Shown piece after piece: positions 1 to 59,484 of a DNA stretch of 59,484 bases (the first letter of the stretch is position 1; each line of letters opens with the position of its first letter). The translations under genes were made by a program, and so were the position numbers. Origin of the DNA: Alphaproteobacteria bacterium (GTDB taxonomy: Bacteria; Pseudomonadota; Alphaproteobacteria; SP197). The notes beneath the pieces were generated by a model. The model was not told where the DNA came from. It did no database searches and worked only from the letters and a program-made list of their open reading frames with translations. The stretch spans positions 1-59,484 of the forward strand of contig JANQGO010000221.1 of assembly GCA_028277285.1 (NCBI GenBank), given 5' to 3'.

Positions 1-308
1 GCGATGACAAGCGGCGCGGTTTCGGAGACGAACGAGTTGGGCACCGGTTTCCACGACGGCCCGGCCGCCGCCACACAGGTAAGCCGGAGACATGCCGCCG
101 ACGTGCCGATGGGCAGCAACCGTCGCGCGTTCCGGCGGTTGACCGTCAGGTGGCGCGCCAGGTGTGGTGCGATCTGCGCCGTCCATGGCGGATCGGCCGT
201 CAACTGACGGCGCACGATCCACCACAGGACGAATGTCGCCGGTATGCCGAGGAGCCATAGCGGCCGCAAGAACCGAAAGGCGTCCAGCACGTCCATGATG
301 GCCGTCAT
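1..308 (-). CDS. VWA domain protein (BatB-like), truncated by the window edge
   Basis: The minus strand from ATG at 308 reads MTAIMDVLDAFRFLRPLWLLGIP..., with the F.RP.WL start typical of Bat-type VWA membrane proteins. It has an ATGA overlap with the upstream VWA gene, and the frame stays open to the window start. Confidence 0.7.
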   Translation of the reverse strand, partial: MTAIMDVLDAFRFLRPLWLLGIPATFVLWWIVRRQLTADPPWTAQIAPHLARHLTVNRRNARRLLPIGTSAACLRLTCVAAAGPSWKPVPNSFVSETAPLVI

Positions 309-1288
309 GCCGCGACCTTCCGCCGTGGCCAGAGCGTGAGCCCCGCCAAGGTCACGAACACAAGCACAAAGGCCGCCATCAGCGGCACATGGATCAGGGA
401 CTGGCGCGGCCGGTACGAGACGGTCTTGACGATCTGGGGTTCCAGGCTGTCGATCTCGGCATACACGGCCTCCAAGCCGTCGATATCGTCGGCCTGGAAG
501 AAAAGCCCGTCCGCTTTGTCGGCAATCTGACGCAGGGCGTCGTAATCGACCCGGTTCTCGCCCGCGGCGTTGGGGTCGCCGACGCCGATGGCGATGATCT
601 TGACGCCGTTCTGCGCGGCGATGTCGGCCGCGTTCAACGGCGTCATGCGGCTGTTCGTGTCGGCGCCGTCGGTCAGGAGGACCAGAAGCCGTTCCTCGAC
701 CTCGCTCGCCTCAAACGTCTGGATCGCCAGACCGATGGCATCGCCGATCGCGGTGTGCGGCCCCGCCATGGCGACCTCCGTCGCGTCGAGCAGGGCCCGG
801 GCGGTCGTCAAGTCGCGCGTGAACGGTGCCTGGATATAGGCGCGCGTGCCGAAGACGATCAGGCCGATCCGGTCGCCCTCGCGCCGGTCGATGAAGTCGC
901 CGACCACCTGTTTGACCGCATCGACACGCGAGATCGGATCGGCGCCTTGTGGAGCGAAGTCGCGCTGGTCCATGGATTGCGAGAGGTCGACGGCAAGGAT
1001 CAGATCGCGCGCCGTCTCGGTACGTTCGATTGGCTCGCCGGCCCATTGCGGACCGGCGAGCGCGATGACCAGAAGCAGCCAAGTGGTACTTGCCGCGATC
1101 ATCTGAACCGCGCGGCGGCGAAGGATCGCGGAGCCCTTGCGCGGCGTGATGCCTGTCGCGTCGACCACGGTGTCGAAAAACGGGACGCGGATCGCTGAGG
1201 TGGTCTCGCGTCGCGGCGGTGCCAGCCACCAGACAAGCAGCGGCAGGGGCGCGATCAGGAAGGCCCAGAGATGGTCAAACTCCAGCAT
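305..1288 (-). CDS. VWA domain protein (BatA-like)
   Basis: MIDAS motif DLSQSM, GDRIGLIVFG, TAIGDAIG and LLTDG; N- and C-terminal hydrophobic helices. Confidence 0.9.
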   Translation of the reverse strand: MLEFDHLWAFLIAPLPLLVWWLAPPRRETTSAIRVPFFDTVVDATGITPRKGSAILRRRAVQMIAASTTWLLLVIALAGPQWAGEPIERTETARDLILAVDLSQSMDQRDFAPQGADPISRVDAVKQVVGDFIDRREGDRIGLIVFGTRAYIQAPFTRDLTTARALLDATEVAMAGPHTAIGDAIGLAIQTFEASEVEERLLVLLTDGADTNSRMTPLNAADIAAQNGVKIIAIGVGDPNAAGENRVDYDALRQIADKADGLFFQADDIDGLEAVYAEIDSLEPQIVKTVSYRPRQSLIHVPLMAAFVLVFVTLAGLTLWPRRKVAA

Positions 1289-1778
1289 GATGGGCCCTGA
1301 TCCAGTGACGCGCCGTATTGATCAACGCGTTGTTGTCGGTGTCGTTCGCGGTCGTCTTGTAGGGTGCTGAGACCAGCAAGCGGCCGGGCCCGTCGCTGAA
1401 ACCGCGGCCATCGCTGCTCTGGACCAGGAAAGCAAGCCATGCGTCGCCGGTCAGCGAGGCAACGCGACGCCGGTCAAAGCGGGTCAGCGCCGTGCGTCGC
1501 AGGAGCTCGGCGACGCGCAAGGGCAAGTGGGGACCGGCCTCTGCCTGGATACGGTCGAGTTCGGCAAGCGCTTCGCGCCGGTACCGGTTCTGCTGCCGCC
1601 GCCGCAGCCAGCGCCAAGCGGCCAGGGCGGCCAGCAACACCACGATGAGCCCCAGCACCGCCCATGCGGTTGTCTGGGGCATCCACGCCACGGGCTCCGG
1701 CTCGACGACTGGGTTCATCCGGTCGAGCAGTTCGGTCAGCGACAGGCCTTCGAGGCTATCGGTCGCCTGATCGCTCAT
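1275..1778 (-). CDS. DUF4381-like membrane protein
   Basis: Start MSDQATD at 1778 (ATGA overlap with the DUF58 stop). Has P.PV.W.P...W, one TM helix and NRYRREAL, at the usual position in MoxR/Bat operons. Confidence 0.75.
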   Translation of the reverse strand: MSDQATDSLEGLSLTELLDRMNPVVEPEPVAWMPQTTAWAVLGLIVVLLAALAAWRWLRRRQQNRYRREALAELDRIQAEAGPHLPLRVAELLRRTALTRFDRRRVASLTGDAWLAFLVQSSDGRGFSDGPGRLLVSAPYKTTANDTDNNALINTARHWIRAHHAGV

Positions 1779-2737
1779 CGGATCGTCGTCGGCGCCACGG
1801 CGCGGCCCATCAGCCGCCGGATCTGACCGACGGTCTCCTCGCTGCTCGTCAGCGGCAGAACCGGGATGCCCAGCTCGCGTTCCCACGCCAAGATCTGCTG
1901 CACGCGTCCGGCGGCGACCTGATGGAGCGACTGGTGGACGTTGCCGTCTCGCGTGTCGATTTCCGCTTGGAGGTCGCCGTCGCTGACCACAAGCCGCAGA
2001 TCACGCGGCAACTCCTGCGCCATCGGATCGGTGACGACGATCAGGATCAGGTTGTTGTGGCGGGCGAGGCCGGACAGCACCCGACGGGTATTGGCGCCGA
2101 TGCCGTCGAAGTCGCTGAACACGAGGATTGTGTGATCGTGACGCGCGATGCGCGCGGCGGCTTCCAGCGGTCGGTCGATCGGCATCGGGTTGGCAACCGG
2201 CGGCAGATCGGCACGGAGCGCGCGGTTGCCGTTGACGATCGCTTTCAAGACCCCGTTCAGCGCGCGTTGGGAGCGCTGCGGTCGGATCTCCACCATGTCG
2301 CGGTCGCCAAACACGATCCCGCCGACGCGATCGCCGGCGCGAAGGATGGCGAAACCGGCCATTGCCGCGGCTTCGGCCGCTGTCACCGACTTCAAGTTCA
2401 ACACCGACCCGAAAAACATCGACATCCGCTGATCGACAACGACCAGAGCAGGCCGGTCGCGCTCTTCGGTATAGACGCGAATGTGGGGTTCGCCGAGGCG
2501 CGCCGTCACCTTCCAGTCGATCGTGCGAATGTCATCGCCGGGCAGGTAGTTGCGGATCTCCTCGAAGTTGAGGCCTCTGCCGCGCAGTTTTGAAGCATGG
2601 CGACCGCTCAAGACGCTGCGGGACGGCTGGCGCGGCAGAAAACTGAGCTGTCGCGCCTTCCCCTCCAACCGCCTCAGGCTTTCGAGGCTGACATAAGCGC
2701 CCTGGCCGTCGTCGGGGGTAGGAGTTGCGTCGGCCAT
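1775..2737 (-). CDS. DUF58 domain protein
   Basis: RGRGLNFEEIRNYLPGDDIRTIDWKVTAR signature, followed by VDQRMSMFFGS. Confidence 0.9.
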   Translation of the reverse strand: MADATPTPDDGQGAYVSLESLRRLEGKARQLSFLPRQPSRSVLSGRHASKLRGRGLNFEEIRNYLPGDDIRTIDWKVTARLGEPHIRVYTEERDRPALVVVDQRMSMFFGSVLNLKSVTAAEAAAMAGFAILRAGDRVGGIVFGDRDMVEIRPQRSQRALNGVLKAIVNGNRALRADLPPVANPMPIDRPLEAAARIARHDHTILVFSDFDGIGANTRRVLSGLARHNNLILIVVTDPMAQELPRDLRLVVSDGDLQAEIDTRDGNVHQSLHQVAAGRVQQILAWERELGIPVLPLTSSEETVGQIRRLMGRAVAPTTIR

Positions 2738-2744
2738 CGCGGAG

Positions 2745-3761
2745 CTAGGGCAGGGCGACCTGGACGATGATGTCGTCGATCACGCGGTCGGTGGTCATGC
2801 CCTCGCCCTGCGCTTCATAGGTCAGCGCGATGCGATGGCGCAGCACGTCGTGCATGATGGCGCGTACATCGTCGGGACCCACGAAGTCATGCCCCTTGAG
2901 CCAAGCAAAGGCGCGGCTTGCCCGGTCGAGCGATAGCGACGCGCGCGGACTGGCGCCGACCTCGATCCAGCGGGCGAGATCCTCGCTGTAACGGCGGGGG
3001 TCGCGGGTCGCCCAGACGATATCGACGATGTACTGCTTGATGGCGTCGGAGACATGTAGCCCGGCGATGTCCCGGCGGGCGGCGAAGACCGCATCCTGCG
3101 GGATCGGTTCAAGGGTCGTCGCCGGTTTCTGCTGATCGTCATCATCGCCGCCACGATCAGCGGCGAGACCTGCCGCGTGCCGCTCTTCGCCGCGCACCAG
3201 CTCGATCACGTCGCCCTCCTCGGCGGGCAAGGGATAGGTGATCAGGACTTTCATCAGGAACCGGTCCATCTGCGCTTCGGGCAGGGGATAGGTGCCTTCC
3301 TACTCGATGGGGTTCTGTGTCGCCATGACCATGAACAGCGGCGGCAAGGCATGGGTCGTTCCGGCGACGGTAACCTGCCGTTCTTCCATCGCCTCCAACA
3401 AAGCGGCCTGAACCTTGGCGGGCGCGCGGTTGATCTCATCGGCGAGCACGATGTTGGCGAAGATGGGGCCGGGCTCGAACCGGAACTCACCCTTGCCGCC
3501 GGCGGCATAGTAAACCTCGGTGCCGGTCACGTCCGACGGCAGCAGGTCCGGTGTGAACTGGATCCGGTTGAAGGCGGCGTCCATGTTGATCGCCAGCGCC
3601 TTGATCGCCCGCGTCTTCGCGAGGCCCGGCAGGCCTTCGACGAGCAGGTTGCCGTTCGCCAGAATGCCGACCACCAGGCGTTCGACCACATCGGTTTGTC
3701 CGATGATTGCGCGGCCCATGCGCGCCACAAGGTCGTTGATCTGGTCGCGTGCGTTGTCCAT
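2745..3761 (-). pseudogene. moxR: MoxR family AAA+ ATPase interrupted by an in-frame TAG (3300-3302)
   Basis: Walker A GLPGLAKT, RIQFTPDLLPSD and [41 protein letters not shown] continues in the same frame through the TAG to GASPRA. Confidence 0.85.
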
Positions 3762-3842
3762 GGCCCTGTCGTCCGTCAAGTCATCGCCGTCGCCGCTGCC
3801 GCCCGAGCCTCTCGACCAAGCCGTGTCCGAGCATCGGGCTGC

Positions 3843-3875
3843 GCCCCGATCATCCGGTCAGGGATGGATCGGGGC
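3843..3875. terminator. GC-rich hairpin between the sulfatase and moxR
   Basis: GCCCCGATC...GATCGGGGC inverted repeat. There is no U-tract, so the function is uncertain. Confidence 0.3.
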
Positions 3876-3907
3876 ATAACCGGCCAACATGGTCGACGGT
3901 AGACGCC

Positions 3908-5458
3908 CTATTGCGCCGTGCCGCGCGCCATTTGCTCCATGACCTGATCGATCGTGAAGCTGGCCGGCGTCTGGCGCGGCGGGAACTCCTGGAACGTCGC
4001 CAGGAAGTTGCCGACGATCACCTGGGCCGGCACGAATACAAAGGCCCGGCGCACGAGCCAGTCGTCATAGTATGACGACACGTGGTCGGCCAGTTCGAAG
4101 GGATCCGAACGCAGATTGAAGAGTTTGGGCAGCCTCAAGAAGATGAACGGCTCGCCCCAAACGTCGAAACCTTCGGCGCGCTGTTCGGCGAACACGACCT
4201 TCCAATCCTCATAACGCAGGCACAGCAGATCGCCGGTATCGGAGAAATAGAAGAACTCCTTGCGCGGACTCTCGTCGACCTCGCCCTTGAAGTAGGGCAG
4301 GAAGTTGTAGCCGTCGAGATGAACCTTGAACGTCTTGTCGCCGGCCGTGTAACCGGTCAGCAATTGCTCTTTCAGATCCGGAATGCCAACCGCCGCGGCG
4401 ATCGTGGGCATCCAGTCCAGATGCGAGATGATGTCGTTCGACACCGTGCCCGGCTCGATCACGCCCGGCCACTTGACGAGCAACGGCACGCGATAGCCGC
4501 CTTCCCAGTTCTCGTTCTTCTCGCCGCGAAACGGCGTCGTGCCGCCATCGGGCCACGAAAAAACCTCCGCGCCGTTATCGGTCGAGTACATCACCATCGT
4601 GTTGTCGGCGATGCCCAACGCGTCGACCTTGTCGAGCAGCTGACCGACGTGACCGTCATGCTCGACCATGCCGTCGGCGTAGATGCCGTACCCCGTAACG
4701 CCTTGGCTCTCCGGTTTCAGATGCGTGAAGATGTGCATCCGCGTGGAGTTGAACCAAAGAAAGAAAGGCTTCTGTTGGTCGTTGGCACGATCGAGAAAAT
4801 CCAAGGCCGCGGCCAGGAACTCTTCATCCACGGTCTCCATGCGGTTCGATGTTAGGGGACCGGTGTCCTGAATCTCGCCGTCGGCCGAGGCCTTGAGGAC
4901 GCCGCGCGGTCCGAAGTTTTCGGCGAACTCCGGGTTCTGCGGGTAGTCGATGTTCTCCGGTTCTTCCTCGGCATTCAAATGGTAGAGGTTGCCGAAGAAC
5001 TCGTCGAAACCATGGTTGGTCGGCAGCATTTCATCGCGGTCGCCCAGATGGTTCTTGCCGAACTGGCCGGTCATGTAACCCAGCGGCTTCAGGATCTCCG
5101 CGATGGTCGGATCCTCGGGCTGCAGGCCGGGCTCGGAACCGGGCAGGCCGACCTTCGTCAGACCGGTGCGGAATGGCGACTGGCCCGTGATGAAGGCTGC
5201 ACGCCCCGCCGTGCATGATTGTTCGCCATAGTTGTCGGTGAACAACATGCCTTCATTGGCGATGCGGTCGATGTTGGGCGTTGAGTAACCCATGATGCCG
5301 TTGTTGTAGGCCGAGATATTGAACCAGCCGATATCATCGCCCCAGATGATGAGAAAGTTCGGCTTATCCTCTTGCGCGCTCGTTGGCTGCGCGATTGCAA
5401 TGGCGGCAATTGTCACAAGTAGTGACAGCGCCCTGGTCTTCCACCTTGATGACAACAC
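3908..5458 (-). CDS. Arylsulfatase (formylglycine-dependent, Cys type), secreted
   Basis: KPNFLIIWGDDIG, SCTAGRAAFITG, GKNHLG, STDNG and EGGYRVP motifs; N-terminal signal peptide. Start placed at GTG 5458 after AGGGGG. Confidence 0.9.
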   Translation of the reverse strand: MLSSRWKTRALSLLVTIAAIAIAQPTSAQEDKPNFLIIWGDDIGWFNISAYNNGIMGYSTPNIDRIANEGMLFTDNYGEQSCTAGRAAFITGQSPFRTGLTKVGLPGSEPGLQPEDPTIAEILKPLGYMTGQFGKNHLGDRDEMLPTNHGFDEFFGNLYHLNAEEEPENIDYPQNPEFAENFGPRGVLKASADGEIQDTGPLTSNRMETVDEEFLAAALDFLDRANDQQKPFFLWFNSTRMHIFTHLKPESQGVTGYGIYADGMVEHDGHVGQLLDKVDALGIADNTMVMYSTDNGAEVFSWPDGGTTPFRGEKNENWEGGYRVPLLVKWPGVIEPGTVSNDIISHLDWMPTIAAAVGIPDLKEQLLTGYTAGDKTFKVHLDGYNFLPYFKGEVDESPRKEFFYFSDTGDLLCLRYEDWKVVFAEQRAEGFDVWGEPFIFLRLPKLFNLRSDPFELADHVSSYYDDWLVRRAFVFVPAQVIVGNFLATFQEFPPRQTPASFTIDQVMEQMARGTAQ

Positions 5459-5795
5459 AACATCCCCCCTGATGTTGACTAGCATTCGCAACAACACTGT
5501 TGCAGGTCAGGAAACAAAAACGAATCAGTTTACATTTTTTTCATTATGTCCCTCTGTCCGTAACTAATCACTTCATCGGAAAGGACGCAATCGGCAAACC
5601 GCTTTGATCGCGACGCCGATCTGTGCCGCAACGTTCAACTGCGGCGCGCAAAACGCCGTGCGTCTTTCGTCTTGTCGCGCAAAGCACTGCCTGTAAGCAT
5701 CATCACAACGCTGGGGGAACAGGTCCGCAAGGCCTGCGGCGCAACCAATCAATAACGACCGCCAATCAGGTTGGGACTAAGAAGGGGGCAGCGTT

Positions 5796-6632
5796 ATGGT
5801 TCGTTGGTTCATCACCGGCACGATGCTTACGGCTTTGTCGTTGGCAGCGGTGCTGGTTGCCGTACCGGCACGCGCTCAAGATGAGACCGCGAACACCGGT
5901 CGGGACGACTGGCAGTTCGATGCCAGTGCCTATCTGTTTGCGAGCGCGATAACAGGCGATGTCGGCGTGGGACCCGTCACGACCGATGTCGATGTCAGCT
6001 TCGGCGACATCCTCGAAAACCTCGAGGGCGGCATCATGGGATACGGTCAGGCCAGGAGGGGACCGTGGTCCCTCATTCTTGATGCCGCCTACCTTAGGGT
6101 CACGGCCGACAACGAGCTGGCCTCGGCGGGCGGTCCCCTAAGCGTCAACCTTGATGTCGACCTGAAGCAGACCATCCTCGCCGGCTATGGTGGTTATCGC
6201 GTTTACGATCGTCCTTGGAGCGCGAACGCCCGGGACGGCATCGGCGTCGCGGTCGACCTGCTTGGCGGCGCGCGCTACAACCGCGTCGTCACGGAACTGG
6301 ATGCGCGCGCAGCGATCCTGGGACTGACGACATCGGCGCAAAGGGACCGGACCGTTGACTGGGTCGATCCTGTTGTGGGCGTTCGTGCCGTCATCGTGCC
6401 GGCGCGCCAATGGCGGGTGACGTTGTGGGGCGATTACGGCGGCTTTGATGTCGGCGCTGACTCGACCTGGCAGTTGATCGGTCTCGTCGGCTATACGTTC
6501 GACAACGGCGTTGATCTGTTCGGGGGCTATCGCGCCTACGCGTTCGACTATAGCGAGGGCAGCGGCAGCTCCAGGTTGGATCTGGACCTCACGTATGCCG
6601 GTCCCTTGGTCGGCGTCGGGTTCCGGTTCTAA
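5796..6632 (+). CDS. Putative outer-membrane beta-barrel protein
   Basis: Signal peptide (ARA-Q), amphipathic strands, DWVDPVVG and GDYGGF, and a C-terminal Phe (GVGFRF). Confidence 0.7.
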   Translation: MVRWFITGTMLTALSLAAVLVAVPARAQDETANTGRDDWQFDASAYLFASAITGDVGVGPVTTDVDVSFGDILENLEGGIMGYGQARRGPWSLILDAAYLRVTADNELASAGGPLSVNLDVDLKQTILAGYGGYRVYDRPWSANARDGIGVAVDLLGGARYNRVVTELDARAAILGLTTSAQRDRTVDWVDPVVGVRAVIVPARQWRVTLWGDYGGFDVGADSTWQLIGLVGYTFDNGVDLFGGYRAYAFDYSEGSGSSRLDLDLTYAGPLVGVGFRF

Positions 6633-6926
6633 GCGCCCGCTCGAAACGCTTCGGCGATCCCGGCCAGAGAGCGCTGCTCTCCGACGACATGCTGGAAGCC
6701 GAACACTACAGCCTCACGATGGGTGGCTGCGGCACATCCGATGCCGCGCCGGGTGACTGTGCCGAGGGGCTTGTCGCGGAAGCCCGTGCAACGACGACAC
6801 AAGGCTATCTAACGCGTAAGGTCGAAAATGCATGGTCACGCTGATTGGCTGCGACGCTAAGATCGATCAGCCTGTCTCGGTCGTGTTGAGAGAGTTTCAG
6901 TCCGCTTTCATCGGGATGATCAATCC

Positions 6927-8093
6927 ATGACACTCGAGCTAACAGACACGCAGGCCATGATTGGCGATCTGACCGAGAAGGTCTGCGCTGATTTTGACGA
7001 TGCGTTCTGGCGCGAACGTGACGAGACCGGGACGTTCCCGGAGGCGTTCTATCGCGCGGTGGCCGCGGCCGGGCTCCTGGGTGTGGCGATGCCCGACCGG
7101 TTTGGCGGCTCGGGGCTCGGGATATCAGAAGCGGCCGTAATGATGGAGGCTATCGCCCGGTCCGGCGCCGGCATGGCCGGCGCATCGTCGGTCCACATGA
7201 ACATCTTCGGTCTTCAGCCCGTCGTGGTGTTCGGCACCGACGCGCAGAAGGCCCGCATGTTGCCGCCACTGATCACAGGGCAAGAGAAGGCGTGCTTCGC
7301 GGTCACCGAACCGGACGCAGGCCTGAACACCACGCAGATCAAGACGTTCGCCCGGAAGGAAGGCGATACCTATCTCCTCAAGGGCCAGAAAATCTGGATC
7401 TCGACAGCGCAGGTCGCGGACCGCGCCCTGATCCTGGCGCGCACGACACACCTGGACGATGTCCGGAAGAAGACCGAGGGTCTTAGTCTCTTCTATACGC
7501 GCCTCGACCGCGACCACGTGACGGCGACCGAGATCCCGAAGCTGGGCCGCCATGCGGTCGATTCCAATGTCGTCTTCTTCGATGACCTGCCGATCCATGA
7601 AGACGACCTGATCGGCAGAGAGGGCGACGGTTTTTCCATGATCCTCCACGGCCTCAATCCGGAGCGCATTCTCATCGCCGCCGAAGCCGTCGGTCTGGGA
7701 CGGGCGGCGCTCCATGCGGCAGCCGAATATGCGAAGCAGCGCGTCGTCTTCGACCGCGCGATCGGCATGAACCAGGGTATCCAGCATCCGCTGGCGCATT
7801 GCTGGATGAACCTTGAGGCCGCCTTCCTGATGACCCTGCAGGCCGCGGCCCTCTACGATGCCGGCAAGCCCTGCGGCGCCGAGGCGAACAGCGCGAAGTA
7901 CCTGGCGGCGGAGGCGTCTTTCAGGGCGTGCGAAACCGCGATCCAGACGCTGGGCGGCATGGGGTATGCGCGGGAATACAATGTCGAGCGGTATCTGCGT
8001 GAATCGCTGATCCCCCGCATTGCGCCGGTCAGCCCCCAGATGATCCTGAACTTCATAGCCGAGAAGATCCTCGGTCTGCCGCGGTCCTATTGA
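6927..8093 (+). CDS. Acyl-CoA dehydrogenase family protein
   Basis: CFAVTEPDAG, GQKIWIS, LNPERI and QTLGGMGYAREYNVERY. Confidence 0.92.
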   Translation: MTLELTDTQAMIGDLTEKVCADFDDAFWRERDETGTFPEAFYRAVAAAGLLGVAMPDRFGGSGLGISEAAVMMEAIARSGAGMAGASSVHMNIFGLQPVVVFGTDAQKARMLPPLITGQEKACFAVTEPDAGLNTTQIKTFARKEGDTYLLKGQKIWISTAQVADRALILARTTHLDDVRKKTEGLSLFYTRLDRDHVTATEIPKLGRHAVDSNVVFFDDLPIHEDDLIGREGDGFSMILHGLNPERILIAAEAVGLGRAALHAAAEYAKQRVVFDRAIGMNQGIQHPLAHCWMNLEAAFLMTLQAAALYDAGKPCGAEANSAKYLAAEASFRACETAIQTLGGMGYAREYNVERYLRESLIPRIAPVSPQMILNFIAEKILGLPRSY

Positions 8094-8176
8094 TCATGAC
8101 GGTGAGCGGCCAGCAGGCCGCCTTGTCGGCACTGAAGGTGATCGATCGATCTCACCCGTACCTGCCGCAGTGCGGG

Positions 8177-8539
8177 TTATGGCGTGGGCTTCTCCGGCTT
8201 TTCGCCGCCGTTCTCCCGGTTGGCGCCCGCTAGTTCATCGATGGCCATGCCTTTCCACAAGGGCACGCCGGTGCGGTAGGCGGCACGTGCGATCATGTGG
8301 GCGGCGACGGGGGCGGTCAGCAGCAGGAAGACGATGGCGGCGATGGCACGCGCAACGATGCCGGTATCGCCAAAGTGGACGGCGACGGCGACCAGGATCA
8401 GGCCGCAGCCCAGCGTTCCCGCCTTGGTCGAGGCGTGCATGCGGATCAGGACGTCCGGCAAGCGCAACACGCCAAGCGCTGCTGCGAAAGCGAAGAGGCC
8501 GCCCAAGACAACCAGCACCGATGTGATGATGTCGATCAT
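8177..8539 (-). CDS. mrpG: Mrp Na+/H+ antiporter subunit G
   Basis: LRLPD...RMHASTKAGTLG and TAPVAAH; last gene of the operon. Confidence 0.92.
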   Translation of the reverse strand: MIDIITSVLVVLGGLFAFAAALGVLRLPDVLIRMHASTKAGTLGCGLILVAVAVHFGDTGIVARAIAAIVFLLLTAPVAAHMIARAAYRTGVPLWKGMAIDELAGANRENGGEKPEKPTP

Positions 8540-8850
8540 CGCTGTTCGCCCGCGTGGTCGGGAGGCGTGTCCTCGCGGAAGCGTCGTCGTTCGGCGAAGC
8601 GGGCGAAGGCGACCGTGGCGAGAAACGCGATCAGGGCGAGCGCAATGGCGACGTCGAGATAGGCGGGTTCGCCCGACGCAATCGCGAAGAGCGCGCTGAA
8701 CGCCACCGCCAGGACGGTCACCAGGTCAAGCGCGACGACACGATCGGGCAGGCTGGGCCCGCGCGCCAGACGCAGGACCGCCAGCACGATCGCGGAGATC
8801 AGAAGGGCAAAGGCGATATCTGTTGCCGTGGTCAGAATGGGCGAGGTCAT
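8536..8850 (-). CDS. mrpF: Mrp antiporter subunit F
   Basis: RLARGPSLPDRVVALD and three TM helices. Confidence 0.92.
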   Translation of the reverse strand: MTSPILTTATDIAFALLISAIVLAVLRLARGPSLPDRVVALDLVTVLAVAFSALFAIASGEPAYLDVAIALALIAFLATVAFARFAERRRFREDTPPDHAGEQR

Positions 8851-8855
8851 GATGT

Positions 8856-9329
8856 CTACTCCAGGGCCTCCAGCACACGCCGCTCGATGCCTTGCTTGAG
8901 CTCGTCACGCAGGGCTTGCGGGTCATCGACGAACATGGCGTGGACATAGATGGTCTTGCAGTCCGGTGAGATGTCCAGGCACAGGCTTCCGGGCGTCAGG
9001 GATATCAGGTTCGCGATCATCAGGATTTCGCCGTCCCGCGTGGCGTCGAGCGGTAGCGCGATGATGCCTGGCCGGCTTCGATGAGACGGTGTCAGGACGT
9101 CCCACACCACGCGCAAGCTGGAGACGAAAAGCTCATAGACGAAAAAGAGGGCAAGCCGGATGACCCGCCACACACGTTCGAAATAGCCGGTTTCACCGAA
9201 CAACGGCCGGGCAACCCAAAGCGCGAGATAACCGACGACATAGCCGATGACCAGATTGGACAGCGTGAAGCTGCCGGTGAGTGCCGCCCACCCAAGCGCA
9301 AGCGCGGCATTCAGCGCGAAGAGGTTCAT
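8856..9329 (-). CDS. mrpE: Mrp antiporter subunit E
   Basis: [10 protein letters not shown] and IYVHAM. Confidence 0.92.
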
Positions 9330-10828
9330 GATGCGCTCCCCAGCACAGCACGGACATACGCGTCGGGGTTCAGCAATTGGTCCGCGGCGCGTTCGGCGAA
9401 GGCAACGAACGGTTCGGGGAAGAAACCGATGACAAGTGTCAGCGTCGCAAGCGTGGCGATCGGCGCCAGCAGCCTGATACGGTCGCCGACGGTGAGCATG
9501 GAGAGTCGTGGCGACGCGCCGGCGGGAAGCGGCTTCCAGAACGCTTCAGCCCAGATTTTGGTCATCGAATAGACGGTCAGCAGCCCGACCACCAGGGCGG
9601 CGGCGGCGACGAGATAGGCGCCGATGTCCAGGCTCGCCTTGACCAGCAGAAACTTCGCCCAGAAACCGGAGAGCGGCGGAAAGCCGGCAAGCGACAAGGC
9701 GGGTATCAGGAACAGGAAGGCGAGCAGGGGGCTCGATTTGTAAAGGCCACCCATGCTGTCGAGATCGAACCCGTGCGTCAGCCGTTTGGCGACACCGCTG
9801 ACGAGAAACAGGTTGGCCTTCACGACAATGTGGTGAACCAGATAGAAGACGGCGCCGACCAGAGCAAGCGGCGTGAAGAGCGCCAGGCCAAGTATCATGT
9901 AGCCGATCTGACTGACGATGTGGAACGACAGGATCTTGCGGAACTCGCTTTGCGCCGCCGCGCCGAGGACGCCGGTGATCATGGTCAAGACGGCGACGAC
10001 CAGAAGCAGGTCGTGCGTGTAGTCGGTGTCGGTCGTGAACACCAGGGTGAACATGCGGATGAGCGCGTAGACGCCGACCTTGGTCAACAGGCCGGCAAAG
10101 ATCGCCGACACCGCCACGGGTGGCGTGTGATAGGACGCCGGCAGCCAAAAGAACAGCGGGAACACCGCGGCCTTGATGCCGAACGCCACAAGGAACAGAA
10201 CGGCGATGACGGTGACCAGACCCTGGTTCTCGACCGTGCCGATGGCGCCGTGCAGATCGGCCAGGTTCAGCGTGCCGGTGATGCCGTAGAGCAGGCCGAT
10301 ACCGGTCAGGAACATGGCGGTCGATACCAGGTTGAGCACGACATACTTGATGCCGCCGTCAAGCTGCGCCTTGTCGCCACCAAGCACCAGCAGGCCGAAC
10401 GAGGCGATCAGCATCACCTCGAACCAGACATAGAGGTTGAAAAGGTCGCCGGTCACGAACGCGCCGCAGACGCCGGCCAGCAAGACCTGAAACAGCGCGT
10501 GATAGCCGAGCGCTTCGCGCCGGGTGTCGATATCGGCCAGCGCATAAACCGCGACGGCGAGCCCGGTGATCGCGGTGATCAGGACCATCACCGCGCTCAA
10601 AAGATCGGCCACCAGGGTGATGCCGAACGGCGCCGGCCAGTTGCCCATTTGCGCGGCGATAACCCCGTCCTGCCAGACGACGATGAAGAGCGCAATCGCC
10701 GCGACCAAGAGCGCCAAACAGCCGCCGATGCTGAGCCAGCGCCCCGCCGCACCCCGGTCGCGGAACAGGAAGGCGAGAACAGCGGTCGCCAGCGGCAGCA
10801 TGATGGGCAGCGCGAGAAGCCAGCTCAT
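9326..10828 (-). CDS. mrpD: Mrp antiporter subunit D
   Basis: [32 protein letters not shown] and [13 protein letters not shown]. Confidence 0.93.
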
Positions 10829-11199
10829 TGGCCTTCTTCCTGCTTCTCGGACTTCGGCTCGGCGACCCGCATGTTGTCGCCGTCCAAAGTGCCGAGTGCG
10901 CTATAGCCGCGATAGACCAGCACCAGAGCGAAGGCGAGCAGGCCGAAGCCAATGACGATGGCGGTCAGGACCAAGGCCTGGGGCAGCGCGTTGGCGACGA
11001 TCTCGGGCGGTGCCGAAAGGCCTTCGGGTACAAGAGGCGGCACCCGCGGTGTCAGACGTCCGGCGGCGAAGATGGTCAGGTTGGCGGCGTTGCTGAGCAG
11101 CACCAGCCCGAACAAGAACCGCAAGACGTTGCGGGCGAGCATCAGGTAGACACTGGCCGCCACCAGTATGCCGACCAGGAGCGCGAGCGTCGCTTCCAT
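10825..11199 (-). CDS. mrpC: Mrp antiporter subunit C
   Basis: MEATLALL start at 11199 and [14 protein letters not shown]. The track ORF is over-extended upstream. Confidence 0.9.
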
Positions 11200-11201
11200 G
11201 G

Positions 11202-11624
11202 TCAGGCCTCCTCCTCGAGCGCCAGAACCAGCGTCAGCACGGCGCCGATGACGGCGAGGTAGACACCGATGTCGAACAGCAGGACCGTGCTGAGCGCGAA
11301 ACCCTTGGCGCCATCGCTGCCATCGGTCAGGAACCACCATTGTCCGGTGAACAGCGGTTCGCCGGTCAGTGCGGGAACCAGGCCAGCGACAATGGCCAGA
11401 CCAAGTCCGACCATGGCGATTACGCGTGGATCGGCGCGCAGCGCGCGCCGGGCCGAACCGGCGCCGTGTGCGATGCCATAGAGAATAAAGCCGATCGACG
11501 CGATCAGACCGCCGATGAACCCGCCGCCGGGCTCGTTGTGGCCGCGCAACAGCATGTAGACGGAAAACAGCAGCATCAGCGCGACAAGCACGCGCGTCGC
11601 CGTGTTTAGGATCAGCGAATTCAT
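11202..11624 (-). CDS. mrpB: Mrp antiporter subunit B
   Basis: [14 protein letters not shown] and FDIGVYL. Confidence 0.92.
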
Positions 11625-13921
11625 CGTGTGCTCTTTGCCCGCACGCCGCGTAGCAGCGCAAAGGCGCCCAGCGCGGCGACGGCGACAACAACGACTTCGC
11701 CGAACGTGTCGAGCGCACGGAAGTCGACCAGGATGACGTTGACGATGTTGCGGCCATAGGCTTCGGGCACGCTGGCCGCTTCGTAGTAGTCGGTGACCGA
11801 CCGGTCGAGCGGGCCTTGGGTAACGGCGAGCAGGGTCAGCGTCACGACGCCGCCGACCACGAGCGCCAGGGCGCCGTCTTTCCAGCGTCGGTGTTTCAGA
11901 ACATCACGCTCAAGCCGCGGCAGGCGCAACATGGCGACGGCGACCAGGACGACAACCAGTGTCTCCACCAGGAGCTGCGTCATCGCCACATCCGGCGCAC
12001 CGAACATGACGAAGAAGAGCGCAACGCCGATACCGACGATACCGAGCGCGCAGATCGCGGTAAGGCGCGACCGGGCGAACGCCGCCATGATGGCGCCGGT
12101 CGCGATGAGGACGACGACAGCGCCGTGCTTGAACAGGATGTCCGGCCATGCGGTCGGCCAGCGCACGGCGCCGGTGACGACAAGGGTGACGCCGACGGCG
12201 AGCGCAAAACTGGCGAAGATCACAAACAGGTAGTGGCGCAGGACACCATGCTGCAGCAGCCGTGTCTGACCGCTAGCGACAAGCTTCAGGCCGTCGAGGA
12301 CGCCGTCCCATGCCTGGTCTGCGCTGAACGGCAGGGCCGCTTCAAGACGAATCAGAAGGGCGCGCAGTTTTTGATGGAAGACATAGATCAAGATGCCGCC
12401 GGCAAACGTCAGCAGGCTCAAGAGAAGCGGCAGATTAACGCCGTGCCAGAGCTTCAACTGGATGGTTTCGGGTTTACCGAGAACGGCGATGACCGCGGGC
12501 TGCACGAGGGCCTCGGCAATCACCGCGGGCGCCAGGCCGAATGTCAGGCCGAGAAGGGCCAAAAGCAGCGGCCCGACCCACATCCGGAACGGCGGATCAT
12601 GGGGCGTTTGGTCCGTCGGCATCCTGGTGCCGAAGAACGGCCTGAGCGCGACGATACCCGCCAGGGCGACCATCAGCATATTGGCGGCGACAGCCGCGGT
12701 GGCGACGAACGCGGGCTCGGCAGCAATGGCAAGCGCGCCTTCGTACTTCAGTTCCTTGCCGATGAATCCCAGAAACGGTGGGAAGCCGGCCATGGAAAGC
12801 GCGGCGGCCACGGCGGCAACGGCCGTGATCGGCATCAGCGGGCCCAGGCCGCGCAGCCTGTCGGTTTCGCGCGTGCCGGTCTCATGATCGATGACGCCGA
12901 CAACAAGGAATAGGGATGCCTTGTAAAGCGAATGGACGATCAGAAACGTCATGGCGGCGGCAACGGCGACCGTCGCCTCGGAACCCAGAAACATGGTGAG
13001 GGTGCCGAGCGCCATGACTGTCGTATAGGCAAGCGACAGTTTCAGATCGGTCTGGCGTAACGCGATGACCGACGCGATGACCGCCGTGACGGCGCCGACG
13101 ATGGTCAACGTCCAGATCCACGCGTCCGTGCCGCTCATCGCCGGATGCATGCGCGCCAGGAGGTAGATGCCGGCCTTGACCATGGTCGCGGAGTGCAGAT
13201 AGGCGCTGACCGGCGTCGGCGCGGCCATGGCGTTGGGCAACCAGAAGTGAAACGGGAACTGGGCCGACTTGGTAAAGGCGCCGGCCAGGATCAGGACCAG
13301 GATCGGCAGATAGAGATCGTGGGCGCGGATCGCATCGCCCATGGTCAGGATCTCGGAGAGCTCAAAGCTGCCCGCCGCGTTGCCCAGCAGGATGAAGCCG
13401 GCCAGGAGCGCCAGGCCGCCGGCGCCGGTCAACAGCAGGGCCTGCAGGGCGGCGCGCCGCGCCTTGGCCGACGCATGGTCGAACCCGATCAGCAGATAGG
13501 ACGCGACCGTGGTGAGCTCCCAGAACACAAACAGCGTGATCAGGTTGTCGGCCAGCACCAGGCCGAGCATCGCGACCATGAACAGCAGAAGATAAAGGAC
13601 GAAGCGGCCGAACTGGGCGTGGCCGGCCATATAGGCGCCGGCATAGAGCGCAACGAGCGTTCCGATCCCGCTGATCAGAAGCGCAAAGGTCAGGCTAAGG
13701 CCATCGACCAGAAAGGATAAGTTGACGCCTAGGCTGGGGACCCATTCATAGGCAACACGGATCGTGCCGCCGTCCGCGATCGTCGGCAGGCATGCCGCAA
13801 ACACGGCCGTCAGCACGGCCGGCGGAAGCGCCGCAAGCCAACCGAGTACGGTGCCCTTCGGCGCCGTGTCTGGTCGGCCGGCCTCTTGGTGCCGGTCGAT
13901 ATGCGACTCGCTGTTGGTCAT
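11621..13921 (-). CDS. mrpA: Mrp antiporter subunit A (separate from B; group 1 layout)
   Basis: [41 protein letters not shown] and [15 protein letters not shown]. Confidence 0.94.
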
Positions 13922-14155
13922 GCCTGTTGGCAGTCTTACTCAGTATGATGGCTGGTTGACAACGGGGAGGCGACGCCTTGGCATCGGTCGCGACGCCGGC
14001 GAGCGGCAGCGCGCTCGTGGACGAGCATAGCATACATTGCCGAAGCGCGGCGCCCCCGCCGCTAAGCGGAAGACGCCGCACCCCGCGGCGATCGGCCATG
14101 TACCGGAGGGAATGCACGGTTTCCCGTCAGGGCTGGGTCGGTACCGTTTGGTCGA

Positions 14156-14374
14156 TCACGCGTTGAGGTGTCCGGCTTGCGCGGGAGGCCTGAACAGAAT
14201 GGCGCCCATCAGCCTTTCCCACGCATCCATCTCGTCCTTGATCGCCAGTTTCTCGCGCTTCAACCGCTGCAGAACCATGGCGTCGGGCATCGGCCGATCG
14301 TGCTCGGCAGCGATCTGATCTTCGATGGCGCCATGGCGTTGTTTCAGAACGTTGTAGCGGGTGGTGGTGGACAT
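14156..14374 (-). CDS. DUF465/YdcH-family small coiled-coil protein
   Basis: LKQRHGAIEDQI...RPMPD...LQRLKREKLAIKDEM; AGGAG/AGGA upstream of ATG 14374. Confidence 0.8.
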   Translation of the reverse strand: MSTTTRYNVLKQRHGAIEDQIAAEHDRPMPDAMVLQRLKREKLAIKDEMDAWERLMGAILFRPPAQAGHLNA

Positions 14375-14528
14375 TGCCGGTTTCCTATCTCCTGGGTTGC
14401 GAGGCGGTCGCGCGCAGCCGGACAGCGGAACCAAGCTGGTGATCGACGAGGACGGTCAGCTGTGTCTCGCTTCGCTGCAAGCAATGCCTGCTGGCGATCT
14501 CTATGATGCAAATGCTGCCTCTGGCATG

Positions 14529-14575
14529 ATTGTTCCAATCATGATACCTGGATAGTTTGATAGGAAAAAACTATC
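14529..14575 (-). promoter_or_regulatory. Putative LysR (OxyR-like) operator, copy 1, upstream of DUF465-mrp
   Basis: ATTGTTCCAATC-N18-GATAG-N7-CTATC. It contains a perfect ATAG-N7-CTAT, and a second copy with the same spacing lies at 16116-16162. Confidence 0.65.
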
Positions 14576-14775
14576 ACGCGCCGATGTGTGTCAGGCCGGC
14601 GCTCTGCCTGCTCCGCCGGGCTGGGGCTGCGATAGTCATGTTCGATGACACGGTGCCACGATTCCAATTGGCGCGGCCTGCGATGGCGGACCATCTCAAC
14701 TCAAATCGGGGCACCGGCATGTCTGGGACGCTCTCGGCTTAGAGAAACAACACGCCACGTGGAGGCAGCACGATC

Positions 14776-14988
14776 ATGGAAGACCACACCGCTCTTTTGT
14801 CCCCAAGAGACGAGCGCGAACGGCGGGTTCTTGAGGCCGAGAGCGAATTCTATGACTGTGCGGCGCGCTATGGGTTCGATTCCGGCGAGGCGCTGGCGGC
14901 CGAAATCCTCTGGCGTCAACGACGGCGCGCTTTCCTCTACCCCGGCGTGCAGTTTCCCCGACCAACATATCCTACTCGACGACCGTGA
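14776..14988 (+). CDS. Small hypothetical protein (70 aa)
   Basis: GGAGG 10 nt before the ATG; fills the intergenic space without overlapping other genes. No family recognised. Confidence 0.4.
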   Translation: MEDHTALLSPRDERERRVLEAESEFYDCAARYGFDSGEALAAEILWRQRRRAFLYPGVQFPRPTYPTRRP

Positions 14989-15013
14989 CGGCTGGCGGCG
15001 AACGCCATGCCGG

Positions 15014-16015
15014 TCATGAGGCGGTGTTAGCATAAGCACCATAGGCGGTCGTCGTGGTATCAAGCTGCACGGGCGACACGAAGCCCGGCGGCTTTACGGC
15101 GAGCACCGAACACGCGACCTGGTTGAGAATGGTCTCCGCAGTGTTGCCGATAATCAAACCTTGGATACCGGTTCGCGCAACCGTCCCCATGACAATCAAC
15201 TCGACCCGTTTGCGTTCGGCAAACTCCGGCACGACTTTGCGTGCGAGCCCCTTGCTCAAATGCACCTGTCGCCGGCCGTCCGTATCGGGGAAGCCAAGCA
15301 GCAACTGGTCGAGCTGGGCAGCGCTTCGCCTGCGCTTCTCTTCGACCAGCAAGTCCACCTCATCCGGCGCGACGCGCGCGAAACCGCTGTGGCGCAGCAT
15401 ATCCTCGCCGTCCAGGTTCCAGACATGGATGACATGCAGCTCGCTCTGATCGATCCGTGACAGCGATGTCGCCAGCTCCATGATCGTTGTGTTGAGCGCG
15501 TCTCTCTGTTCGTCCTCCGGATCGGGGTCGACGGCGGCGAGGATGCGGGCATAGTGGTGACGGTCGTCGCGCCGCATGAGCCAGACGGGGCAGGGGCATT
15601 TCCGCAGCAGATGCAGGTCGGTGCCGGCAAAGAACAGCGAGCCCGCCTCCCACTCGCCCGCGGCGCCTTTGATCACGAGGTCATGGCCATCGCGCAGGAC
15701 CTTGCTGATGACTTCGACAAACGGGATTCCCTGCACAACCACTTCGGAGGTCGCCACGCCGGCCTCGTTGATCGTCTCGGCGATGCGGCCGACATGGGCG
15801 CGGTGAAACTCCTGCACTTCGTATTCGACGTCATGTTCCTGCACACCGCGCACGGCGCGGAACAGTTTCCCGAGTTCGCCGGGTGCGGTTTCGATCACGT
15901 CGATCAGAGTAAGTTGGGCATCGTTCGCCTTGGCCAGTGTTATGGCGCGCGCAACGGCGGTCTTGTTGATGCTGCGGATATCGCACACCAACAGAATACT
16001 CCGGAACCTCTTCAT
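15014..16015 (-). CDS. Universal stress protein, tandem Usp domains (UspE-like)
   Basis: DLVIKG...TDLHLLRKCPCPVW and LIVMGTVARTGIQGLIIGNTAETILNQVACSVLAVKP. Confidence 0.92.
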   Translation of the reverse strand: MKRFRSILLVCDIRSINKTAVARAITLAKANDAQLTLIDVIETAPGELGKLFRAVRGVQEHDVEYEVQEFHRAHVGRIAETINEAGVATSEVVVQGIPFVEVISKVLRDGHDLVIKGAAGEWEAGSLFFAGTDLHLLRKCPCPVWLMRRDDRHHYARILAAVDPDPEDEQRDALNTTIMELATSLSRIDQSELHVIHVWNLDGEDMLRHSGFARVAPDEVDLLVEEKRRRSAAQLDQLLLGFPDTDGRRQVHLSKGLARKVVPEFAERKRVELIVMGTVARTGIQGLIIGNTAETILNQVACSVLAVKPPGFVSPVQLDTTTTAYGAYANTAS

Positions 16016-16115
16016 GCCTCGGCCCTACACATGCGTGATCACAGTTGATCATGGCCGGCGGCGGCGCGGACGCACGGCGGCCGGCGATGTGATGGGACAT
16101 GGGCTTGAAAACCTT

Positions 16116-16162
16116 ATTGCTCCAATCGAAGTTTATGGGGGTTTCGATAGTTTCCACCATTC
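16116..16162 (-). promoter_or_regulatory. Putative LysR (OxyR-like) operator, copy 2, between usp and the regulator
   Basis: ATTGCTCCAATC-N18-GATAG-N7-CATTC, with the same spacing as copy 1, in the divergent usp/lysR gap. Confidence 0.6.
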
Positions 16163-16193
16163 AAAGACCCCGGACGTTTCAGGAGTGCCCGCC

Positions 16194-17114
16194 GTGCCAA
16201 CCTTGCAGCAGCTTCGTTATCTGGTCGCCGTTGCCGACACGCTTCACTTTCGCCGCGCCGCGGAATTGACCCATGTCACGCAGCCAACGTTGAGCGGCCA
16301 GCTTCGCGAACTCGAGAACAAGCTCGGCGTTCAATTGGTCGAGCGCAGCCGCGCCAAGGTCATCCTGACACCGGTTGGCGCAGAGATTGCGGCGCGCGGA
16401 CGAACCGTCCTGCGTGACGTGCAGGACATCGTCGAATTGGCCGCGCACGGTCATAGCCTGCTCGACGGGACGATACGGGTCGGTGTCATACAGTCTCTTG
16501 GTCCCTACCTTCTGCCGCACATCTTGCCGGAGCTGCATCAAAGCTATCCCAACCTTAAGCTCTATGTTCGCGAAGGCATGCCGCAGACATTGTTGGGCGG
16601 CATCGACGACGGCAGCTTCGATCTGTTGTTCTTCCCGCTGCCGGTCAAAGGAGCGGATCTGCACACGACGCGGCTGTTTCGCGAGCCCCTTTGGATCGTG
16701 ATGCCGTCGGATCATCACCTGGCGAAAAAGAAGACGATCGATCGATCGGACCTGAAGGACGAGACCGTGCTGACGCTGGAGCGCGGACACCGGCTTCACG
16801 ACCAGGTACAGGCGCTTTGCGAGCAGTATCGCGCGAAACTCTCGTTGGATTACGAGGGCACGAGCCTCGATACGTTGCGCCAGATGGTCGCCATGGGCAT
16901 GGGGCTGTCGTTTTTGCCGGCGCTCTATGTGCTATCGGAAGTCTTGCAGGATGATCAGGTCGTCGTGCGCCAACTGCGCAGCCGCGCACCATCGCGCATG
17001 ATCGGCATGGTGTGGCGCCGGCATTCGGCGCGCCAGGACGAGTTCGTCACGCTTGCGGAGCATGTGCGCGGTATCATGAAGAAACGTGTTCCCGACCTGA
17101 CAATCGTCTCGTGA
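16194..17114 (+). CDS. OxyR-like LysR transcriptional regulator lacking the peroxidatic Cys
   Basis: TLQQLRYLVAVADTLHFRRAAE..HVTQPTLSGQ and TSLDTLRQMVAMGMG. GHRLHDQ replaces OxyR GHCLRDQ. GTG start after AGGAG. Confidence 0.88.
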   Translation: MPTLQQLRYLVAVADTLHFRRAAELTHVTQPTLSGQLRELENKLGVQLVERSRAKVILTPVGAEIAARGRTVLRDVQDIVELAAHGHSLLDGTIRVGVIQSLGPYLLPHILPELHQSYPNLKLYVREGMPQTLLGGIDDGSFDLLFFPLPVKGADLHTTRLFREPLWIVMPSDHHLAKKKTIDRSDLKDETVLTLERGHRLHDQVQALCEQYRAKLSLDYEGTSLDTLRQMVAMGMGLSFLPALYVLSEVLQDDQVVVRQLRSRAPSRMIGMVWRRHSARQDEFVTLAEHVRGIMKKRVPDLTIVS

Positions 17115-17292
17115 CGCTGCGCCGTTTCCTTCCCGCTTTTGTCGATAACCCCGCCGGTCAGCTTCTTTGCGACCCATGGTATTCGCTGGCGTTCGTTGGT
17201 GCCGGGCCGCCTGCGGTCAAGTGTTGGGGTGGCCCGGCAGTGCTTGCCGTTCCAACTCGCAACGACATCGTTCGACGCCGTTTGCGTTTCGA

Positions 17293-19023
17293 TCACCGAC
17301 CGATGGCGTAGGCGTCCCTTCGCGGATCGGCGCCGCCGGTGAGCAGGCCGGTCTCGGGGTCGACCGTGATCGCGGACATGACGCCCATGTCCATGGGTTC
17401 CCAGTCTTCGACCCGGCGAACATCGTGTCCCCGGTCCGCGAGCTCATCGGTCACCGCGGTCGCGATCCGGCTTTCGACGTGGAGACGGCCCGGCAGATAA
17501 TCGTGAGGCCAAAACGAGTCGGGAAAACTCCAGGTCGTGAACCGTGGCGCCTCGATAGCGGCTTGCGCGTCCATGCCGAACACAGCGATGTTCAGGAAGG
17601 TCTGGACCATGGCCTGGCACTGCGCATCGCCACCGGGACAACCGAACGGCATGAACATGGCGCCATCCTTGAAAGCGATAGCCGGATTGGGCGTGAGGCG
17701 TGGCCGCTTGCCAGGCTCGAGCTTTGACGCGTGGTTCTCGTCGAGCCAGGTCTGTGTGCCGCGGCCGGATAGGCTGAAACCGAGTTCGGGCACGATCGGC
17801 GCGCGCGCGTTGGCGTCGCTCGGCGTGGCCGAGAAGGCGTTCCCCCACTGGTCGACGACACATGTGTAGCTGGTGTCGTTTTCGCGCTCGCGAAAGCTCT
17901 GCCCAGAGCGGGGTTCGGGTCTGCCCCACGGTGTCATGTCGTTGATCAGCCCCGGGGCCGGCATCTCACCGAACGCACGCTGCATGTCGACGCGTTCACG
18001 GCGGCTGCGCGTGTATTCCGGGTTCATCAACGCGTCCATCGGCACGTCGACCAGATCGGGATCGCCAAAATAGTAGTCGCGATCGGAAAAGCTGAGATTG
18101 AGCGCCTCGGCCAGCAGATGGATGTAGTCCGCGCTGTTATGCCCCAGCGCGGCGAGGTCGTCGTGATCGAGCATTTGAAGGACTTGCGGCACCACCGGTC
18201 CCTGACACCACGGCCCGCAGGACAGAACCTCATAATCCCTGAAGGTGCCGCGCACATGGGGCTCTTCCTTGACCGAGAAGTCATGGAAGTCTTCCAGTCT
18301 GAGCAAACCGCCTTGTTCTTCGCTGTAGCGCGCCATCTCGCGAGCGATATCGCCGCGATAGAACTCGTCCCGGGCCGCTCGTATCGCGGCCTCGCGACCC
18401 TCTGCCGCATGCTTGCGCTCGACCTCGATCAACCGCTCGAAGGTGCGCGCAAGCGCCGGCTGAACGATGAGCGTGCCCGCTGGTGGCACCTCACCGTTGC
18501 GCAGAAAGATCTCCCGGTTGGCCGGCCAGCGGGCAATGGCATCCACTTCGCCCAGGAACTGATTGCGCACGACCGGTGAGAGTGGATAGCCGTCCCGTGC
18601 GATCTCCAGCGCCGGCGTCAGCACCTCTTCCAACGTCATGGTGCCGTAAAGCTGCAGTGCGGTAAGCCACGCATCGGGTGCCGCCGGCACGACCGCGCGG
18701 CGGACATCCAGGGGCAGCTCGCCCTCGCAGTTGTTCATGAAGAAATCGATGGTCGCCGCCTTCGGCCAGCGGCCGAGCCCACTGATGGTGGTCACGGCGC
18801 GGCGGTCGGCGAGGTAGATCATGATCGGCGCGACACCGCCGAAGTTCGTGTTGTCGGCGAGCACCACATTGATCACGACACCGGAAGCAACGCCGGCATC
18901 GACCGCATTGCCGCCTTGCTCCAGCAACCGGTAGCCCGCCGCCGCCGATAGCGGATGCCCTGAACTGATGACATGGTGCGTACCCATGACGGGCGGTCGA
19001 TGCGAACCATAGGTGGTTGTCAT
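17293..19023 (-). CDS. Gamma-glutamyltransferase family protein
   Basis: GGNAVDAG, cleavage site DTSYTCVVDQWGN, PGKRPR, PFGCPGGDAQ and GGADPRR; GGAGG upstream of ATG 19023. Confidence 0.9.
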   Translation of the reverse strand: MTTTYGSHRPPVMGTHHVISSGHPLSAAAGYRLLEQGGNAVDAGVASGVVINVVLADNTNFGGVAPIMIYLADRRAVTTISGLGRWPKAATIDFFMNNCEGELPLDVRRAVVPAAPDAWLTALQLYGTMTLEEVLTPALEIARDGYPLSPVVRNQFLGEVDAIARWPANREIFLRNGEVPPAGTLIVQPALARTFERLIEVERKHAAEGREAAIRAARDEFYRGDIAREMARYSEEQGGLLRLEDFHDFSVKEEPHVRGTFRDYEVLSCGPWCQGPVVPQVLQMLDHDDLAALGHNSADYIHLLAEALNLSFSDRDYYFGDPDLVDVPMDALMNPEYTRSRRERVDMQRAFGEMPAPGLINDMTPWGRPEPRSGQSFRERENDTSYTCVVDQWGNAFSATPSDANARAPIVPELGFSLSGRGTQTWLDENHASKLEPGKRPRLTPNPAIAFKDGAMFMPFGCPGGDAQCQAMVQTFLNIAVFGMDAQAAIEAPRFTTWSFPDSFWPHDYLPGRLHVESRIATAVTDELADRGHDVRRVEDWEPMDMGVMSAITVDPETGLLTGGADPRRDAYAIGR

Positions 19024-19443
19024 AGGTCGAAACCTCCGCATACATCGGATGACGGCTTGTGCCTTGCTTCGTTACGGCGTTTTCGGGGCAACTTTTGGCG
19101 ATGCGTCGAAATCGAGCATGCGCAATCCCCGCCGTGACTGCAACAACGCACCTTGGGCGACCCGCTGCCCTGTCGCGTCTGACGTTGTTCGTATTCGTAT
19201 AGCGCTGTGAAAGCCTTTCAAGGCATGCGGCGCACTTCTCAGTTGACGCCGTGCATACGACGAGGTCCAAGACGTCATGGTCTTGGCGCCGTCAAGGGGT
19301 TCAGGGCGATACGTCGTTGGCCATACGATCCTGGTTGGCGCGAGAGGGACGCTCGACGGCACTTGACGTCGCGCGTCGTCGCTTTTTGCAAGCGACGATA
19401 GGGCCGTCTGTCTCTTCAAAGGCCATGATGCGGGAGGGCTGTC

Positions 19444-20328
19444 ATGAAGGCTGTTGCGTTTATCGGGCTCGGTGTCATGGGCCTCCCCATGGCGAAGAAC
19501 CTCGTTGCCAGGGGGGTCGATGTCTTGGGCTGCGATATCGCGGCTCCGTCGCGCGACGCCCTGGCGGCGGCTGGCGGACGGGCCACAGCGCCGGAGGACC
19601 TGTCGCTCGAAGACTGCGACGCGGTGATCACGATGTTGCCCGAAGGTGCTCATGTTCGTGAGGTCTATGAGAACCTCGTGTTCCCCCAGGCAACGCCGAA
19701 CATGGTTCTGATCGATTGTTCGACCATCGATGTCGAGGCGACGCGCGCTCTGGCCGCAGAGGCCGCGGCCAAAGGACTGGCGATGATCGACGCACCGGTT
19801 TCCGGCGGTCATGCCGCGGCTGGGTCGGGGCAACTGAGTTTCATGATCGGCGGCGATGAAGACGCGGTGGTGCGCGCGCGTCCGTTTCTGGAAGAGATGG
19901 GCGCGAAGCTTCAGCACTTCGGCGAAAGCGGCACGGGCCAGGCGGCCAAGGCGTGCCACAACATGATCTGCGGCATCACCGCCATGGCGGTCTGCGAAGG
20001 TTATGCGCTGAGCCAGGCGCTCGGTTTGGACGCCAAGCAGTTCCACACCCTGTGCAAGGGTGCGGCGGCGCAGAGCTGGACGCTGGAGAACCGCTGCCCG
20101 ATCCCAGGCGTCGCGGCGGATGTACCGTCCAGCAACGGCTATCAGCCGGGGTTCGCCGCCCGGCTGATGGCAAAGGATCTGCGCCTGGCGCAGACGGCGG
20201 CGAGGGCGGCCGGGCTGGAGACGCCGTTCGGTGCGAAAGCGGCAGAGCGGTTCACCGACTTTGCGGCGGGCGATGACGGCGACCTCGACTTCTCGGCATA
20301 CTATCGAACCTTACGACCGGAGACCTAG
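19444..20328 (+). CDS. 3-hydroxyisobutyrate dehydrogenase family (MmsB-like)
   Basis: FIGLGVMGLPMA, IDCSTID, DAPVSGG, AAKACHN and LMAKDL. Confidence 0.88.
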   Translation: MKAVAFIGLGVMGLPMAKNLVARGVDVLGCDIAAPSRDALAAAGGRATAPEDLSLEDCDAVITMLPEGAHVREVYENLVFPQATPNMVLIDCSTIDVEATRALAAEAAAKGLAMIDAPVSGGHAAAGSGQLSFMIGGDEDAVVRARPFLEEMGAKLQHFGESGTGQAAKACHNMICGITAMAVCEGYALSQALGLDAKQFHTLCKGAAAQSWTLENRCPIPGVAADVPSSNGYQPGFAARLMAKDLRLAQTAARAAGLETPFGAKAAERFTDFAAGDDGDLDFSAYYRTLRPET

Positions 20329-21843
20329 ATGGCAGAGAACATCGCTGACGCCGCGTCAGCCGGCACCTTGTTGGAACCACGGCTGCCGGTCGACGGCGTC
20401 GCCGGCTGTTTCATCGACGGGCGATGGCATTGGCCCGAAAGCGGTGACAAACTCATCGTCGAGAACCCGTCGCGGCGTGTGCCCTTGGCCGAGATCGGCC
20501 GCGGCACGGCACGCGAGGTCGGTCTGGCGGTCGACGCAGCGACGGCGGCCTTCCCGGCATGGCGTGCGCTGGCCGCAAGCGAGCGCGGGCGCATGCTGAG
20601 CGAGCTCGGCGATCGGTTGATCGCCGATGCGGAGGAGGTCGCGCGGCTTCTGGCGGCCGAGACCGGCAACGCCATCAAGACCCAGTCGCGCGGCGAGGTG
20701 ATGGGGGCGGCCGGCGTGCTCAAGTACTATGGCGGTGTCAGCGTCGAGCAGAAGGGCGAGACACTGCCGCTGGGTCCCGGCATCTTCAGCTATTCGACAC
20801 GCGAGCCTCACGGTGTTGTCGGCTCGATCATTCCCTGGAACTCGCCGCTGCAGCTGGGCGCGGTCAAGATTTCGATGGCGCTCGCCACCGGCAACACGCT
20901 GGTACTGAAGCCGGCGGAAGACGCGCCGCTCGCGGTCCTGCGTCTGGTCGAGATGGCCGCGGACATCTTCCCGCCCGGCGTCTTCAATGTGGTGACCGGT
21001 CTGGGCGAGGAGGCCGGCGCGGCGCTGGCCCGCCATCCCGATGTCGCCAAGGTCTCGTTCACCGGCTCGTCGGAGGTCGGCAAGCTGGTTGCCCACGCCG
21101 CCGCCGACCGCATCGCCAACGTGACGCTTGAACTGGGCGGCAAAAGCCCGTGCATCGTCTTTCCCGACGCGGCCGCCGAACCGCATCTCGATCAGACTGT
21201 GACCGGCATCTGCAACGCCATGCGTTTCGCCCGGCAGGGACAGTCGTGCACGGCGGGATCCAGGCTGTTCGTCCACCGCTCGGTGTGGGACACGATCATG
21301 CCTCGGGTCGCGGAGAAGGCCGCCGCGATGGTCGTCGGCGACGCGCTCGACCCGGATGTCGATATCGGCGCGGTGATCAACGGCGAACGTTATGGCGCCA
21401 TTCGCGCCTATGTGGCGGAAGCCGAAGCGGAAGGCGCGACGTTCCTGACCGGCGCGACACCGCCCGACGATCCGCCGGGCTATCAGCCGATCCCGACCGT
21501 GCTCGCCGGGCTCGATAACACCTGGCGCGTCGCGCGCGAGGAAGTCTTCGGCCCGGTGCTGGTTGCCATTCCCTGGGACGACGAAGACGAAGTTGTCACC
21601 ATGGCGAATGACACCCACTACGGGCTCGCCGCGTTTCTCTTCACCCGCGATGCCGCGACGATCATCCGCATGACGCGGGCCATCGATGCCGGCTGGGTGC
21701 AGGTTAATCAGGGCGGCGGGCAGATCCCCGGCATGTCCTATGGCGGCACGAAACAGTCGGGCATCGGCAGCGAGTATTCGATCGAAGGCGCGCTGGAGGC
21801 CTATACGTTCCGCAAGTGCGTGACAATCGCGGTCGATCCCTGA
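20329..21843 (+). CDS. Aldehyde dehydrogenase family protein
   Basis: IPWNSP, FTGS, LELGGKSP, RQGQSCTAGSR and EEVFGPV. Confidence 0.93.
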   Translation: MAENIADAASAGTLLEPRLPVDGVAGCFIDGRWHWPESGDKLIVENPSRRVPLAEIGRGTAREVGLAVDAATAAFPAWRALAASERGRMLSELGDRLIADAEEVARLLAAETGNAIKTQSRGEVMGAAGVLKYYGGVSVEQKGETLPLGPGIFSYSTREPHGVVGSIIPWNSPLQLGAVKISMALATGNTLVLKPAEDAPLAVLRLVEMAADIFPPGVFNVVTGLGEEAGAALARHPDVAKVSFTGSSEVGKLVAHAAADRIANVTLELGGKSPCIVFPDAAAEPHLDQTVTGICNAMRFARQGQSCTAGSRLFVHRSVWDTIMPRVAEKAAAMVVGDALDPDVDIGAVINGERYGAIRAYVAEAEAEGATFLTGATPPDDPPGYQPIPTVLAGLDNTWRVAREEVFGPVLVAIPWDDEDEVVTMANDTHYGLAAFLFTRDAATIIRMTRAIDAGWVQVNQGGGQIPGMSYGGTKQSGIGSEYSIEGALEAYTFRKCVTIAVDP

Positions 21844-23108
21844 TGACCGCCGACCGCTTCGGCAATCCGATCGATCCGGGAGTCGGCTACGCCCGCGGCA
21901 CGCTGATCGGCTCCAGCGCTGATGAGGTCAGACGATTGCGCCACGCCCAGACGGTCGCGGGTGCGCGCGTGACCGAGCGAGGCCCCGACAGCATTGCGAT
22001 CTTCACCGGCAACTCCCGCTATTTTCCGCTCGATGGCGACGACATCGTGACGCTGTGCGAAGAGTGGGTCGGGCCGGGTCTCTTCAAGGACCGTTTGCGT
22101 GACGTGGCCGTAGACCACCTGGGTGGCGGGGATCACGACGATGCCGCGGTGTTCAATCGGACAAGCGCCGGTATCGTCGCCACGGTTCTCGCGCTGTCGA
22201 ACGGGCGGCCCGTCGTCTCGGTCGTGCCGGACGGCGACCGTTCCCACGCGTCGGTCGTGCGCGGCTGCCGTTTGGCGGGTGTGCCGCTGGTCGAAGTCGA
22301 GGGATCGTCAGACAGCGCGGTATCGATTGCCGAACATCGCCCGCACCTCGTGGTCGTCACCACCGTGACCAGCACGCTCAGCCGTTTGGAGGATATGACG
22401 ACCCAAACCGCAGTGGTGGCGGCCAAGGCAGGCGGCGCTGTCACCTTGCTGGACGAGGCCTATGGCGCCCGGCTGCGTACGGTCCTGCACGATGGTGCGC
22501 CCAGCCTTTCCCTGTGTGCTGATCTCTCCATCACCAATGCCGACAAGGCCGGGCTCTCCGGACCACGGGCCGGTATCATGGCCGGCGCGCCCGATGCGCT
22601 GATACCAGTCGTTGCACAGGCGGCAGAACTCGGCATGGAGGCCCGCGCACCGATCGCGGCGGGCGCCATGCGTTCGCTTGAAGCGTTCGCCCCGGACATG
22701 CTGCGTGAGGAAGCGCGCGACGGGCGCGCCATCGCCGATGTCTTGGCCGGTTTGTTCGGTAACGCCATCGTCCACCGTTCCGATCTCGGCCCCATGATTC
22801 ACGAAGAGGACGTCCATCAGCTTGTGCTCGATCGTTCGGGCATCAATCGCACCGACATTGTGCCGGCCGAGACGTCGGCGGCGATCGGCATGTTGTTGCT
22901 GCGCAGTCATGGCGTGTTGAGCACAAACACCCACGGCCAGCCCGGCGGCCGCGTGTCGTTGAGGCTGAAGCCGACGCCCGGCGCTGTGGTGCGGGTTGGC
23001 GGTGCCGCTGTTTTGGGGGACGCCCTCAACGCAACGATTGACGAGGTTGCCGAGAACCTGACGGATAAACGATGGTTGGCGACTCTTCTGTTTGGGAGCG
23101 ACGCATGA
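21843..23108 (+). CDS. PLP-dependent enzyme, MJ0158/UPF0425 (SelA-like) family
   Basis: VGP...HLGG...VFNRTSAGIVAT.LAL, SHASV.R.C.LAG, LDEAYGARLR, and a PLP-Lys motif TNADKAGLSGPRAG. These match, from memory, the methanogen MJ0158 family. Confidence 0.7.
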   Translation: MTADRFGNPIDPGVGYARGTLIGSSADEVRRLRHAQTVAGARVTERGPDSIAIFTGNSRYFPLDGDDIVTLCEEWVGPGLFKDRLRDVAVDHLGGGDHDDAAVFNRTSAGIVATVLALSNGRPVVSVVPDGDRSHASVVRGCRLAGVPLVEVEGSSDSAVSIAEHRPHLVVVTTVTSTLSRLEDMTTQTAVVAAKAGGAVTLLDEAYGARLRTVLHDGAPSLSLCADLSITNADKAGLSGPRAGIMAGAPDALIPVVAQAAELGMEARAPIAAGAMRSLEAFAPDMLREEARDGRAIADVLAGLFGNAIVHRSDLGPMIHEEDVHQLVLDRSGINRTDIVPAETSAAIGMLLLRSHGVLSTNTHGQPGGRVSLRLKPTPGAVVRVGGAAVLGDALNATIDEVAENLTDKRWLATLLFGSDA

Positions 23109-24121
23109 CGATGTCCGACGACGACCTGGCGCGTCTCGACGACCGGCTTGACCGCCTCGTTAATCTCGACATCGGCAATCGCGGTGTTGAACACCTCTAC
23201 GAGGCAGCGCGAGACCGCGAAGGCCGGCCGCTCGTCGGCGCTGCCGCCGAACGTCTGCTCGCGGTGCCCGAAGGCGGTACCGTCGTCCTGACCACCGGTT
23301 CGGTCTCGCGCGCGTGGATCACGCCCGAGATCGGCGAAAACGACGGGCCGTCCGGCGCCGCCGCGATCGCGCGCGCGCTTGTGCTGGCGCGTAACGTCAC
23401 GTGTGTTGTCCTGGCTGAAGAGGCGTTGCTGCAGCCCATCGGCGCCGTCATGACCACGGCGGGGTTGACCTGTACTGACATCGAAACGGCGCGCGCCGCG
23501 AGCGCCGACTGCAGCCTGGCGACCGTGGTCATGCAGGCCTATCCCACCGACGATGCGGCGGGCGCGGCGGTGGCGAACACCATGCTCGATGATCTCAAAC
23601 CGGACCTGCTGTTTTCGACCGAACGTGTGGGCCGTAACGAGAAGGGCATCTATCACAACATGGGCGGCCGGGATTACGGCATGGGCCGTGCGCGTGTCGA
23701 TCTGCTGTTCGACGAAGCGATTGCGCGTGGCCTTCCGGTTGTCGCCGTCGGCGATGGCGGCAACGAGATCGGCATGGCCAGAGTACGTGACGCGGTCATC
23801 GCCCACGTGCCCTTCGGCGACACGTGCACGTGCGGCTGTGGCGGCGGTATCGTCGCGGTGACGGGCGCCGACGTTCTGGTCACCGCGGCCTGCTCGAACT
23901 GGGGTTGCACGGCCATCGCTGCGGCCATGGCGGCACGTGCCGGCGATGCGCGCCTGCTGCATACGCCCGAGGCGGAGGGGCGCCTTTTGGATTGCATGGT
24001 GGCCAACGGTCTCATCAATTCGACCCATGGCATCGTCGACGACAACGTCGACGGCATCGCGCGCGCCAGCCACGTCGCCATTGCCGAACTCTGCCGGTCG
24101 ATTGTCGCGCGCGTGCTCTAA
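23105..24121 (+). CDS. D-glutamate cyclase (DUF4392) domain protein
   Basis: TTG...ENDGPSGA, ERVG, VGDGGNEIGM and ACSNWG; ATGA overlap with the upstream gene. Confidence 0.8.
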   Translation: MTMSDDDLARLDDRLDRLVNLDIGNRGVEHLYEAARDREGRPLVGAAAERLLAVPEGGTVVLTTGSVSRAWITPEIGENDGPSGAAAIARALVLARNVTCVVLAEEALLQPIGAVMTTAGLTCTDIETARAASADCSLATVVMQAYPTDDAAGAAVANTMLDDLKPDLLFSTERVGRNEKGIYHNMGGRDYGMGRARVDLLFDEAIARGLPVVAVGDGGNEIGMARVRDAVIAHVPFGDTCTCGCGGGIVAVTGADVLVTAACSNWGCTAIAAAMAARAGDARLLHTPEAEGRLLDCMVANGLINSTHGIVDDNVDGIARASHVAIAELCRSIVARVL

Positions 24122-24140
24122 GTGTTTGCGTCAGCGTGGA

Positions 24141-24205
24141 TGAATTGTTCCTTCGATAACCCGCGACTTTTGGAATTGTGGCTTGCCGCGGACCCCACCT
24201 ATCGT
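24141..24205 (+). promoter_or_regulatory. Putative MetR-type LysR-dependent promoter of mttB-gcvT
   Basis: TGAATTGTT...TTGGAATTGT aligns without gaps (19/39) to 29103-29141. Candidate -35 TTGTGG and -10 TATCGT. Confidence 0.4.
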
Positions 24206-24231
24206 CGTTGAACGATGGTGGACAGGATCGG

Positions 24232-25740
24232 TTGAAGCGCGTGACGCAAAGGCGGCGGCGACAAACTGCCGAGACGGAAAAGGCGACACCGGCGGTGATA
24301 CCGGTCGGTGGTCGTTTCAAGCCGCTCGGTTCGGACGAAACGAAGGCGATCATCGATGCGGCGTTCGACATCGTCGGGACGATCGGCTTTGCCGACTGCG
24401 CGCCGCACCTGATTGAGCGGGCCGTCAGCAGAGGCGCCCGTCTGCGGTCTGACGGACGCCTGACATTCCCACGCAATGTGGTCGACGATGCGCTCGGTCG
24501 CGCCGCGGAAACGGTTGCGCTGCCGGGTTTCGTCGCCGACGCCGGTCTTCAAATCGGTGGCGGCTGTGTCCACATCGGAACCGGTGGCGCGGCGGTCGAG
24601 ATTCTGGACGCCGATTCCCTGGTGTTTCGCGACGCCCGCCTCGACGACCTCTACCGCCTGATGCGGATCGTCGGTGTCAGCGACAACATCCACTATGGCG
24701 TCAGGCCGGTTGTCGCCCGGGATATGCCGACACCTCTGGAGCTCGACATCAACACCGCCTTTGCCTGTCTGAAGGCAACGTCGAAACCGATCGGTGTGAG
24801 TTTTGACTCAGCGGAACACATGGCGCCGGTGACAAAGCTGTTCGACATGGCGCTGGGCACCGAAGACGGGTTCCGCGCGCGGCCGTTCTGTTTTGCCGTG
24901 ATCGTCCATGTCGTGCCGCCTCTGCGTTTCGCGGCCGAGGGCCTTGCCATCATGGAAGCGGCGATCGCTGCCGGCATGCCGCTGCAGATCTGTACCGCGG
25001 CGCAGGCCGGCGCGACGAGCCCGGTGACGTTGGCTGGCGCCCTGGCGCAAGGTCTTGCCGAGTGCCTGGGCGGGCTCATGATGGTCGATCTGATCAAGCC
25101 GGGGTTCCCCTGCATTTTCGCCTTCATGCCGTTTATCTCCGACCTCCGGACCGGCGCCATGACCGGCGGCAGCGGTGAGGCGGCGGTCGCCAACGCGGCG
25201 GCGGCGCAATTGATGCTGTCACTGGGCTTGCCGTCGACGGTCTCGGCCGGCATGACCGACGCCAAGCTCGCCGATGCCCAGGCCGGTTACGAGAAAGGCT
25301 ACACGGTGGCGCTTGCCGCCCAGGCCGGCGCCGACATGATCAACCTGTCGGTCGGCATGCTTGGCTCGATCATGGCGGCGTCGCCGGAGGCCCTGGTCAT
25401 CGACAACGACATGTGCGGCGCAATCCTGCGTTCGGTGCGCGGTATCGAGCTCACCGACGGCGCGATCGATCTGGACCTGATCGAACGCGTGGTAACCGGG
25501 CCCGGCCACTATCTGGGAGAGGCCCAGACGCTCGCGCTGATGAAATCGGAATACACCTATCCCGAACTTGGCGACCGCCAAAGCATCGCCGACTGGACGG
25601 AGGGCGGCGCCAAATCGATCTGGCAACGCGCGAAGGAGCGCGTCACCGAGATCGACAAGGCCGATCCGCCAAACCATCTGCCGTCCGACCGCGAGGCGCG
25701 GATCAGGGCGGCGTTTCCGATTCACTTGCGGGCGATCTAG
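24232..25740 (+). CDS. Trimethylamine methyltransferase MttB superfamily (non-pyrrolysine)
   Basis: GATSPVTLAGAL, DLRTGAM..GSGE, DAKLADAQAGYE and GPGHYLG; no internal TAG. The start is uncertain (24178, 24232 or 24241). Confidence 0.87.
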   Translation: MKRVTQRRRRQTAETEKATPAVIPVGGRFKPLGSDETKAIIDAAFDIVGTIGFADCAPHLIERAVSRGARLRSDGRLTFPRNVVDDALGRAAETVALPGFVADAGLQIGGGCVHIGTGGAAVEILDADSLVFRDARLDDLYRLMRIVGVSDNIHYGVRPVVARDMPTPLELDINTAFACLKATSKPIGVSFDSAEHMAPVTKLFDMALGTEDGFRARPFCFAVIVHVVPPLRFAAEGLAIMEAAIAAGMPLQICTAAQAGATSPVTLAGALAQGLAECLGGLMMVDLIKPGFPCIFAFMPFISDLRTGAMTGGSGEAAVANAAAAQLMLSLGLPSTVSAGMTDAKLADAQAGYEKGYTVALAAQAGADMINLSVGMLGSIMAASPEALVIDNDMCGAILRSVRGIELTDGAIDLDLIERVVTGPGHYLGEAQTLALMKSEYTYPELGDRQSIADWTEGGAKSIWQRAKERVTEIDKADPPNHLPSDREARIRAAFPIHLRAI

Positions 25741-25743
25741 ATC

Positions 25744-28164
25744 ATGAAGTCCCACGCCCATGTGGTTGTCATCGGCGGCGGCGCGGTCGGCACGGCGATC
25801 CTCTACCATCTGGCGCTTGCCGGTATCACCGACACGCTGCTTCTGGAAAAGGACGAACTGACGGCGGGTTCGACCTGGCACGCCGCCGGCAACATCCCGA
25901 CCTACGCCAACTCGTGGCTTGGCATGCGCGCGGGCAACTACGCGTGGCGGCTCTACAATGATCTGAGCGACACCGTCGACAGCCCGATCACCTATCGTCA
26001 CACCGGCGCGTTCTGGCCGGCGCACACGCCCGAACGCATGGCGCTGTTCCACCACCTGACCGGCGTTTCGCGGAGCGCCGGGTTCGATCTTCGCATGCTG
26101 TCGCCGGCCGAGATGGAGGCGATGCATCCCCATTGGCGGGCCGACGACACGATCCTGGGCGGCATCTTCGACCCCTATGAAGGCGATATCGACCCCAGCC
26201 AACTCACCCAGGCGCTCGCCAAAGGCGCGCGCGATCTGGGCGCAGAGGTTGCGCGCTTTACGCCGGTCACCGGGCTCCAGCAGCGGGCATCCGGCGAATG
26301 GGAGGTCGCAACCGAGAAGGGAAATGTCACCGCCGGTATCGTGATCAACGCGGCGGGTTTCTATGGCGCCGGAGTCGCCGCGATGGCGGGTCAGCATCTG
26401 CCCGTGGCGACGCTGGAGCACCAATACCTCGTCACCGATCCGCTGGACGCGCTGAAGGAGAACAAGGAGCTCTTTCCGCTGGTCCGCGACCCCGACATCC
26501 GTTTCTACCTGCGGCGCGAAGGCAACGGCTTTCTGTTCGGCTCCTACGGCCATGCGGGACGGCCTGCCTGGCCCGATGGACCGCCGGGCGACTTCGCCCA
26601 CCAGCTGTTTCCCGATAGCGTCGACGACATCCTGGAGGTCCTTGAAGACACCCTCGTCCACGTGCCGATCCTGGGCGAGGCGGGCGCGCAGCGCTTCGTC
26701 AACGGACCGATCGCTTACGCGCCGGATGCCCTGCCGCTGGTTGGCCCGGCGGCCGGCCTCACGAACTTTTATCATGCGACCGGTGTCCAGATCGGCATCA
26801 CCCATTCAGCGTCGATCGGCAAGGCGATGGCCGAATGGATCACCGAAGGCGAGACGGAATGGGATCTGGCCGCCTGGGACCCCAGACGGTTTGATGACTG
26901 GGCAAGCCGGGGCTACGCATCCCGGCGTGCCTCAGAACTCTATGAGCTGCAATACGCCATTCCCTATCCCCACCGTATCCTGCAGTCGGCACGCCCGGTT
27001 CAGGTGACGCCGCTTTACGACACGCTGGTGAAACGCGGCGCGGTGATGGGCCAAATCGCCGGCTGGGAGCGTGCCTTCTGGTTCGAGCGCGACGGCGCAA
27101 CCGACACCGGCGCGTTGAGCTTCGGCGACGAACCCTGGCACGCCGCCGTGCGCGCGGAGTGCGAGACCGTCCGTGATGCGGTTGGTGTCATGGATCACGG
27201 CGGGTTCACCAAATACACGGTCGAAGGCCCGGGCGCCGAAGCCTATCTGTCGCATATCGTCTGCGGCGGTGTGCCAAAGCCGGGCCGTGTCCGGCTGAAT
27301 TACATGCTGACGCCCAAAGGCCGTATCTGGTCGGAGGCGACGATCGCGCGCCTAGCCGACGACCGGTTTCTCCTGTGCGGCCCGACACTCGCCGACCTCA
27401 GGGACTTCGACTGGCTGGCGCAACATCTGCCAAGCGACGGCAGCGTAACGTTGTGCCATGGCGCCGACCACGACGCGGCGCTGATGGTCATGGGCCCGAA
27501 GTCACGCGAACTGCTGGCGACACTGACCAACGCCGACCTCAACGCCGACGCGGCGCCCTGGATGAGCGTTGCGGAGATCGAGCTGGCCGGTATCCCCGTC
27601 ACCGCCATGCGGGTCTCCTATGTCGGCGAGCTCGGCTGGGAACTGCACCTTTCCTCTTCCGACTTGGCGAAGCTGTACGATGCCATCAACGACGTGGGCG
27701 CCACCCATGGCCTCTGCGACTTCGGCTCCTATGCCCTGAACGCCATGCGCATCGAAAAGGGTTATCACGGCTGGGGTGCTGACTTCGGCATCGAGTACAC
27801 CTTGTTCGATGCCGGGCTCGCGCGCTTCGCCAACCTCAAGAAAGGCGACTTCATCGGACGCGATGCCGTAGTCGTGCAATCACAAACCTCGCCTGACTGG
27901 AGCTTTGTTGGGTTGGAGATTGCCGACCCGGGTCCGGACGCGCTCGCCAGCGACCCCATTGTCAAGGACGGCACCTGGATCGGCTATGTGACGTCCTGCG
28001 GTATGGGCTTTCGCACCGGCAAGCTTCTCGCGCTCGGATACGTGCGTTCGGGCAGCCTAGTCCTGGGCGACCGCTGCGTGGTGTCGATCTTCGGGGAAGA
28101 GCGGTCGGCTATCTGCCATTCGCCTCACGTCTACGATCCCGAGAACCAGCGGCTCCGCGCCTAG
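25744..28164 (+). CDS. GcvT-family FAD-dependent oxidoreductase (dimethylglycine dehydrogenase-like)
   Basis: VIGGGAVG, LTAGSTWHAAG, GWERA.WF, SYVGELGWELH and RIEKGY. Confidence 0.9.
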   Translation: MKSHAHVVVIGGGAVGTAILYHLALAGITDTLLLEKDELTAGSTWHAAGNIPTYANSWLGMRAGNYAWRLYNDLSDTVDSPITYRHTGAFWPAHTPERMALFHHLTGVSRSAGFDLRMLSPAEMEAMHPHWRADDTILGGIFDPYEGDIDPSQLTQALAKGARDLGAEVARFTPVTGLQQRASGEWEVATEKGNVTAGIVINAAGFYGAGVAAMAGQHLPVATLEHQYLVTDPLDALKENKELFPLVRDPDIRFYLRREGNGFLFGSYGHAGRPAWPDGPPGDFAHQLFPDSVDDILEVLEDTLVHVPILGEAGAQRFVNGPIAYAPDALPLVGPAAGLTNFYHATGVQIGITHSASIGKAMAEWITEGETEWDLAAWDPRRFDDWASRGYASRRASELYELQYAIPYPHRILQSARPVQVTPLYDTLVKRGAVMGQIAGWERAFWFERDGATDTGALSFGDEPWHAAVRAECETVRDAVGVMDHGGFTKYTVEGPGAEAYLSHIVCGGVPKPGRVRLNYMLTPKGRIWSEATIARLADDRFLLCGPTLADLRDFDWLAQHLPSDGSVTLCHGADHDAALMVMGPKSRELLATLTNADLNADAAPWMSVAEIELAGIPVTAMRVSYVGELGWELHLSSSDLAKLYDAINDVGATHGLCDFGSYALNAMRIEKGYHGWGADFGIEYTLFDAGLARFANLKKGDFIGRDAVVVQSQTSPDWSFVGLEIADPGPDALASDPIVKDGTWIGYVTSCGMGFRTGKLLALGYVRSGSLVLGDRCVVSIFGEERSAICHSPHVYDPENQRLRA

Positions 28165-28175
28165 AGACGGGGTCG

Positions 28176-29093
28176 TTAGAATCCGCCTTCCGCTGTCGCG
28201 CACCAATCGACGAGGTGTTGTGCTGTCGCGACGACCGGCCCGTCATCCGGCTCGTCGCCGCGCGCCATCGCCTGCCAAGGAATCATGATGCCGTCGGCAC
28301 CGACTTGCATGGCGGCGATGCGGCCACTCACGACATGGGGCCGCATGGCCCAGCCGGCGAGCACGCTGGTCCCCTGGCCGGCCGCCACCAGTTCGACGAT
28401 GGCCTCTGGCAGTTCGACAGTGGCGCCCCATCGCGGATAATAACCTTCGGCGCGGAACAGGCGCGCAAACTCGCGGTCGGGTTCCGGCACCTTGGTATAG
28501 GTAATGAACGTCTCGCCTTCGATGTCGGGTCCGCCGATGAAAGCCTTGCCGGCGAGCCGGTGGTCCGGCGGCGTGATGAACAGCAGGGGATCGTCGAACA
28601 ACGGCCAGCGACGCGCCTCGCGCATCGATGTCTCGCCCGACATGACGACGAGATCAACCTGGCGATTGGAGAGCGCCTGCAGCGGGTCACGCCCGGCCGC
28701 GGCCATGACCTGAATGTCGATGCCGCTGGTCTTATCGTGGAAGTAGGTCAGGAAACCCGGCAGCCAGTGATAGGAGCTATAGGCCTCGACGGCGATGCGG
28801 ACGATGTGGTCCATGCCGTTGTTCATGCGCCGCACATCGGCCTCGACACGCTCCATCTCGACCAGCCACCGGTCGCTGGCGTCGGCCAGATACTCCGCCG
28901 CGGCGGTCATGCGAAGCCGTTTGTGCAGACGTTCGAACAGGCGCACGCCAAGCCTGCGTTCCGCCTCCTTGATGCGGTGCGAGAGGGCGGACGGCGTCAG
29001 ACCCAACTCGTCGGCCGCATCGGTCACGCGGCCGGTCCGGCCAATGGCGCGGATCATCTGGAGGTGGCGCAGGTCGAGGAGCGGTTCGGGCAT
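28176..29093 (-). CDS. LysR regulator, MetR-like
   Basis: LTPSALSHRIKEAERRLG, AYSSYHWLP and AIVELVAAGQG. Confidence 0.88.
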   Translation of the reverse strand: MPEPLLDLRHLQMIRAIGRTGRVTDAADELGLTPSALSHRIKEAERRLGVRLFERLHKRLRMTAAAEYLADASDRWLVEMERVEADVRRMNNGMDHIVRIAVEAYSSYHWLPGFLTYFHDKTSGIDIQVMAAAGRDPLQALSNRQVDLVVMSGETSMREARRWPLFDDPLLFITPPDHRLAGKAFIGGPDIEGETFITYTKVPEPDREFARLFRAEGYYPRWGATVELPEAIVELVAAGQGTSVLAGWAMRPHVVSGRIAAMQVGADGIMIPWQAMARGDEPDDGPVVATAQHLVDWCATAEGGF

Positions 29094-29102
29094 CGCTTTG
29101 AC

Positions 29103-29166
29103 TGAAAACAATTCACCGAAACAGCCTAATCTTGTTATTGTCAGTCAGTCAAACATCCCGAAAACT
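29103..29166 (+). promoter_or_regulatory. MetR-box-like site and sigma70-like promoter in the divergent lysR/aminotransferase gap
   Basis: TGAA-N5-TTCA at 29103-29115, and TTGTCA-N17-AAAACT downstream. Confidence 0.55.
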
Positions 29167-29249
29167 GCGGTCTTGACCGTCGTTGGGAGCTAGGATCCGT
29201 GGCCACACCACAATCACTTGTTGTCAACCCTGCCGATCAGGATGCCGCC

Positions 29250-30542
29250 ATGGCGGATGTTGAAAATTCAGACGTCGAACGAGCCCTGATCGAGAGGGCC
29301 GCGCGGGTTCTGCCCGCCGGCGGGTTCGGCAACTTCGATCCGTCCATCGTCGTCCGCGAGGGGCGTGGCGGGCGCGTCTGGGACGAGAGCGGCAACGAGT
29401 ATGTCGACTTTCTTCTCGGCTCCGGCCCGATGCTGGTTGGCCACGGCCACCCCGAGGTCATCGAGGCGGTCGAGGAACAGTTGCAGCGCGGCGTCACGTT
29501 CTTCACCTCCAATGCCGCGGGTATCGAACTGGCCGAAGCCATCTGCGACGCCGTGCCTTGCGCCGAGCAGCTGCGTTATGTCAGCACGGGGTCGGAAGCC
29601 GACATGTACGCCATGCGGCTTGCCCGCGCGCATACCGGCCGCGACAAGATCCTGAAGTTCGAGGGCGGCTATCACGGGATGTCGGGCGAGGCCCTGATGA
29701 GCCTGGCGCCGCAACGTCTGGAAAACTTCCCGCAGGCTGTGCCGGACTCCGCCGGCATTCCCGAGACCGTGCGCGACAGCGTGATCGTTGCGCCGTTCAA
29801 CGACGCGGGATTTGCGCGTCAGCTCATCGAAGAGTTCGCCGACCAGATCGCGGGCATCATCGTCGAACCGTTGCAGCGCCTTATCCCGCCGGCGCCGGGC
29901 TTCCTTGAAACACTGCGAGAAGAGGCGACCAAACACGGTATCGTCCTGATCTTCGATGAGGTGGTGACGGGCTTTCGCCTGGCCTATGGCGGCGGACAGG
30001 AGCTCTACGGCGTCACGCCGGACATCTGTACGCTGGGGAAGGTCATCGGCGGCGGTTTCCCGATGGCCGCCATCGCCGGGCGTGCCGCGTTCATGGCGCA
30101 CTTCGATAAGGCGAAGGTCGGCGCCGACGGCTTCACCTTCCAGGTCGGCACGCTCAGTGGTAATCCCGTGGCTGCGGTGGCCGGGCTCAAGACGCTTGAG
30201 ATCCTGCGCCGCCCCGGAAGCTACGAGCGGATGCGCGAGACCGGCAGAACGATCATGACCGCACTTCACGAGAACCTGACGCGTGTTGGCGTGCCGCACC
30301 GGATCGTCGGTGATCCCGTTCTCTTCGATGTCGTTTTCACGGAGCGGCCGGTCAACGACTATCGCGATGTGCTTGCCGGCGACGTCGCTGCTTTGCGGTC
30401 ATTCAACGCGGTCTTGCGTGACCACGGCATTTTGAAGTCCGATGGCAAGTTCTATATCTCGCTCGCCCATGACGCGGACGATGTCGCGCACACGGTGCGG
30501 GCAATAGCCGCTGCCGCGGACCAACTCGGGGAGAAGACATGA
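29250..30542 (+). CDS. Class III aminotransferase (glutamate-1-semialdehyde aminomutase-like)
   Basis: TGSEA, FEGGYHG, DEVVTGFR, LGKVIGGGFP and GTLSGNP. Confidence 0.88.
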   Translation: MADVENSDVERALIERAARVLPAGGFGNFDPSIVVREGRGGRVWDESGNEYVDFLLGSGPMLVGHGHPEVIEAVEEQLQRGVTFFTSNAAGIELAEAICDAVPCAEQLRYVSTGSEADMYAMRLARAHTGRDKILKFEGGYHGMSGEALMSLAPQRLENFPQAVPDSAGIPETVRDSVIVAPFNDAGFARQLIEEFADQIAGIIVEPLQRLIPPAPGFLETLREEATKHGIVLIFDEVVTGFRLAYGGGQELYGVTPDICTLGKVIGGGFPMAAIAGRAAFMAHFDKAKVGADGFTFQVGTLSGNPVAAVAGLKTLEILRRPGSYERMRETGRTIMTALHENLTRVGVPHRIVGDPVLFDVVFTERPVNDYRDVLAGDVAALRSFNAVLRDHGILKSDGKFYISLAHDADDVAHTVRAIAAAADQLGEKT

Positions 30543-31456
30543 GCACGTTCGAGCCCTTTCGTGGTGTCATCGCGCCCAATCTGACGCCGTTTAACGACGA
30601 CCTCAGCGTCGCTCTCGACCTCTACGTCGCCCACGGCAAGGCGCTCCTGGACGGGCCCTGCGTTGCGTTGGCGCCGTTCGGCACGACGGGCGAAGCGCTC
30701 TCGGTCGCGTCGGACGAACGCATCGCCGCGATCAAGGCGCTGATCGATGCCGGCGCCGACCCGAAGCGTCTGGTGCCGGGAACCGGGCTCACCAACCTGC
30801 CGGAGACCGTGCGCCTGTCGCAGGCCTGCCTGGACATGGGATGCGCGGCCGTCATGACGCTGCCGCCGTTCTACTTCAAAGGTGTCTCTGACGATGGCCT
30901 TTACACGTACTTCGCGGAGCTGATCGCGCGCATCGATCGCGCGGCGTGCCGCATCTTCCTCTATCACATTCCCCAGGTCGCCGGCGTCGGCATTCCGCCC
31001 GCGGTCGCCGCACGGTTGCGCCGCGATTTCCCGAACGAGATCGTCGGCATCAAGGACAGTTCCGGTGACTGGGAAAACACCAAGGCGCTGCTCGATATCG
31101 ACGGGCTGATCGTCTATCCCGGTTCCGAACTCCCGCTCTTCGAGGCGATGGCGTTGGGCGCGCCGGGTTGTATCTCGGCGACGGCCAATTTGAACGGCGA
31201 GGCCATTGCCGAGGTGATCGACCTCATCGCAGGCGGCGACTTGGAAGCCGCCAAGTCGACGTTCGAGCGTGTTCGTGAAGTCCGGCTGACGTTCCAGCAC
31301 TACGCGCCCATACCCGCGCAAAAACGCCTTTTGGCGATGACCACCAAGGACAGCCGCTGGGCCAATGTGCGGCCGCCGCTCGAGGCGATGGACATCGCGG
31401 CCGGTGAAGCGTTGGCGCGCGACCTGGGTCCGGCGTTTGTGGGTGAGGCGGCATAA
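30539..31456 (+). CDS. Dihydrodipicolinate synthase (DapA) family aldolase/lyase
   Basis: GTTGE, LYHIP, and the Schiff-base Lys in GIKDSSG. Confidence 0.87.
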   Translation: MSTFEPFRGVIAPNLTPFNDDLSVALDLYVAHGKALLDGPCVALAPFGTTGEALSVASDERIAAIKALIDAGADPKRLVPGTGLTNLPETVRLSQACLDMGCAAVMTLPPFYFKGVSDDGLYTYFAELIARIDRAACRIFLYHIPQVAGVGIPPAVAARLRRDFPNEIVGIKDSSGDWENTKALLDIDGLIVYPGSELPLFEAMALGAPGCISATANLNGEAIAEVIDLIAGGDLEAAKSTFERVREVRLTFQHYAPIPAQKRLLAMTTKDSRWANVRPPLEAMDIAAGEALARDLGPAFVGEAA

Positions 31457-31547
31457 GACGTTCAGCGACTCGTGCTCTATGGACCTGCATGGCCTGTTGG
31501 AGGCAGAGACGTTCCGCCGAGGGTTATCCGGATCGGGGGATCAGACG

Positions 31548-32510
31548 TCACCTGAGAAAGAACTCGACGGGCACGAGCAGTTTGATGCGGTTGCCTTCGA
31601 CCTGCGGCGGTGGTGGCGGAAGCGGTTCGGCGCGGCGGACAAGCGCGAGAACCTCGTCGTCCAGGGGCTGATGGCCGGAGCTTTCCTGGATCCGGAAAGC
31701 GTGGACTTCGCCCGCCCGGCCCATCTCGAGATAGAGCAGCACCGTGCCTTCCTGGTTGCGGCTTTGTGCCTCGCGCGGATAGGTCTTGTGTCTCTCAAGC
31801 CAGGCCAGGAGATAGGCCATGTAATCGGCGGCGCTGCCTTCGAAGCCGCCGCCGGAGGCATCGTCGGCGTTGCCGGCTTCGGGACTGTCCTGTGAGCCCG
31901 CCTGGCCGTCTGCGCCGGCAACCGATGGCATGTCCGCGGAAACTGACGGTTCGGTGTCATGCCCGGTCTCGACCGGTGCGGGCGCGCTGACTTGGGATGT
32001 CGGTGTCGGCTCGGCCAAGGACGCCACGGTGGTGGGCGGCTCGACCGGGATTGGCGGAACCGGCGCGGCCTCGGCGACGTCGACGGGCTGAACGGCCGAT
32101 ATCGTGTCTGCCGCTTCCACGGTCGCGTCGGTCGCGACGACAGCACGCGTGTCGACCGGTTCCGCGACGTCCGTCGCGGTGTCGGCCGCCACGATCGCTT
32201 CCGGTTCGACGGGTTCGGCGATGTCGATAACCTCCTCGGCGGACAGCGTCTCGGCACTCGTTTCAACACGTTCGACGACCCTGGCTTCCGGAATCTCCGT
32301 GTCCTGGGCCTCGGCGAGCGGTGGTGCCGGCGTGGCGACGCTTCCCGGCGCGCCGCCGCTCGGGCCGAGTGAGACCTCGATGCCGCCGGCGCCGGTGGCT
32401 ACGGCGCCGGGCCGCGCCGGTTGCCAGAACATGGCGGCGGCGACACCGGCATGGACCAGGACCGCGAGCGTGACGGCGATCAGAAGTTGCCGGGCGGTCA
32501 CATGCATCAA
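31548..32510 (-). CDS. tonB: Energy transducer TonB
   Basis: N-terminal TM helix with VLVHAG, an acidic linker, and a C-terminal YP..A....EG domain with SSG...LD. Confidence 0.88.
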   Translation of the reverse strand: MMHVTARQLLIAVTLAVLVHAGVAAAMFWQPARPGAVATGAGGIEVSLGPSGGAPGSVATPAPPLAEAQDTEIPEARVVERVETSAETLSAEEVIDIAEPVEPEAIVAADTATDVAEPVDTRAVVATDATVEAADTISAVQPVDVAEAAPVPPIPVEPPTTVASLAEPTPTSQVSAPAPVETGHDTEPSVSADMPSVAGADGQAGSQDSPEAGNADDASGGGFEGSAADYMAYLLAWLERHKTYPREAQSRNQEGTVLLYLEMGRAGEVHAFRIQESSGHQPLDDEVLALVRRAEPLPPPPPQVEGNRIKLLVPVEFFLR

Positions 32511-32917
32511 AGCGGCTCCGGAACGGTGAGGAGTTTCAGTTTCTCGACGCCGGCATCGCGAAGAAGCTCCATCACCGCGACGATCGATGTGGCGTCTGCC
32601 CGGCCGTCCGCCTTGAGGCGCACGACGAGGTCGTTGCCGACTTGCCTAACCCGCTCGCTGATCTCGGCAACAAGCACGGCCTGCGTCACGACCTCGCCGT
32701 CGAACGCGAGATGACCGGAGGCGTCGACGAGAACCAGGGCCTCGGTCCTGACGTCGGACCCGTCGCTGGCCGAGCGGGCGGGTTCGATGTCGAACGGATC
32801 CGTCACGGTCAGGCGTCCGGCGATCATGAAGAAGATCAGCAGCAGGAACACGATGTTGATGAGCGGCAGAATGCGTTCGTCGCCCATTGCCTTGGATGAT
32901 GTGCGCCTGAACTGCAT
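32507..32917 (-). CDS. exbD: ExbD biopolymer transport protein
   Basis: LPLINIVFLLLIFFM and LKAD; start MQFRR at 32917. Confidence 0.85.
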   Translation of the reverse strand: MQFRRTSSKAMGDERILPLINIVFLLLIFFMIAGRLTVTDPFDIEPARSASDGSDVRTEALVLVDASGHLAFDGEVVTQAVLVAEISERVRQVGNDLVVRLKADGRADATSIVAVMELLRDAGVEKLKLLTVPEPL

Positions 32918-32921
32918 CGGC

Positions 32922-33536
32922 TTAACGCTCGCCGTCTCGTATGAACGAGAGATCGCGCGCGCCAATCTCGGCGAGGTGATCAAGCAGCGATACAGCTTCC
33001 TGAAGCGCGACGCCCTTGGCCGGTTTGATCAGGATCCGCTGGCCGGGATCATCGGCGAGTCGTTTGACGACGGCTTGTTTGAGGTCGTGCAGCGTCACGG
33101 TCTGGCCCGACAGACGAAGGCCATCGGTTCGAATCTCGACCAGCAGAGACCCTTCCATGGCCGCGTTCGCGCCAGGGCGGCCGGGCGGGTTGAGGTCGAT
33201 CGCGCGCCACTCAAGCAGGGACGAGGCCAGCATGAAGAAGATGAGCAGAATGAACACGACGTCGATCAGAGGCGTCAGGCTGATCAGGGCCCGTCGCTTG
33301 CCGGGCTGTTGCGTATGTCTAGAGCATTTTCCGTTTTCACGGAATCGGTGCCGGCCCGCTCCCCCTCCTCCGGGGCAAAACGCCGAGAGGCGTTTTCGCC
33401 GAGGCCACCCCGAGGATGCTGCCATGGGTGGCCGGGTGGGGGAGCGGGCTGGTGATGCCGCTTGAACGGAAAATGCTCTAGTCGCCAGCGGCGAAGGCAG
33501 CCGCCCTGATCCGTCCGGGCACACGGTGCTCTCCAT
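32922..33536 (-). CDS. exbD: ExbD biopolymer transport protein with a 53-codon in-frame palindromic insert near the N-terminus
   Basis: ISLTPLIDVVFILLIFFML. The frame is open across the 33319-33481 element. The start is uncertain (ATG 33536 overlapping the exbB end, or ATG 33425 inside the element). Confidence 0.8.
   Translation of the reverse strand: MESTVCPDGSGRLPSPLATRAFSVQAASPARSPTRPPMAASSGWPRRKRLSAFCPGGGGAGRHRFRENGKCSRHTQQPGKRRALISLTPLIDVVFILLIFFMLASSLLEWRAIDLNPPGRPGANAAMEGSLLVEIRTDGLRLSGQTVTLHDLKQAVVKRLADDPGQRILIKPAKGVALQEAVSLLDHLAEIGARDLSFIRDGER
33319..33481. mobile_element. MITE/REP-like nested palindromic element
   Basis: Perfect 17-bp terminal IR CTAGAGCATTTTCCGTT / AACGGAAAATGCTCTAG. 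Inner IRs are CCGGCCCGCTCCCCC/GGGGGAGCGGGCTGG, GGCCACCC/GGGTGGCC and AAAACGCC/GGCGTTTT. CTAG lies at both ends, 159 bp apart. Confidence 0.8.
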
Positions 33537-34275
33537 GGGCTTGGGTATCGGCGAACTCCGACAGGTCTTCCGTGAACACGCGGGTGACAATGCTGTCGAG
33601 GTCGAAGGCGACGCGATCGACGCGGCGTTCAAGCCAGTTGAGGATCATGACGACCGGGATCGCCACAGCCAGTCCGGCGGCCGTCGTCAGAAGCGCTTCC
33701 CAGATGCCGCCCGACAGGACCGCCGGATCGACTTGATTCCCCGCGGCGGCGAGGTTTTGGAACGCTTCGATCATGCCGAGAACCGTTCCGAAGAGACCAA
33801 GCAGCGGCGCGAGCGAGGCGATGACCTCCAGCGGCCGGAAGAAACCGCGCAGCGCCTCTAAGACATCGCCGCCATAACGCACGACTTCCTCGCGCACCTT
33901 GAACTCGTCGACGCCGCGTTGCTGACCCCGTATGGCGCGCGCCAACGTCTGGGCCACCGGATTGCGCGCGCCGCTCAGACGCGTCAGCGCCTCGTCGGCC
34001 CGGCCCGCCTGGTAAAGCGCGAGGGCGTCGAGCGCCGGTCTGCGGTGGCCCAAGCGGGCCCGGCGGAACTGCCAGAGCTTGGCGAAGACGATGCCAAGCG
34101 CGACCACGGACATGACGAGCAGGATGACGACGACCGGGCCGCCTGCCTGCACCATTTCCTGGACGCCGGCCAGAACCGGTTCGCCGACGGAACCCGCGGT
34201 TTTCTCGGTCGCCGACTCCATGCCATCGAACGGCGCGGTGGTCAGAGGCTCTAAGCTGTCTTCCGTTTCGTCCAT
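33478..34275 (-). CDS. exbB: ExbB/TolQ/MotA proton channel
   Basis: APLLGLFGTVLGMI and GIWEALLTTAAGL.VAIP. Confidence 0.92.
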   Translation of the reverse strand: MDETEDSLEPLTTAPFDGMESATEKTAGSVGEPVLAGVQEMVQAGGPVVVILLVMSVVALGIVFAKLWQFRRARLGHRRPALDALALYQAGRADEALTRLSGARNPVAQTLARAIRGQQRGVDEFKVREEVVRYGGDVLEALRGFFRPLEVIASLAPLLGLFGTVLGMIEAFQNLAAAGNQVDPAVLSGGIWEALLTTAAGLAVAIPVVMILNWLERRVDRVAFDLDSIVTRVFTEDLSEFADTQAHGEHRVPGRIRAAAFAAGD

Positions 34276-34299
34276 ATTCCGGCTTTCCCTGAGCGGGCC

Positions 34300-34716
34300 T
34301 TACTTGATGAAGTCCACGGAACCGAGCGATGTCGGCCAGACGACGTTCAGGCAGTCCTGGCGCGGCCCGTTGTTGTCCTGGCACGTGAGCACATCGTTCA
34401 ACAGGACGCGGCCGACCTCGCCACAGGGTTGATCGGCGAAGTCGAAGACCTTGAGGCTTGTCTTCCCGGCCGTCAGCGGGGCCGTCTCGACCGCGAGCCG
34501 ATTGGCGACGATGCCGTCGGTGTCGAGGAGAACAAGGTCCAGCTTCAAGCTATCGAACGCCGTGCCGGCGCCGTTGCGCAGCATCAGATACGCCCTGCAG
34601 GCGCTGCCGTTCGGTTCGAGCTTGTTGAGCTCGACCGTGACGGTCGGTTCAGCGGCGATGGCGGAAACACTGAGGGCGGCGAACGCAGCGGCTGCCGTAA
34701 GGGGTCGCAACATCAT
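34300..34716 (-). CDS. Secreted hypothetical protein leading the exbBD-tonB operon
   Basis: Signal peptide, VELNKLE...C, LDLVLLD.DG and four Cys; preceded by a Fur-like box. Confidence 0.7.
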   Translation of the reverse strand: MMLRPLTAAAAFAALSVSAIAAEPTVTVELNKLEPNGSACRAYLMLRNGAGTAFDSLKLDLVLLDTDGIVANRLAVETAPLTAGKTSLKVFDFADQPCGEVGRVLLNDVLTCQDNNGPRQDCLNVVWPTSLGSVDFIK

Positions 34717-34730
34717 CGCTCTCAATTGCG

Positions 34731-34749
34731 GTTAAGAATTAGTCGCATT
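34731..34749 (-). promoter_or_regulatory. Fur-like iron box upstream of the exb/tonB operon
   Basis: Minus-strand AATGCGACTAATTCTTAAC, a 19-bp imperfect palindrome resembling the box at 34911. Confidence 0.6.
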
Positions 34750-34910
34750 CGGAACCCTTTGTAACGGTGACCGGGAGCGGCCGCAACCGTTCGATAGCCA
34801 CCAACGCTTGGCACGCCGGGACGTGAGCGTGTGTTGGGCGCTGAAAGCGCCATCGGCACGGATTGGGGTGCGTGCCAGACCAGAAGGCCAAGGCGGCATC
34901 TGATAATAGG

Positions 34911-34929
34911 AATGAGAATGAGTTGCATT
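34911..34929 (+). promoter_or_regulatory. Fur-like iron box upstream of hemP
   Basis: AATGAGAATGAGTTGCATT, preceded by GATAAT, in an AT-rich patch before the heme uptake genes. Confidence 0.65.
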
Positions 34930-35004
34930 TGCTTTCATGATGACGTAACGATGACCCCGCTTGGGTTTTGACGCGCCGCCAAGAAGAGCGCGAGGAGTTG
35001 TTCG

Positions 35005-35199
35005 ATGCAGGACCGTAGCGGTTTGTCGCGGTCGCCTGACGGGGAGGTTGGCGGTGTCGATGCCGCCAAACCGGACGGCGTTCGCCGTGTCGACAGCACG
35101 CTCCTGTTCGGCGGCGCCAACGAACTCATCATCGAGCACGATGGCGATAGCTATCGGCTGCGTTGTACGGCGAAGGGAAAACTGATCCTGACGAAGTAG
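35005..35199 (+). CDS. hemP: Hemin uptake protein HemP/HmuP
   Basis: S..LFGG..E..IEH.G..YRLR.T..GKLILTK. Confidence 0.92.
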   Translation: MQDRSGLSRSPDGEVGGVDAAKPDGVRRVDSTLLFGGANELIIEHDGDSYRLRCTAKGKLILTK

Positions 35200-35226
35200 C
35201 CGCGTCGAGAATCCAACAACTATCCA

Positions 35227-35268
35227 AGCCAGCCACCGACTGCCCGCGAGGCTCAAGGCAGCCAGCCA
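35227..35268 (+). repeat. AGCCAGCCA direct repeats flanking a stem (candidate HmuP-responsive elements)
   Basis: AGCCAGCCA at 35227-35235 and 35260-35268, with CTGCC...GGCAG between them, in the hemP-receptor leader. Confidence 0.55.
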
Positions 35269-35313
35269 GGATGCGCGCTTCAACGAAGCGAATAAGCACA
35301 GCGGGGAACTGGC

Positions 35314-37467
35314 ATGACTTTTAGAAAGACGGGCTGCGCGTTTGCGACGGTCCTTATGGCGGTAACTTTTGCGTCGTTGGCCGTCGCCCAGACAGCCGAC
35401 GACGCGATGGTGACACAGGAAGAGGGGGCCGACGCTGGCGGTGCATCGTTGCCTATTCTTCTCAATCCCATCTCGGTGACCGCAACGCGTAATCCGATCG
35501 AGGCGTTCGCGTATCCGGGCATGGTCTCGGTCATCGGTAGAGAGGAAATCGAGACGCTGCAGCCGTCGACGCCGGACGACATTCTGAAGTGGGTGCCGAG
35601 CGTTCAGTTCGTTGGCGGGCCGAGGCGGACCGGCGAAGTGCCGGTTATCCGGGGCTTCTCGGGGCCCGACACCGTCATCTTGATCGATGGCGCGCGCCAG
35701 AATTTCGGTTCGGGTCATGACGGGCGGTTCTTCATCGATCCCAGCCTGATCCAGCAGGTCGAAGTGCTGCGCGGTCCGGCCTCGGCGCTCTACGGCAGCG
35801 GCGGCACGGGCGGTGTGATCGAGTTCAGGACACTGGACGCCGCCGACTTCCTGTCGGCCGGCGAAACCTATGGCGGCACCGTCTCCGGCGGCTTTCAGAC
35901 CGTCAACGACGAATGGGTCGGCACGTTGACCGCCTATACCGCGCCGACCGACCAGTTCGACATTCTTGGCTCCATCACCAAACGCGATTCCGGCAACATC
36001 AAGCTCGGCGACGGCAACACGCTGGCGAACACGGATGACGACATCATCGCCGGACTGGCGACCGGCGGTTTCAATCTTGCCGACCATCACCGCATCGAGG
36101 GGTCCTTCATCACCTTCCAGAACGATGCCCAAGAGCCCAATAACGGGCAGGGCGCGGGCGGCAGCTCCTCCGTCGACAAGGACATACGGTCGAGCACCTA
36201 TCAGGTCAGCTACGACTACAGCAATCCGATGGACAGTCTGCTTGACTTGGACGTCGTCGCCTACTTTACCGAAACACAGGCCGACGAACTCAGGCTCGAT
36301 GACCTGGGCATCGGTCCGACCGGCGAGCTTCTGAAACGCGATGTCGACACATACGGTTTTCGGGTCGACAACCGCACCAGTTTCGATACGTCAGAGGATG
36401 TCGCGAACCTCCTGACCTATGGTGTCGAGTTCTATCACGACAAGCAGTTCGGCGCGGCCGGTTCAGGGACCCGGGCCGGCGTGCCGAACGCCGAGGACTA
36501 TTTCTACGGCGTGTTCCTGCAGTCGGAGACCACGATCACGGAACCCTTCGGCGCTCTTCCGGGCGAGCTGCTTATCGTACCGGGCCTTCGCTATGACGAC
36601 TACGAGGTCACGAGTTCGCTTGCCGCCGACAACAGCGACAGCGAGTGGTCGCCGCGCCTGGGCGCGAGCTACTTGCCGAATGACTGGCTGATGGTGTTCG
36701 GCAGCTATTCGGAGGCGTTCCGCGCGCCGACTTTTGATGAACTCTTTTTGACGGGAACGCATTTCAACATCGTGATCCCCGGCTTCCCGACCATCACGAA
36801 CGCCTTCATCCCCAATCCGGAGCTCAAACCGCAACGCACGCGCACTTGGGAGTTCGGCGGCGGCTTGACGTTCGACGATGTTCTTAAGGAAGACGACGGC
36901 ATGTGGCTGAAAGGTTCCTACTATCGGACCAAGGCCAAGGATCTGATCAACCTCACGGTTAATCAGCCCGCCCCGTTCGTTGACTGCAACCCCTTCATCC
37001 CCGGCGCGTGTAACGGCACGTCGGAAGCCGACAATGTCGGCAACGCCAAGCTTTGGGGCACGGAGGTAGAAGGCGCCTATGAGAACGATCGCGTTCTCGT
37101 GTCCCTGGGGTTCTCGACGATCCGCGGTAAGGACGAGGACACCGGCGCCTATCTGGGAAACCTGCAGCCGGACACGTTCACCGTCATCACGGGCCTGAAG
37201 CTGCCGGAAGTCAACTCGATCGTCGGCTGGCGCATGCTCGCGGCCGACGGCTTCGACAAGGTCAACAACCCGGGCGAAGAGCGCGGCGGCTATGCGGTGC
37301 ATGACTTCTATGCGGCTTGGCAGCCGGCTGACGGCCCGCTCCAGGGTTTCCGCGTCGACGTCGGCGTCGATAACGCGTTCGACAAGTCTTACAGCAGAGT
37401 CTTCACAGGATCGGTGGAGGCAGGGCGCAACTACAAGGCCCTCGTCAGCTACTCGATGACCTGGTGA
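35314..37467 (+). CDS. TonB-dependent heme/hemoglobin receptor
   Basis: TonB-box region ISVTATR, plug motif EVLRGPASALYGSG, FRAP...H...NPEL motifs and a C-terminal Trp. Confidence 0.92.
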   Translation: MTFRKTGCAFATVLMAVTFASLAVAQTADDAMVTQEEGADAGGASLPILLNPISVTATRNPIEAFAYPGMVSVIGREEIETLQPSTPDDILKWVPSVQFVGGPRRTGEVPVIRGFSGPDTVILIDGARQNFGSGHDGRFFIDPSLIQQVEVLRGPASALYGSGGTGGVIEFRTLDAADFLSAGETYGGTVSGGFQTVNDEWVGTLTAYTAPTDQFDILGSITKRDSGNIKLGDGNTLANTDDDIIAGLATGGFNLADHHRIEGSFITFQNDAQEPNNGQGAGGSSSVDKDIRSSTYQVSYDYSNPMDSLLDLDVVAYFTETQADELRLDDLGIGPTGELLKRDVDTYGFRVDNRTSFDTSEDVANLLTYGVEFYHDKQFGAAGSGTRAGVPNAEDYFYGVFLQSETTITEPFGALPGELLIVPGLRYDDYEVTSSLAADNSDSEWSPRLGASYLPNDWLMVFGSYSEAFRAPTFDELFLTGTHFNIVIPGFPTITNAFIPNPELKPQRTRTWEFGGGLTFDDVLKEDDGMWLKGSYYRTKAKDLINLTVNQPAPFVDCNPFIPGACNGTSEADNVGNAKLWGTEVEGAYENDRVLVSLGFSTIRGKDEDTGAYLGNLQPDTFTVITGLKLPEVNSIVGWRMLAADGFDKVNNPGEERGGYAVHDFYAAWQPADGPLQGFRVDVGVDNAFDKSYSRVFTGSVEAGRNYKALVSYSMTW

Positions 37468-37495
37468 GGCCGGCTTTGATGGGAAAGGAGTGAGT

Positions 37496-38422
37496 ATGGA
37501 GAAAGCGAAGCAGTGGCCCGTATGTCCCGTGCCGTCGTGGCTCATGGCTGTTGCCGCCGTGTTGGCGGTCGCTGTCACGGTCTCGCTGACAGCCGGCAAG
37601 GTCTTGGCGGACCACGCGACGGAGACCGGCGGATCGCAAGCCGACCGCGTCGTCTCAATCGGCGGGTCCATCACGGAGATCGTCTACGCGCTTGGCGCAG
37701 GCGATGGCCTTGTCGCCGTCGACAGCACCAGCCTCTATCCGCAGTCGGCCCAGGATCTGCCCGATGTCGGCTATATGCGTCAGCTTGCCGCCGAGCCGAT
37801 ACTGGCGCTCGACCCGACGCTGCTGCTTGCCGTTGACGATGCGGGGCCGCCGGCAGTTCTCGATCAGCTGCGGGAGGCCGGCACGCCGCTTGTTGTTGTT
37901 CCTGATGACCCGACACCGGAGGGCGTCGCGGAGAAAGTGAGGATTGTCGCCGATGCCTTGGGCATGAACGGCGAGGGCGAGACGATGGCGGCGCAGTTGA
38001 CGGCAGACTTCGCGACCCTGCGCGACTGGATCGCGGCCACGGAGACGAAACCCAAGGTCCTCTTCCTCCTGTCGGTCGGCAATGGCGCACCCCTTGCGGC
38101 CGGCCGCGACACGTCGGCCGCGGGGATCATCGAGCTTGCCGGTGGCGCAAACGCCGTCGACGGTTTCGACGGTTATCAGCCTTTGTCTCCCGAAGCCACC
38201 GTGACGGCCGCGCCGGACGTCGTGCTGGTGACGGGTCGCACGTTCGATCTGTTGGGCGGTCAGGAAGCGATTCTGTCGCGCCCCGAAATTGCCGCCACGC
38301 CGGCCGGTCGCAACGGCGATCTCGTGGTGATGGATGGCCTGCTGCTGTTGGGTTTTGGGCCGCGAACACCCGAAGCGGCACGCGCGCTTGCCTCAGCGCT
38401 TCACCCCGACCTGCAAGAGTGA
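37496..38422 (+). CDS. hmuT: Heme ABC transporter substrate-binding protein
   Basis: GGSITEIVYALG, VDSTS.YP, VGYMRQL (heme-ligand Tyr) and LGFGPR. Confidence 0.9.
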   Translation: MEKAKQWPVCPVPSWLMAVAAVLAVAVTVSLTAGKVLADHATETGGSQADRVVSIGGSITEIVYALGAGDGLVAVDSTSLYPQSAQDLPDVGYMRQLAAEPILALDPTLLLAVDDAGPPAVLDQLREAGTPLVVVPDDPTPEGVAEKVRIVADALGMNGEGETMAAQLTADFATLRDWIAATETKPKVLFLLSVGNGAPLAAGRDTSAAGIIELAGGANAVDGFDGYQPLSPEATVTAAPDVVLVTGRTFDLLGGQEAILSRPEIAATPAGRNGDLVVMDGLLLLGFGPRTPEAARALASALHPDLQE

Positions 38423-39534
38423 CGACGGGGCAGACCGATACGGCCGGGATGCGCGTCGCCCGCGATCCCGTCGCCGCAAGCACGAGACGGCGAAGGCGCG
38501 TCGGCGCCTTTCTTGCTCTGTTGGCCGCGATGCTGTTGCTCACCATCGTCGTCGCTGCCGGCTATGGCGCGGTGGAGATCGCGCCGGAACGGGTGATCGC
38601 GATCCTGGCTGGGTGGGTGGGCCTCACCACGGCGGGCCAAACCGGCGACACCGACGGCATTGTGCTGCTTGCGATCCGCTTGCCGCGCGTCTGCCTCGCG
38701 TTGCTGGCCGGCGCGGCGCTCGCTGTTGCCGGTGCGGCGCTCCAGGGTTTGTTCCGCAATCCTCTGGCTGATCCCGGCCTGATCGGCGTGTCGAGCGGCG
38801 CGGCGGTTGCGGCCGCGACGGCCATCGTATTGGGCGGGTCGGCGGCTGCCTTCCTTCCCGCCGGCGCCTTGGCCTATCTCATACCCGTCGCCGCGTTTGC
38901 CGGTGGCCTGATCACCACGTTTCTGGTCTACCGGATCGCATCGCGCGACGGCCGAACCGAGGTCGCAACGCTTTTGCTTGCCGGCATTGCGCTTAACGCA
39001 ATCGCCAGTGCCGGGATCGGTCTTTTGATTTTCCTGAGCGATGATCAGCAGTTGCGAGATCTGAACTTCTGGCTGCTGGGAAGCTTGGGCGGCGTGACCT
39101 GGGAACGCCTGTTGCCGGCGGCCCCGCTTATGCTGGTGTCGACTGTTCTGCTGGCAATTCTGTGGCGTCACCTCAATGCGTTCTTGCTCGGCGAGACCGA
39201 AGCGCTGCATCTCGGTTTCGACGTCGAGCGCATGAAACGTTGGATCGTCGTGCTGGCCGCGCTCGCCGCCGGCTCGTCGGTCGCCTTGACCGGCATCATC
39301 GGTTTTGTCGGCCTGGTCGTGCCGCATCTGGTCCGCCTGGTAATCGGTCCCGATCATCGTGGCCTGCTGCCGGCGTCCGTGTTGCTTGGCGCGATCTTGC
39401 TGCTGGCGGCCGACCTTCTGGCGCGCACGATTGTTCTGCCGGCGGAGTTGCCGATCGGCATTCTGACAAGCTGCATCGGCGGCCCGTTCTTCTTGTGGCT
39501 TCTGGTGCGCCGGCGCGGCATGGGCATGTGGTGA
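38419..39534 (+). CDS. hmuU: Heme ABC transporter permease (FecCD family)
   Basis: IRLPR, QGLFRNPLADPGLIG, GIIGFVGLVVPH and ELPIG. Confidence 0.9.
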   Translation: MTTGQTDTAGMRVARDPVAASTRRRRRVGAFLALLAAMLLLTIVVAAGYGAVEIAPERVIAILAGWVGLTTAGQTGDTDGIVLLAIRLPRVCLALLAGAALAVAGAALQGLFRNPLADPGLIGVSSGAAVAAATAIVLGGSAAAFLPAGALAYLIPVAAFAGGLITTFLVYRIASRDGRTEVATLLLAGIALNAIASAGIGLLIFLSDDQQLRDLNFWLLGSLGGVTWERLLPAAPLMLVSTVLLAILWRHLNAFLLGETEALHLGFDVERMKRWIVVLAALAAGSSVALTGIIGFVGLVVPHLVRLVIGPDHRGLLPASVLLGAILLLAADLLARTIVLPAELPIGILTSCIGGPFFLWLLVRRRGMGMW

Positions 39535-40397
39535 TGCTGCGGGCATCGGGAATCAAGGTCTCGATCGGACGCGCGACCATCCTGCGCGGTGTCTCGCTGG
39601 ACGTGCGGCCCGGCGAAGTTGTTGCGGTCATCGGCCCGAACGGCGCCGGCAAGTCGACATTGCTACACGTGCTCTCGGGCGCGCGCGCGCCCGATGACGG
39701 CGTGGCGTCGCTGGACGGCCTTCCCCTGGAGCGGTGGCGGCCGCATGATCTCGCCCTACGCCGCGCGGTCTTGCCGCAGACGCCTCTCTTGACCTTCCCC
39801 TTCCGCGTCTTCGACGTTGTTCTGTTGGGCCGCAGTTGCCATGCCGGGCGTTCCAGTCAGCACGATGACATTGAGATTGCCGAGTCGGCCCTGAAGCAGG
39901 TCGACATGGTGCACTTGGCGGAACGGATCTACCCGACCCTATCGGGCGGCGAACGCCAGCGCGTGCAGCTGGCCCGCGTCCTCGCGCAGGTCTGGCGGCA
40001 GAGCGGGGCCAACGGTGAGGCCGGCGATACCCGCTACATTCTGCTCGACGAGCCGACGAACAATCTGGATATCGGGCATCAGCAGACGATCATGGAAACC
40101 GCGCGGCGTTTCGCGGCGGATGGATTCGGCGTGCTCGCCATCCTCCATGACCCCAACCTCGCGGCGATCCATGCCGACAGGATCTGTGTGCTGAGCAATG
40201 GGGCGTTGGTCGCGGATGGCCCGCCTTCGGCGGTCATGACCCAGGATCTGTTGCAGTCGATCTTTAATCTGCCGGTGGCCGTGCTGCACCATCCAGAGAA
40301 CGGTCGGCCGATCTTTTTTCCGCTATCGTCAACGCATCACGAGGGAGAAGCGTATGTTTTTCGCCATGAACCGGTTCCAGGTGCGCCTGGGCCATGA
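39534..40397 (+). CDS. hmuV: Heme ABC transporter ATP-binding protein
   Basis: GPNGAGKST, LSGGERQRVQLARVLAQ, LLDEPT and ILHD; ATG 39534 overlaps the hmuU stop. Confidence 0.9.
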   Translation: MLRASGIKVSIGRATILRGVSLDVRPGEVVAVIGPNGAGKSTLLHVLSGARAPDDGVASLDGLPLERWRPHDLALRRAVLPQTPLLTFPFRVFDVVLLGRSCHAGRSSQHDDIEIAESALKQVDMVHLAERIYPTLSGGERQRVQLARVLAQVWRQSGANGEAGDTRYILLDEPTNNLDIGHQQTIMETARRFAADGFGVLAILHDPNLAAIHADRICVLSNGALVADGPPSAVMTQDLLQSIFNLPVAVLHHPENGRPIFFPLSSTHHEGEAYVFRHEPVPGAPGP

Positions 40398-40665
40398 GGA
40401 AGAGTTTGAGGAGGTCTGGAAGAGCCGTGATTCGCGTCTGAAGGACGTGCCGGGTTTTGTCGAGTTCAACCTGCTGCGCGGTCCGTCCAACGACACCTAT
40501 ACGTTGTTCGCATCACACACGCTTTGGGCATCGCGCGCCGACTTCGAGGCGTGGACCAAGTCGCAGGCCTTCCGGGACGCCCATCGTTCGGCCGGCGAGC
40601 ACCGTCACATGTATCTGGACGGCCCCCACTTCGAAGGCTTCGACAGCGTGCACCACATCAAGTGA
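40354..40665 (+). CDS. ABM-family (IsdG/HmuQ-like) heme-degrading monooxygenase
   Basis: AMNRF.V, VPGF, W.S...F..WTKS.AF..AH; GGGAG RBS; last gene of the heme operon. Confidence 0.85.
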   Translation: MFFAMNRFQVRLGHEEEFEEVWKSRDSRLKDVPGFVEFNLLRGPSNDTYTLFASHTLWASRADFEAWTKSQAFRDAHRSAGEHRHMYLDGPHFEGFDSVHHIK

Positions 40666-40673
40666 TACAGGCA

Positions 40674-42206
40674 TCAAGCGATCGCGCCGACGACACGAAC
40701 GCGGGCGCGCAGGCTGTTGCCGGGCATATAGGCAAGCGGCAGGTCCTCGACCTCGACCAGATCCAGGCTTGCCGCGTCCGCGCCGGCCTCGACGGCCCGT
40801 TCCTCGGCGATGCGGCGGGCTTCCGCTAGCGCCGCCTCTCGCGACAGTCCCTGGAAGATCTGATCGCATTCGCCGGAGATCTGGGCAATCGCCGCGCCGA
40901 CGGCGTTGGCGACCTCGCCGTGTTCGACATGAATGACGTCGCTGACGCCGGCAATTTCGTCGGGCACCAGGAACGCACCGCCGCCGACCGCGATGACCGG
41001 CACATCGCCGGCTTCCGTCTTCATGCGGTCGATCGCGACAGCGGTCATCTCGCGCATGGCGGCCATGGTCTCGTCGACCATGTCCTTCGGCAGATCCGCG
41101 ACATGCGAGGTATCGCCCAACTCGATCAGGCCGGCGGCGACGGCGACATCCGTCGCCGTCAGGTCGCCGCCGCCGAAGACGAGGCCGCGTTCGGTCAACC
41201 GATAACCGGTGCTCTCCGGCCCGATGGTCAGCGGGGCGCGTTTGATCAGCGTGCCGCCGCCCAGTGCGATGGATAGCAGGTCCGGCATGCGGAACAGAGT
41301 CCGCACGCCGCCGATCTCGACCACGTTGTTGGCCTCGCGCGGGAAACCCGCCTTCAGCATACCGATATCGGTCGTCGTGCCGCCGACATCGACGACCATG
41401 GCGTCCGACTGCTTCGACAGGAAGGCCGCGCCGCGCATGCTGTTGGTCGGACCCGACGCGAAGCTGAACACCGGGAACTTCTCGGCGACATCGGCCAGCA
41501 TCACCGTGCCGTCGTTCTGGGTGAGATAGAGCTGGGCGCTGATACCGCTCGTCTCGATCGCCTTGGTGAAGGCCGCCGTCGTCTTCTTCGACAGATCCTG
41601 CAGGCTGGCGTTCAGCAGGGTCGCGTTCTCGCGCTCCAAAAGGCCGATGCGGCCGAGTGAACTGGAGCAGGTAACCGCGATGTCCGGACACTCTTCGGCG
41701 AGGATCGCGGCCGCCTGATCCTCCAACGCGCTGGTCAGCGGCGAGAAGACCGACGTGACGCCGACGGCGGTGTAGCCGGCATCGCCGATCCGCTTGGCCG
41801 CATCGCGCATGCCTGTCTCGTCGAACGGCGCGATCGGTCGGCCGTCGTACTCGTGGCCGCCCTGCAGCATGACGATATCGCCGCGCACCTTGTCGGCCAG
41901 ATCGTCCGGCCAGTCGATGAACGGCGCCAGCGACGCGCTGGCCGGCAGGCAGATGCGGACCGCCGCCACCTTGCCGACATCGCGCCGCTGGGCGACCGCG
42001 TTGGTGAAATGGGTGGTGCCGATCATGACGGCGTCCAGTGTCTGCGGGTCGGCGGACGTCTTGGCGAGGACCTGCTTGAGCGCCTCGGTGATGCCCGACA
42101 TCACGTCTTCGGTGGTCGGCGTCTTGACCGAGCCGACGATCCGGTCGTCCTCGACCAGAACCGCGTCGGTGTTGGTGCCGCCGACATCGATGCCGATACG
42201 TTTCAT
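40674..42206 (-). CDS. Hydantoinase/oxoprolinase A family protein
   Basis: [41 protein letters not shown] and ANAVGAA. Confidence 0.88.
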
Positions 42207-42448
42207 GCTGCGACCTTCCCGTTTTTCCTTCGCCGCACATCCTTGGTGTTGGCTGTCGACGCTGGTTTTCGAAGGGGCACCATGGCCCGCAGACGGCTAA
42301 ATGTCTAACGGCGGCGCGGGCACCGGCCTTAAAACGCCGACAGTCCGGGTCGGAGCAGCGCGGATGTCGCCTTGCGTCGCTGATCCCCCATGACTTACGC
42401 TTGGGTGGAGGGCCGCTCCTTCCCGATTCCGGCGGCCCCGTTCTGGCG

Positions 42449-45238
42449 ATGGACATGAAAGCGGCAATCGAAAACCAGGCCCAAATTCTCGAGACGGACG
42501 TCAACAAAGACTCGCCCCTGCGCGAGGACATCCGTCTCTTGGGGCGCCTTCTTGGGCATACGGTCCGCGAGCAGGAAGGCCAGGAGATTTTCGATGTGGT
42601 CGAGAAGATCCGCCAGACATCCATTCGGTTTCACCGTGATGACGAATGGCAGGCGAAGAACGATTTGGAAGATATTCTCGCCAGTCTGAGTCCCGACCAG
42701 GCTGTCCAGGTCATTCGGGCCTTCAGCTATTTTTCCCACTTCGCCAATCTGGCCGAAGACCAGCACCATATCCGCCGGACCAGGGCGCATGACATCGGCG
42801 GCTCGGCACCCAGGCCCGGCACCATCGCGCGCGCGCTTCAGCGCGCGGGCGAGGCCGGTTTGACGGCCAATGACCTTGAGGCCTTCTTCAACGACGCGCT
42901 GGTCAGCCCGGTGCTCACCGCGCACCCCACGGAGGTCAGGCGCAAGAGCACCATGCGCCGCGAAATGGCGATGGCCGATCTCATCGACCGGCGCGGCCGC
43001 GGCTCATGGACGCCGGAAGAAGCCGAGGATATCGACGACAAACTGGGGCGCGCCGTCCTGACCCTGTGGCAGACCAACCTGCTGCGCCAGACCAAGCTGG
43101 AGGTTGAGGACGAGGTCGAGAACGGGCTGACCTATTACGACTATACGTTCCTGCGCGAGCTGCCGTGGCTCTACTGCCGCCTGGAAGACCGGCTCTCGGC
43201 GATGGATCCGGCGGCGGAGCCGGTACGGCTTGCGTCCTTCCTGCGCATCGGCAGTTGGATTGGTGGCGACCGTGACGGCAACCCCTTCGTAACCGCCGAG
43301 GTCATGGCGCGAACCCTGCGCATGCAGAGTGCGCGGGCACTTGAGTTCTATCTCTCCGAACTCGACAAACTGGGCGCGGAGCTGTCGCTGTCCACGCGCA
43401 TGATCGATGTATCGGAGGATCTGGCGGCGCTCGCCGACCAGTCGCCGGATACGTCGCCGCACCGGCGCATCGAACCCTATCGCCGGGCGTTCTCGGCGAT
43501 CAGCGCCAGGGTCGCCGCGACGTTGCGGTCCTTGCAGGAGCCGGTTCCACACGATGGCGATGTCGACGCGCCGGAACCCTATCCTGATTCAACGGCTCTT
43601 TTGGCCGATCTCAATATCGTCCACCAGTCGCTGTTCGATTACCGGTCGCGCCCGCTGACCGAGGGACGGCTGCGCCGTTTGCGCCGCGCGGTCGACTGTT
43701 TCGGTTTCCATCTTGCCTGCCTCGACATGCGCCAGAACTCGGCAGTTCACGAGAGGACGGTGGCCGACCTTTTGGACGCCGTCGCGCCGGATACGGATTA
43801 TCTCGCCCAGGCCGAAGATGACCGTGTCGCGCTGCTGACCGACGAACTGGCCGCCAGGCGGCCGCTGCTGCGCCCCTTCTGGTCGTATTCCGAGGAGACC
43901 GAGAAGGAGCTTGCGATCTTCCGCGCGGCCGCGGACGGTCATCGGCTTTTTGGCGAGCGGTCCATCCCGACGGCGATCATCTCGAACACGCAAAGCGTTT
44001 CGGACTTGCTGGAGCTCGCCGTCCTGCTGAAAGAGGCCGGGCTCGTCTCGCCGGACGGCGAGAGTGCCGTCAACATCGTGCCGCTATTCGAGACCATTCC
44101 GGATTTGCGCAACTGCATCGCCATCATGGACCGGCTGCTTGCCATACCGGCCTATCGCGCGCTGGTCGACAGCCGCGGCGGTGTCCAGGAGGTCATGCTG
44201 GGCTATTCCGACAGTAACAAGGACGGCGGCTACGTCACCTCGGGCTGGGAACTCTACAAGGCCGAAGTCGGCCTGATCGCGCTGTTCCGCAAACATGGTG
44301 TCCGGCTGCGACTGTTCCACGGGCGTGGCGGCACGGTGGGGCGCGGCGGCGGACCGAGCTTCGACGCGATCCTCTCCCATCCGCCCGGCGCCGTGAACGG
44401 ACAGATCCGCGTCACCGAGCAGGGTGAGATCATCTCAAGCAAGTACACCAATCCCGATCTCGGGCGGCGCAACCTTGAGATCATCGTCGCCGCGTGCTTG
44501 GAAGCGTCCCTGTTGCGGCCCGAGGACGAGAGCGTTCCCCAATCCTACCTCGACACGATGGATGCGTTGTCGGCCGAGGCGTACAAAGCCTATCGCGGCC
44601 TGGTCTACGAGACCCCGCGTTTCGATGAGTATTTCTGGGCGTCGACGGTCATCAACGAAATCGCGACCTTGAACATCGGTTCGCGGCCGGCGTCGCGAAA
44701 AAAGTTGGGGCGCATCGAGGATCTGCGCGCCATTCCGTGGGTCTTCAGCTGGTCGCAGTGCCGTCTGATGCTGCCCGGCTGGTATGGTTTCGGCAGCGCC
44801 GTGGGCGCCTGGCTCAAGGAGCGCGGCGATGACGGCCTGGCGCTGCTTCAGGAGATGTATCGCGACTGGCCGTTCTTCCGGGCGCAGCTTTCCAACATGG
44901 ACATGGTGCTGTCCAAGACCAGCATCGCCATTGCCTCGCGCTATGCCGACCTGGTCGAGGACGAGGACCTCAGAACCGACATCTTCCAGCGCATTCGCGG
45001 CGAACGCCAGGCTTCGATCGACGCGCTGCTGAAGATCATGGAGAACGACACGCTGCTCGCCACCAACCCGCTGCTGTCACGCTCGATCTCCAACCGTTTC
45101 CCCTATCTCGACCCGCTCAACCACCTGCAGGTCAATCTGCTGAAAGCCTATCGTGAGGAGTCCGACGACCCGAAGGTGTTGCGCGGCATTCAGCTCACGA
45201 TCAACGGTATCTCCGCCGGCCTTCGAAACAGCGGCTAG
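42449..45238 (+). CDS. ppc: Phosphoenolpyruvate carboxylase
   Basis: [57 protein letters not shown] and GLRNSG. Confidence 0.96.
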
Positions 45239-45256
45239 ATCGGGTTGCGTTCAGAT

Positions 45257-45275
45257 GGAACCGCCGTTCGGTTCC
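45257..45275. terminator. Hairpin between the convergent ppc and amidohydrolase genes
   Basis: GGAACCG-N5-CGGTTCC. Confidence 0.35.
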
Positions 45276-45276
45276 G

Positions 45277-46716
45277 TTACGCCCGGAGATCGAGACTGAG
45301 CGGTGCGATGTCCAGCGCGCGGCGGCCGGCGTGGTCATGGTTCGGCACGTCCGCTTCCATGCGCGCCTGGGCCTCATCCAGGCTATCGAGTGCCGCCGCG
45401 ACATCAAGGCCGGTAGCGCGACCGTCGGCAACCACCTGACGGCCGTCGACAAAAACCTCGGCGACCGCGCGTTCGCACGATGAGAAAACGAGACTTCGCA
45501 GCGGATCGCGTGTCGGACGCATGGCGGGATGGCTGGTATCGACGAGCACGATATCGGCGCGGCAGCCGGTCGCCAGGCGGCCCAGGTCATCGCGCCCCAG
45601 CGCCGTCGCCCCGCCGACCGTCGCGGCGTGGAAGACATCGGAGACCTGCAACGTCTCGATGTCCTCGGCGGCAACGCGCGCCAACACCGTTGCCCAGCGC
45701 ATTTCCTCAAGGAAGTTGTGCGGCAACGTGTCGGTGCCGATCCCCATGGTGACGCCGGCGCGCAGGTAGCGGCCGAAGTCTTCCAGCGTCTGGCCGTAGC
45801 GGGCGAACGGGGTCGGACAATGGGCAACCGCCGCTCCCGATTGCGCGATCAGATCGAGATCGCGGCGTGTGGACCAGTGAAGCCACGAGTGCTCGTCGAT
45901 GAAGATGGCGTGGCCAAGGATGGTCCGTGGACCAAGCAGGCCGATCTGCTGGGCCCACTGCACCGGCGTGATGCCGTGGCGCTGAACCATCTCGTTGAAC
46001 TCGACAACGCTTTGCGAGATGTGCGTCGTCAGGCGGCGTCCTTCGGTCTCGGCCGCGCTGACGGTTTCCCTGAGCAGCTCTTCGGTGCAGGCGTCGATCA
46101 CGCCGGGACCGTAAAGTCCGGTGAGCCGTCCGCATGGGTGGCGGTCGGCCTCGTCCATGACCCGCCGCGCCGCGTCAAACGAGGCCCGGCCACCGTCGTC
46201 GGACCATGCGTATTCGAGCCGATGTCCGGTCGTCATCGTCCAGCGCGCCGAGCCGAACCACGGCGCCACCCAGCCACGCAACCCGCTTGCCGCCAGGGTA
46301 TCAAGCCACCCCGGCCACGCCCCGGAGATGTCGACCAGGCTGGTGACACCGCTTTGCAACAGCTCCGCGAAGGCGACGGTAGCGCCGGCCTGCTGTCCCT
46401 CCGGATCAAGGTTGAAGGCCAGCGACCTCTCGTAAAGACCGCTCATATACATCGCGGGAACGCCGTGTTCCTCGCGGATGCCCTTATAGGACGGTTCGGT
46501 CGATGGATGGCTGTGCAGATCGATGAAGCCCGGCAGCACCAGGCGCGATGCGCCGTCAATCTCGGTTTCTGCCGCGCCGGCATAGCGGCCGCCGACGTGA
46601 AGAATGGCGCCGGTGTCGTCAAAGGCGACGTCGCCGTGCCGCATGTAGCAGTGTCTTGCGGTATCGGCGTTCCAGGCAACGATCCAGTCGGCGTCGCGTA
46701 TGACCGTGACGGCCAT
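45277..46716 (-). CDS. Metal-dependent amidohydrolase (Atz/Trz/SsnA-like)
   Basis: PGFIDLHSH, THISQS, GHAIF, AHCP, GTD and ATVGGA..LG...G.L..G..ADIV. Confidence 0.88.
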   Translation of the reverse strand: MAVTVIRDADWIVAWNADTARHCYMRHGDVAFDDTGAILHVGGRYAGAAETEIDGASRLVLPGFIDLHSHPSTEPSYKGIREEHGVPAMYMSGLYERSLAFNLDPEGQQAGATVAFAELLQSGVTSLVDISGAWPGWLDTLAASGLRGWVAPWFGSARWTMTTGHRLEYAWSDDGGRASFDAARRVMDEADRHPCGRLTGLYGPGVIDACTEELLRETVSAAETEGRRLTTHISQSVVEFNEMVQRHGITPVQWAQQIGLLGPRTILGHAIFIDEHSWLHWSTRRDLDLIAQSGAAVAHCPTPFARYGQTLEDFGRYLRAGVTMGIGTDTLPHNFLEEMRWATVLARVAAEDIETLQVSDVFHAATVGGATALGRDDLGRLATGCRADIVLVDTSHPAMRPTRDPLRSLVFSSCERAVAEVFVDGRQVVADGRATGLDVAAALDSLDEAQARMEADVPNHDHAGRRALDIAPLSLDLRA

Positions 46717-46876
46717 GTCCTCATCCCCTCGCTTTGCTCTGCCGATGCCGGAACCGGCGAACTGGGTCGAGAGCCTAAGCTGCCTGCGCGTAATCTGACA
46801 AGCGAGCGTCAGCGCATTAGGGGGGCGAATCGGCAGATGTCACGAAGCCATCAGGAAACGGCGAAGACCGCCGCCG

Positions 46877-47725
46877 TCACCACGCTTTGACGGCCAGGAC
46901 ATCGCAGGGCGGGCTTCTTAGAAGATCCTCGGCGACACTGCCGAGCAGGGCATGGGCAGCGCCCGTGCGGCCGTGGGTACCGATAACCAGCAGGTCGGGC
47001 TTCAGCCGATCGAGCTCCCGGTGAATGACCTCGCGCACCGTGCCTTCGCGCATGATGCGCTCGAACCTCGGTTGCTCCGCCTTGAGGCTGGAGAGAAACG
47101 AGACCATTTCCCCTTCGATCATATGTTCAAACTCGGTCTCATGCTGTTTGTCGACCTCGCGCCGGGTGTTGTGGCCATAAAGGAAACCCTTGAAGGGCAC
47201 GTCATACGCATGAACCAGATGAAACCGGCCGTCCGGCACGAACGTGACCGCAAACTCGATCGCGCGCCTTGAATAGACGGAGAAGTCGACGCCAACCATG
47301 ATGTCGCGATAAGGATCGATGGCGCGTTCTTTAACAAGAAGGACGGGAATGTCGCCAGCGCGGATGACACGTTCCGCCGTGGTGCCGCGAAACATGTCCT
47401 TAAACGCGTCCTCGCGGTGGACGCCAAGGACGATGAGGCTGCAATTGGCCTTTTCCGAGATGTTCAGAATGTCGACATAGGCTCTACCGAACACGACCTC
47501 GACCGCGATCTCAGGCACGCCATCCGGTTTGAGCGCGGCGAGATGCTTATGAATGTTCTCCTCGGCGTTGTGGTGTTGCGCATTGGCCATCGCGGTCGGC
47601 AGATCGTCGTCGATCACGTGAACGACGGTCAGCTTTGCGCCACGGTCGGATGCCAGGCGCACGGCCCGCTCGACGGCGCGATCGGAGCGCGCCGAAAGAT
47701 CTGTTGCCACCAAGATGTTGTTCAT
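46877..47725 (-). CDS. Universal stress protein, tandem Usp domains
   Basis: ILVATDLS, GTTAERVIR and GTHGRTG...LLGSVAE.LL..PPCDVL. Confidence 0.92.
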   Translation of the reverse strand: MNNILVATDLSARSDRAVERAVRLASDRGAKLTVVHVIDDDLPTAMANAQHHNAEENIHKHLAALKPDGVPEIAVEVVFGRAYVDILNISEKANCSLIVLGVHREDAFKDMFRGTTAERVIRAGDIPVLLVKERAIDPYRDIMVGVDFSVYSRRAIEFAVTFVPDGRFHLVHAYDVPFKGFLYGHNTRREVDKQHETEFEHMIEGEMVSFLSSLKAEQPRFERIMREGTVREVIHRELDRLKPDLLVIGTHGRTGAAHALLGSVAEDLLRSPPCDVLAVKAW

Positions 47726-47808
47726 GCAGGCAGCTCCATCCTGTTGTCGATCAAGCCTATTATGGCTGTGGGAGGCAGCGCGTGTCTGCCGAACTCTCGT
47801 TTTATGCT

Positions 47809-48885
47809 CTAAGGCGTGATCGCGACCTTCAGGACGCCGTCACGCTGGTTGGCGAACATCTCATAGGCTTCCTCGATCTGGTCGAGACCGTAGCGATGGG
47901 TGACCAGCGGCGTGAGGTCGAGCCGTTCGGAGACGATCACGTTCATCAGCCGGCGCATCCGCTCCTTGCCGCCGGGACACAGCGACGTCACGATGGTCTG
48001 GTCGCCCAGGCCGGCGTTGAATGCGGCAAGGGGAATTGTCAGGTCGTCCGCGTAGACACCGAGGCTGGACAGCGTTCCACCGGGCTTCAGGATCTTCAGG
48101 CAATTCTCGAACGTCGATTGCAAGCCAAGCGCTTCGATCGCGACATCGACGCCGCGGCCATCCGTCAGCCGCATGATCTCATCGACCGGATCGGTCTTGT
48201 TGAAGTCGACCACGATGTCGGCGCCGACTTGTTTCGCGACGTCGGCGCGCTCCGGCACGGTCTCCACCGCGATGATCGTCGTTGCGCCGCGAAGCTTGGC
48301 GCCGGCGGTCGCGCACAGGCCGATCGGCCCCTGGGCAAAGACCGCGACCGTGTCGCCGATCTTTATGTTACCGGACTCCGCACCGGCGAAACCCGTCGAC
48401 ATGATGTCGGGACACATCAGAACCTGGTCGTCGCTCAGCCCGTCGGGCACCGGCGCCAGGTTCGCCATGGCATCGGGGACCAGCACGAATTCGGCCTGGG
48501 TGCCGTCGATCGTGTTGCCGAAGCGCCAGCCGCCCATCGGCTTAAGGCCGTGCGGTCCGCTCTGCCCGTCCTGGGCGTGCAGCCCGTCAAGGCAGGCGTT
48601 GGAATAGCCGCTGGGACAAATCGCGCCGGCAATGACACGCTGACCTTCCTCGTAGCCCGACACGTTGCGGCCGAGTTTCTCGATCGTGCCGACGGGCTCA
48701 TGTCCGACCGTCAGACCCTTGGCAACGGGGTACTCGCCCTTGAGGATGTGAACGTCGGTCCCGCAGATCGTCGTCGTCGTTATGCGGATCAGCGCATCGT
48801 TCGGCCCGACATCCGGCATGGGCTTGTCGTCCAGGGTGATGCGGCCGGGCTCCACGAAGACGGCTGCTTTCATCATCTCGGGCAT
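47809..48885 (-). CDS. Zinc-dependent NAD(P) alcohol dehydrogenase (MDR)
   Basis: ICGTDVH, GHE, CPDIMSTG and AQGPIG; lacks a complete four-Cys structural zinc loop. Confidence 0.9.
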   Translation of the reverse strand: MPEMMKAAVFVEPGRITLDDKPMPDVGPNDALIRITTTTICGTDVHILKGEYPVAKGLTVGHEPVGTIEKLGRNVSGYEEGQRVIAGAICPSGYSNACLDGLHAQDGQSGPHGLKPMGGWRFGNTIDGTQAEFVLVPDAMANLAPVPDGLSDDQVLMCPDIMSTGFAGAESGNIKIGDTVAVFAQGPIGLCATAGAKLRGATTIIAVETVPERADVAKQVGADIVVDFNKTDPVDEIMRLTDGRGVDVAIEALGLQSTFENCLKILKPGGTLSSLGVYADDLTIPLAAFNAGLGDQTIVTSLCPGGKERMRRLMNVIVSERLDLTPLVTHRYGLDQIEEAYEMFANQRDGVLKVAITP

Positions 48886-48953
48886 GGCGTGTTGGTTCCC
48901 CTTTCTGGCGTTGACGAGTCGCTCAAACTTTCACCCAACATCGCTCGTTTGCA

Positions 48954-48967
48954 TTGATTTGGATCAG
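48954..48967. promoter_or_regulatory. FNR/FixK-like box
   Basis: TTGAT-TTGG-ATCAG (one mismatch to TTGAT-N4-ATCAA), about 70 bp upstream of adh-usp. Confidence 0.55.
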
Positions 48968-49030
48968 TTTGCGTTTACCTTCATTCAGCAATGCTAGATG
49001 ACGTTAGATTGAACAAAGGGGCACGTGGCG

Positions 49031-49240
49031 ATGTTGAGCAGACCGTTCATGACGACGCATGACATTGCGGAGCTCTTAAAAGTCAGCGAAGCGACCGTTC
49101 GCAGCTGGATTCACGAGGGTGAACTGAGGGCCATTCGCTTCGGCCGCGAGTTCCGCGTGGCCGTCAAGGACCTGGAGGCGTTCGTGAATGCCCACGCGAC
49201 GCGGCCGGCGTCGACAGGGCCTGACGACAAGGACACGTAG
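49031..49240 (+). CDS. Excisionase-family (HTH_17-like) small DNA-binding protein
   Basis: MT.HDIAELLKVSEATVRSWI..GEL.A...GREFRV. Confidence 0.85.
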   Translation: MLSRPFMTTHDIAELLKVSEATVRSWIHEGELRAIRFGREFRVAVKDLEAFVNAHATRPASTGPDDKDT

Positions 49241-49367
49241 CCGCTACTCCGGTTTGTTTGTCCGGGCGTTCTCCTCTTGCCGGCCGGCTCGACAGGAGTA
49301 TGTCGATGAGGTCTTCAGGGCGGGGCGACATTCCGAAGGGCGCGGCCCGAGATGAGGAGAGCCGTTG

Positions 49368-51059
49368 ATGCTGGAGATCGTTTCCGTCTCGGTGTTTTAC
49401 GAGATCGCGGCGTTGCTCGTCTTGGCAGCGGCCGTGGGATTGGTCGGCGTGCTGCTGCGCCAGCCGCTGATTGTGAGCTTTATCGCCGTCGGCATCCTGG
49501 CGGGCCCATCGCTGCTCGACATCGTACGTTCGGATGAGAAGATCGACCTTCTGGCGGAGCTCGGTATCGCCGTCCTTCTGTTCCTGGTTGGCCTGAAGCT
49601 CGACGTCAAACTTATCAAGTCGTTGGGCGCCATCGCTCTCACGACCGGGCTCGGGCAGGTCGCTTTTACCTCGATCGTGGGGTTCGCGATCGGGCTCGCC
49701 CTTGGCCTGGATGTCGTTACCAGTCTCTACGTCGCGGTCGCGCTGACGTTTTCCAGTACGATCATCATCGTCAAGCTGCTGTCGGACAAACGCGAGATCG
49801 ATTCCCTTCACGGTCGTGTCGCTCTCGGTTTCCTGATTGTCCAGGACCTGGTCGTGGTGCTCGCCATGCTCGTCATGTCGGCCATCGCCGCTGGCGCGCA
49901 AAGCGGTTCGGCAATCACCGAAGTCGCGCTCGTGTTCGGTTACGGCTTGCTGATGCTGGTTGCCGTCGGCCTCTTCATCAGGTTCATCGCCGAGCCTCTG
50001 GTTGAGCGTCTTGCGCGCGCGCCCGAACTCCTGGTGTGTTTCGCGATCGGCTGGGCCGCGTTGTTGGCGGCCGCCGGCGACTATCTGGGATTCAGCAAGG
50101 AGCTGGGTGGCTTGCTGGCCGGCGTCTCGCTGGCGTCCACGCCGTTCCGGGAAGCCATGGCGGCACGACTGGCGCCGCTGCGCGACTTCCTCCTCCTGTT
50201 CTTCTTCATCGCGCTGGGCGCGAGCCTTGACCTCTCGCTGCTCGACCAGCAGATCCCCGCGGCGATCGTCCTGTCGCTTTTTGTCCTGATCGGCAATCCG
50301 CTGATCGTGTTGGTGATCATGGGCGCCATGGGCTATCGCAAACGCACGGGCTTTTTGGCCGGGCTCACCGTCGCGCAGATCAGCGAGTTTTCGCTGATCT
50401 TTGCAGCGGTCGGCGTGTCGCTCGGTCATATCGGCACGGGCACGCTCGGGCTGGTGACGCTTGTCGGCCTCATTACGATCTCGCTGTCGACCTACATGAT
50501 CACCTATTCACACTATCTTTACGCGTGGCTCGAGCCGGTGTTGGGGCCGTTTGAACGCCGCGGGACCCCGCGCGAGACCGTGGGCGATCTGGAAAACACG
50601 ACTGGACACTATGATGTCCTGCTGTTTGGCCTTGGCCGCTATGGCAGCGCGATCGCGCACCGTCTGTCCGAACACGGCATGACGGTGCTGGGCGTGGATT
50701 TCAATCCGGCAGCCGTCAAACATATGCGCAAGGCGGGTTTCGATGTCGCCTTCGGCGATGCCACCGATCCGGAGTTCGTCGCCAGCCTGCCGCTTGCCGG
50801 CGCTACGTGGGCGGTGTCGGCGGTTCCCGAACACGATACGGGCGTGACCCACGAGGAAGCCCGTCTGGGCCTGATCGATGCGCTCAAGGAAGCGGGCTTT
50901 CAGGGACGGGTCGCCGTGACGGCCCATCGGACTGAAGAAGCCATGCCACTAACCGACCGCGGCGCCGATCTGATCCTTCAGCCGTTCCGCGACGCGGCCG
51001 ATCAGGCGGCGCAACTCATCCAGGGTGACGAGAGCCGGCCGCAGCGAACGGGCGTATAG
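49368..51059 (+). CDS. CPA2 cation:proton antiporter with a TrkA-N domain (KefC-like)
   Basis: LLFLVGL, SSTII, LIVQD, QISEFS, and C-terminal GLGRYG...GDATD. Confidence 0.9.
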   Translation: MLEIVSVSVFYEIAALLVLAAAVGLVGVLLRQPLIVSFIAVGILAGPSLLDIVRSDEKIDLLAELGIAVLLFLVGLKLDVKLIKSLGAIALTTGLGQVAFTSIVGFAIGLALGLDVVTSLYVAVALTFSSTIIIVKLLSDKREIDSLHGRVALGFLIVQDLVVVLAMLVMSAIAAGAQSGSAITEVALVFGYGLLMLVAVGLFIRFIAEPLVERLARAPELLVCFAIGWAALLAAAGDYLGFSKELGGLLAGVSLASTPFREAMAARLAPLRDFLLLFFFIALGASLDLSLLDQQIPAAIVLSLFVLIGNPLIVLVIMGAMGYRKRTGFLAGLTVAQISEFSLIFAAVGVSLGHIGTGTLGLVTLVGLITISLSTYMITYSHYLYAWLEPVLGPFERRGTPRETVGDLENTTGHYDVLLFGLGRYGSAIAHRLSEHGMTVLGVDFNPAAVKHMRKAGFDVAFGDATDPEFVASLPLAGATWAVSAVPEHDTGVTHEEARLGLIDALKEAGFQGRVAVTAHRTEEAMPLTDRGADLILQPFRDAADQAAQLIQGDESRPQRTGV

Positions 51060-51134
51060 ACACGGAAGACTAGAGGACCCAGTTCGTCCCAGCGAACGGT
51101 GCAGGCGACGTCGCGTTACAGTCTTTCTCTCGCA

Positions 51135-51150
51135 TGGCGTGTTGGTTGCG
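51135..51150 (+). promoter_or_regulatory. Putative sigma54 (-24/-12) promoter
   Basis: TGGCGT-N5-TTGCG (GG-N10-GC), 127 bp upstream of the glxB-like start. Confidence 0.5.
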
Positions 51151-51276
51151 ACGTCTGGCACCCGGTCGATGACCGTTGCGTGGCTGCCAAAAAAACAGTA
51201 GCTGTGAAGGAACGCGGTGCGCTCTGCCCAGGCGTGGGCCGGACGCGCGCCCAGGTGACACGAGGGATGGACCACC

Positions 51277-52191
51277 ATGTGTGGAATTGCGGGAATACTA
51301 CTCAAGCGAGACGAGTTGGGTTTGTCGACCGGCCAGGCGCTGATCGACATGCTGGACGGTTGCCAGCATCGCGGCCCCGACTCCACCGGCTTCGCGCTTT
51401 ATGGCGCCGAACAGGCAGACGAGCTCAAGCTGCGTTTCTTTGTCGGCGAGGGCGCGGAAGCCGATAAGGCCGTAGAAGCGATCAAGGGTGCGCTCGACAC
51501 ACACCAGACGCGCATCGTCGAAGATGAGCGCATCGGCAACAACTACCGCGCCGTCGTCGCGTTCCACGGCGATTTGCAGAAGTTCGCCTATGCCATGGAG
51601 CACGCCGCGCCCGGCGCCAAGCTGATCTCCATCGGCGAGAGCCTGGAGATCGTCAAGGATGTCGGCGGCGCCCACGACGTGGATGACGGTTATGACGTGC
51701 ACGAGGCGCACGGCACCCATGGCCTCGGCCATGTCCGTCTGGCGACCGAATCCGACGTCAAACCGGAGGCCTCGCATCCCTTCTGGGCGACCGGCTTTGC
51801 CGATGTGGCGATCGTCCATAACGGTCAGATCACCAACTATTGGAAGATGCGCCGCCGGTTGGAGCGCCGCGGTTTCGAGTTCACCACCGACAACGACAGC
51901 GAGCTGATCGCCGTCTACCTGGCGGAGAAGCTCTCCCTTGGCGTACCGCTGAAGGAAGCGCTCCAGACCTCGATCGACGATCTGGACGGCACGTTCTCTT
52001 TCCTGGTCTCGACCAAGGACGAAATCGGTTACGCCAAGGACCGCTTGGCCGCCAAACCGATGATCATGTACGAGAACGACGACCTGATCGCCATCGCGTC
52101 CGAAGAGGTTTCCCTGAACCGCCTGTTCCCGGGACAGGCACTGGATACCCGGGAGCCGCCGCCGGGGAGCTTCGCGACGTGGTCACGCTAG
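51277..52191 (+). CDS. Class II (Ntn) glutamine amidotransferase, GlxB/MgsA-like
   Basis: MCGIAG, HRGPDS.G, GHVRLATES, SHPF, HNGQITNY and NDSE. Confidence 0.88.
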   Translation: MCGIAGILLKRDELGLSTGQALIDMLDGCQHRGPDSTGFALYGAEQADELKLRFFVGEGAEADKAVEAIKGALDTHQTRIVEDERIGNNYRAVVAFHGDLQKFAYAMEHAAPGAKLISIGESLEIVKDVGGAHDVDDGYDVHEAHGTHGLGHVRLATESDVKPEASHPFWATGFADVAIVHNGQITNYWKMRRRLERRGFEFTTDNDSELIAVYLAEKLSLGVPLKEALQTSIDDLDGTFSFLVSTKDEIGYAKDRLAAKPMIMYENDDLIAIASEEVSLNRLFPGQALDTREPPPGSFATWSR

Positions 52192-54137
52192 ACCTGGCCG
52201 AGATCCCGGTCCGCGAGGCCAACGAGCGCATTCGCGAAGCCGGCGCACAAGGTCATGATGTCGAGGTCCTGAACCCCGATGCGCGCCATCACATCGGCGT
52301 TGGCCTGATCCATCCCATCACGCTGCGCGTGCGCGGCTCGGCCGGTTACTTCTGTGCCGGGCTGAGCGACGGGCCGCGTGTCGAGGTCGAGAACAATGTC
52401 GGCTGGGGTCTGGCCGACAACATGTACACCGGCTCCGTCGTGGTCGGCGGCAACGCCGGCGCCATCGCCGGTGTCGCGATCCGCGGCGCCGAGGTCGTCG
52501 TCAAGGGCAACATGGGCTCGCGCGCCGGCCAGGTGATGAAGGCGGGAACGCTGGCCTGCGTCGGCAACGCCAATTTCATGGCCGGCTACATGATGTATGG
52601 CGGGCGCATCATCATCCTGGGCAATTCCGGCGAGCAGCTGGGCGAAGACATGTCCGGCGGCGAGATCTTCCTGGGCGGCAAGCTGGATTCGCTGGGGTCC
52701 GATGCCATGCTGACCGATATCGCCCAGAACGAGATGGACGAGGTCATGGCGTTCCTCGACCGCTATGAGATCCCGTTCAAGGGAAGCCTGCAAAAGGTCG
52801 TCAACGCCGGCAAGAAACTGCGCTACGGCACCACCGAGCCGACCGTGCGCACGCTGCCCTTCTTCACCTTCTCCGACAACTGCGACTACTGGAACCGCAA
52901 GGTCCAGGAGGACGTCTATGTGAAGTCGCAGATCGGCCGTTATCGCGTTCGCGGTTATGGCGGTGCGCGCCCGGTGCCGCATCTGACCGACTTGGCGTTC
53001 CGCAAGGATCTGGACACGATCGGCCACGAGCCTGACCCCGTCTCCAAGGTCGAGATGCACACGCTGATCGGCGGCAAGAACGGCGCCAAGGCGCTCGACC
53101 TCTCCATGCCGGTGATGATCGCGCCGATGAGCTATGGTGCGCTCAGCCGCTCGGCCAAGCAGGCGATTGCTATTGCCTCCGGCCTCTCAGGTATCGCCGA
53201 GAACACCGGCGAGGGCGGCATGAGCGACGCCCAGCGCGATGCCGCCAAGCAGCTGATCTTCCAGTGCCTGGGCGGCCGCCTGGGCTGGAACATCCACGAC
53301 ATGAACCGGGCCGACGGCCTGGAGATCTATATCTCCCAGGGCGCCAAACCCGGCTTCGGCGGCCAGCTCATGGCCAAGAAGGTGACGCCCGAGCTTGCCG
53401 CCATCCGCGGCATCCCGGCGGGTATCGATTTGCGATCGCCGTCGCGCCACCCGGATATCCTGGGCGCCGACGATCTGGTCATCAAGGTCGAGGAACTGCG
53501 CGAGGCCACGGGTTACCGTCTGCCGGTCAGCGTGAAGTTGGGCGCCGGACGCATTCACGACGACATCAAGATCGCGGTGAAGGACGGCTTCGACTTTGTC
53601 GAGCTGGACGGCATGCAGGGTTCGACCGGCGCCGGCGGCGCGGAGGTCATGGAGCATGTCGGCATTCCGACGCTCGCGGCAATCGTCGAGGCGTTGAACG
53701 CGCTCGACCAGATCGGCTGCCGCGACAAGATCGAGATTGTGCTGATGGGCGGCGTGCGCGACGGCATCGATGCGGTCAAGGCGCTTTGCCTGGGCGCCGA
53801 TGCGGTGGCGCTGGGCACCGCCGCAATCATCGCCGGCGGCTGCATCGCGTGCATGCAGTGCCATGTCGGCCAGTGCGTGACCGGCATCGCGACGCAGGAT
53901 CCCGAACACGAACAGCGCTACAAACCGCAGGTCGAAGCGCAGAACATCCACCGGTATCTGGAGGTCGTGCGCTGGCAGATCGCGGCGCTGACCCATGCGC
54001 TGGGCCATGACGCCGTGACATCGCTGTCGCGCGACGATCTGGTCGCGCTCACGCCGGAGGCGGCGGAAATCACCGGCCTGCCTTACGAGCCCGGCTACCG
54101 CGACCGCGATGCCGAGCTGCTGGACAAGGTGAGCTGA
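52179..54137 (+). CDS. Fusion of a GXGXG (GlxC/MgsB-like) domain and an FMN-binding glutamate synthase (GlxD/MgsC-like) domain
   Basis: GTG start after GGGGAG. Beta-helix repeats GSAGYF/GNAG/GNMGSRAG, then MSYGALS, NTGEGG, SQGAKPG.GG and the Fe-S motif CIACMQCHVGQC. Confidence 0.85.
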   Translation: MVTLDLAEIPVREANERIREAGAQGHDVEVLNPDARHHIGVGLIHPITLRVRGSAGYFCAGLSDGPRVEVENNVGWGLADNMYTGSVVVGGNAGAIAGVAIRGAEVVVKGNMGSRAGQVMKAGTLACVGNANFMAGYMMYGGRIIILGNSGEQLGEDMSGGEIFLGGKLDSLGSDAMLTDIAQNEMDEVMAFLDRYEIPFKGSLQKVVNAGKKLRYGTTEPTVRTLPFFTFSDNCDYWNRKVQEDVYVKSQIGRYRVRGYGGARPVPHLTDLAFRKDLDTIGHEPDPVSKVEMHTLIGGKNGAKALDLSMPVMIAPMSYGALSRSAKQAIAIASGLSGIAENTGEGGMSDAQRDAAKQLIFQCLGGRLGWNIHDMNRADGLEIYISQGAKPGFGGQLMAKKVTPELAAIRGIPAGIDLRSPSRHPDILGADDLVIKVEELREATGYRLPVSVKLGAGRIHDDIKIAVKDGFDFVELDGMQGSTGAGGAEVMEHVGIPTLAAIVEALNALDQIGCRDKIEIVLMGGVRDGIDAVKALCLGADAVALGTAAIIAGGCIACMQCHVGQCVTGIATQDPEHEQRYKPQVEAQNIHRYLEVVRWQIAALTHALGHDAVTSLSRDDLVALTPEAAEITGLPYEPGYRDRDAELLDKVS

Positions 54138-54139
54138 CC

Positions 54140-56665
54140 ATGACGTTGGAGCGCGGACCCGACGGCACGACCGAACTGCTGCTGCCGGAGGAACTGGAAG
54201 ACGACCGCGGCGACCTGCATTTCGTGCCGGCACCGTGTCAGATCGCCTGCCCGGTGGGCACCGATGCGCCGTCCTATATCGCCTATATCTGGGAAGGGAA
54301 GTTCGCCGAAGCCTTCGAGGCGATCACGGCGACCAACCCGTTCAGCTCGATCTGTGGGCGTGTGTGCGATGCGCCTTGCGAGCCGGCCTGCCGGCGCACG
54401 GCCAGCGACGGCCCGCTGCAGATCCGCAATCTCAAGCGGTTCGTCATGGACAAGGTCGGGCATACCTATGACCCGCCCGGCGTGCCGGTGTCGCGCAAGG
54501 AGACCGTCGGCATCGTCGGCGCCGGACCGGCGGGCATGGTCGCCGCGCACGACCTGTCGGTCGCAGGCTATGAGGTCCATGTCTACGAGATGACCGACAA
54601 GATCGGCGGCATGATGGTGTGGGGCATCCCCGCCTTCCGCCTGCCGCCTGGTATCATTGACGAAGACATCACGCGCCTGACCAAACGCTGCCCCGGCCTG
54701 CAGGTGCATTTGAACACCGCGCTCGGCAAGGACATCACCCTGGACGAACTGAAGGAGCGCCACGACGCGGTGCTGCTGACCATCGGCGCGTGGTGGGGCA
54801 AGCAGATGGGCGTGCCCGGCCAGGACGACCCGCGGGTCATCGACGGTGTCGAGTTCCTGCGCCGGGTGAACAACGGCGAGCGCCCGGAGATGCCCGAAAC
54901 TGTCGCGGTGATCGGCGGCGGCGATGTCGCCATGGACGCCTGCCGCGCGGCCTTGCGTCTGCCCGGCTGCAAAACGGTCAAGGTCGTCTACCGGCGCGGG
55001 CCCGACGAGATCCCGGCGCGCAAGATCGAGCTTGAAGGCGCGGTCAAGGAAGGCATCGAGTTCATCTACAACACCCGCCAGACGGCGGTGACGGCAAGTG
55101 GTAATGGTCTGGCGCTCCAATGCGTGCGCACCGAGGCCGGTCCGCCCGATGAGGATGGGCGCCGCCGGCCGGTTGACGTCGCCGGGAGCGAGCATGCGAT
55201 CGACTGCGGCATGGTCATCGCCTCCGTCGGCCAGTTCGCGGCCAGCGATGAGCTGGACGGGCGCGGCATGATGGCCGACGACCGGGTCAGGGCCGAGTTC
55301 GATGGCATGCGCACGGAGGATCCGAAGGTCTTTGCAGCCGGCGACGGCGCCTTTGGCGGCTCGACCATCGTCATGGCCATGCATCACGGCCAGCGCGCGG
55401 CCTACTACGTGCGTGCCTTCCTGGAAGGCCGCGACGATCCCATGCCGTACCGCACGCCGCACCGCACGCGCCGCGTCGAGATTGCACAGGACAACAAGTG
55501 GGAGCTCCTGGGTTTGCACGAGCCGGAGTTCTTCGGCGTCGGCGAGAAGCCGATCGAGTTTCCCGAAATCGAGTCGACCTATGACTGGAAGACCGCGCGC
55601 GACGAAGCCGCGCGCTGTTACCGCTGCGACGCGGAGACCGGATCGGCCGACTACTCGGTGCACAATCGCGAAGACATCTTCGCCATGGCGCGCACCAACC
55701 CGAAAGACCAGACACGGTTGAAGGCGACGATCGAGAAGCGTCTGACGCCGCGCAACAATCCGTTTCCCGAAGGTCGTCCGGGCATGCTGGACGACCTCGT
55801 CTTCCTGCCGGCCAACCTGTCGCGCCTGGTCATCGACCCCTACCGCGAGGCATGCCGGATCGATACCGACATTGGCGACATGAAACTGATGCAGCCGTTC
55901 TTCGTCACCGGCTTCGATGACGCGCCCGACGACGTACGCCGCGGTGTCGCCCAGGGCCTGATCGCGGCCGAGGCCGGCTATCTGGGCATCAAGCCGATCG
56001 GTGAGGGTGTGCGCTGGCTGCAGCTTGTCATGCCCGATCAGATCACGCCGAGCGCCGACGCCGATGCGCTGGTCTTCTCCATGGGCCATGCTTTCCAGGC
56101 GCCGAAAGCCAAGCGGGAGCGTGACGACCAGGCCCTGGGCTTGGCGGTTTCCTCGCCGTCGGTCTTGGAGGAAGTCATCCCCTATGCCCTCGAGCATGGC
56201 TTCGACATGCTGCTGTTGGACGGCAGCGGCCGACTGGGCTCGCCCTGGGCCGAGCTCGCCGGCGCGCCGGACCTGACCATTCTGCGCGACGCGATCCGCA
56301 TCCTGCGCCGCCTGAATCAAGAAGAGGAAATCGATCTCGTCTATTTCGGCGGTGTTCGGTCCGGCACGGATGCGGCCAAGGTCATTGCGCTGGGATGCAA
56401 GGCCACGGTGCTGGGCGTGCCGGCGGCGCTCGCCGTCGGTGGCGAGATGACCGAGAGCCAGGATCTGCGCTTTACCGCCGACCGCAGCGCCGAGGAACGT
56501 GCCGATGCCCTGGCCAATATCGTCAAGGCGAGCTGCGGCGAGGCCTCGATGATGGCGCGCTGTACCGGCAAGACCAACCTGCACAACCTTGAGCCCGAAG
56601 ACATGCGCGCGCTCACTGTCGCCACGCGTGACGCCACCGACATCTTGCTGGCGGGCAAACACTAA
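54140..56665 (+). CDS. GltD-like Fe-S flavoprotein fused to a degenerate GlxD/MgsC-like domain
   Basis: PCQIACP, CGRVC..PCE..C, GAGPAG, GIPAFRLP, GGGDVAMD, YRR and EAARCYRC. The C-terminal part has LDDLVFLPANLSRLVIDPYRE.C and GK.NLHNLEPED. Confidence 0.82.
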   Translation: MTLERGPDGTTELLLPEELEDDRGDLHFVPAPCQIACPVGTDAPSYIAYIWEGKFAEAFEAITATNPFSSICGRVCDAPCEPACRRTASDGPLQIRNLKRFVMDKVGHTYDPPGVPVSRKETVGIVGAGPAGMVAAHDLSVAGYEVHVYEMTDKIGGMMVWGIPAFRLPPGIIDEDITRLTKRCPGLQVHLNTALGKDITLDELKERHDAVLLTIGAWWGKQMGVPGQDDPRVIDGVEFLRRVNNGERPEMPETVAVIGGGDVAMDACRAALRLPGCKTVKVVYRRGPDEIPARKIELEGAVKEGIEFIYNTRQTAVTASGNGLALQCVRTEAGPPDEDGRRRPVDVAGSEHAIDCGMVIASVGQFAASDELDGRGMMADDRVRAEFDGMRTEDPKVFAAGDGAFGGSTIVMAMHHGQRAAYYVRAFLEGRDDPMPYRTPHRTRRVEIAQDNKWELLGLHEPEFFGVGEKPIEFPEIESTYDWKTARDEAARCYRCDAETGSADYSVHNREDIFAMARTNPKDQTRLKATIEKRLTPRNNPFPEGRPGMLDDLVFLPANLSRLVIDPYREACRIDTDIGDMKLMQPFFVTGFDDAPDDVRRGVAQGLIAAEAGYLGIKPIGEGVRWLQLVMPDQITPSADADALVFSMGHAFQAPKAKRERDDQALGLAVSSPSVLEEVIPYALEHGFDMLLLDGSGRLGSPWAELAGAPDLTILRDAIRILRRLNQEEEIDLVYFGGVRSGTDAAKVIALGCKATVLGVPAALAVGGEMTESQDLRFTADRSAEERADALANIVKASCGEASMMARCTGKTNLHNLEPEDMRALTVATRDATDILLAGKH

Positions 56666-56717
56666 AGCAGGCGACGCTGCTCTACTCCCGGATCGAGAGC
56701 GGATCCGGTTCGGCGCG

Positions 56718-57698
56718 TCAATCCTCGTCGGCGTCGTCGACGGGCGCATGGTCGAATCGGGCGAGCCACGCGTCGAGGCCGGCCGGCAAGGGGCGGCGAT
56801 GCTGCAGCTGGCGCAACGCGATGCGCGTTGCCGCGCGCGTCGACCGTGAAGGCGCGGGTTCGTAGCACTGAGGGCTGGCGTTGCCGGAGACGGCGGCCAT
56901 CAACCGAGCCTTTTCGGCGACAACATCGGGGTCGCCCCAAGCATCCAGCAGTTCGTTGAAGTCCTCCGCCGCCGCGCCGTCCCACGGCTTTGGCTCACCC
57001 AGTGGCGTAGCGATCGGACTCGGTGGGTACATGGCGACACAGGGCATCCACCCTTCGGGTACCGGGACATTGGCCGAATGGGTGCGCCCGCTGGCGAGCA
57101 GGCGCGGCAGAACGTGGGTGTGCGGGCCTTCAGGCGTCACGTCGCGGCCGATCGGCTGATAGACCTCGGCACGGCCAAGCCGGCCGATGGCAACGCGGTG
57201 GGGATTGGCGTCGAGGATCGCGGCCATCGCGGGCGAACTCTGGTCCAGAACGGACCGGCCGGTTTCGTCGCGCAGCACCTGGATAAGGGACGGATCGTCG
57301 GTGCGCACGCAGAAATCGACATTGTCGGCGGCAAGGCCCATGTCGAATAGCAGGCCGTCGCGATCGCTGGGGCGGATGGCGCCACGGTCCGGGCCGAGTT
57401 CGGTGATGACGGCGCGCTTGTGGCAGCGTGCTTTCTCCGCCGGCAGACAGACAACGACACCGTGACTCCACCGGCCGGGGCGACCGGACAGTGTTTCATA
57501 GGCGAGCGCGCGCGCCGGCCGGTCGGGTTCCACGCGGATCGCGCCGCGATCGGTCACGGCGGTCAGCCCGTCGATCTCGGCCGGTTCGTCGGGTCGGCGA
57601 TGAAACTCGGCGATGGCGCCAAAGGACCCGACACTGAAGCCTGTCATCGGGTCTTGCAAACGACACTGCAAAACATCGAACACGTCCAACTGCGTCAT
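56718..57698 (-). CDS. Conserved-looking hypothetical protein (resembles DUF6925 from memory)
   Basis: G.FGAIAEF, ELGPD..A, LFDMGL, VDFCVRT and TPEGPHTHVLP; ATGA-coupled to tonB. Confidence 0.6.
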   Translation of the reverse strand: MTQLDVFDVLQCRLQDPMTGFSVGSFGAIAEFHRRPDEPAEIDGLTAVTDRGAIRVEPDRPARALAYETLSGRPGRWSHGVVVCLPAEKARCHKRAVITELGPDRGAIRPSDRDGLLFDMGLAADNVDFCVRTDDPSLIQVLRDETGRSVLDQSSPAMAAILDANPHRVAIGRLGRAEVYQPIGRDVTPEGPHTHVLPRLLASGRTHSANVPVPEGWMPCVAMYPPSPIATPLGEPKPWDGAAAEDFNELLDAWGDPDVVAEKARLMAAVSGNASPQCYEPAPSRSTRAATRIALRQLQHRRPLPAGLDAWLARFDHAPVDDADED

Positions 57699-58678
57699 CG
57701 ATAGGTCTCCTGGTCGTCGAGATCGAAGTGAATCGGCACCATCACGGATCCGGTCACCGGGTGGCCATCGATATGCGCCGGATGAAAGCGCCACTCGACG
57801 ACCGCATCGCGCGCGGCTTCGTCCAGCAGACGGTGGCCACTCGAAAAGCTGATCTCGATGGCTTGTACCTCTCCGTAAGCGCTGACCGCAACGAGAAGGA
57901 CAACGCGCCCCTCCTGACCCAGGCGTCGCGCCTGGTAGGGATAGTCGGGCGCTTTGTTGCCGAGCGCGCCGTCGGAGAAGTCGGGTGCTGTGGCGATGCC
58001 TGATCCGCCCGGACCCTCGTCAATGTTTCCCGTGACCGCCGCCGACGGTGCGGCGTCGTGCACGGCGGCCGTTGTCGTCTGGCCGGCATCGCTACCGGCG
58101 GCGGGCGCTGAGATCCGTGTAGGCGCCGTGACGACGTCGTCAAACGCGCTTTCTACCGCAATTGGCTTGGACACCGGAAGGGGCGGGGCCGGCGCCGCGT
58201 CGCTGATAGCGACGGTCTCGGCCTGCGAGACGGGGTCCGGCAGGAAGGCCGTCACTGGCAACGAAGCCACATCCGTCAGGACCAGCGCGTCTTCGGGTAT
58301 GGGATCGCGCGTCGTGACCGGGCTTTCGCGTATCACCGGCTCTGCGGTATCGGCTGGCGGCGCGTCGACGGCCGTTCGCGGAAGATCGTTGGCTGGCGAC
58401 CCGACGGTCGGCAGCCCGGCAAGACGATTGTTCGGGGTCAACGATGGCGTCTCTTCGTTCGCCTGCGTATCCGGACCGCCGGTCGCCGGTAACGCGCCGT
58501 CGGCCACAATGTCGACGGTGATCGGAAACTCCGGCACGGGCGGCACGCGGAGGTCGGCCAGCACGACGGCGAGCGCGGCCAGGTGCAGGGCCGCCGCCAG
58601 CGCCATGCCGGTGCCGGGCCACGGCGCGCGCAGACGCGCGGGCCGCATCGGCGCGAAGGTCATGTCAAGCGTGGTCAT
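57695..58678 (-). CDS. tonB: Energy transducer TonB
   Basis: TM helix with ALHLA, a Pro-rich linker, and PDYPYQARRLGQEG.V...SSG..LLD..A...V..WRF.PA. Confidence 0.87.
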   Translation of the reverse strand: MTTLDMTFAPMRPARLRAPWPGTGMALAAALHLAALAVVLADLRVPPVPEFPITVDIVADGALPATGGPDTQANEETPSLTPNNRLAGLPTVGSPANDLPRTAVDAPPADTAEPVIRESPVTTRDPIPEDALVLTDVASLPVTAFLPDPVSQAETVAISDAAPAPPLPVSKPIAVESAFDDVVTAPTRISAPAAGSDAGQTTTAAVHDAAPSAAVTGNIDEGPGGSGIATAPDFSDGALGNKAPDYPYQARRLGQEGRVVLLVAVSAYGEVQAIEISFSSGHRLLDEAARDAVVEWRFHPAHIDGHPVTGSVMVPIHFDLDDQETYR

Positions 58679-59484
58679 GGGTCCCCAGGCACCCGCGCCA
58701 GGGGGACGATCACGGGGGCGCCACCGACATGGTCGCGATGCGCCACGATGCCGTAATGCTTGCGCAGCGCAGCATCGGTCAGAGTCGCCGCCGGCGGACC
58801 GTCGCCGACCACGCTGCCGCCGGCCATCAACACCAGACGATCGCAGAAGCGCGCCGCGAGCGTGAGATCATGCAGCACCACCGCCACCGCGACGCCGCGC
58901 GCCGCCTCATGGCGCAGCGTGGCCATGACATCCAGGGCGTGGGCGGGATCAAGGCCCGCGATCGGCTCGTCGACCAGCAGGACGGGTGCTTGAACCGCCA
59001 GCGCGCGGGCCAGGGCGACACGGGCGCGTTCGCCGCCGGACAGTGTCGTGACGCGCCGGTTGCCAAGATCCGCGAGATCGCAACGTTCCATGACGTCGCC
59101 AACGATGTCGCGGCCTTGCGGTGTCAGCGTGCCGGTCTCGCCGTGGGGCAGGCGGCCCAGCGCGACCACGGCGGCGACGGGCATGGCCCAGGCGACCTCA
59201 CGGTCCTGCGCCAGATAGGCGATGCGGCGCGCCCGTTCACCCGCGCTCATGCCGCCCAGTGGTGCGCCGTCAACGGCGATCGCGCCGCCGTCCACCGCTT
59301 GAAGACCGCAAAGGGCGCGCAACAAGGTCGTCTTGCCGGCGCCGTTGGGACCGATCACGCCGACGATGCCGCCAGCGGGGAGCTTGAACGAGAGGTTCTC
59401 GATCAGCAGCTTGTCCTCGAACGCTTTGGACAGGCCGTCGGCCTCGACGACCACGTCGCCCAGCCGCGGTCCCGGGGCGATGTA
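58675..59484 (-). CDS. ABC ATPase: Fe-siderophore/cobalamin type after Walker A, EttA-like before it; 5' part outside the window
   Basis: The frame is open to the window end: YIAPGPRLGDVVVEADGLSKAFEDKLLIENLSFKLPAGGIVGVIGPNGAGKTT (EttA-like), then ARRIAYLAQ, VALGRLPH, LSGGERARV and LHDL..AARFCD (FepC/BtuD-like). Confidence 0.75.
   Translation of the reverse strand, partial: YIAPGPRLGDVVVEADGLSKAFEDKLLIENLSFKLPAGGIVGVIGPNGAGKTTLLRALCGLQAVDGGAIAVDGAPLGGMSAGERARRIAYLAQDREVAWAMPVAAVVALGRLPHGETGTLTPQGRDIVGDVMERCDLADLGNRRVTTLSGGERARVALARALAVQAPVLLVDEPIAGLDPAHALDVMATLRHEAARGVAVAVVLHDLTLAARFCDRLVLMAGGSVVGDGPPAATLTDAALRKHYGIVAHRDHVGGAPVIVPLARVPGDP

Follow-up and report, generated by a model that had tools for sequence, protein, structure and literature searches.

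A cysteine-less OxyR relative encoded beside genes for an Mrp antiporter, Usp and DUF465 in an alphaproteobacterium: a candidate ion-homeostasis regulon

The 59,484 nucleotides of contig JANQGO010000221.1 (assembly GCA_028277285.1, Alphaproteobacteria bacterium, GTDB SP197), referred to here in their entirety as the window, encode a LysR-type regulator that descends from the OxyR lineage, has lost the peroxidatic cysteine, and keeps a conserved linkage to antiporter genes and a conserved operator. The best explanation, which we consider probable from the sequence comparisons below, is that this OxyR-derived protein no longer senses peroxide through cysteines and acts on antiporter, Usp and DUF465 genes, so that what it switches on is most likely ion balance and not the defence against peroxide. 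Literature searches (excluding supplementary files) found no description of a Cys-less OxyR relative linked to Mrp.

Table 1 Genes and predicted elements of the regulator locus in the window.
Feature	Coordinates	Strand	Description and evidence
mrpG	8177..8539	-	NF009314, 139.4 bits (cut-off 102)
mrpF	8536..8850	-	NF009243, 96.3 bits (cut-off 95)
mrpE	8856..9329	-	Pfam MNHE, E 4.8e-43; NF006519, 164.6 bits, below the 190-bit cut-off
mrpD	9326..10828	-	NF009306, 597.4 bits (cut-off 542)
mrpC	10825..11199	-	NF009301, 185.4 bits (cut-off 156); start is the ATG of MEATL... in the ORF listing
mrpB	11202..11624	-	NF009163, 169 bits (cut-off 148)
mrpA	11621..13921	-	NF009287, 1028.5 bits (cut-off 937)
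DUF465 small protein	14156..14374	-	72 aa from the ATG at 14374; Pfam PF04325, E 1.1e-11
Distal operator (predicted), before DUF465–mrp	14529..14576	.	Sequence, pattern count
Terminator-like hairpin downstream of usp	14751..14772	-	Consensus scan only
Tandem Usp, UspE-like	15014..16015	-	333 aa; Pfam Usp, two stretches; NCBIfam UspE, 170.9 bits (under its cut-off of 227)
Proximal operator (predicted), usp/lysR divergent gap	16097..16162	.	Sequence, pattern count, layout in 75 anchored relatives
LysR-type regulator	16194..17114	+	306 aa, GTG start; Pfam, NCBIfam, PDB sequence and fold matches, translation

The regulator has the domain composition of a LysR-type protein, with an N-terminal HTH_1 domain (PF00126, E 1.5e-20, residues 4–62) and a C-terminal LysR_substrate domain (PF03466, E 7.7e-51, residues 89–292). 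Its top NCBIfam model is OxyR (NF008361), matched over positions 4–297 of 305 at 248.8 bits, below the 329-bit cut-off; the GHCLRDQ OxyR of the same genome also falls below it (243.7 bits), so that this cut-off is by itself a weak test in alphaproteobacteria. The nearest solved structure by sequence is Pseudomonas aeruginosa OxyR (PDB entry 4x6g, E 7e-61, 38–40% identity), and the AlphaFold model of the regulator (pLDDT 87.7) has its best Foldseek match in the same protein (4x6g_F, E 8e-32, TM 0.81). The sequence-only reading had described the LysR protein as OxyR-like throughout, and family model, solved relative and fold all bear this out. Against regulatory domains the model matches the reduced (1i69, TMt 0.92) and oxidised (1i6a, 0.90) forms nearly equally, and assignment to one conformation was dropped. 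No NhaR model was present among the best 25 of the 51 NCBIfam families matched, the 25th scoring 65.4 bits against 248.8 for OxyR, which argues against NhaR orthology. In a FastTree phylogeny of 169 rows, the clade of the regulator lies within a Cys-less group marked by the motif DYEGTSL and separate from the GHCLRDQ group; of the 150 nearest clusters at 50% identity, 135 have a full-length representative, and 58 of these belong to this Cys-less family.

Translation of positions 16779–16826 gives ERGHRLHDQVQALCEQ. Numbered from the GTG at 16194, Arg200 (codon 16791–16793, cgg) occupies the position of the OxyR peroxidatic cysteine and Cys209 (codon 16818–16820) follows nine residues later, in agreement with the earlier reading of this protein. 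Among 80 clade members, the position of OxyR Cys199 is occupied by Arg in 70, Lys in 8, His in 1 and Leu in 1, and never by Cys. The second cysteine (E. coli Cys208 position), which had been described as kept, is indeed present in the window protein and in 56 of the 80 members, but is replaced in the other 24 by Ser (13), Ala (9) or Val (2), mrp-linked proteins of Marivita and Jannaschia being among these. A separate, Cys-bearing OxyR (GHCLRDQ...C) is encoded on contig C18 of the same genome; the regulator is thus, as had been proposed, a paralogue and not the OxyR of the cell. A Cys-bearing OxyR-type paralogue (GHC at 199) also accompanies the Cys-less protein in each of five other genomes tested, making six of six with the present one. 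Its motif is GHC[LF]RD[QH] in four of these five; in Marivita, the two readable paralogues have GHCLQ[KR]H and a third match lies outside the search pattern.

The neighbours of the regulator are usp, DUF465 and mrpABCDEFG, and no catalase or peroxiredoxin gene occurs among its neighbours in the window, as the gene calls confirm. All seven Pfam families of the Mrp (CPA3) complex were found, with separate A and B genes and with genes that overlap or abut, placing the operon in group 1. An AGGA stands 9–12 nt upstream of the DUF465 start codon. The hairpin downstream of usp suggests that usp and DUF465–mrp form separate transcription units in this genome, although it weighs little, given five terminator-like sites found in the region by the consensus scan against 1.9 expected. 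A 70-aa ORF between usp and DUF465 (14776–14988, plus strand) was rejected as a gene: the stretch has no blastn alignment to the congeneric genome G002, and the flanking genes do align. An Rfam search of 13800–17400 in E-value mode gave no match, and a search for RNA sequencing runs over 13900–17200 listed none.

Neighbourhoods were compared at 80 loci, one per species, taken as the best 80 of 558. In 55 of them mrpA lies divergently upstream of the regulator (directly in 25, via usp in 20, via usp and DUF465 in 6, across another gap in 4). With one co-oriented locus (L053, usp–mrp–lysR) and one convergent locus (L050), mrp adjoins the regulator in 57 of the 80 species-level loci and in five different gene orders, counts that overstate the independent support because the loci come from related species. 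The linkage proposed from the window alone is therefore conserved among homologues. Between lysR and mrpA, usp is present in 26 of the 80 loci, and usp matches are found there also in L109 and L110, which belong to the class with another gap. Distant Cys-less relatives (45–50% identical) are divergent to mrpA (L140, L162 and L172) or to DUF465 (L181, L183, L187 and L191). No antioxidant gene recurs beside the regulator in the neighbourhoods of relatives. Many marine alphaproteobacteria carry the arrangement of Cys-less regulator and mrp.

At some loci without mrp the divergent neighbour is a different cation transporter: NhaA at L067, together with an Sbt_1 gene, and at L060, where lysR has an in-frame stop at codon 105, and a Na/Ca exchanger at L061. 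At 15 of the 80 loci the sequence extends 4.4 kb or more upstream and contains no mrp; seven of these 15 were annotated with Pfam. Divergent neighbours unrelated to ion transport also occur at mrp-less loci, namely an alpha/beta hydrolase (L072), a fasciclin protein (L043) and MFS transporters (L046 and L048). Within the genus, G002 has the whole cassette (LysR 92% and MrpA 89% identical) and G001 (97% complete) yielded neither regulator nor MrpA. Mrp operons lacking this regulator exist in G005 and G033, which, like the 15 loci without mrp, weighs against the proposed role in ion balance.

In the close clade, His199, Arg/Lys200 and Arg268 lie at the site of the OxyR peroxide pocket, Arg126 is invariant, and position 202 is His, Tyr or Phe. 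Positions 198–200 read D-Y-H, E-F-V or D-Y-A in relatives further away whose genes nevertheless diverge from mrpA, and the basic pocket is thus not family-wide. The H-R-x-H pocket of the sequence-only reading accordingly stands for the close clade, with variation at position 202, and falls for the distant mrp-linked relatives. With a basic residue in the pocket, Na+ is less likely to be bound directly there. Only a handful of alignment columns (L166, Y220, G222, D226 and Y245) distinguish the Cys-less representatives as a whole from the Cys199 group, and no ligand could be read off from them. We think it unlikely that this pocket serves the regulator to detect an anion or a metabolite related to inorganic carbon, for instance bicarbonate, and that the protein, in the manner of NdhR/CcmR, couples Na+ export to Na+-dependent uptake. 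The basic residues of the close clade would suit such a ligand, the divergent operon at L067 combines NhaA with a member of the Sbt_1 family (Na+-dependent bicarbonate transporter superfamily), and NdhR controls mnh and sbtA according to the available excerpt of PMC4390856. However, the distant mrp-linked relatives differ at positions 198–200, so that the basic pocket does not extend to the whole family, an Sbt_1 gene is present in only one of the seven Pfam-annotated mrp-less loci, and the regulator is far nearer to OxyR (E 7e-61) than to CcmR (PDB entry 5y2v, E 2e-24).

Two predicted operators precede the leftward units. The proximal one comprises a conserved ACATGGGCTTGAAA (16097–16110), the box ATTGCTCCAATCGAA (16116–16130) and GATAG-N7-CATTC (16146–16162), with a dyad ATCGAA-N12-TTCGAT at 16125–16148. 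The distal one comprises the box ATTGTTCCAATC (14529–14540), GATAG (14551–14555) and the perfect palindrome GATAG-GAAAAAA-CTATC (14559–14575). Direct reading of the sequence shows the same ATTGnnCCAATC box ahead of each site. The pattern GATAG-N7-C[AT][AT]TC has four matches in the window, the palindrome being counted on both strands, against 0.14 expected, and none of 100 shuffles reached four; its occurrences at 16146–16162 and 14559–14575 substantiate the motif that had been noticed before both units. A third relaxed match (36909–36925) was dropped as a target since it lies inside a TonB-dependent receptor ORF. The strict form ATAG-N7-CTAT is found in the window at the distal site only. Across the 5.26-Mb genome, perfect GATAG-N7-CTATC is not enriched (three found, about 1.8 expected from composition), and the palindromes at C296:4371 and C457:334, at the end of or inside ORFs, were dropped as targets; the predicted regulon in this genome is hence purely local.

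The operator is conserved among relatives. Strict ATAG-N7-CTAT is found within 140 bp upstream of lysR at 44 of 79 loci, against four sites in a background of 974,609 bp (about 975 kb) of sequence more than 3 kb away, and the full architecture is kept in 75 anchored loci. In most relatives this motif, which contains T-N11-A, stands 24–65 bp before the start codon, and such a dyad in what appears to be a divergent, typically autoregulated promoter region is characteristic of LysR-type regulators. A second site between usp and DUF465/mrpA is found also in G002, L039, L040, L042, L044, L045 and L047; in L041 the site lies just beyond usp and the contig ends before any DUF465 or mrpA. With the operator-preceded DUF465 genes of L056, L065 and L070, second sites elsewhere stand before DUF465/mrpA, usp or DUF465. 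No ATAG-N7-CTAT site was found upstream of mrpA in the regulator-less G005 and G033.

It is quite improbable that the regulator is still a redox or peroxide sensor, working through Cys209 or another cysteine by a one-cysteine mechanism and inducing Mrp and Usp as part of an oxidative-stress response. One-cysteine OxyRs do exist, and Cys209 is kept in the window protein and most of the clade. PA1054–PA1059 is, we presume, the Mrp/Sha operon of Pseudomonas; a literature search on PA1054 and antiporters (excluding supplementary files) found nothing. The operator is of the OxyR type, as the motif is given in the available part of PMC3378865, and the ChIP-chip table of that paper includes the six-gene PA1054 operon as OxyR-bound. 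These points are set against the absence of Cys at position 200 from all 80 clade members, the loss of Cys209 from mrp-linked proteins among the 24 replacements, the coexistence of a Cys-bearing paralogue in all six genomes and the lack of antioxidant genes among the conserved neighbours. Also quite improbable is co-transfer of the cassette without regulation, with the LysR protein constitutive or controlling other genes and the motif serving another factor: patchiness in the genus (found in G000 and G002, not in G001) would fit mobility as a unit, and mrp is missing from the 15 loci with full flanks, but the linkage outlives at least five gene orders and persists where NhaA or a Na/Ca exchanger has taken the place of Mrp, and the operator tracks the regulator, was not found at two Mrp operons lacking it, and resembles, in its T-N11-A form and its location, the operators usual in divergent promoters that LysR-type proteins autoregulate.

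Returning to an OxyR-derived regulator of ion balance, we infer from sequence that it binds DNA, that it activates rather than represses its targets, and what signal it receives. As is usual for LysR-type proteins, a tetramer would occupy a two-part operator of about 50–65 bp, in which a strong T-N11-A dyad (ATAG-N7-CTAT) lies closest to the start codon of the regulator gene, and the ATTGnnCCAATCGAA box and another element, GATAGG/ATGGG, lie on the side of the divergent gene. Bound to this operator, the regulator would repress its own promoter and, with the signal present, activate the leftward units; the two operators point to two target units in this genome, usp and DUF465–mrpABCDEFG. Here and in relatives, the targets would be cation/proton antiporters (Mrp, NhaA and the Na/Ca exchanger) with Usp and DUF465 proteins, and such targets suggest that the physiological input is most likely cytoplasmic Na+ load or alkalinisation, in an NhaR-like role. 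More tentatively, the whole OxyR sister family marked by DYEGTSL and lacking the peroxidatic Cys might have given up peroxide sensing and be specialised in sensing ions or pH in the cytoplasm, turning on Mrp, NhaA and Ca/Na antiporters along with Usp and DUF465 proteins; no other dedicated regulator of proteobacterial Mrp operons would then have been described before it. A possible origin is subfunctionalisation of an ancestral OxyR to which the mrp promoter was already a binding site, as is hinted by the OxyR ChIP-chip match at PA1054 in P. aeruginosa if that operon is Mrp/Sha.

Little is understood of the way in which bacteria perceive Na+ or alkaline conditions in the cytoplasm and adjust their antiporters. 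To our knowledge, the sensing mechanism of NhaR, the textbook case, is not settled, and there are hardly any descriptions of regulators for the mrp operons of proteobacteria. With a regulator defined by its sequence, a delimited operator and marine hosts that can be cultured, the family makes the question of Na+ and alkalinity sensing directly testable. Carriers that can be cultured include Jannaschia helgolandensis DSM 14858, Tateyamaria omphalii, Marivita lacus and Pelagibius litoralis. The family also shows how the scaffold of a well-studied redox switch can be put to use once the switch itself is lost. Public records label these proteins 'hydrogen peroxide-inducible genes activator'. This naming is probably wrong and, if so, inflates the oxidative-stress capacity inferred for marine alphaproteobacterial genomes.

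Among known systems, OxyR of E. coli and P. aeruginosa is the closest, providing the best family model, solved relative and fold match. The regulator keeps His199, Ser/Thr101 and Arg268, positions that we take to align with residues lining the OxyR peroxide pocket. It shares with OxyR the ATAG-N7-CTAT type of operator (available part of PMC3378865). It differs in having Arg or Lys for the peroxidatic Cys, a second Cys that is kept in only part of the clade, and Pro or Ala at the residue aligned with Thr129 of P. aeruginosa OxyR; moreover, its score does not reach the equivalog cut-off for OxyR, the genomes examined encode a Cys-bearing OxyR-type paralogue as well, and its neighbours are genes for antiporters, Usp and DUF465 and not for antioxidant functions. 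NhaR of E. coli is a Na+-responsive LysR-type activator of nhaA, and the present regulator likewise is a LysR-type protein beside a Na+/H+ antiporter gene, which at L067 and L060 is NhaA itself; however, it is not an NhaR orthologue, its layout is divergent, and its main target would be the seven-gene Mrp complex. The LysR-type protein NdhR/CcmR of Synechocystis regulates mnh (Mrp-like), sbtA and ndh-I3 and offers, in the available excerpt of PMC4390856, a precedent for control of an Mrp-like operon together with a Na+-dependent transporter. In contrast to the protein described here, it belongs to another LysR subfamily (5y2v, E 2e-24, against 7e-61 for OxyR) and is a cyanobacterial repressor that responds to carbon metabolites.

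Seven genes that abut or overlap on the minus strand of the window were identified with Pfam and NCBIfam as mrpG, F, E, D, C, B and A; mrpA, B, C, D, F and G exceed the curated NCBIfam cut-offs, and mrpE scores below its own. Translation of 16779–16826, within the divergent lysR, gives ERGHRLHDQVQALCEQ, which places the Arg and the second Cys of the regulator exactly where the sequence-only reading had put them. A terminator-like hairpin 3' of usp would fit separate transcription of usp and DUF465-mrp in this genome. Between usp and DUF465, the 640-bp gap also contains a 70-aa ORF (14776–14988, plus strand), which is probably not a gene, because the stretch has no DNA-level alignment to the congeneric genome G002. 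A gamma-glutamyltransferase-like ORF lies 3' of lysR.

Coordinates of the genes, diagnostic codons and putative regulatory elements in the window
Feature	Position	Strand	Details
mrpG–mrpA	8177–13921	minus	seven genes
DUF465 gene	14156–14374	minus	72 aa, upstream of mrp
Distal putative operator	14529–14576		box 14529–14540; GATAGGAAAAAACTATC at 14559–14575
Terminator-like hairpin	14751–14772		3' of usp; consensus match only
Tandem Usp gene, UspE type	15014–16015	minus	333 aa, upstream of mrp
Proximal putative operator	16097–16162		box 16116–16130; GATAGTTTCCACCATTC at 16146–16162
LysR-type regulator gene	16194–17114	plus	306 aa
Arg200 codon of regulator	16791–16793	plus	from translation
Second-Cys codon of regulator	16818–16820	plus	from translation

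The regulator is of OxyR lineage by sequence and fold, yet it lacks the defining peroxidatic Cys of OxyR, which is replaced by Arg. Its top NCBIfam model is OxyR (248.8 bits across almost its whole length; equivalog cut-off of 329 bits), followed by GltC (170 bits), and among solved structures the closest sequence is that of P. aeruginosa OxyR (4x6g, E-value of 7e-61). An AlphaFold2 model built with 37 relatives as input (pLDDT of 87.7) has a TM score of 0.81 with the 4x6g chains, and of 0.92 and 0.90 with the reduced (1i69) and oxidised (1i6a) regulatory domain of E. coli OxyR; the model therefore does not separate the two states. In the HMMER alignment to 4x6g, Arg200 lies opposite the C199D position of that mutant, and Ser101 and Pro130 are the equivalents of Thr100 and Thr129, three positions that we take to be peroxide-pocket residues of OxyR. 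Among the 120 matches listed at 66–100% identity in a search of 5.8 billion proteins, several carry the source name 'hydrogen peroxide-inducible genes activator', including some from Pelagibius, Denitrobaculum and Kiloniellales MAGs.

The protein had been proposed to be a paralogue rather than the cell's OxyR, and the window's genome does encode a second OxyR-like protein with GHCLRDQ and the second Cys (contig C18, 3089–3994, minus strand; locus L002). This canonical OxyR, at 243.7 bits, also falls short of the NCBIfam cut-off, so that for these alphaproteobacteria the threshold is set too high. The Cys-less protein and at least one GHC-type OxyR occur together in all five further genomes tested (Jannaschia, Marivita, Tateyamaria, a Denitrobaculum MAG and Thalassobacter); the Marivita genome has two Cys-containing paralogues that read GHCLQ[KR]H, and a fourth match there fell outside the search pattern.

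The close clade was sampled as the best 80 of 558 relatives in a GTDB set with one genome per species (55–80% identity). Residues were tabulated for 80 full-length rows (79 genome loci and the window), leaving out L060. Position 200 (Cys199 in OxyR) is R in 70, K in 8, H in 1 and L in 1, and is never Cys; position 209 (Cys208 in OxyR) is C in 56, S in 13, A in 9 and V in 2. The close clade therefore cannot rely on a cysteine pair for sensing. Position 199 is H in 79 rows, position 202 is H in 52, Y in 26 and F in 2, position 130 is P in 55 and A in 22, and Arg is invariant or nearly so at 126 and 268. L060 was excluded because its lysR (6920–7834), which neighbours NhaA in a Rickettsiales-labelled MAG, is interrupted in frame by a stop at codon 105 (Tyr in the window's protein); it could be a pseudogene, or the assembly may be wrong.

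An exhaustive HMMER search of 1.84 billion 50%-identity representatives returned 94,774 matches at E ≤0.001. Among the best 150 of these, the nearest are Cys-less, 46–52% identical and share a DYEGTSL motif, and the first GHCLRDQ-type OxyR appears at rank 18; Cys at the 199 position is absent from 58 and present in 77 of the 135 representatives of 285–345 aa. A midpoint-rooted FastTree phylogeny of 169 rows, with no outgroup, splits the Cys-less group, in which every sampled close-clade locus groups together, from the Cys199 group, with a GHRLHDQ representative (P0130) basal on the Cys199 side. Scanning metagenomes with 12 Cys-less representatives as seeds yielded 80 loci; among these, mrpA (L140, L162 and L172) or DUF465 (L181, L183, L187 and L191) remains the divergent neighbour even of relatives that share just 45–50% identity with the window's regulator. 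Such relatives retain Leu/Met201, His202 and DYEGTSL; their positions 198–200 read D-Y-H, E-F-V, D-Y-A or similar, which restricts the H-R-x-H pocket, to which ligand sensing had been attributed, to the close clade.

The proteins of the window served as tblastn queries to find neighbouring genes in the 80 close-clade loci. As had been expected of homologues, mrp adjoins the regulator in 57 of 80. Divergent mrpA lies directly next to lysR in 25 loci (gaps of 66–386 bp), beyond usp in 20, beyond usp and DUF465, the window's arrangement, in 6, and across another gap in 4, two of which (L109 and L110) have usp matches. L053 has a co-oriented usp-mrpABCDEFG-lysR, and L050 a convergent mrpD–G at the contig end. 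Eight loci without mrp have an upstream flank shorter than 3 kb and are uninformative; 15 lack mrp despite full flanks. Pfam annotation covered seven of these 15, where the divergent neighbours are NhaA with an Sbt_1-family gene (L067), NhaA (L060), a Na/Ca exchanger (L061), MFS transporters (L048 and, behind an isocitrate dehydrogenase gene, L046), an alpha/beta hydrolase (L072) and a fasciclin protein (L043). DUF465 genes occur in L051, L056 and L070, among the other eight. In L071, a third of the four loci with another gap, genes for a fasciclin-domain protein and a membrane protein of the Bax1-I/YccA family separate lysR from mrpA (8153–9759); L043 also has a fasciclin gene, as its divergent neighbour.

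By NCBI labels, the mrp-linked loci cover Rhodobacterales (Jannaschia 11, Marivita 11, Tateyamaria 3, and others) and Rhodospirillales (Pelagibius, Denitrobaculum and Kiloniellaceae). The species are kin, and locus counts are therefore not independent events; the varied gene orders and the exchange of Mrp for other cation/proton exchangers are a stronger argument for linkage. Among 40 relatives of the window's genome, G002 holds both full-length MrpA (89% identity) and LysR (92%), neither was found in G001 (same genus, 97% complete), and G005 and G033 have distant MrpA (51–52%) without this regulator. Of the three genomes in the genus, two thus carry the lysR-usp-DUF465-mrp cassette; the nearest relatives of the regulator (~80% identity) bear Pelagibius or Kiloniellales labels. 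This patchy spread suggests that the cassette was transferred or lost as one unit.

The putative operator layout was recovered from 75 anchored loci upstream of lysR. It comprises GATAGG/ATGGG, then ~20 bp further TTGAyyGnnCAAATCGAA, and ~15 bp beyond that TTGATAG-N7-CTATCA, ending 10–50 bp before the start codon. The window contains the whole layout twice, in agreement with the motif suspected before both leftward units. Of 79 loci, 44 have strict ATAG-N7-CTAT, which includes the T-N11-A of LysR-type sites, no more than 140 bp upstream of lysR (relaxed form, 51), whereas 974,609 bp of sequence from these loci at distances above 3 kb contain 4 strict and 15 relaxed occurrences. Counterparts of the distal site, between usp and DUF465 or mrpA, are present in G002, L039, L040, L042, L044, L045 and L047; in L041 a site lies just past usp, where the contig ends before any DUF465 or mrpA, and in L037 none was found by pattern search. 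Further sites lie ahead of a usp paralogue in L047 and of DUF465 genes in L056, L065 and L070. The mrpA genes of G005 and G033, both without the regulator, have no upstream site (n = 2). One relaxed match in the window, GATAGTAGGAACCTTTC (36909–36925, minus strand), is taken as chance, lying inside a 717-aa TonB-dependent-receptor-like ORF (35314–37467).

In G002 (L117, 11670–12808), a perfect GATAG-N7-CTATC directly follows the lysR stop and precedes F0 ATP synthase a- and c-subunit genes (Pfam ATP-synt_A and ATP-synt_C); a/c-like genes also lie 3' of lysR in L055, as judged by eye from the printed sequence. The F0 genes may be an additional target in some species.

LysR-type regulators classically have a recognition site at about −65 and an activation site at about −35 of the divergent promoter, with autorepression. 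Here, the strong dyad adjoins lysR and weaker boxes face the divergent gene, and at the tightest loci the operator occupies the whole 66–150-bp gap. From this architecture we infer a tetramer on the putative operator that would repress its own promoter and, upon signal, activate usp and DUF465-mrp. Given which putative targets recur (Mrp, NhaA, Na/Ca exchanger, Usp and DUF465), and given that the hosts are marine, the probable input is Na+ load or alkaline stress. An anion or inorganic carbon is another possible signal, in view of the Sbt_1 gene neighbouring lysR in L067 and the precedent of cyanobacterial NdhR, as excerpted from PMC4390856. Redox sensing through Cys209, a position that varies within the close clade, is unlikely. 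The sequence-level observation is confirmed and its interpretation partly supported: the proposed regulon and the abandonment of peroxide sensing hold up, whereas the pocket hypothesis and the proposed signal do not.

We found no description of such a regulator in the literature searched, most subscription journals lying outside it, so that absence is not proven. We rate the protein as a LysR-type regulator, probably of the transporter operon beside it, that uses an OxyR scaffold minus its switch. Its likely role is like that of NhaR, of which it is not an orthologue. In Pseudomonas, PA1054–PA1059 is presumably the Sha/Mrp operon. Table 1 of the P. aeruginosa OxyR ChIP-chip study has an OxyR-bound entry with an ATAG-type motif for PA1054, an operon of six genes ('probable NADH dehydrogenase'), and the ATAG-N7-CTAT dyad matches the OxyR motif, ATAG-based and dyad-symmetric in the excerpted text of that study (PMC3378865). 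If that operon is Sha/Mrp, canonical OxyR already binds an mrp promoter, and the regulator's family could be a subfunctionalised OxyR copy.
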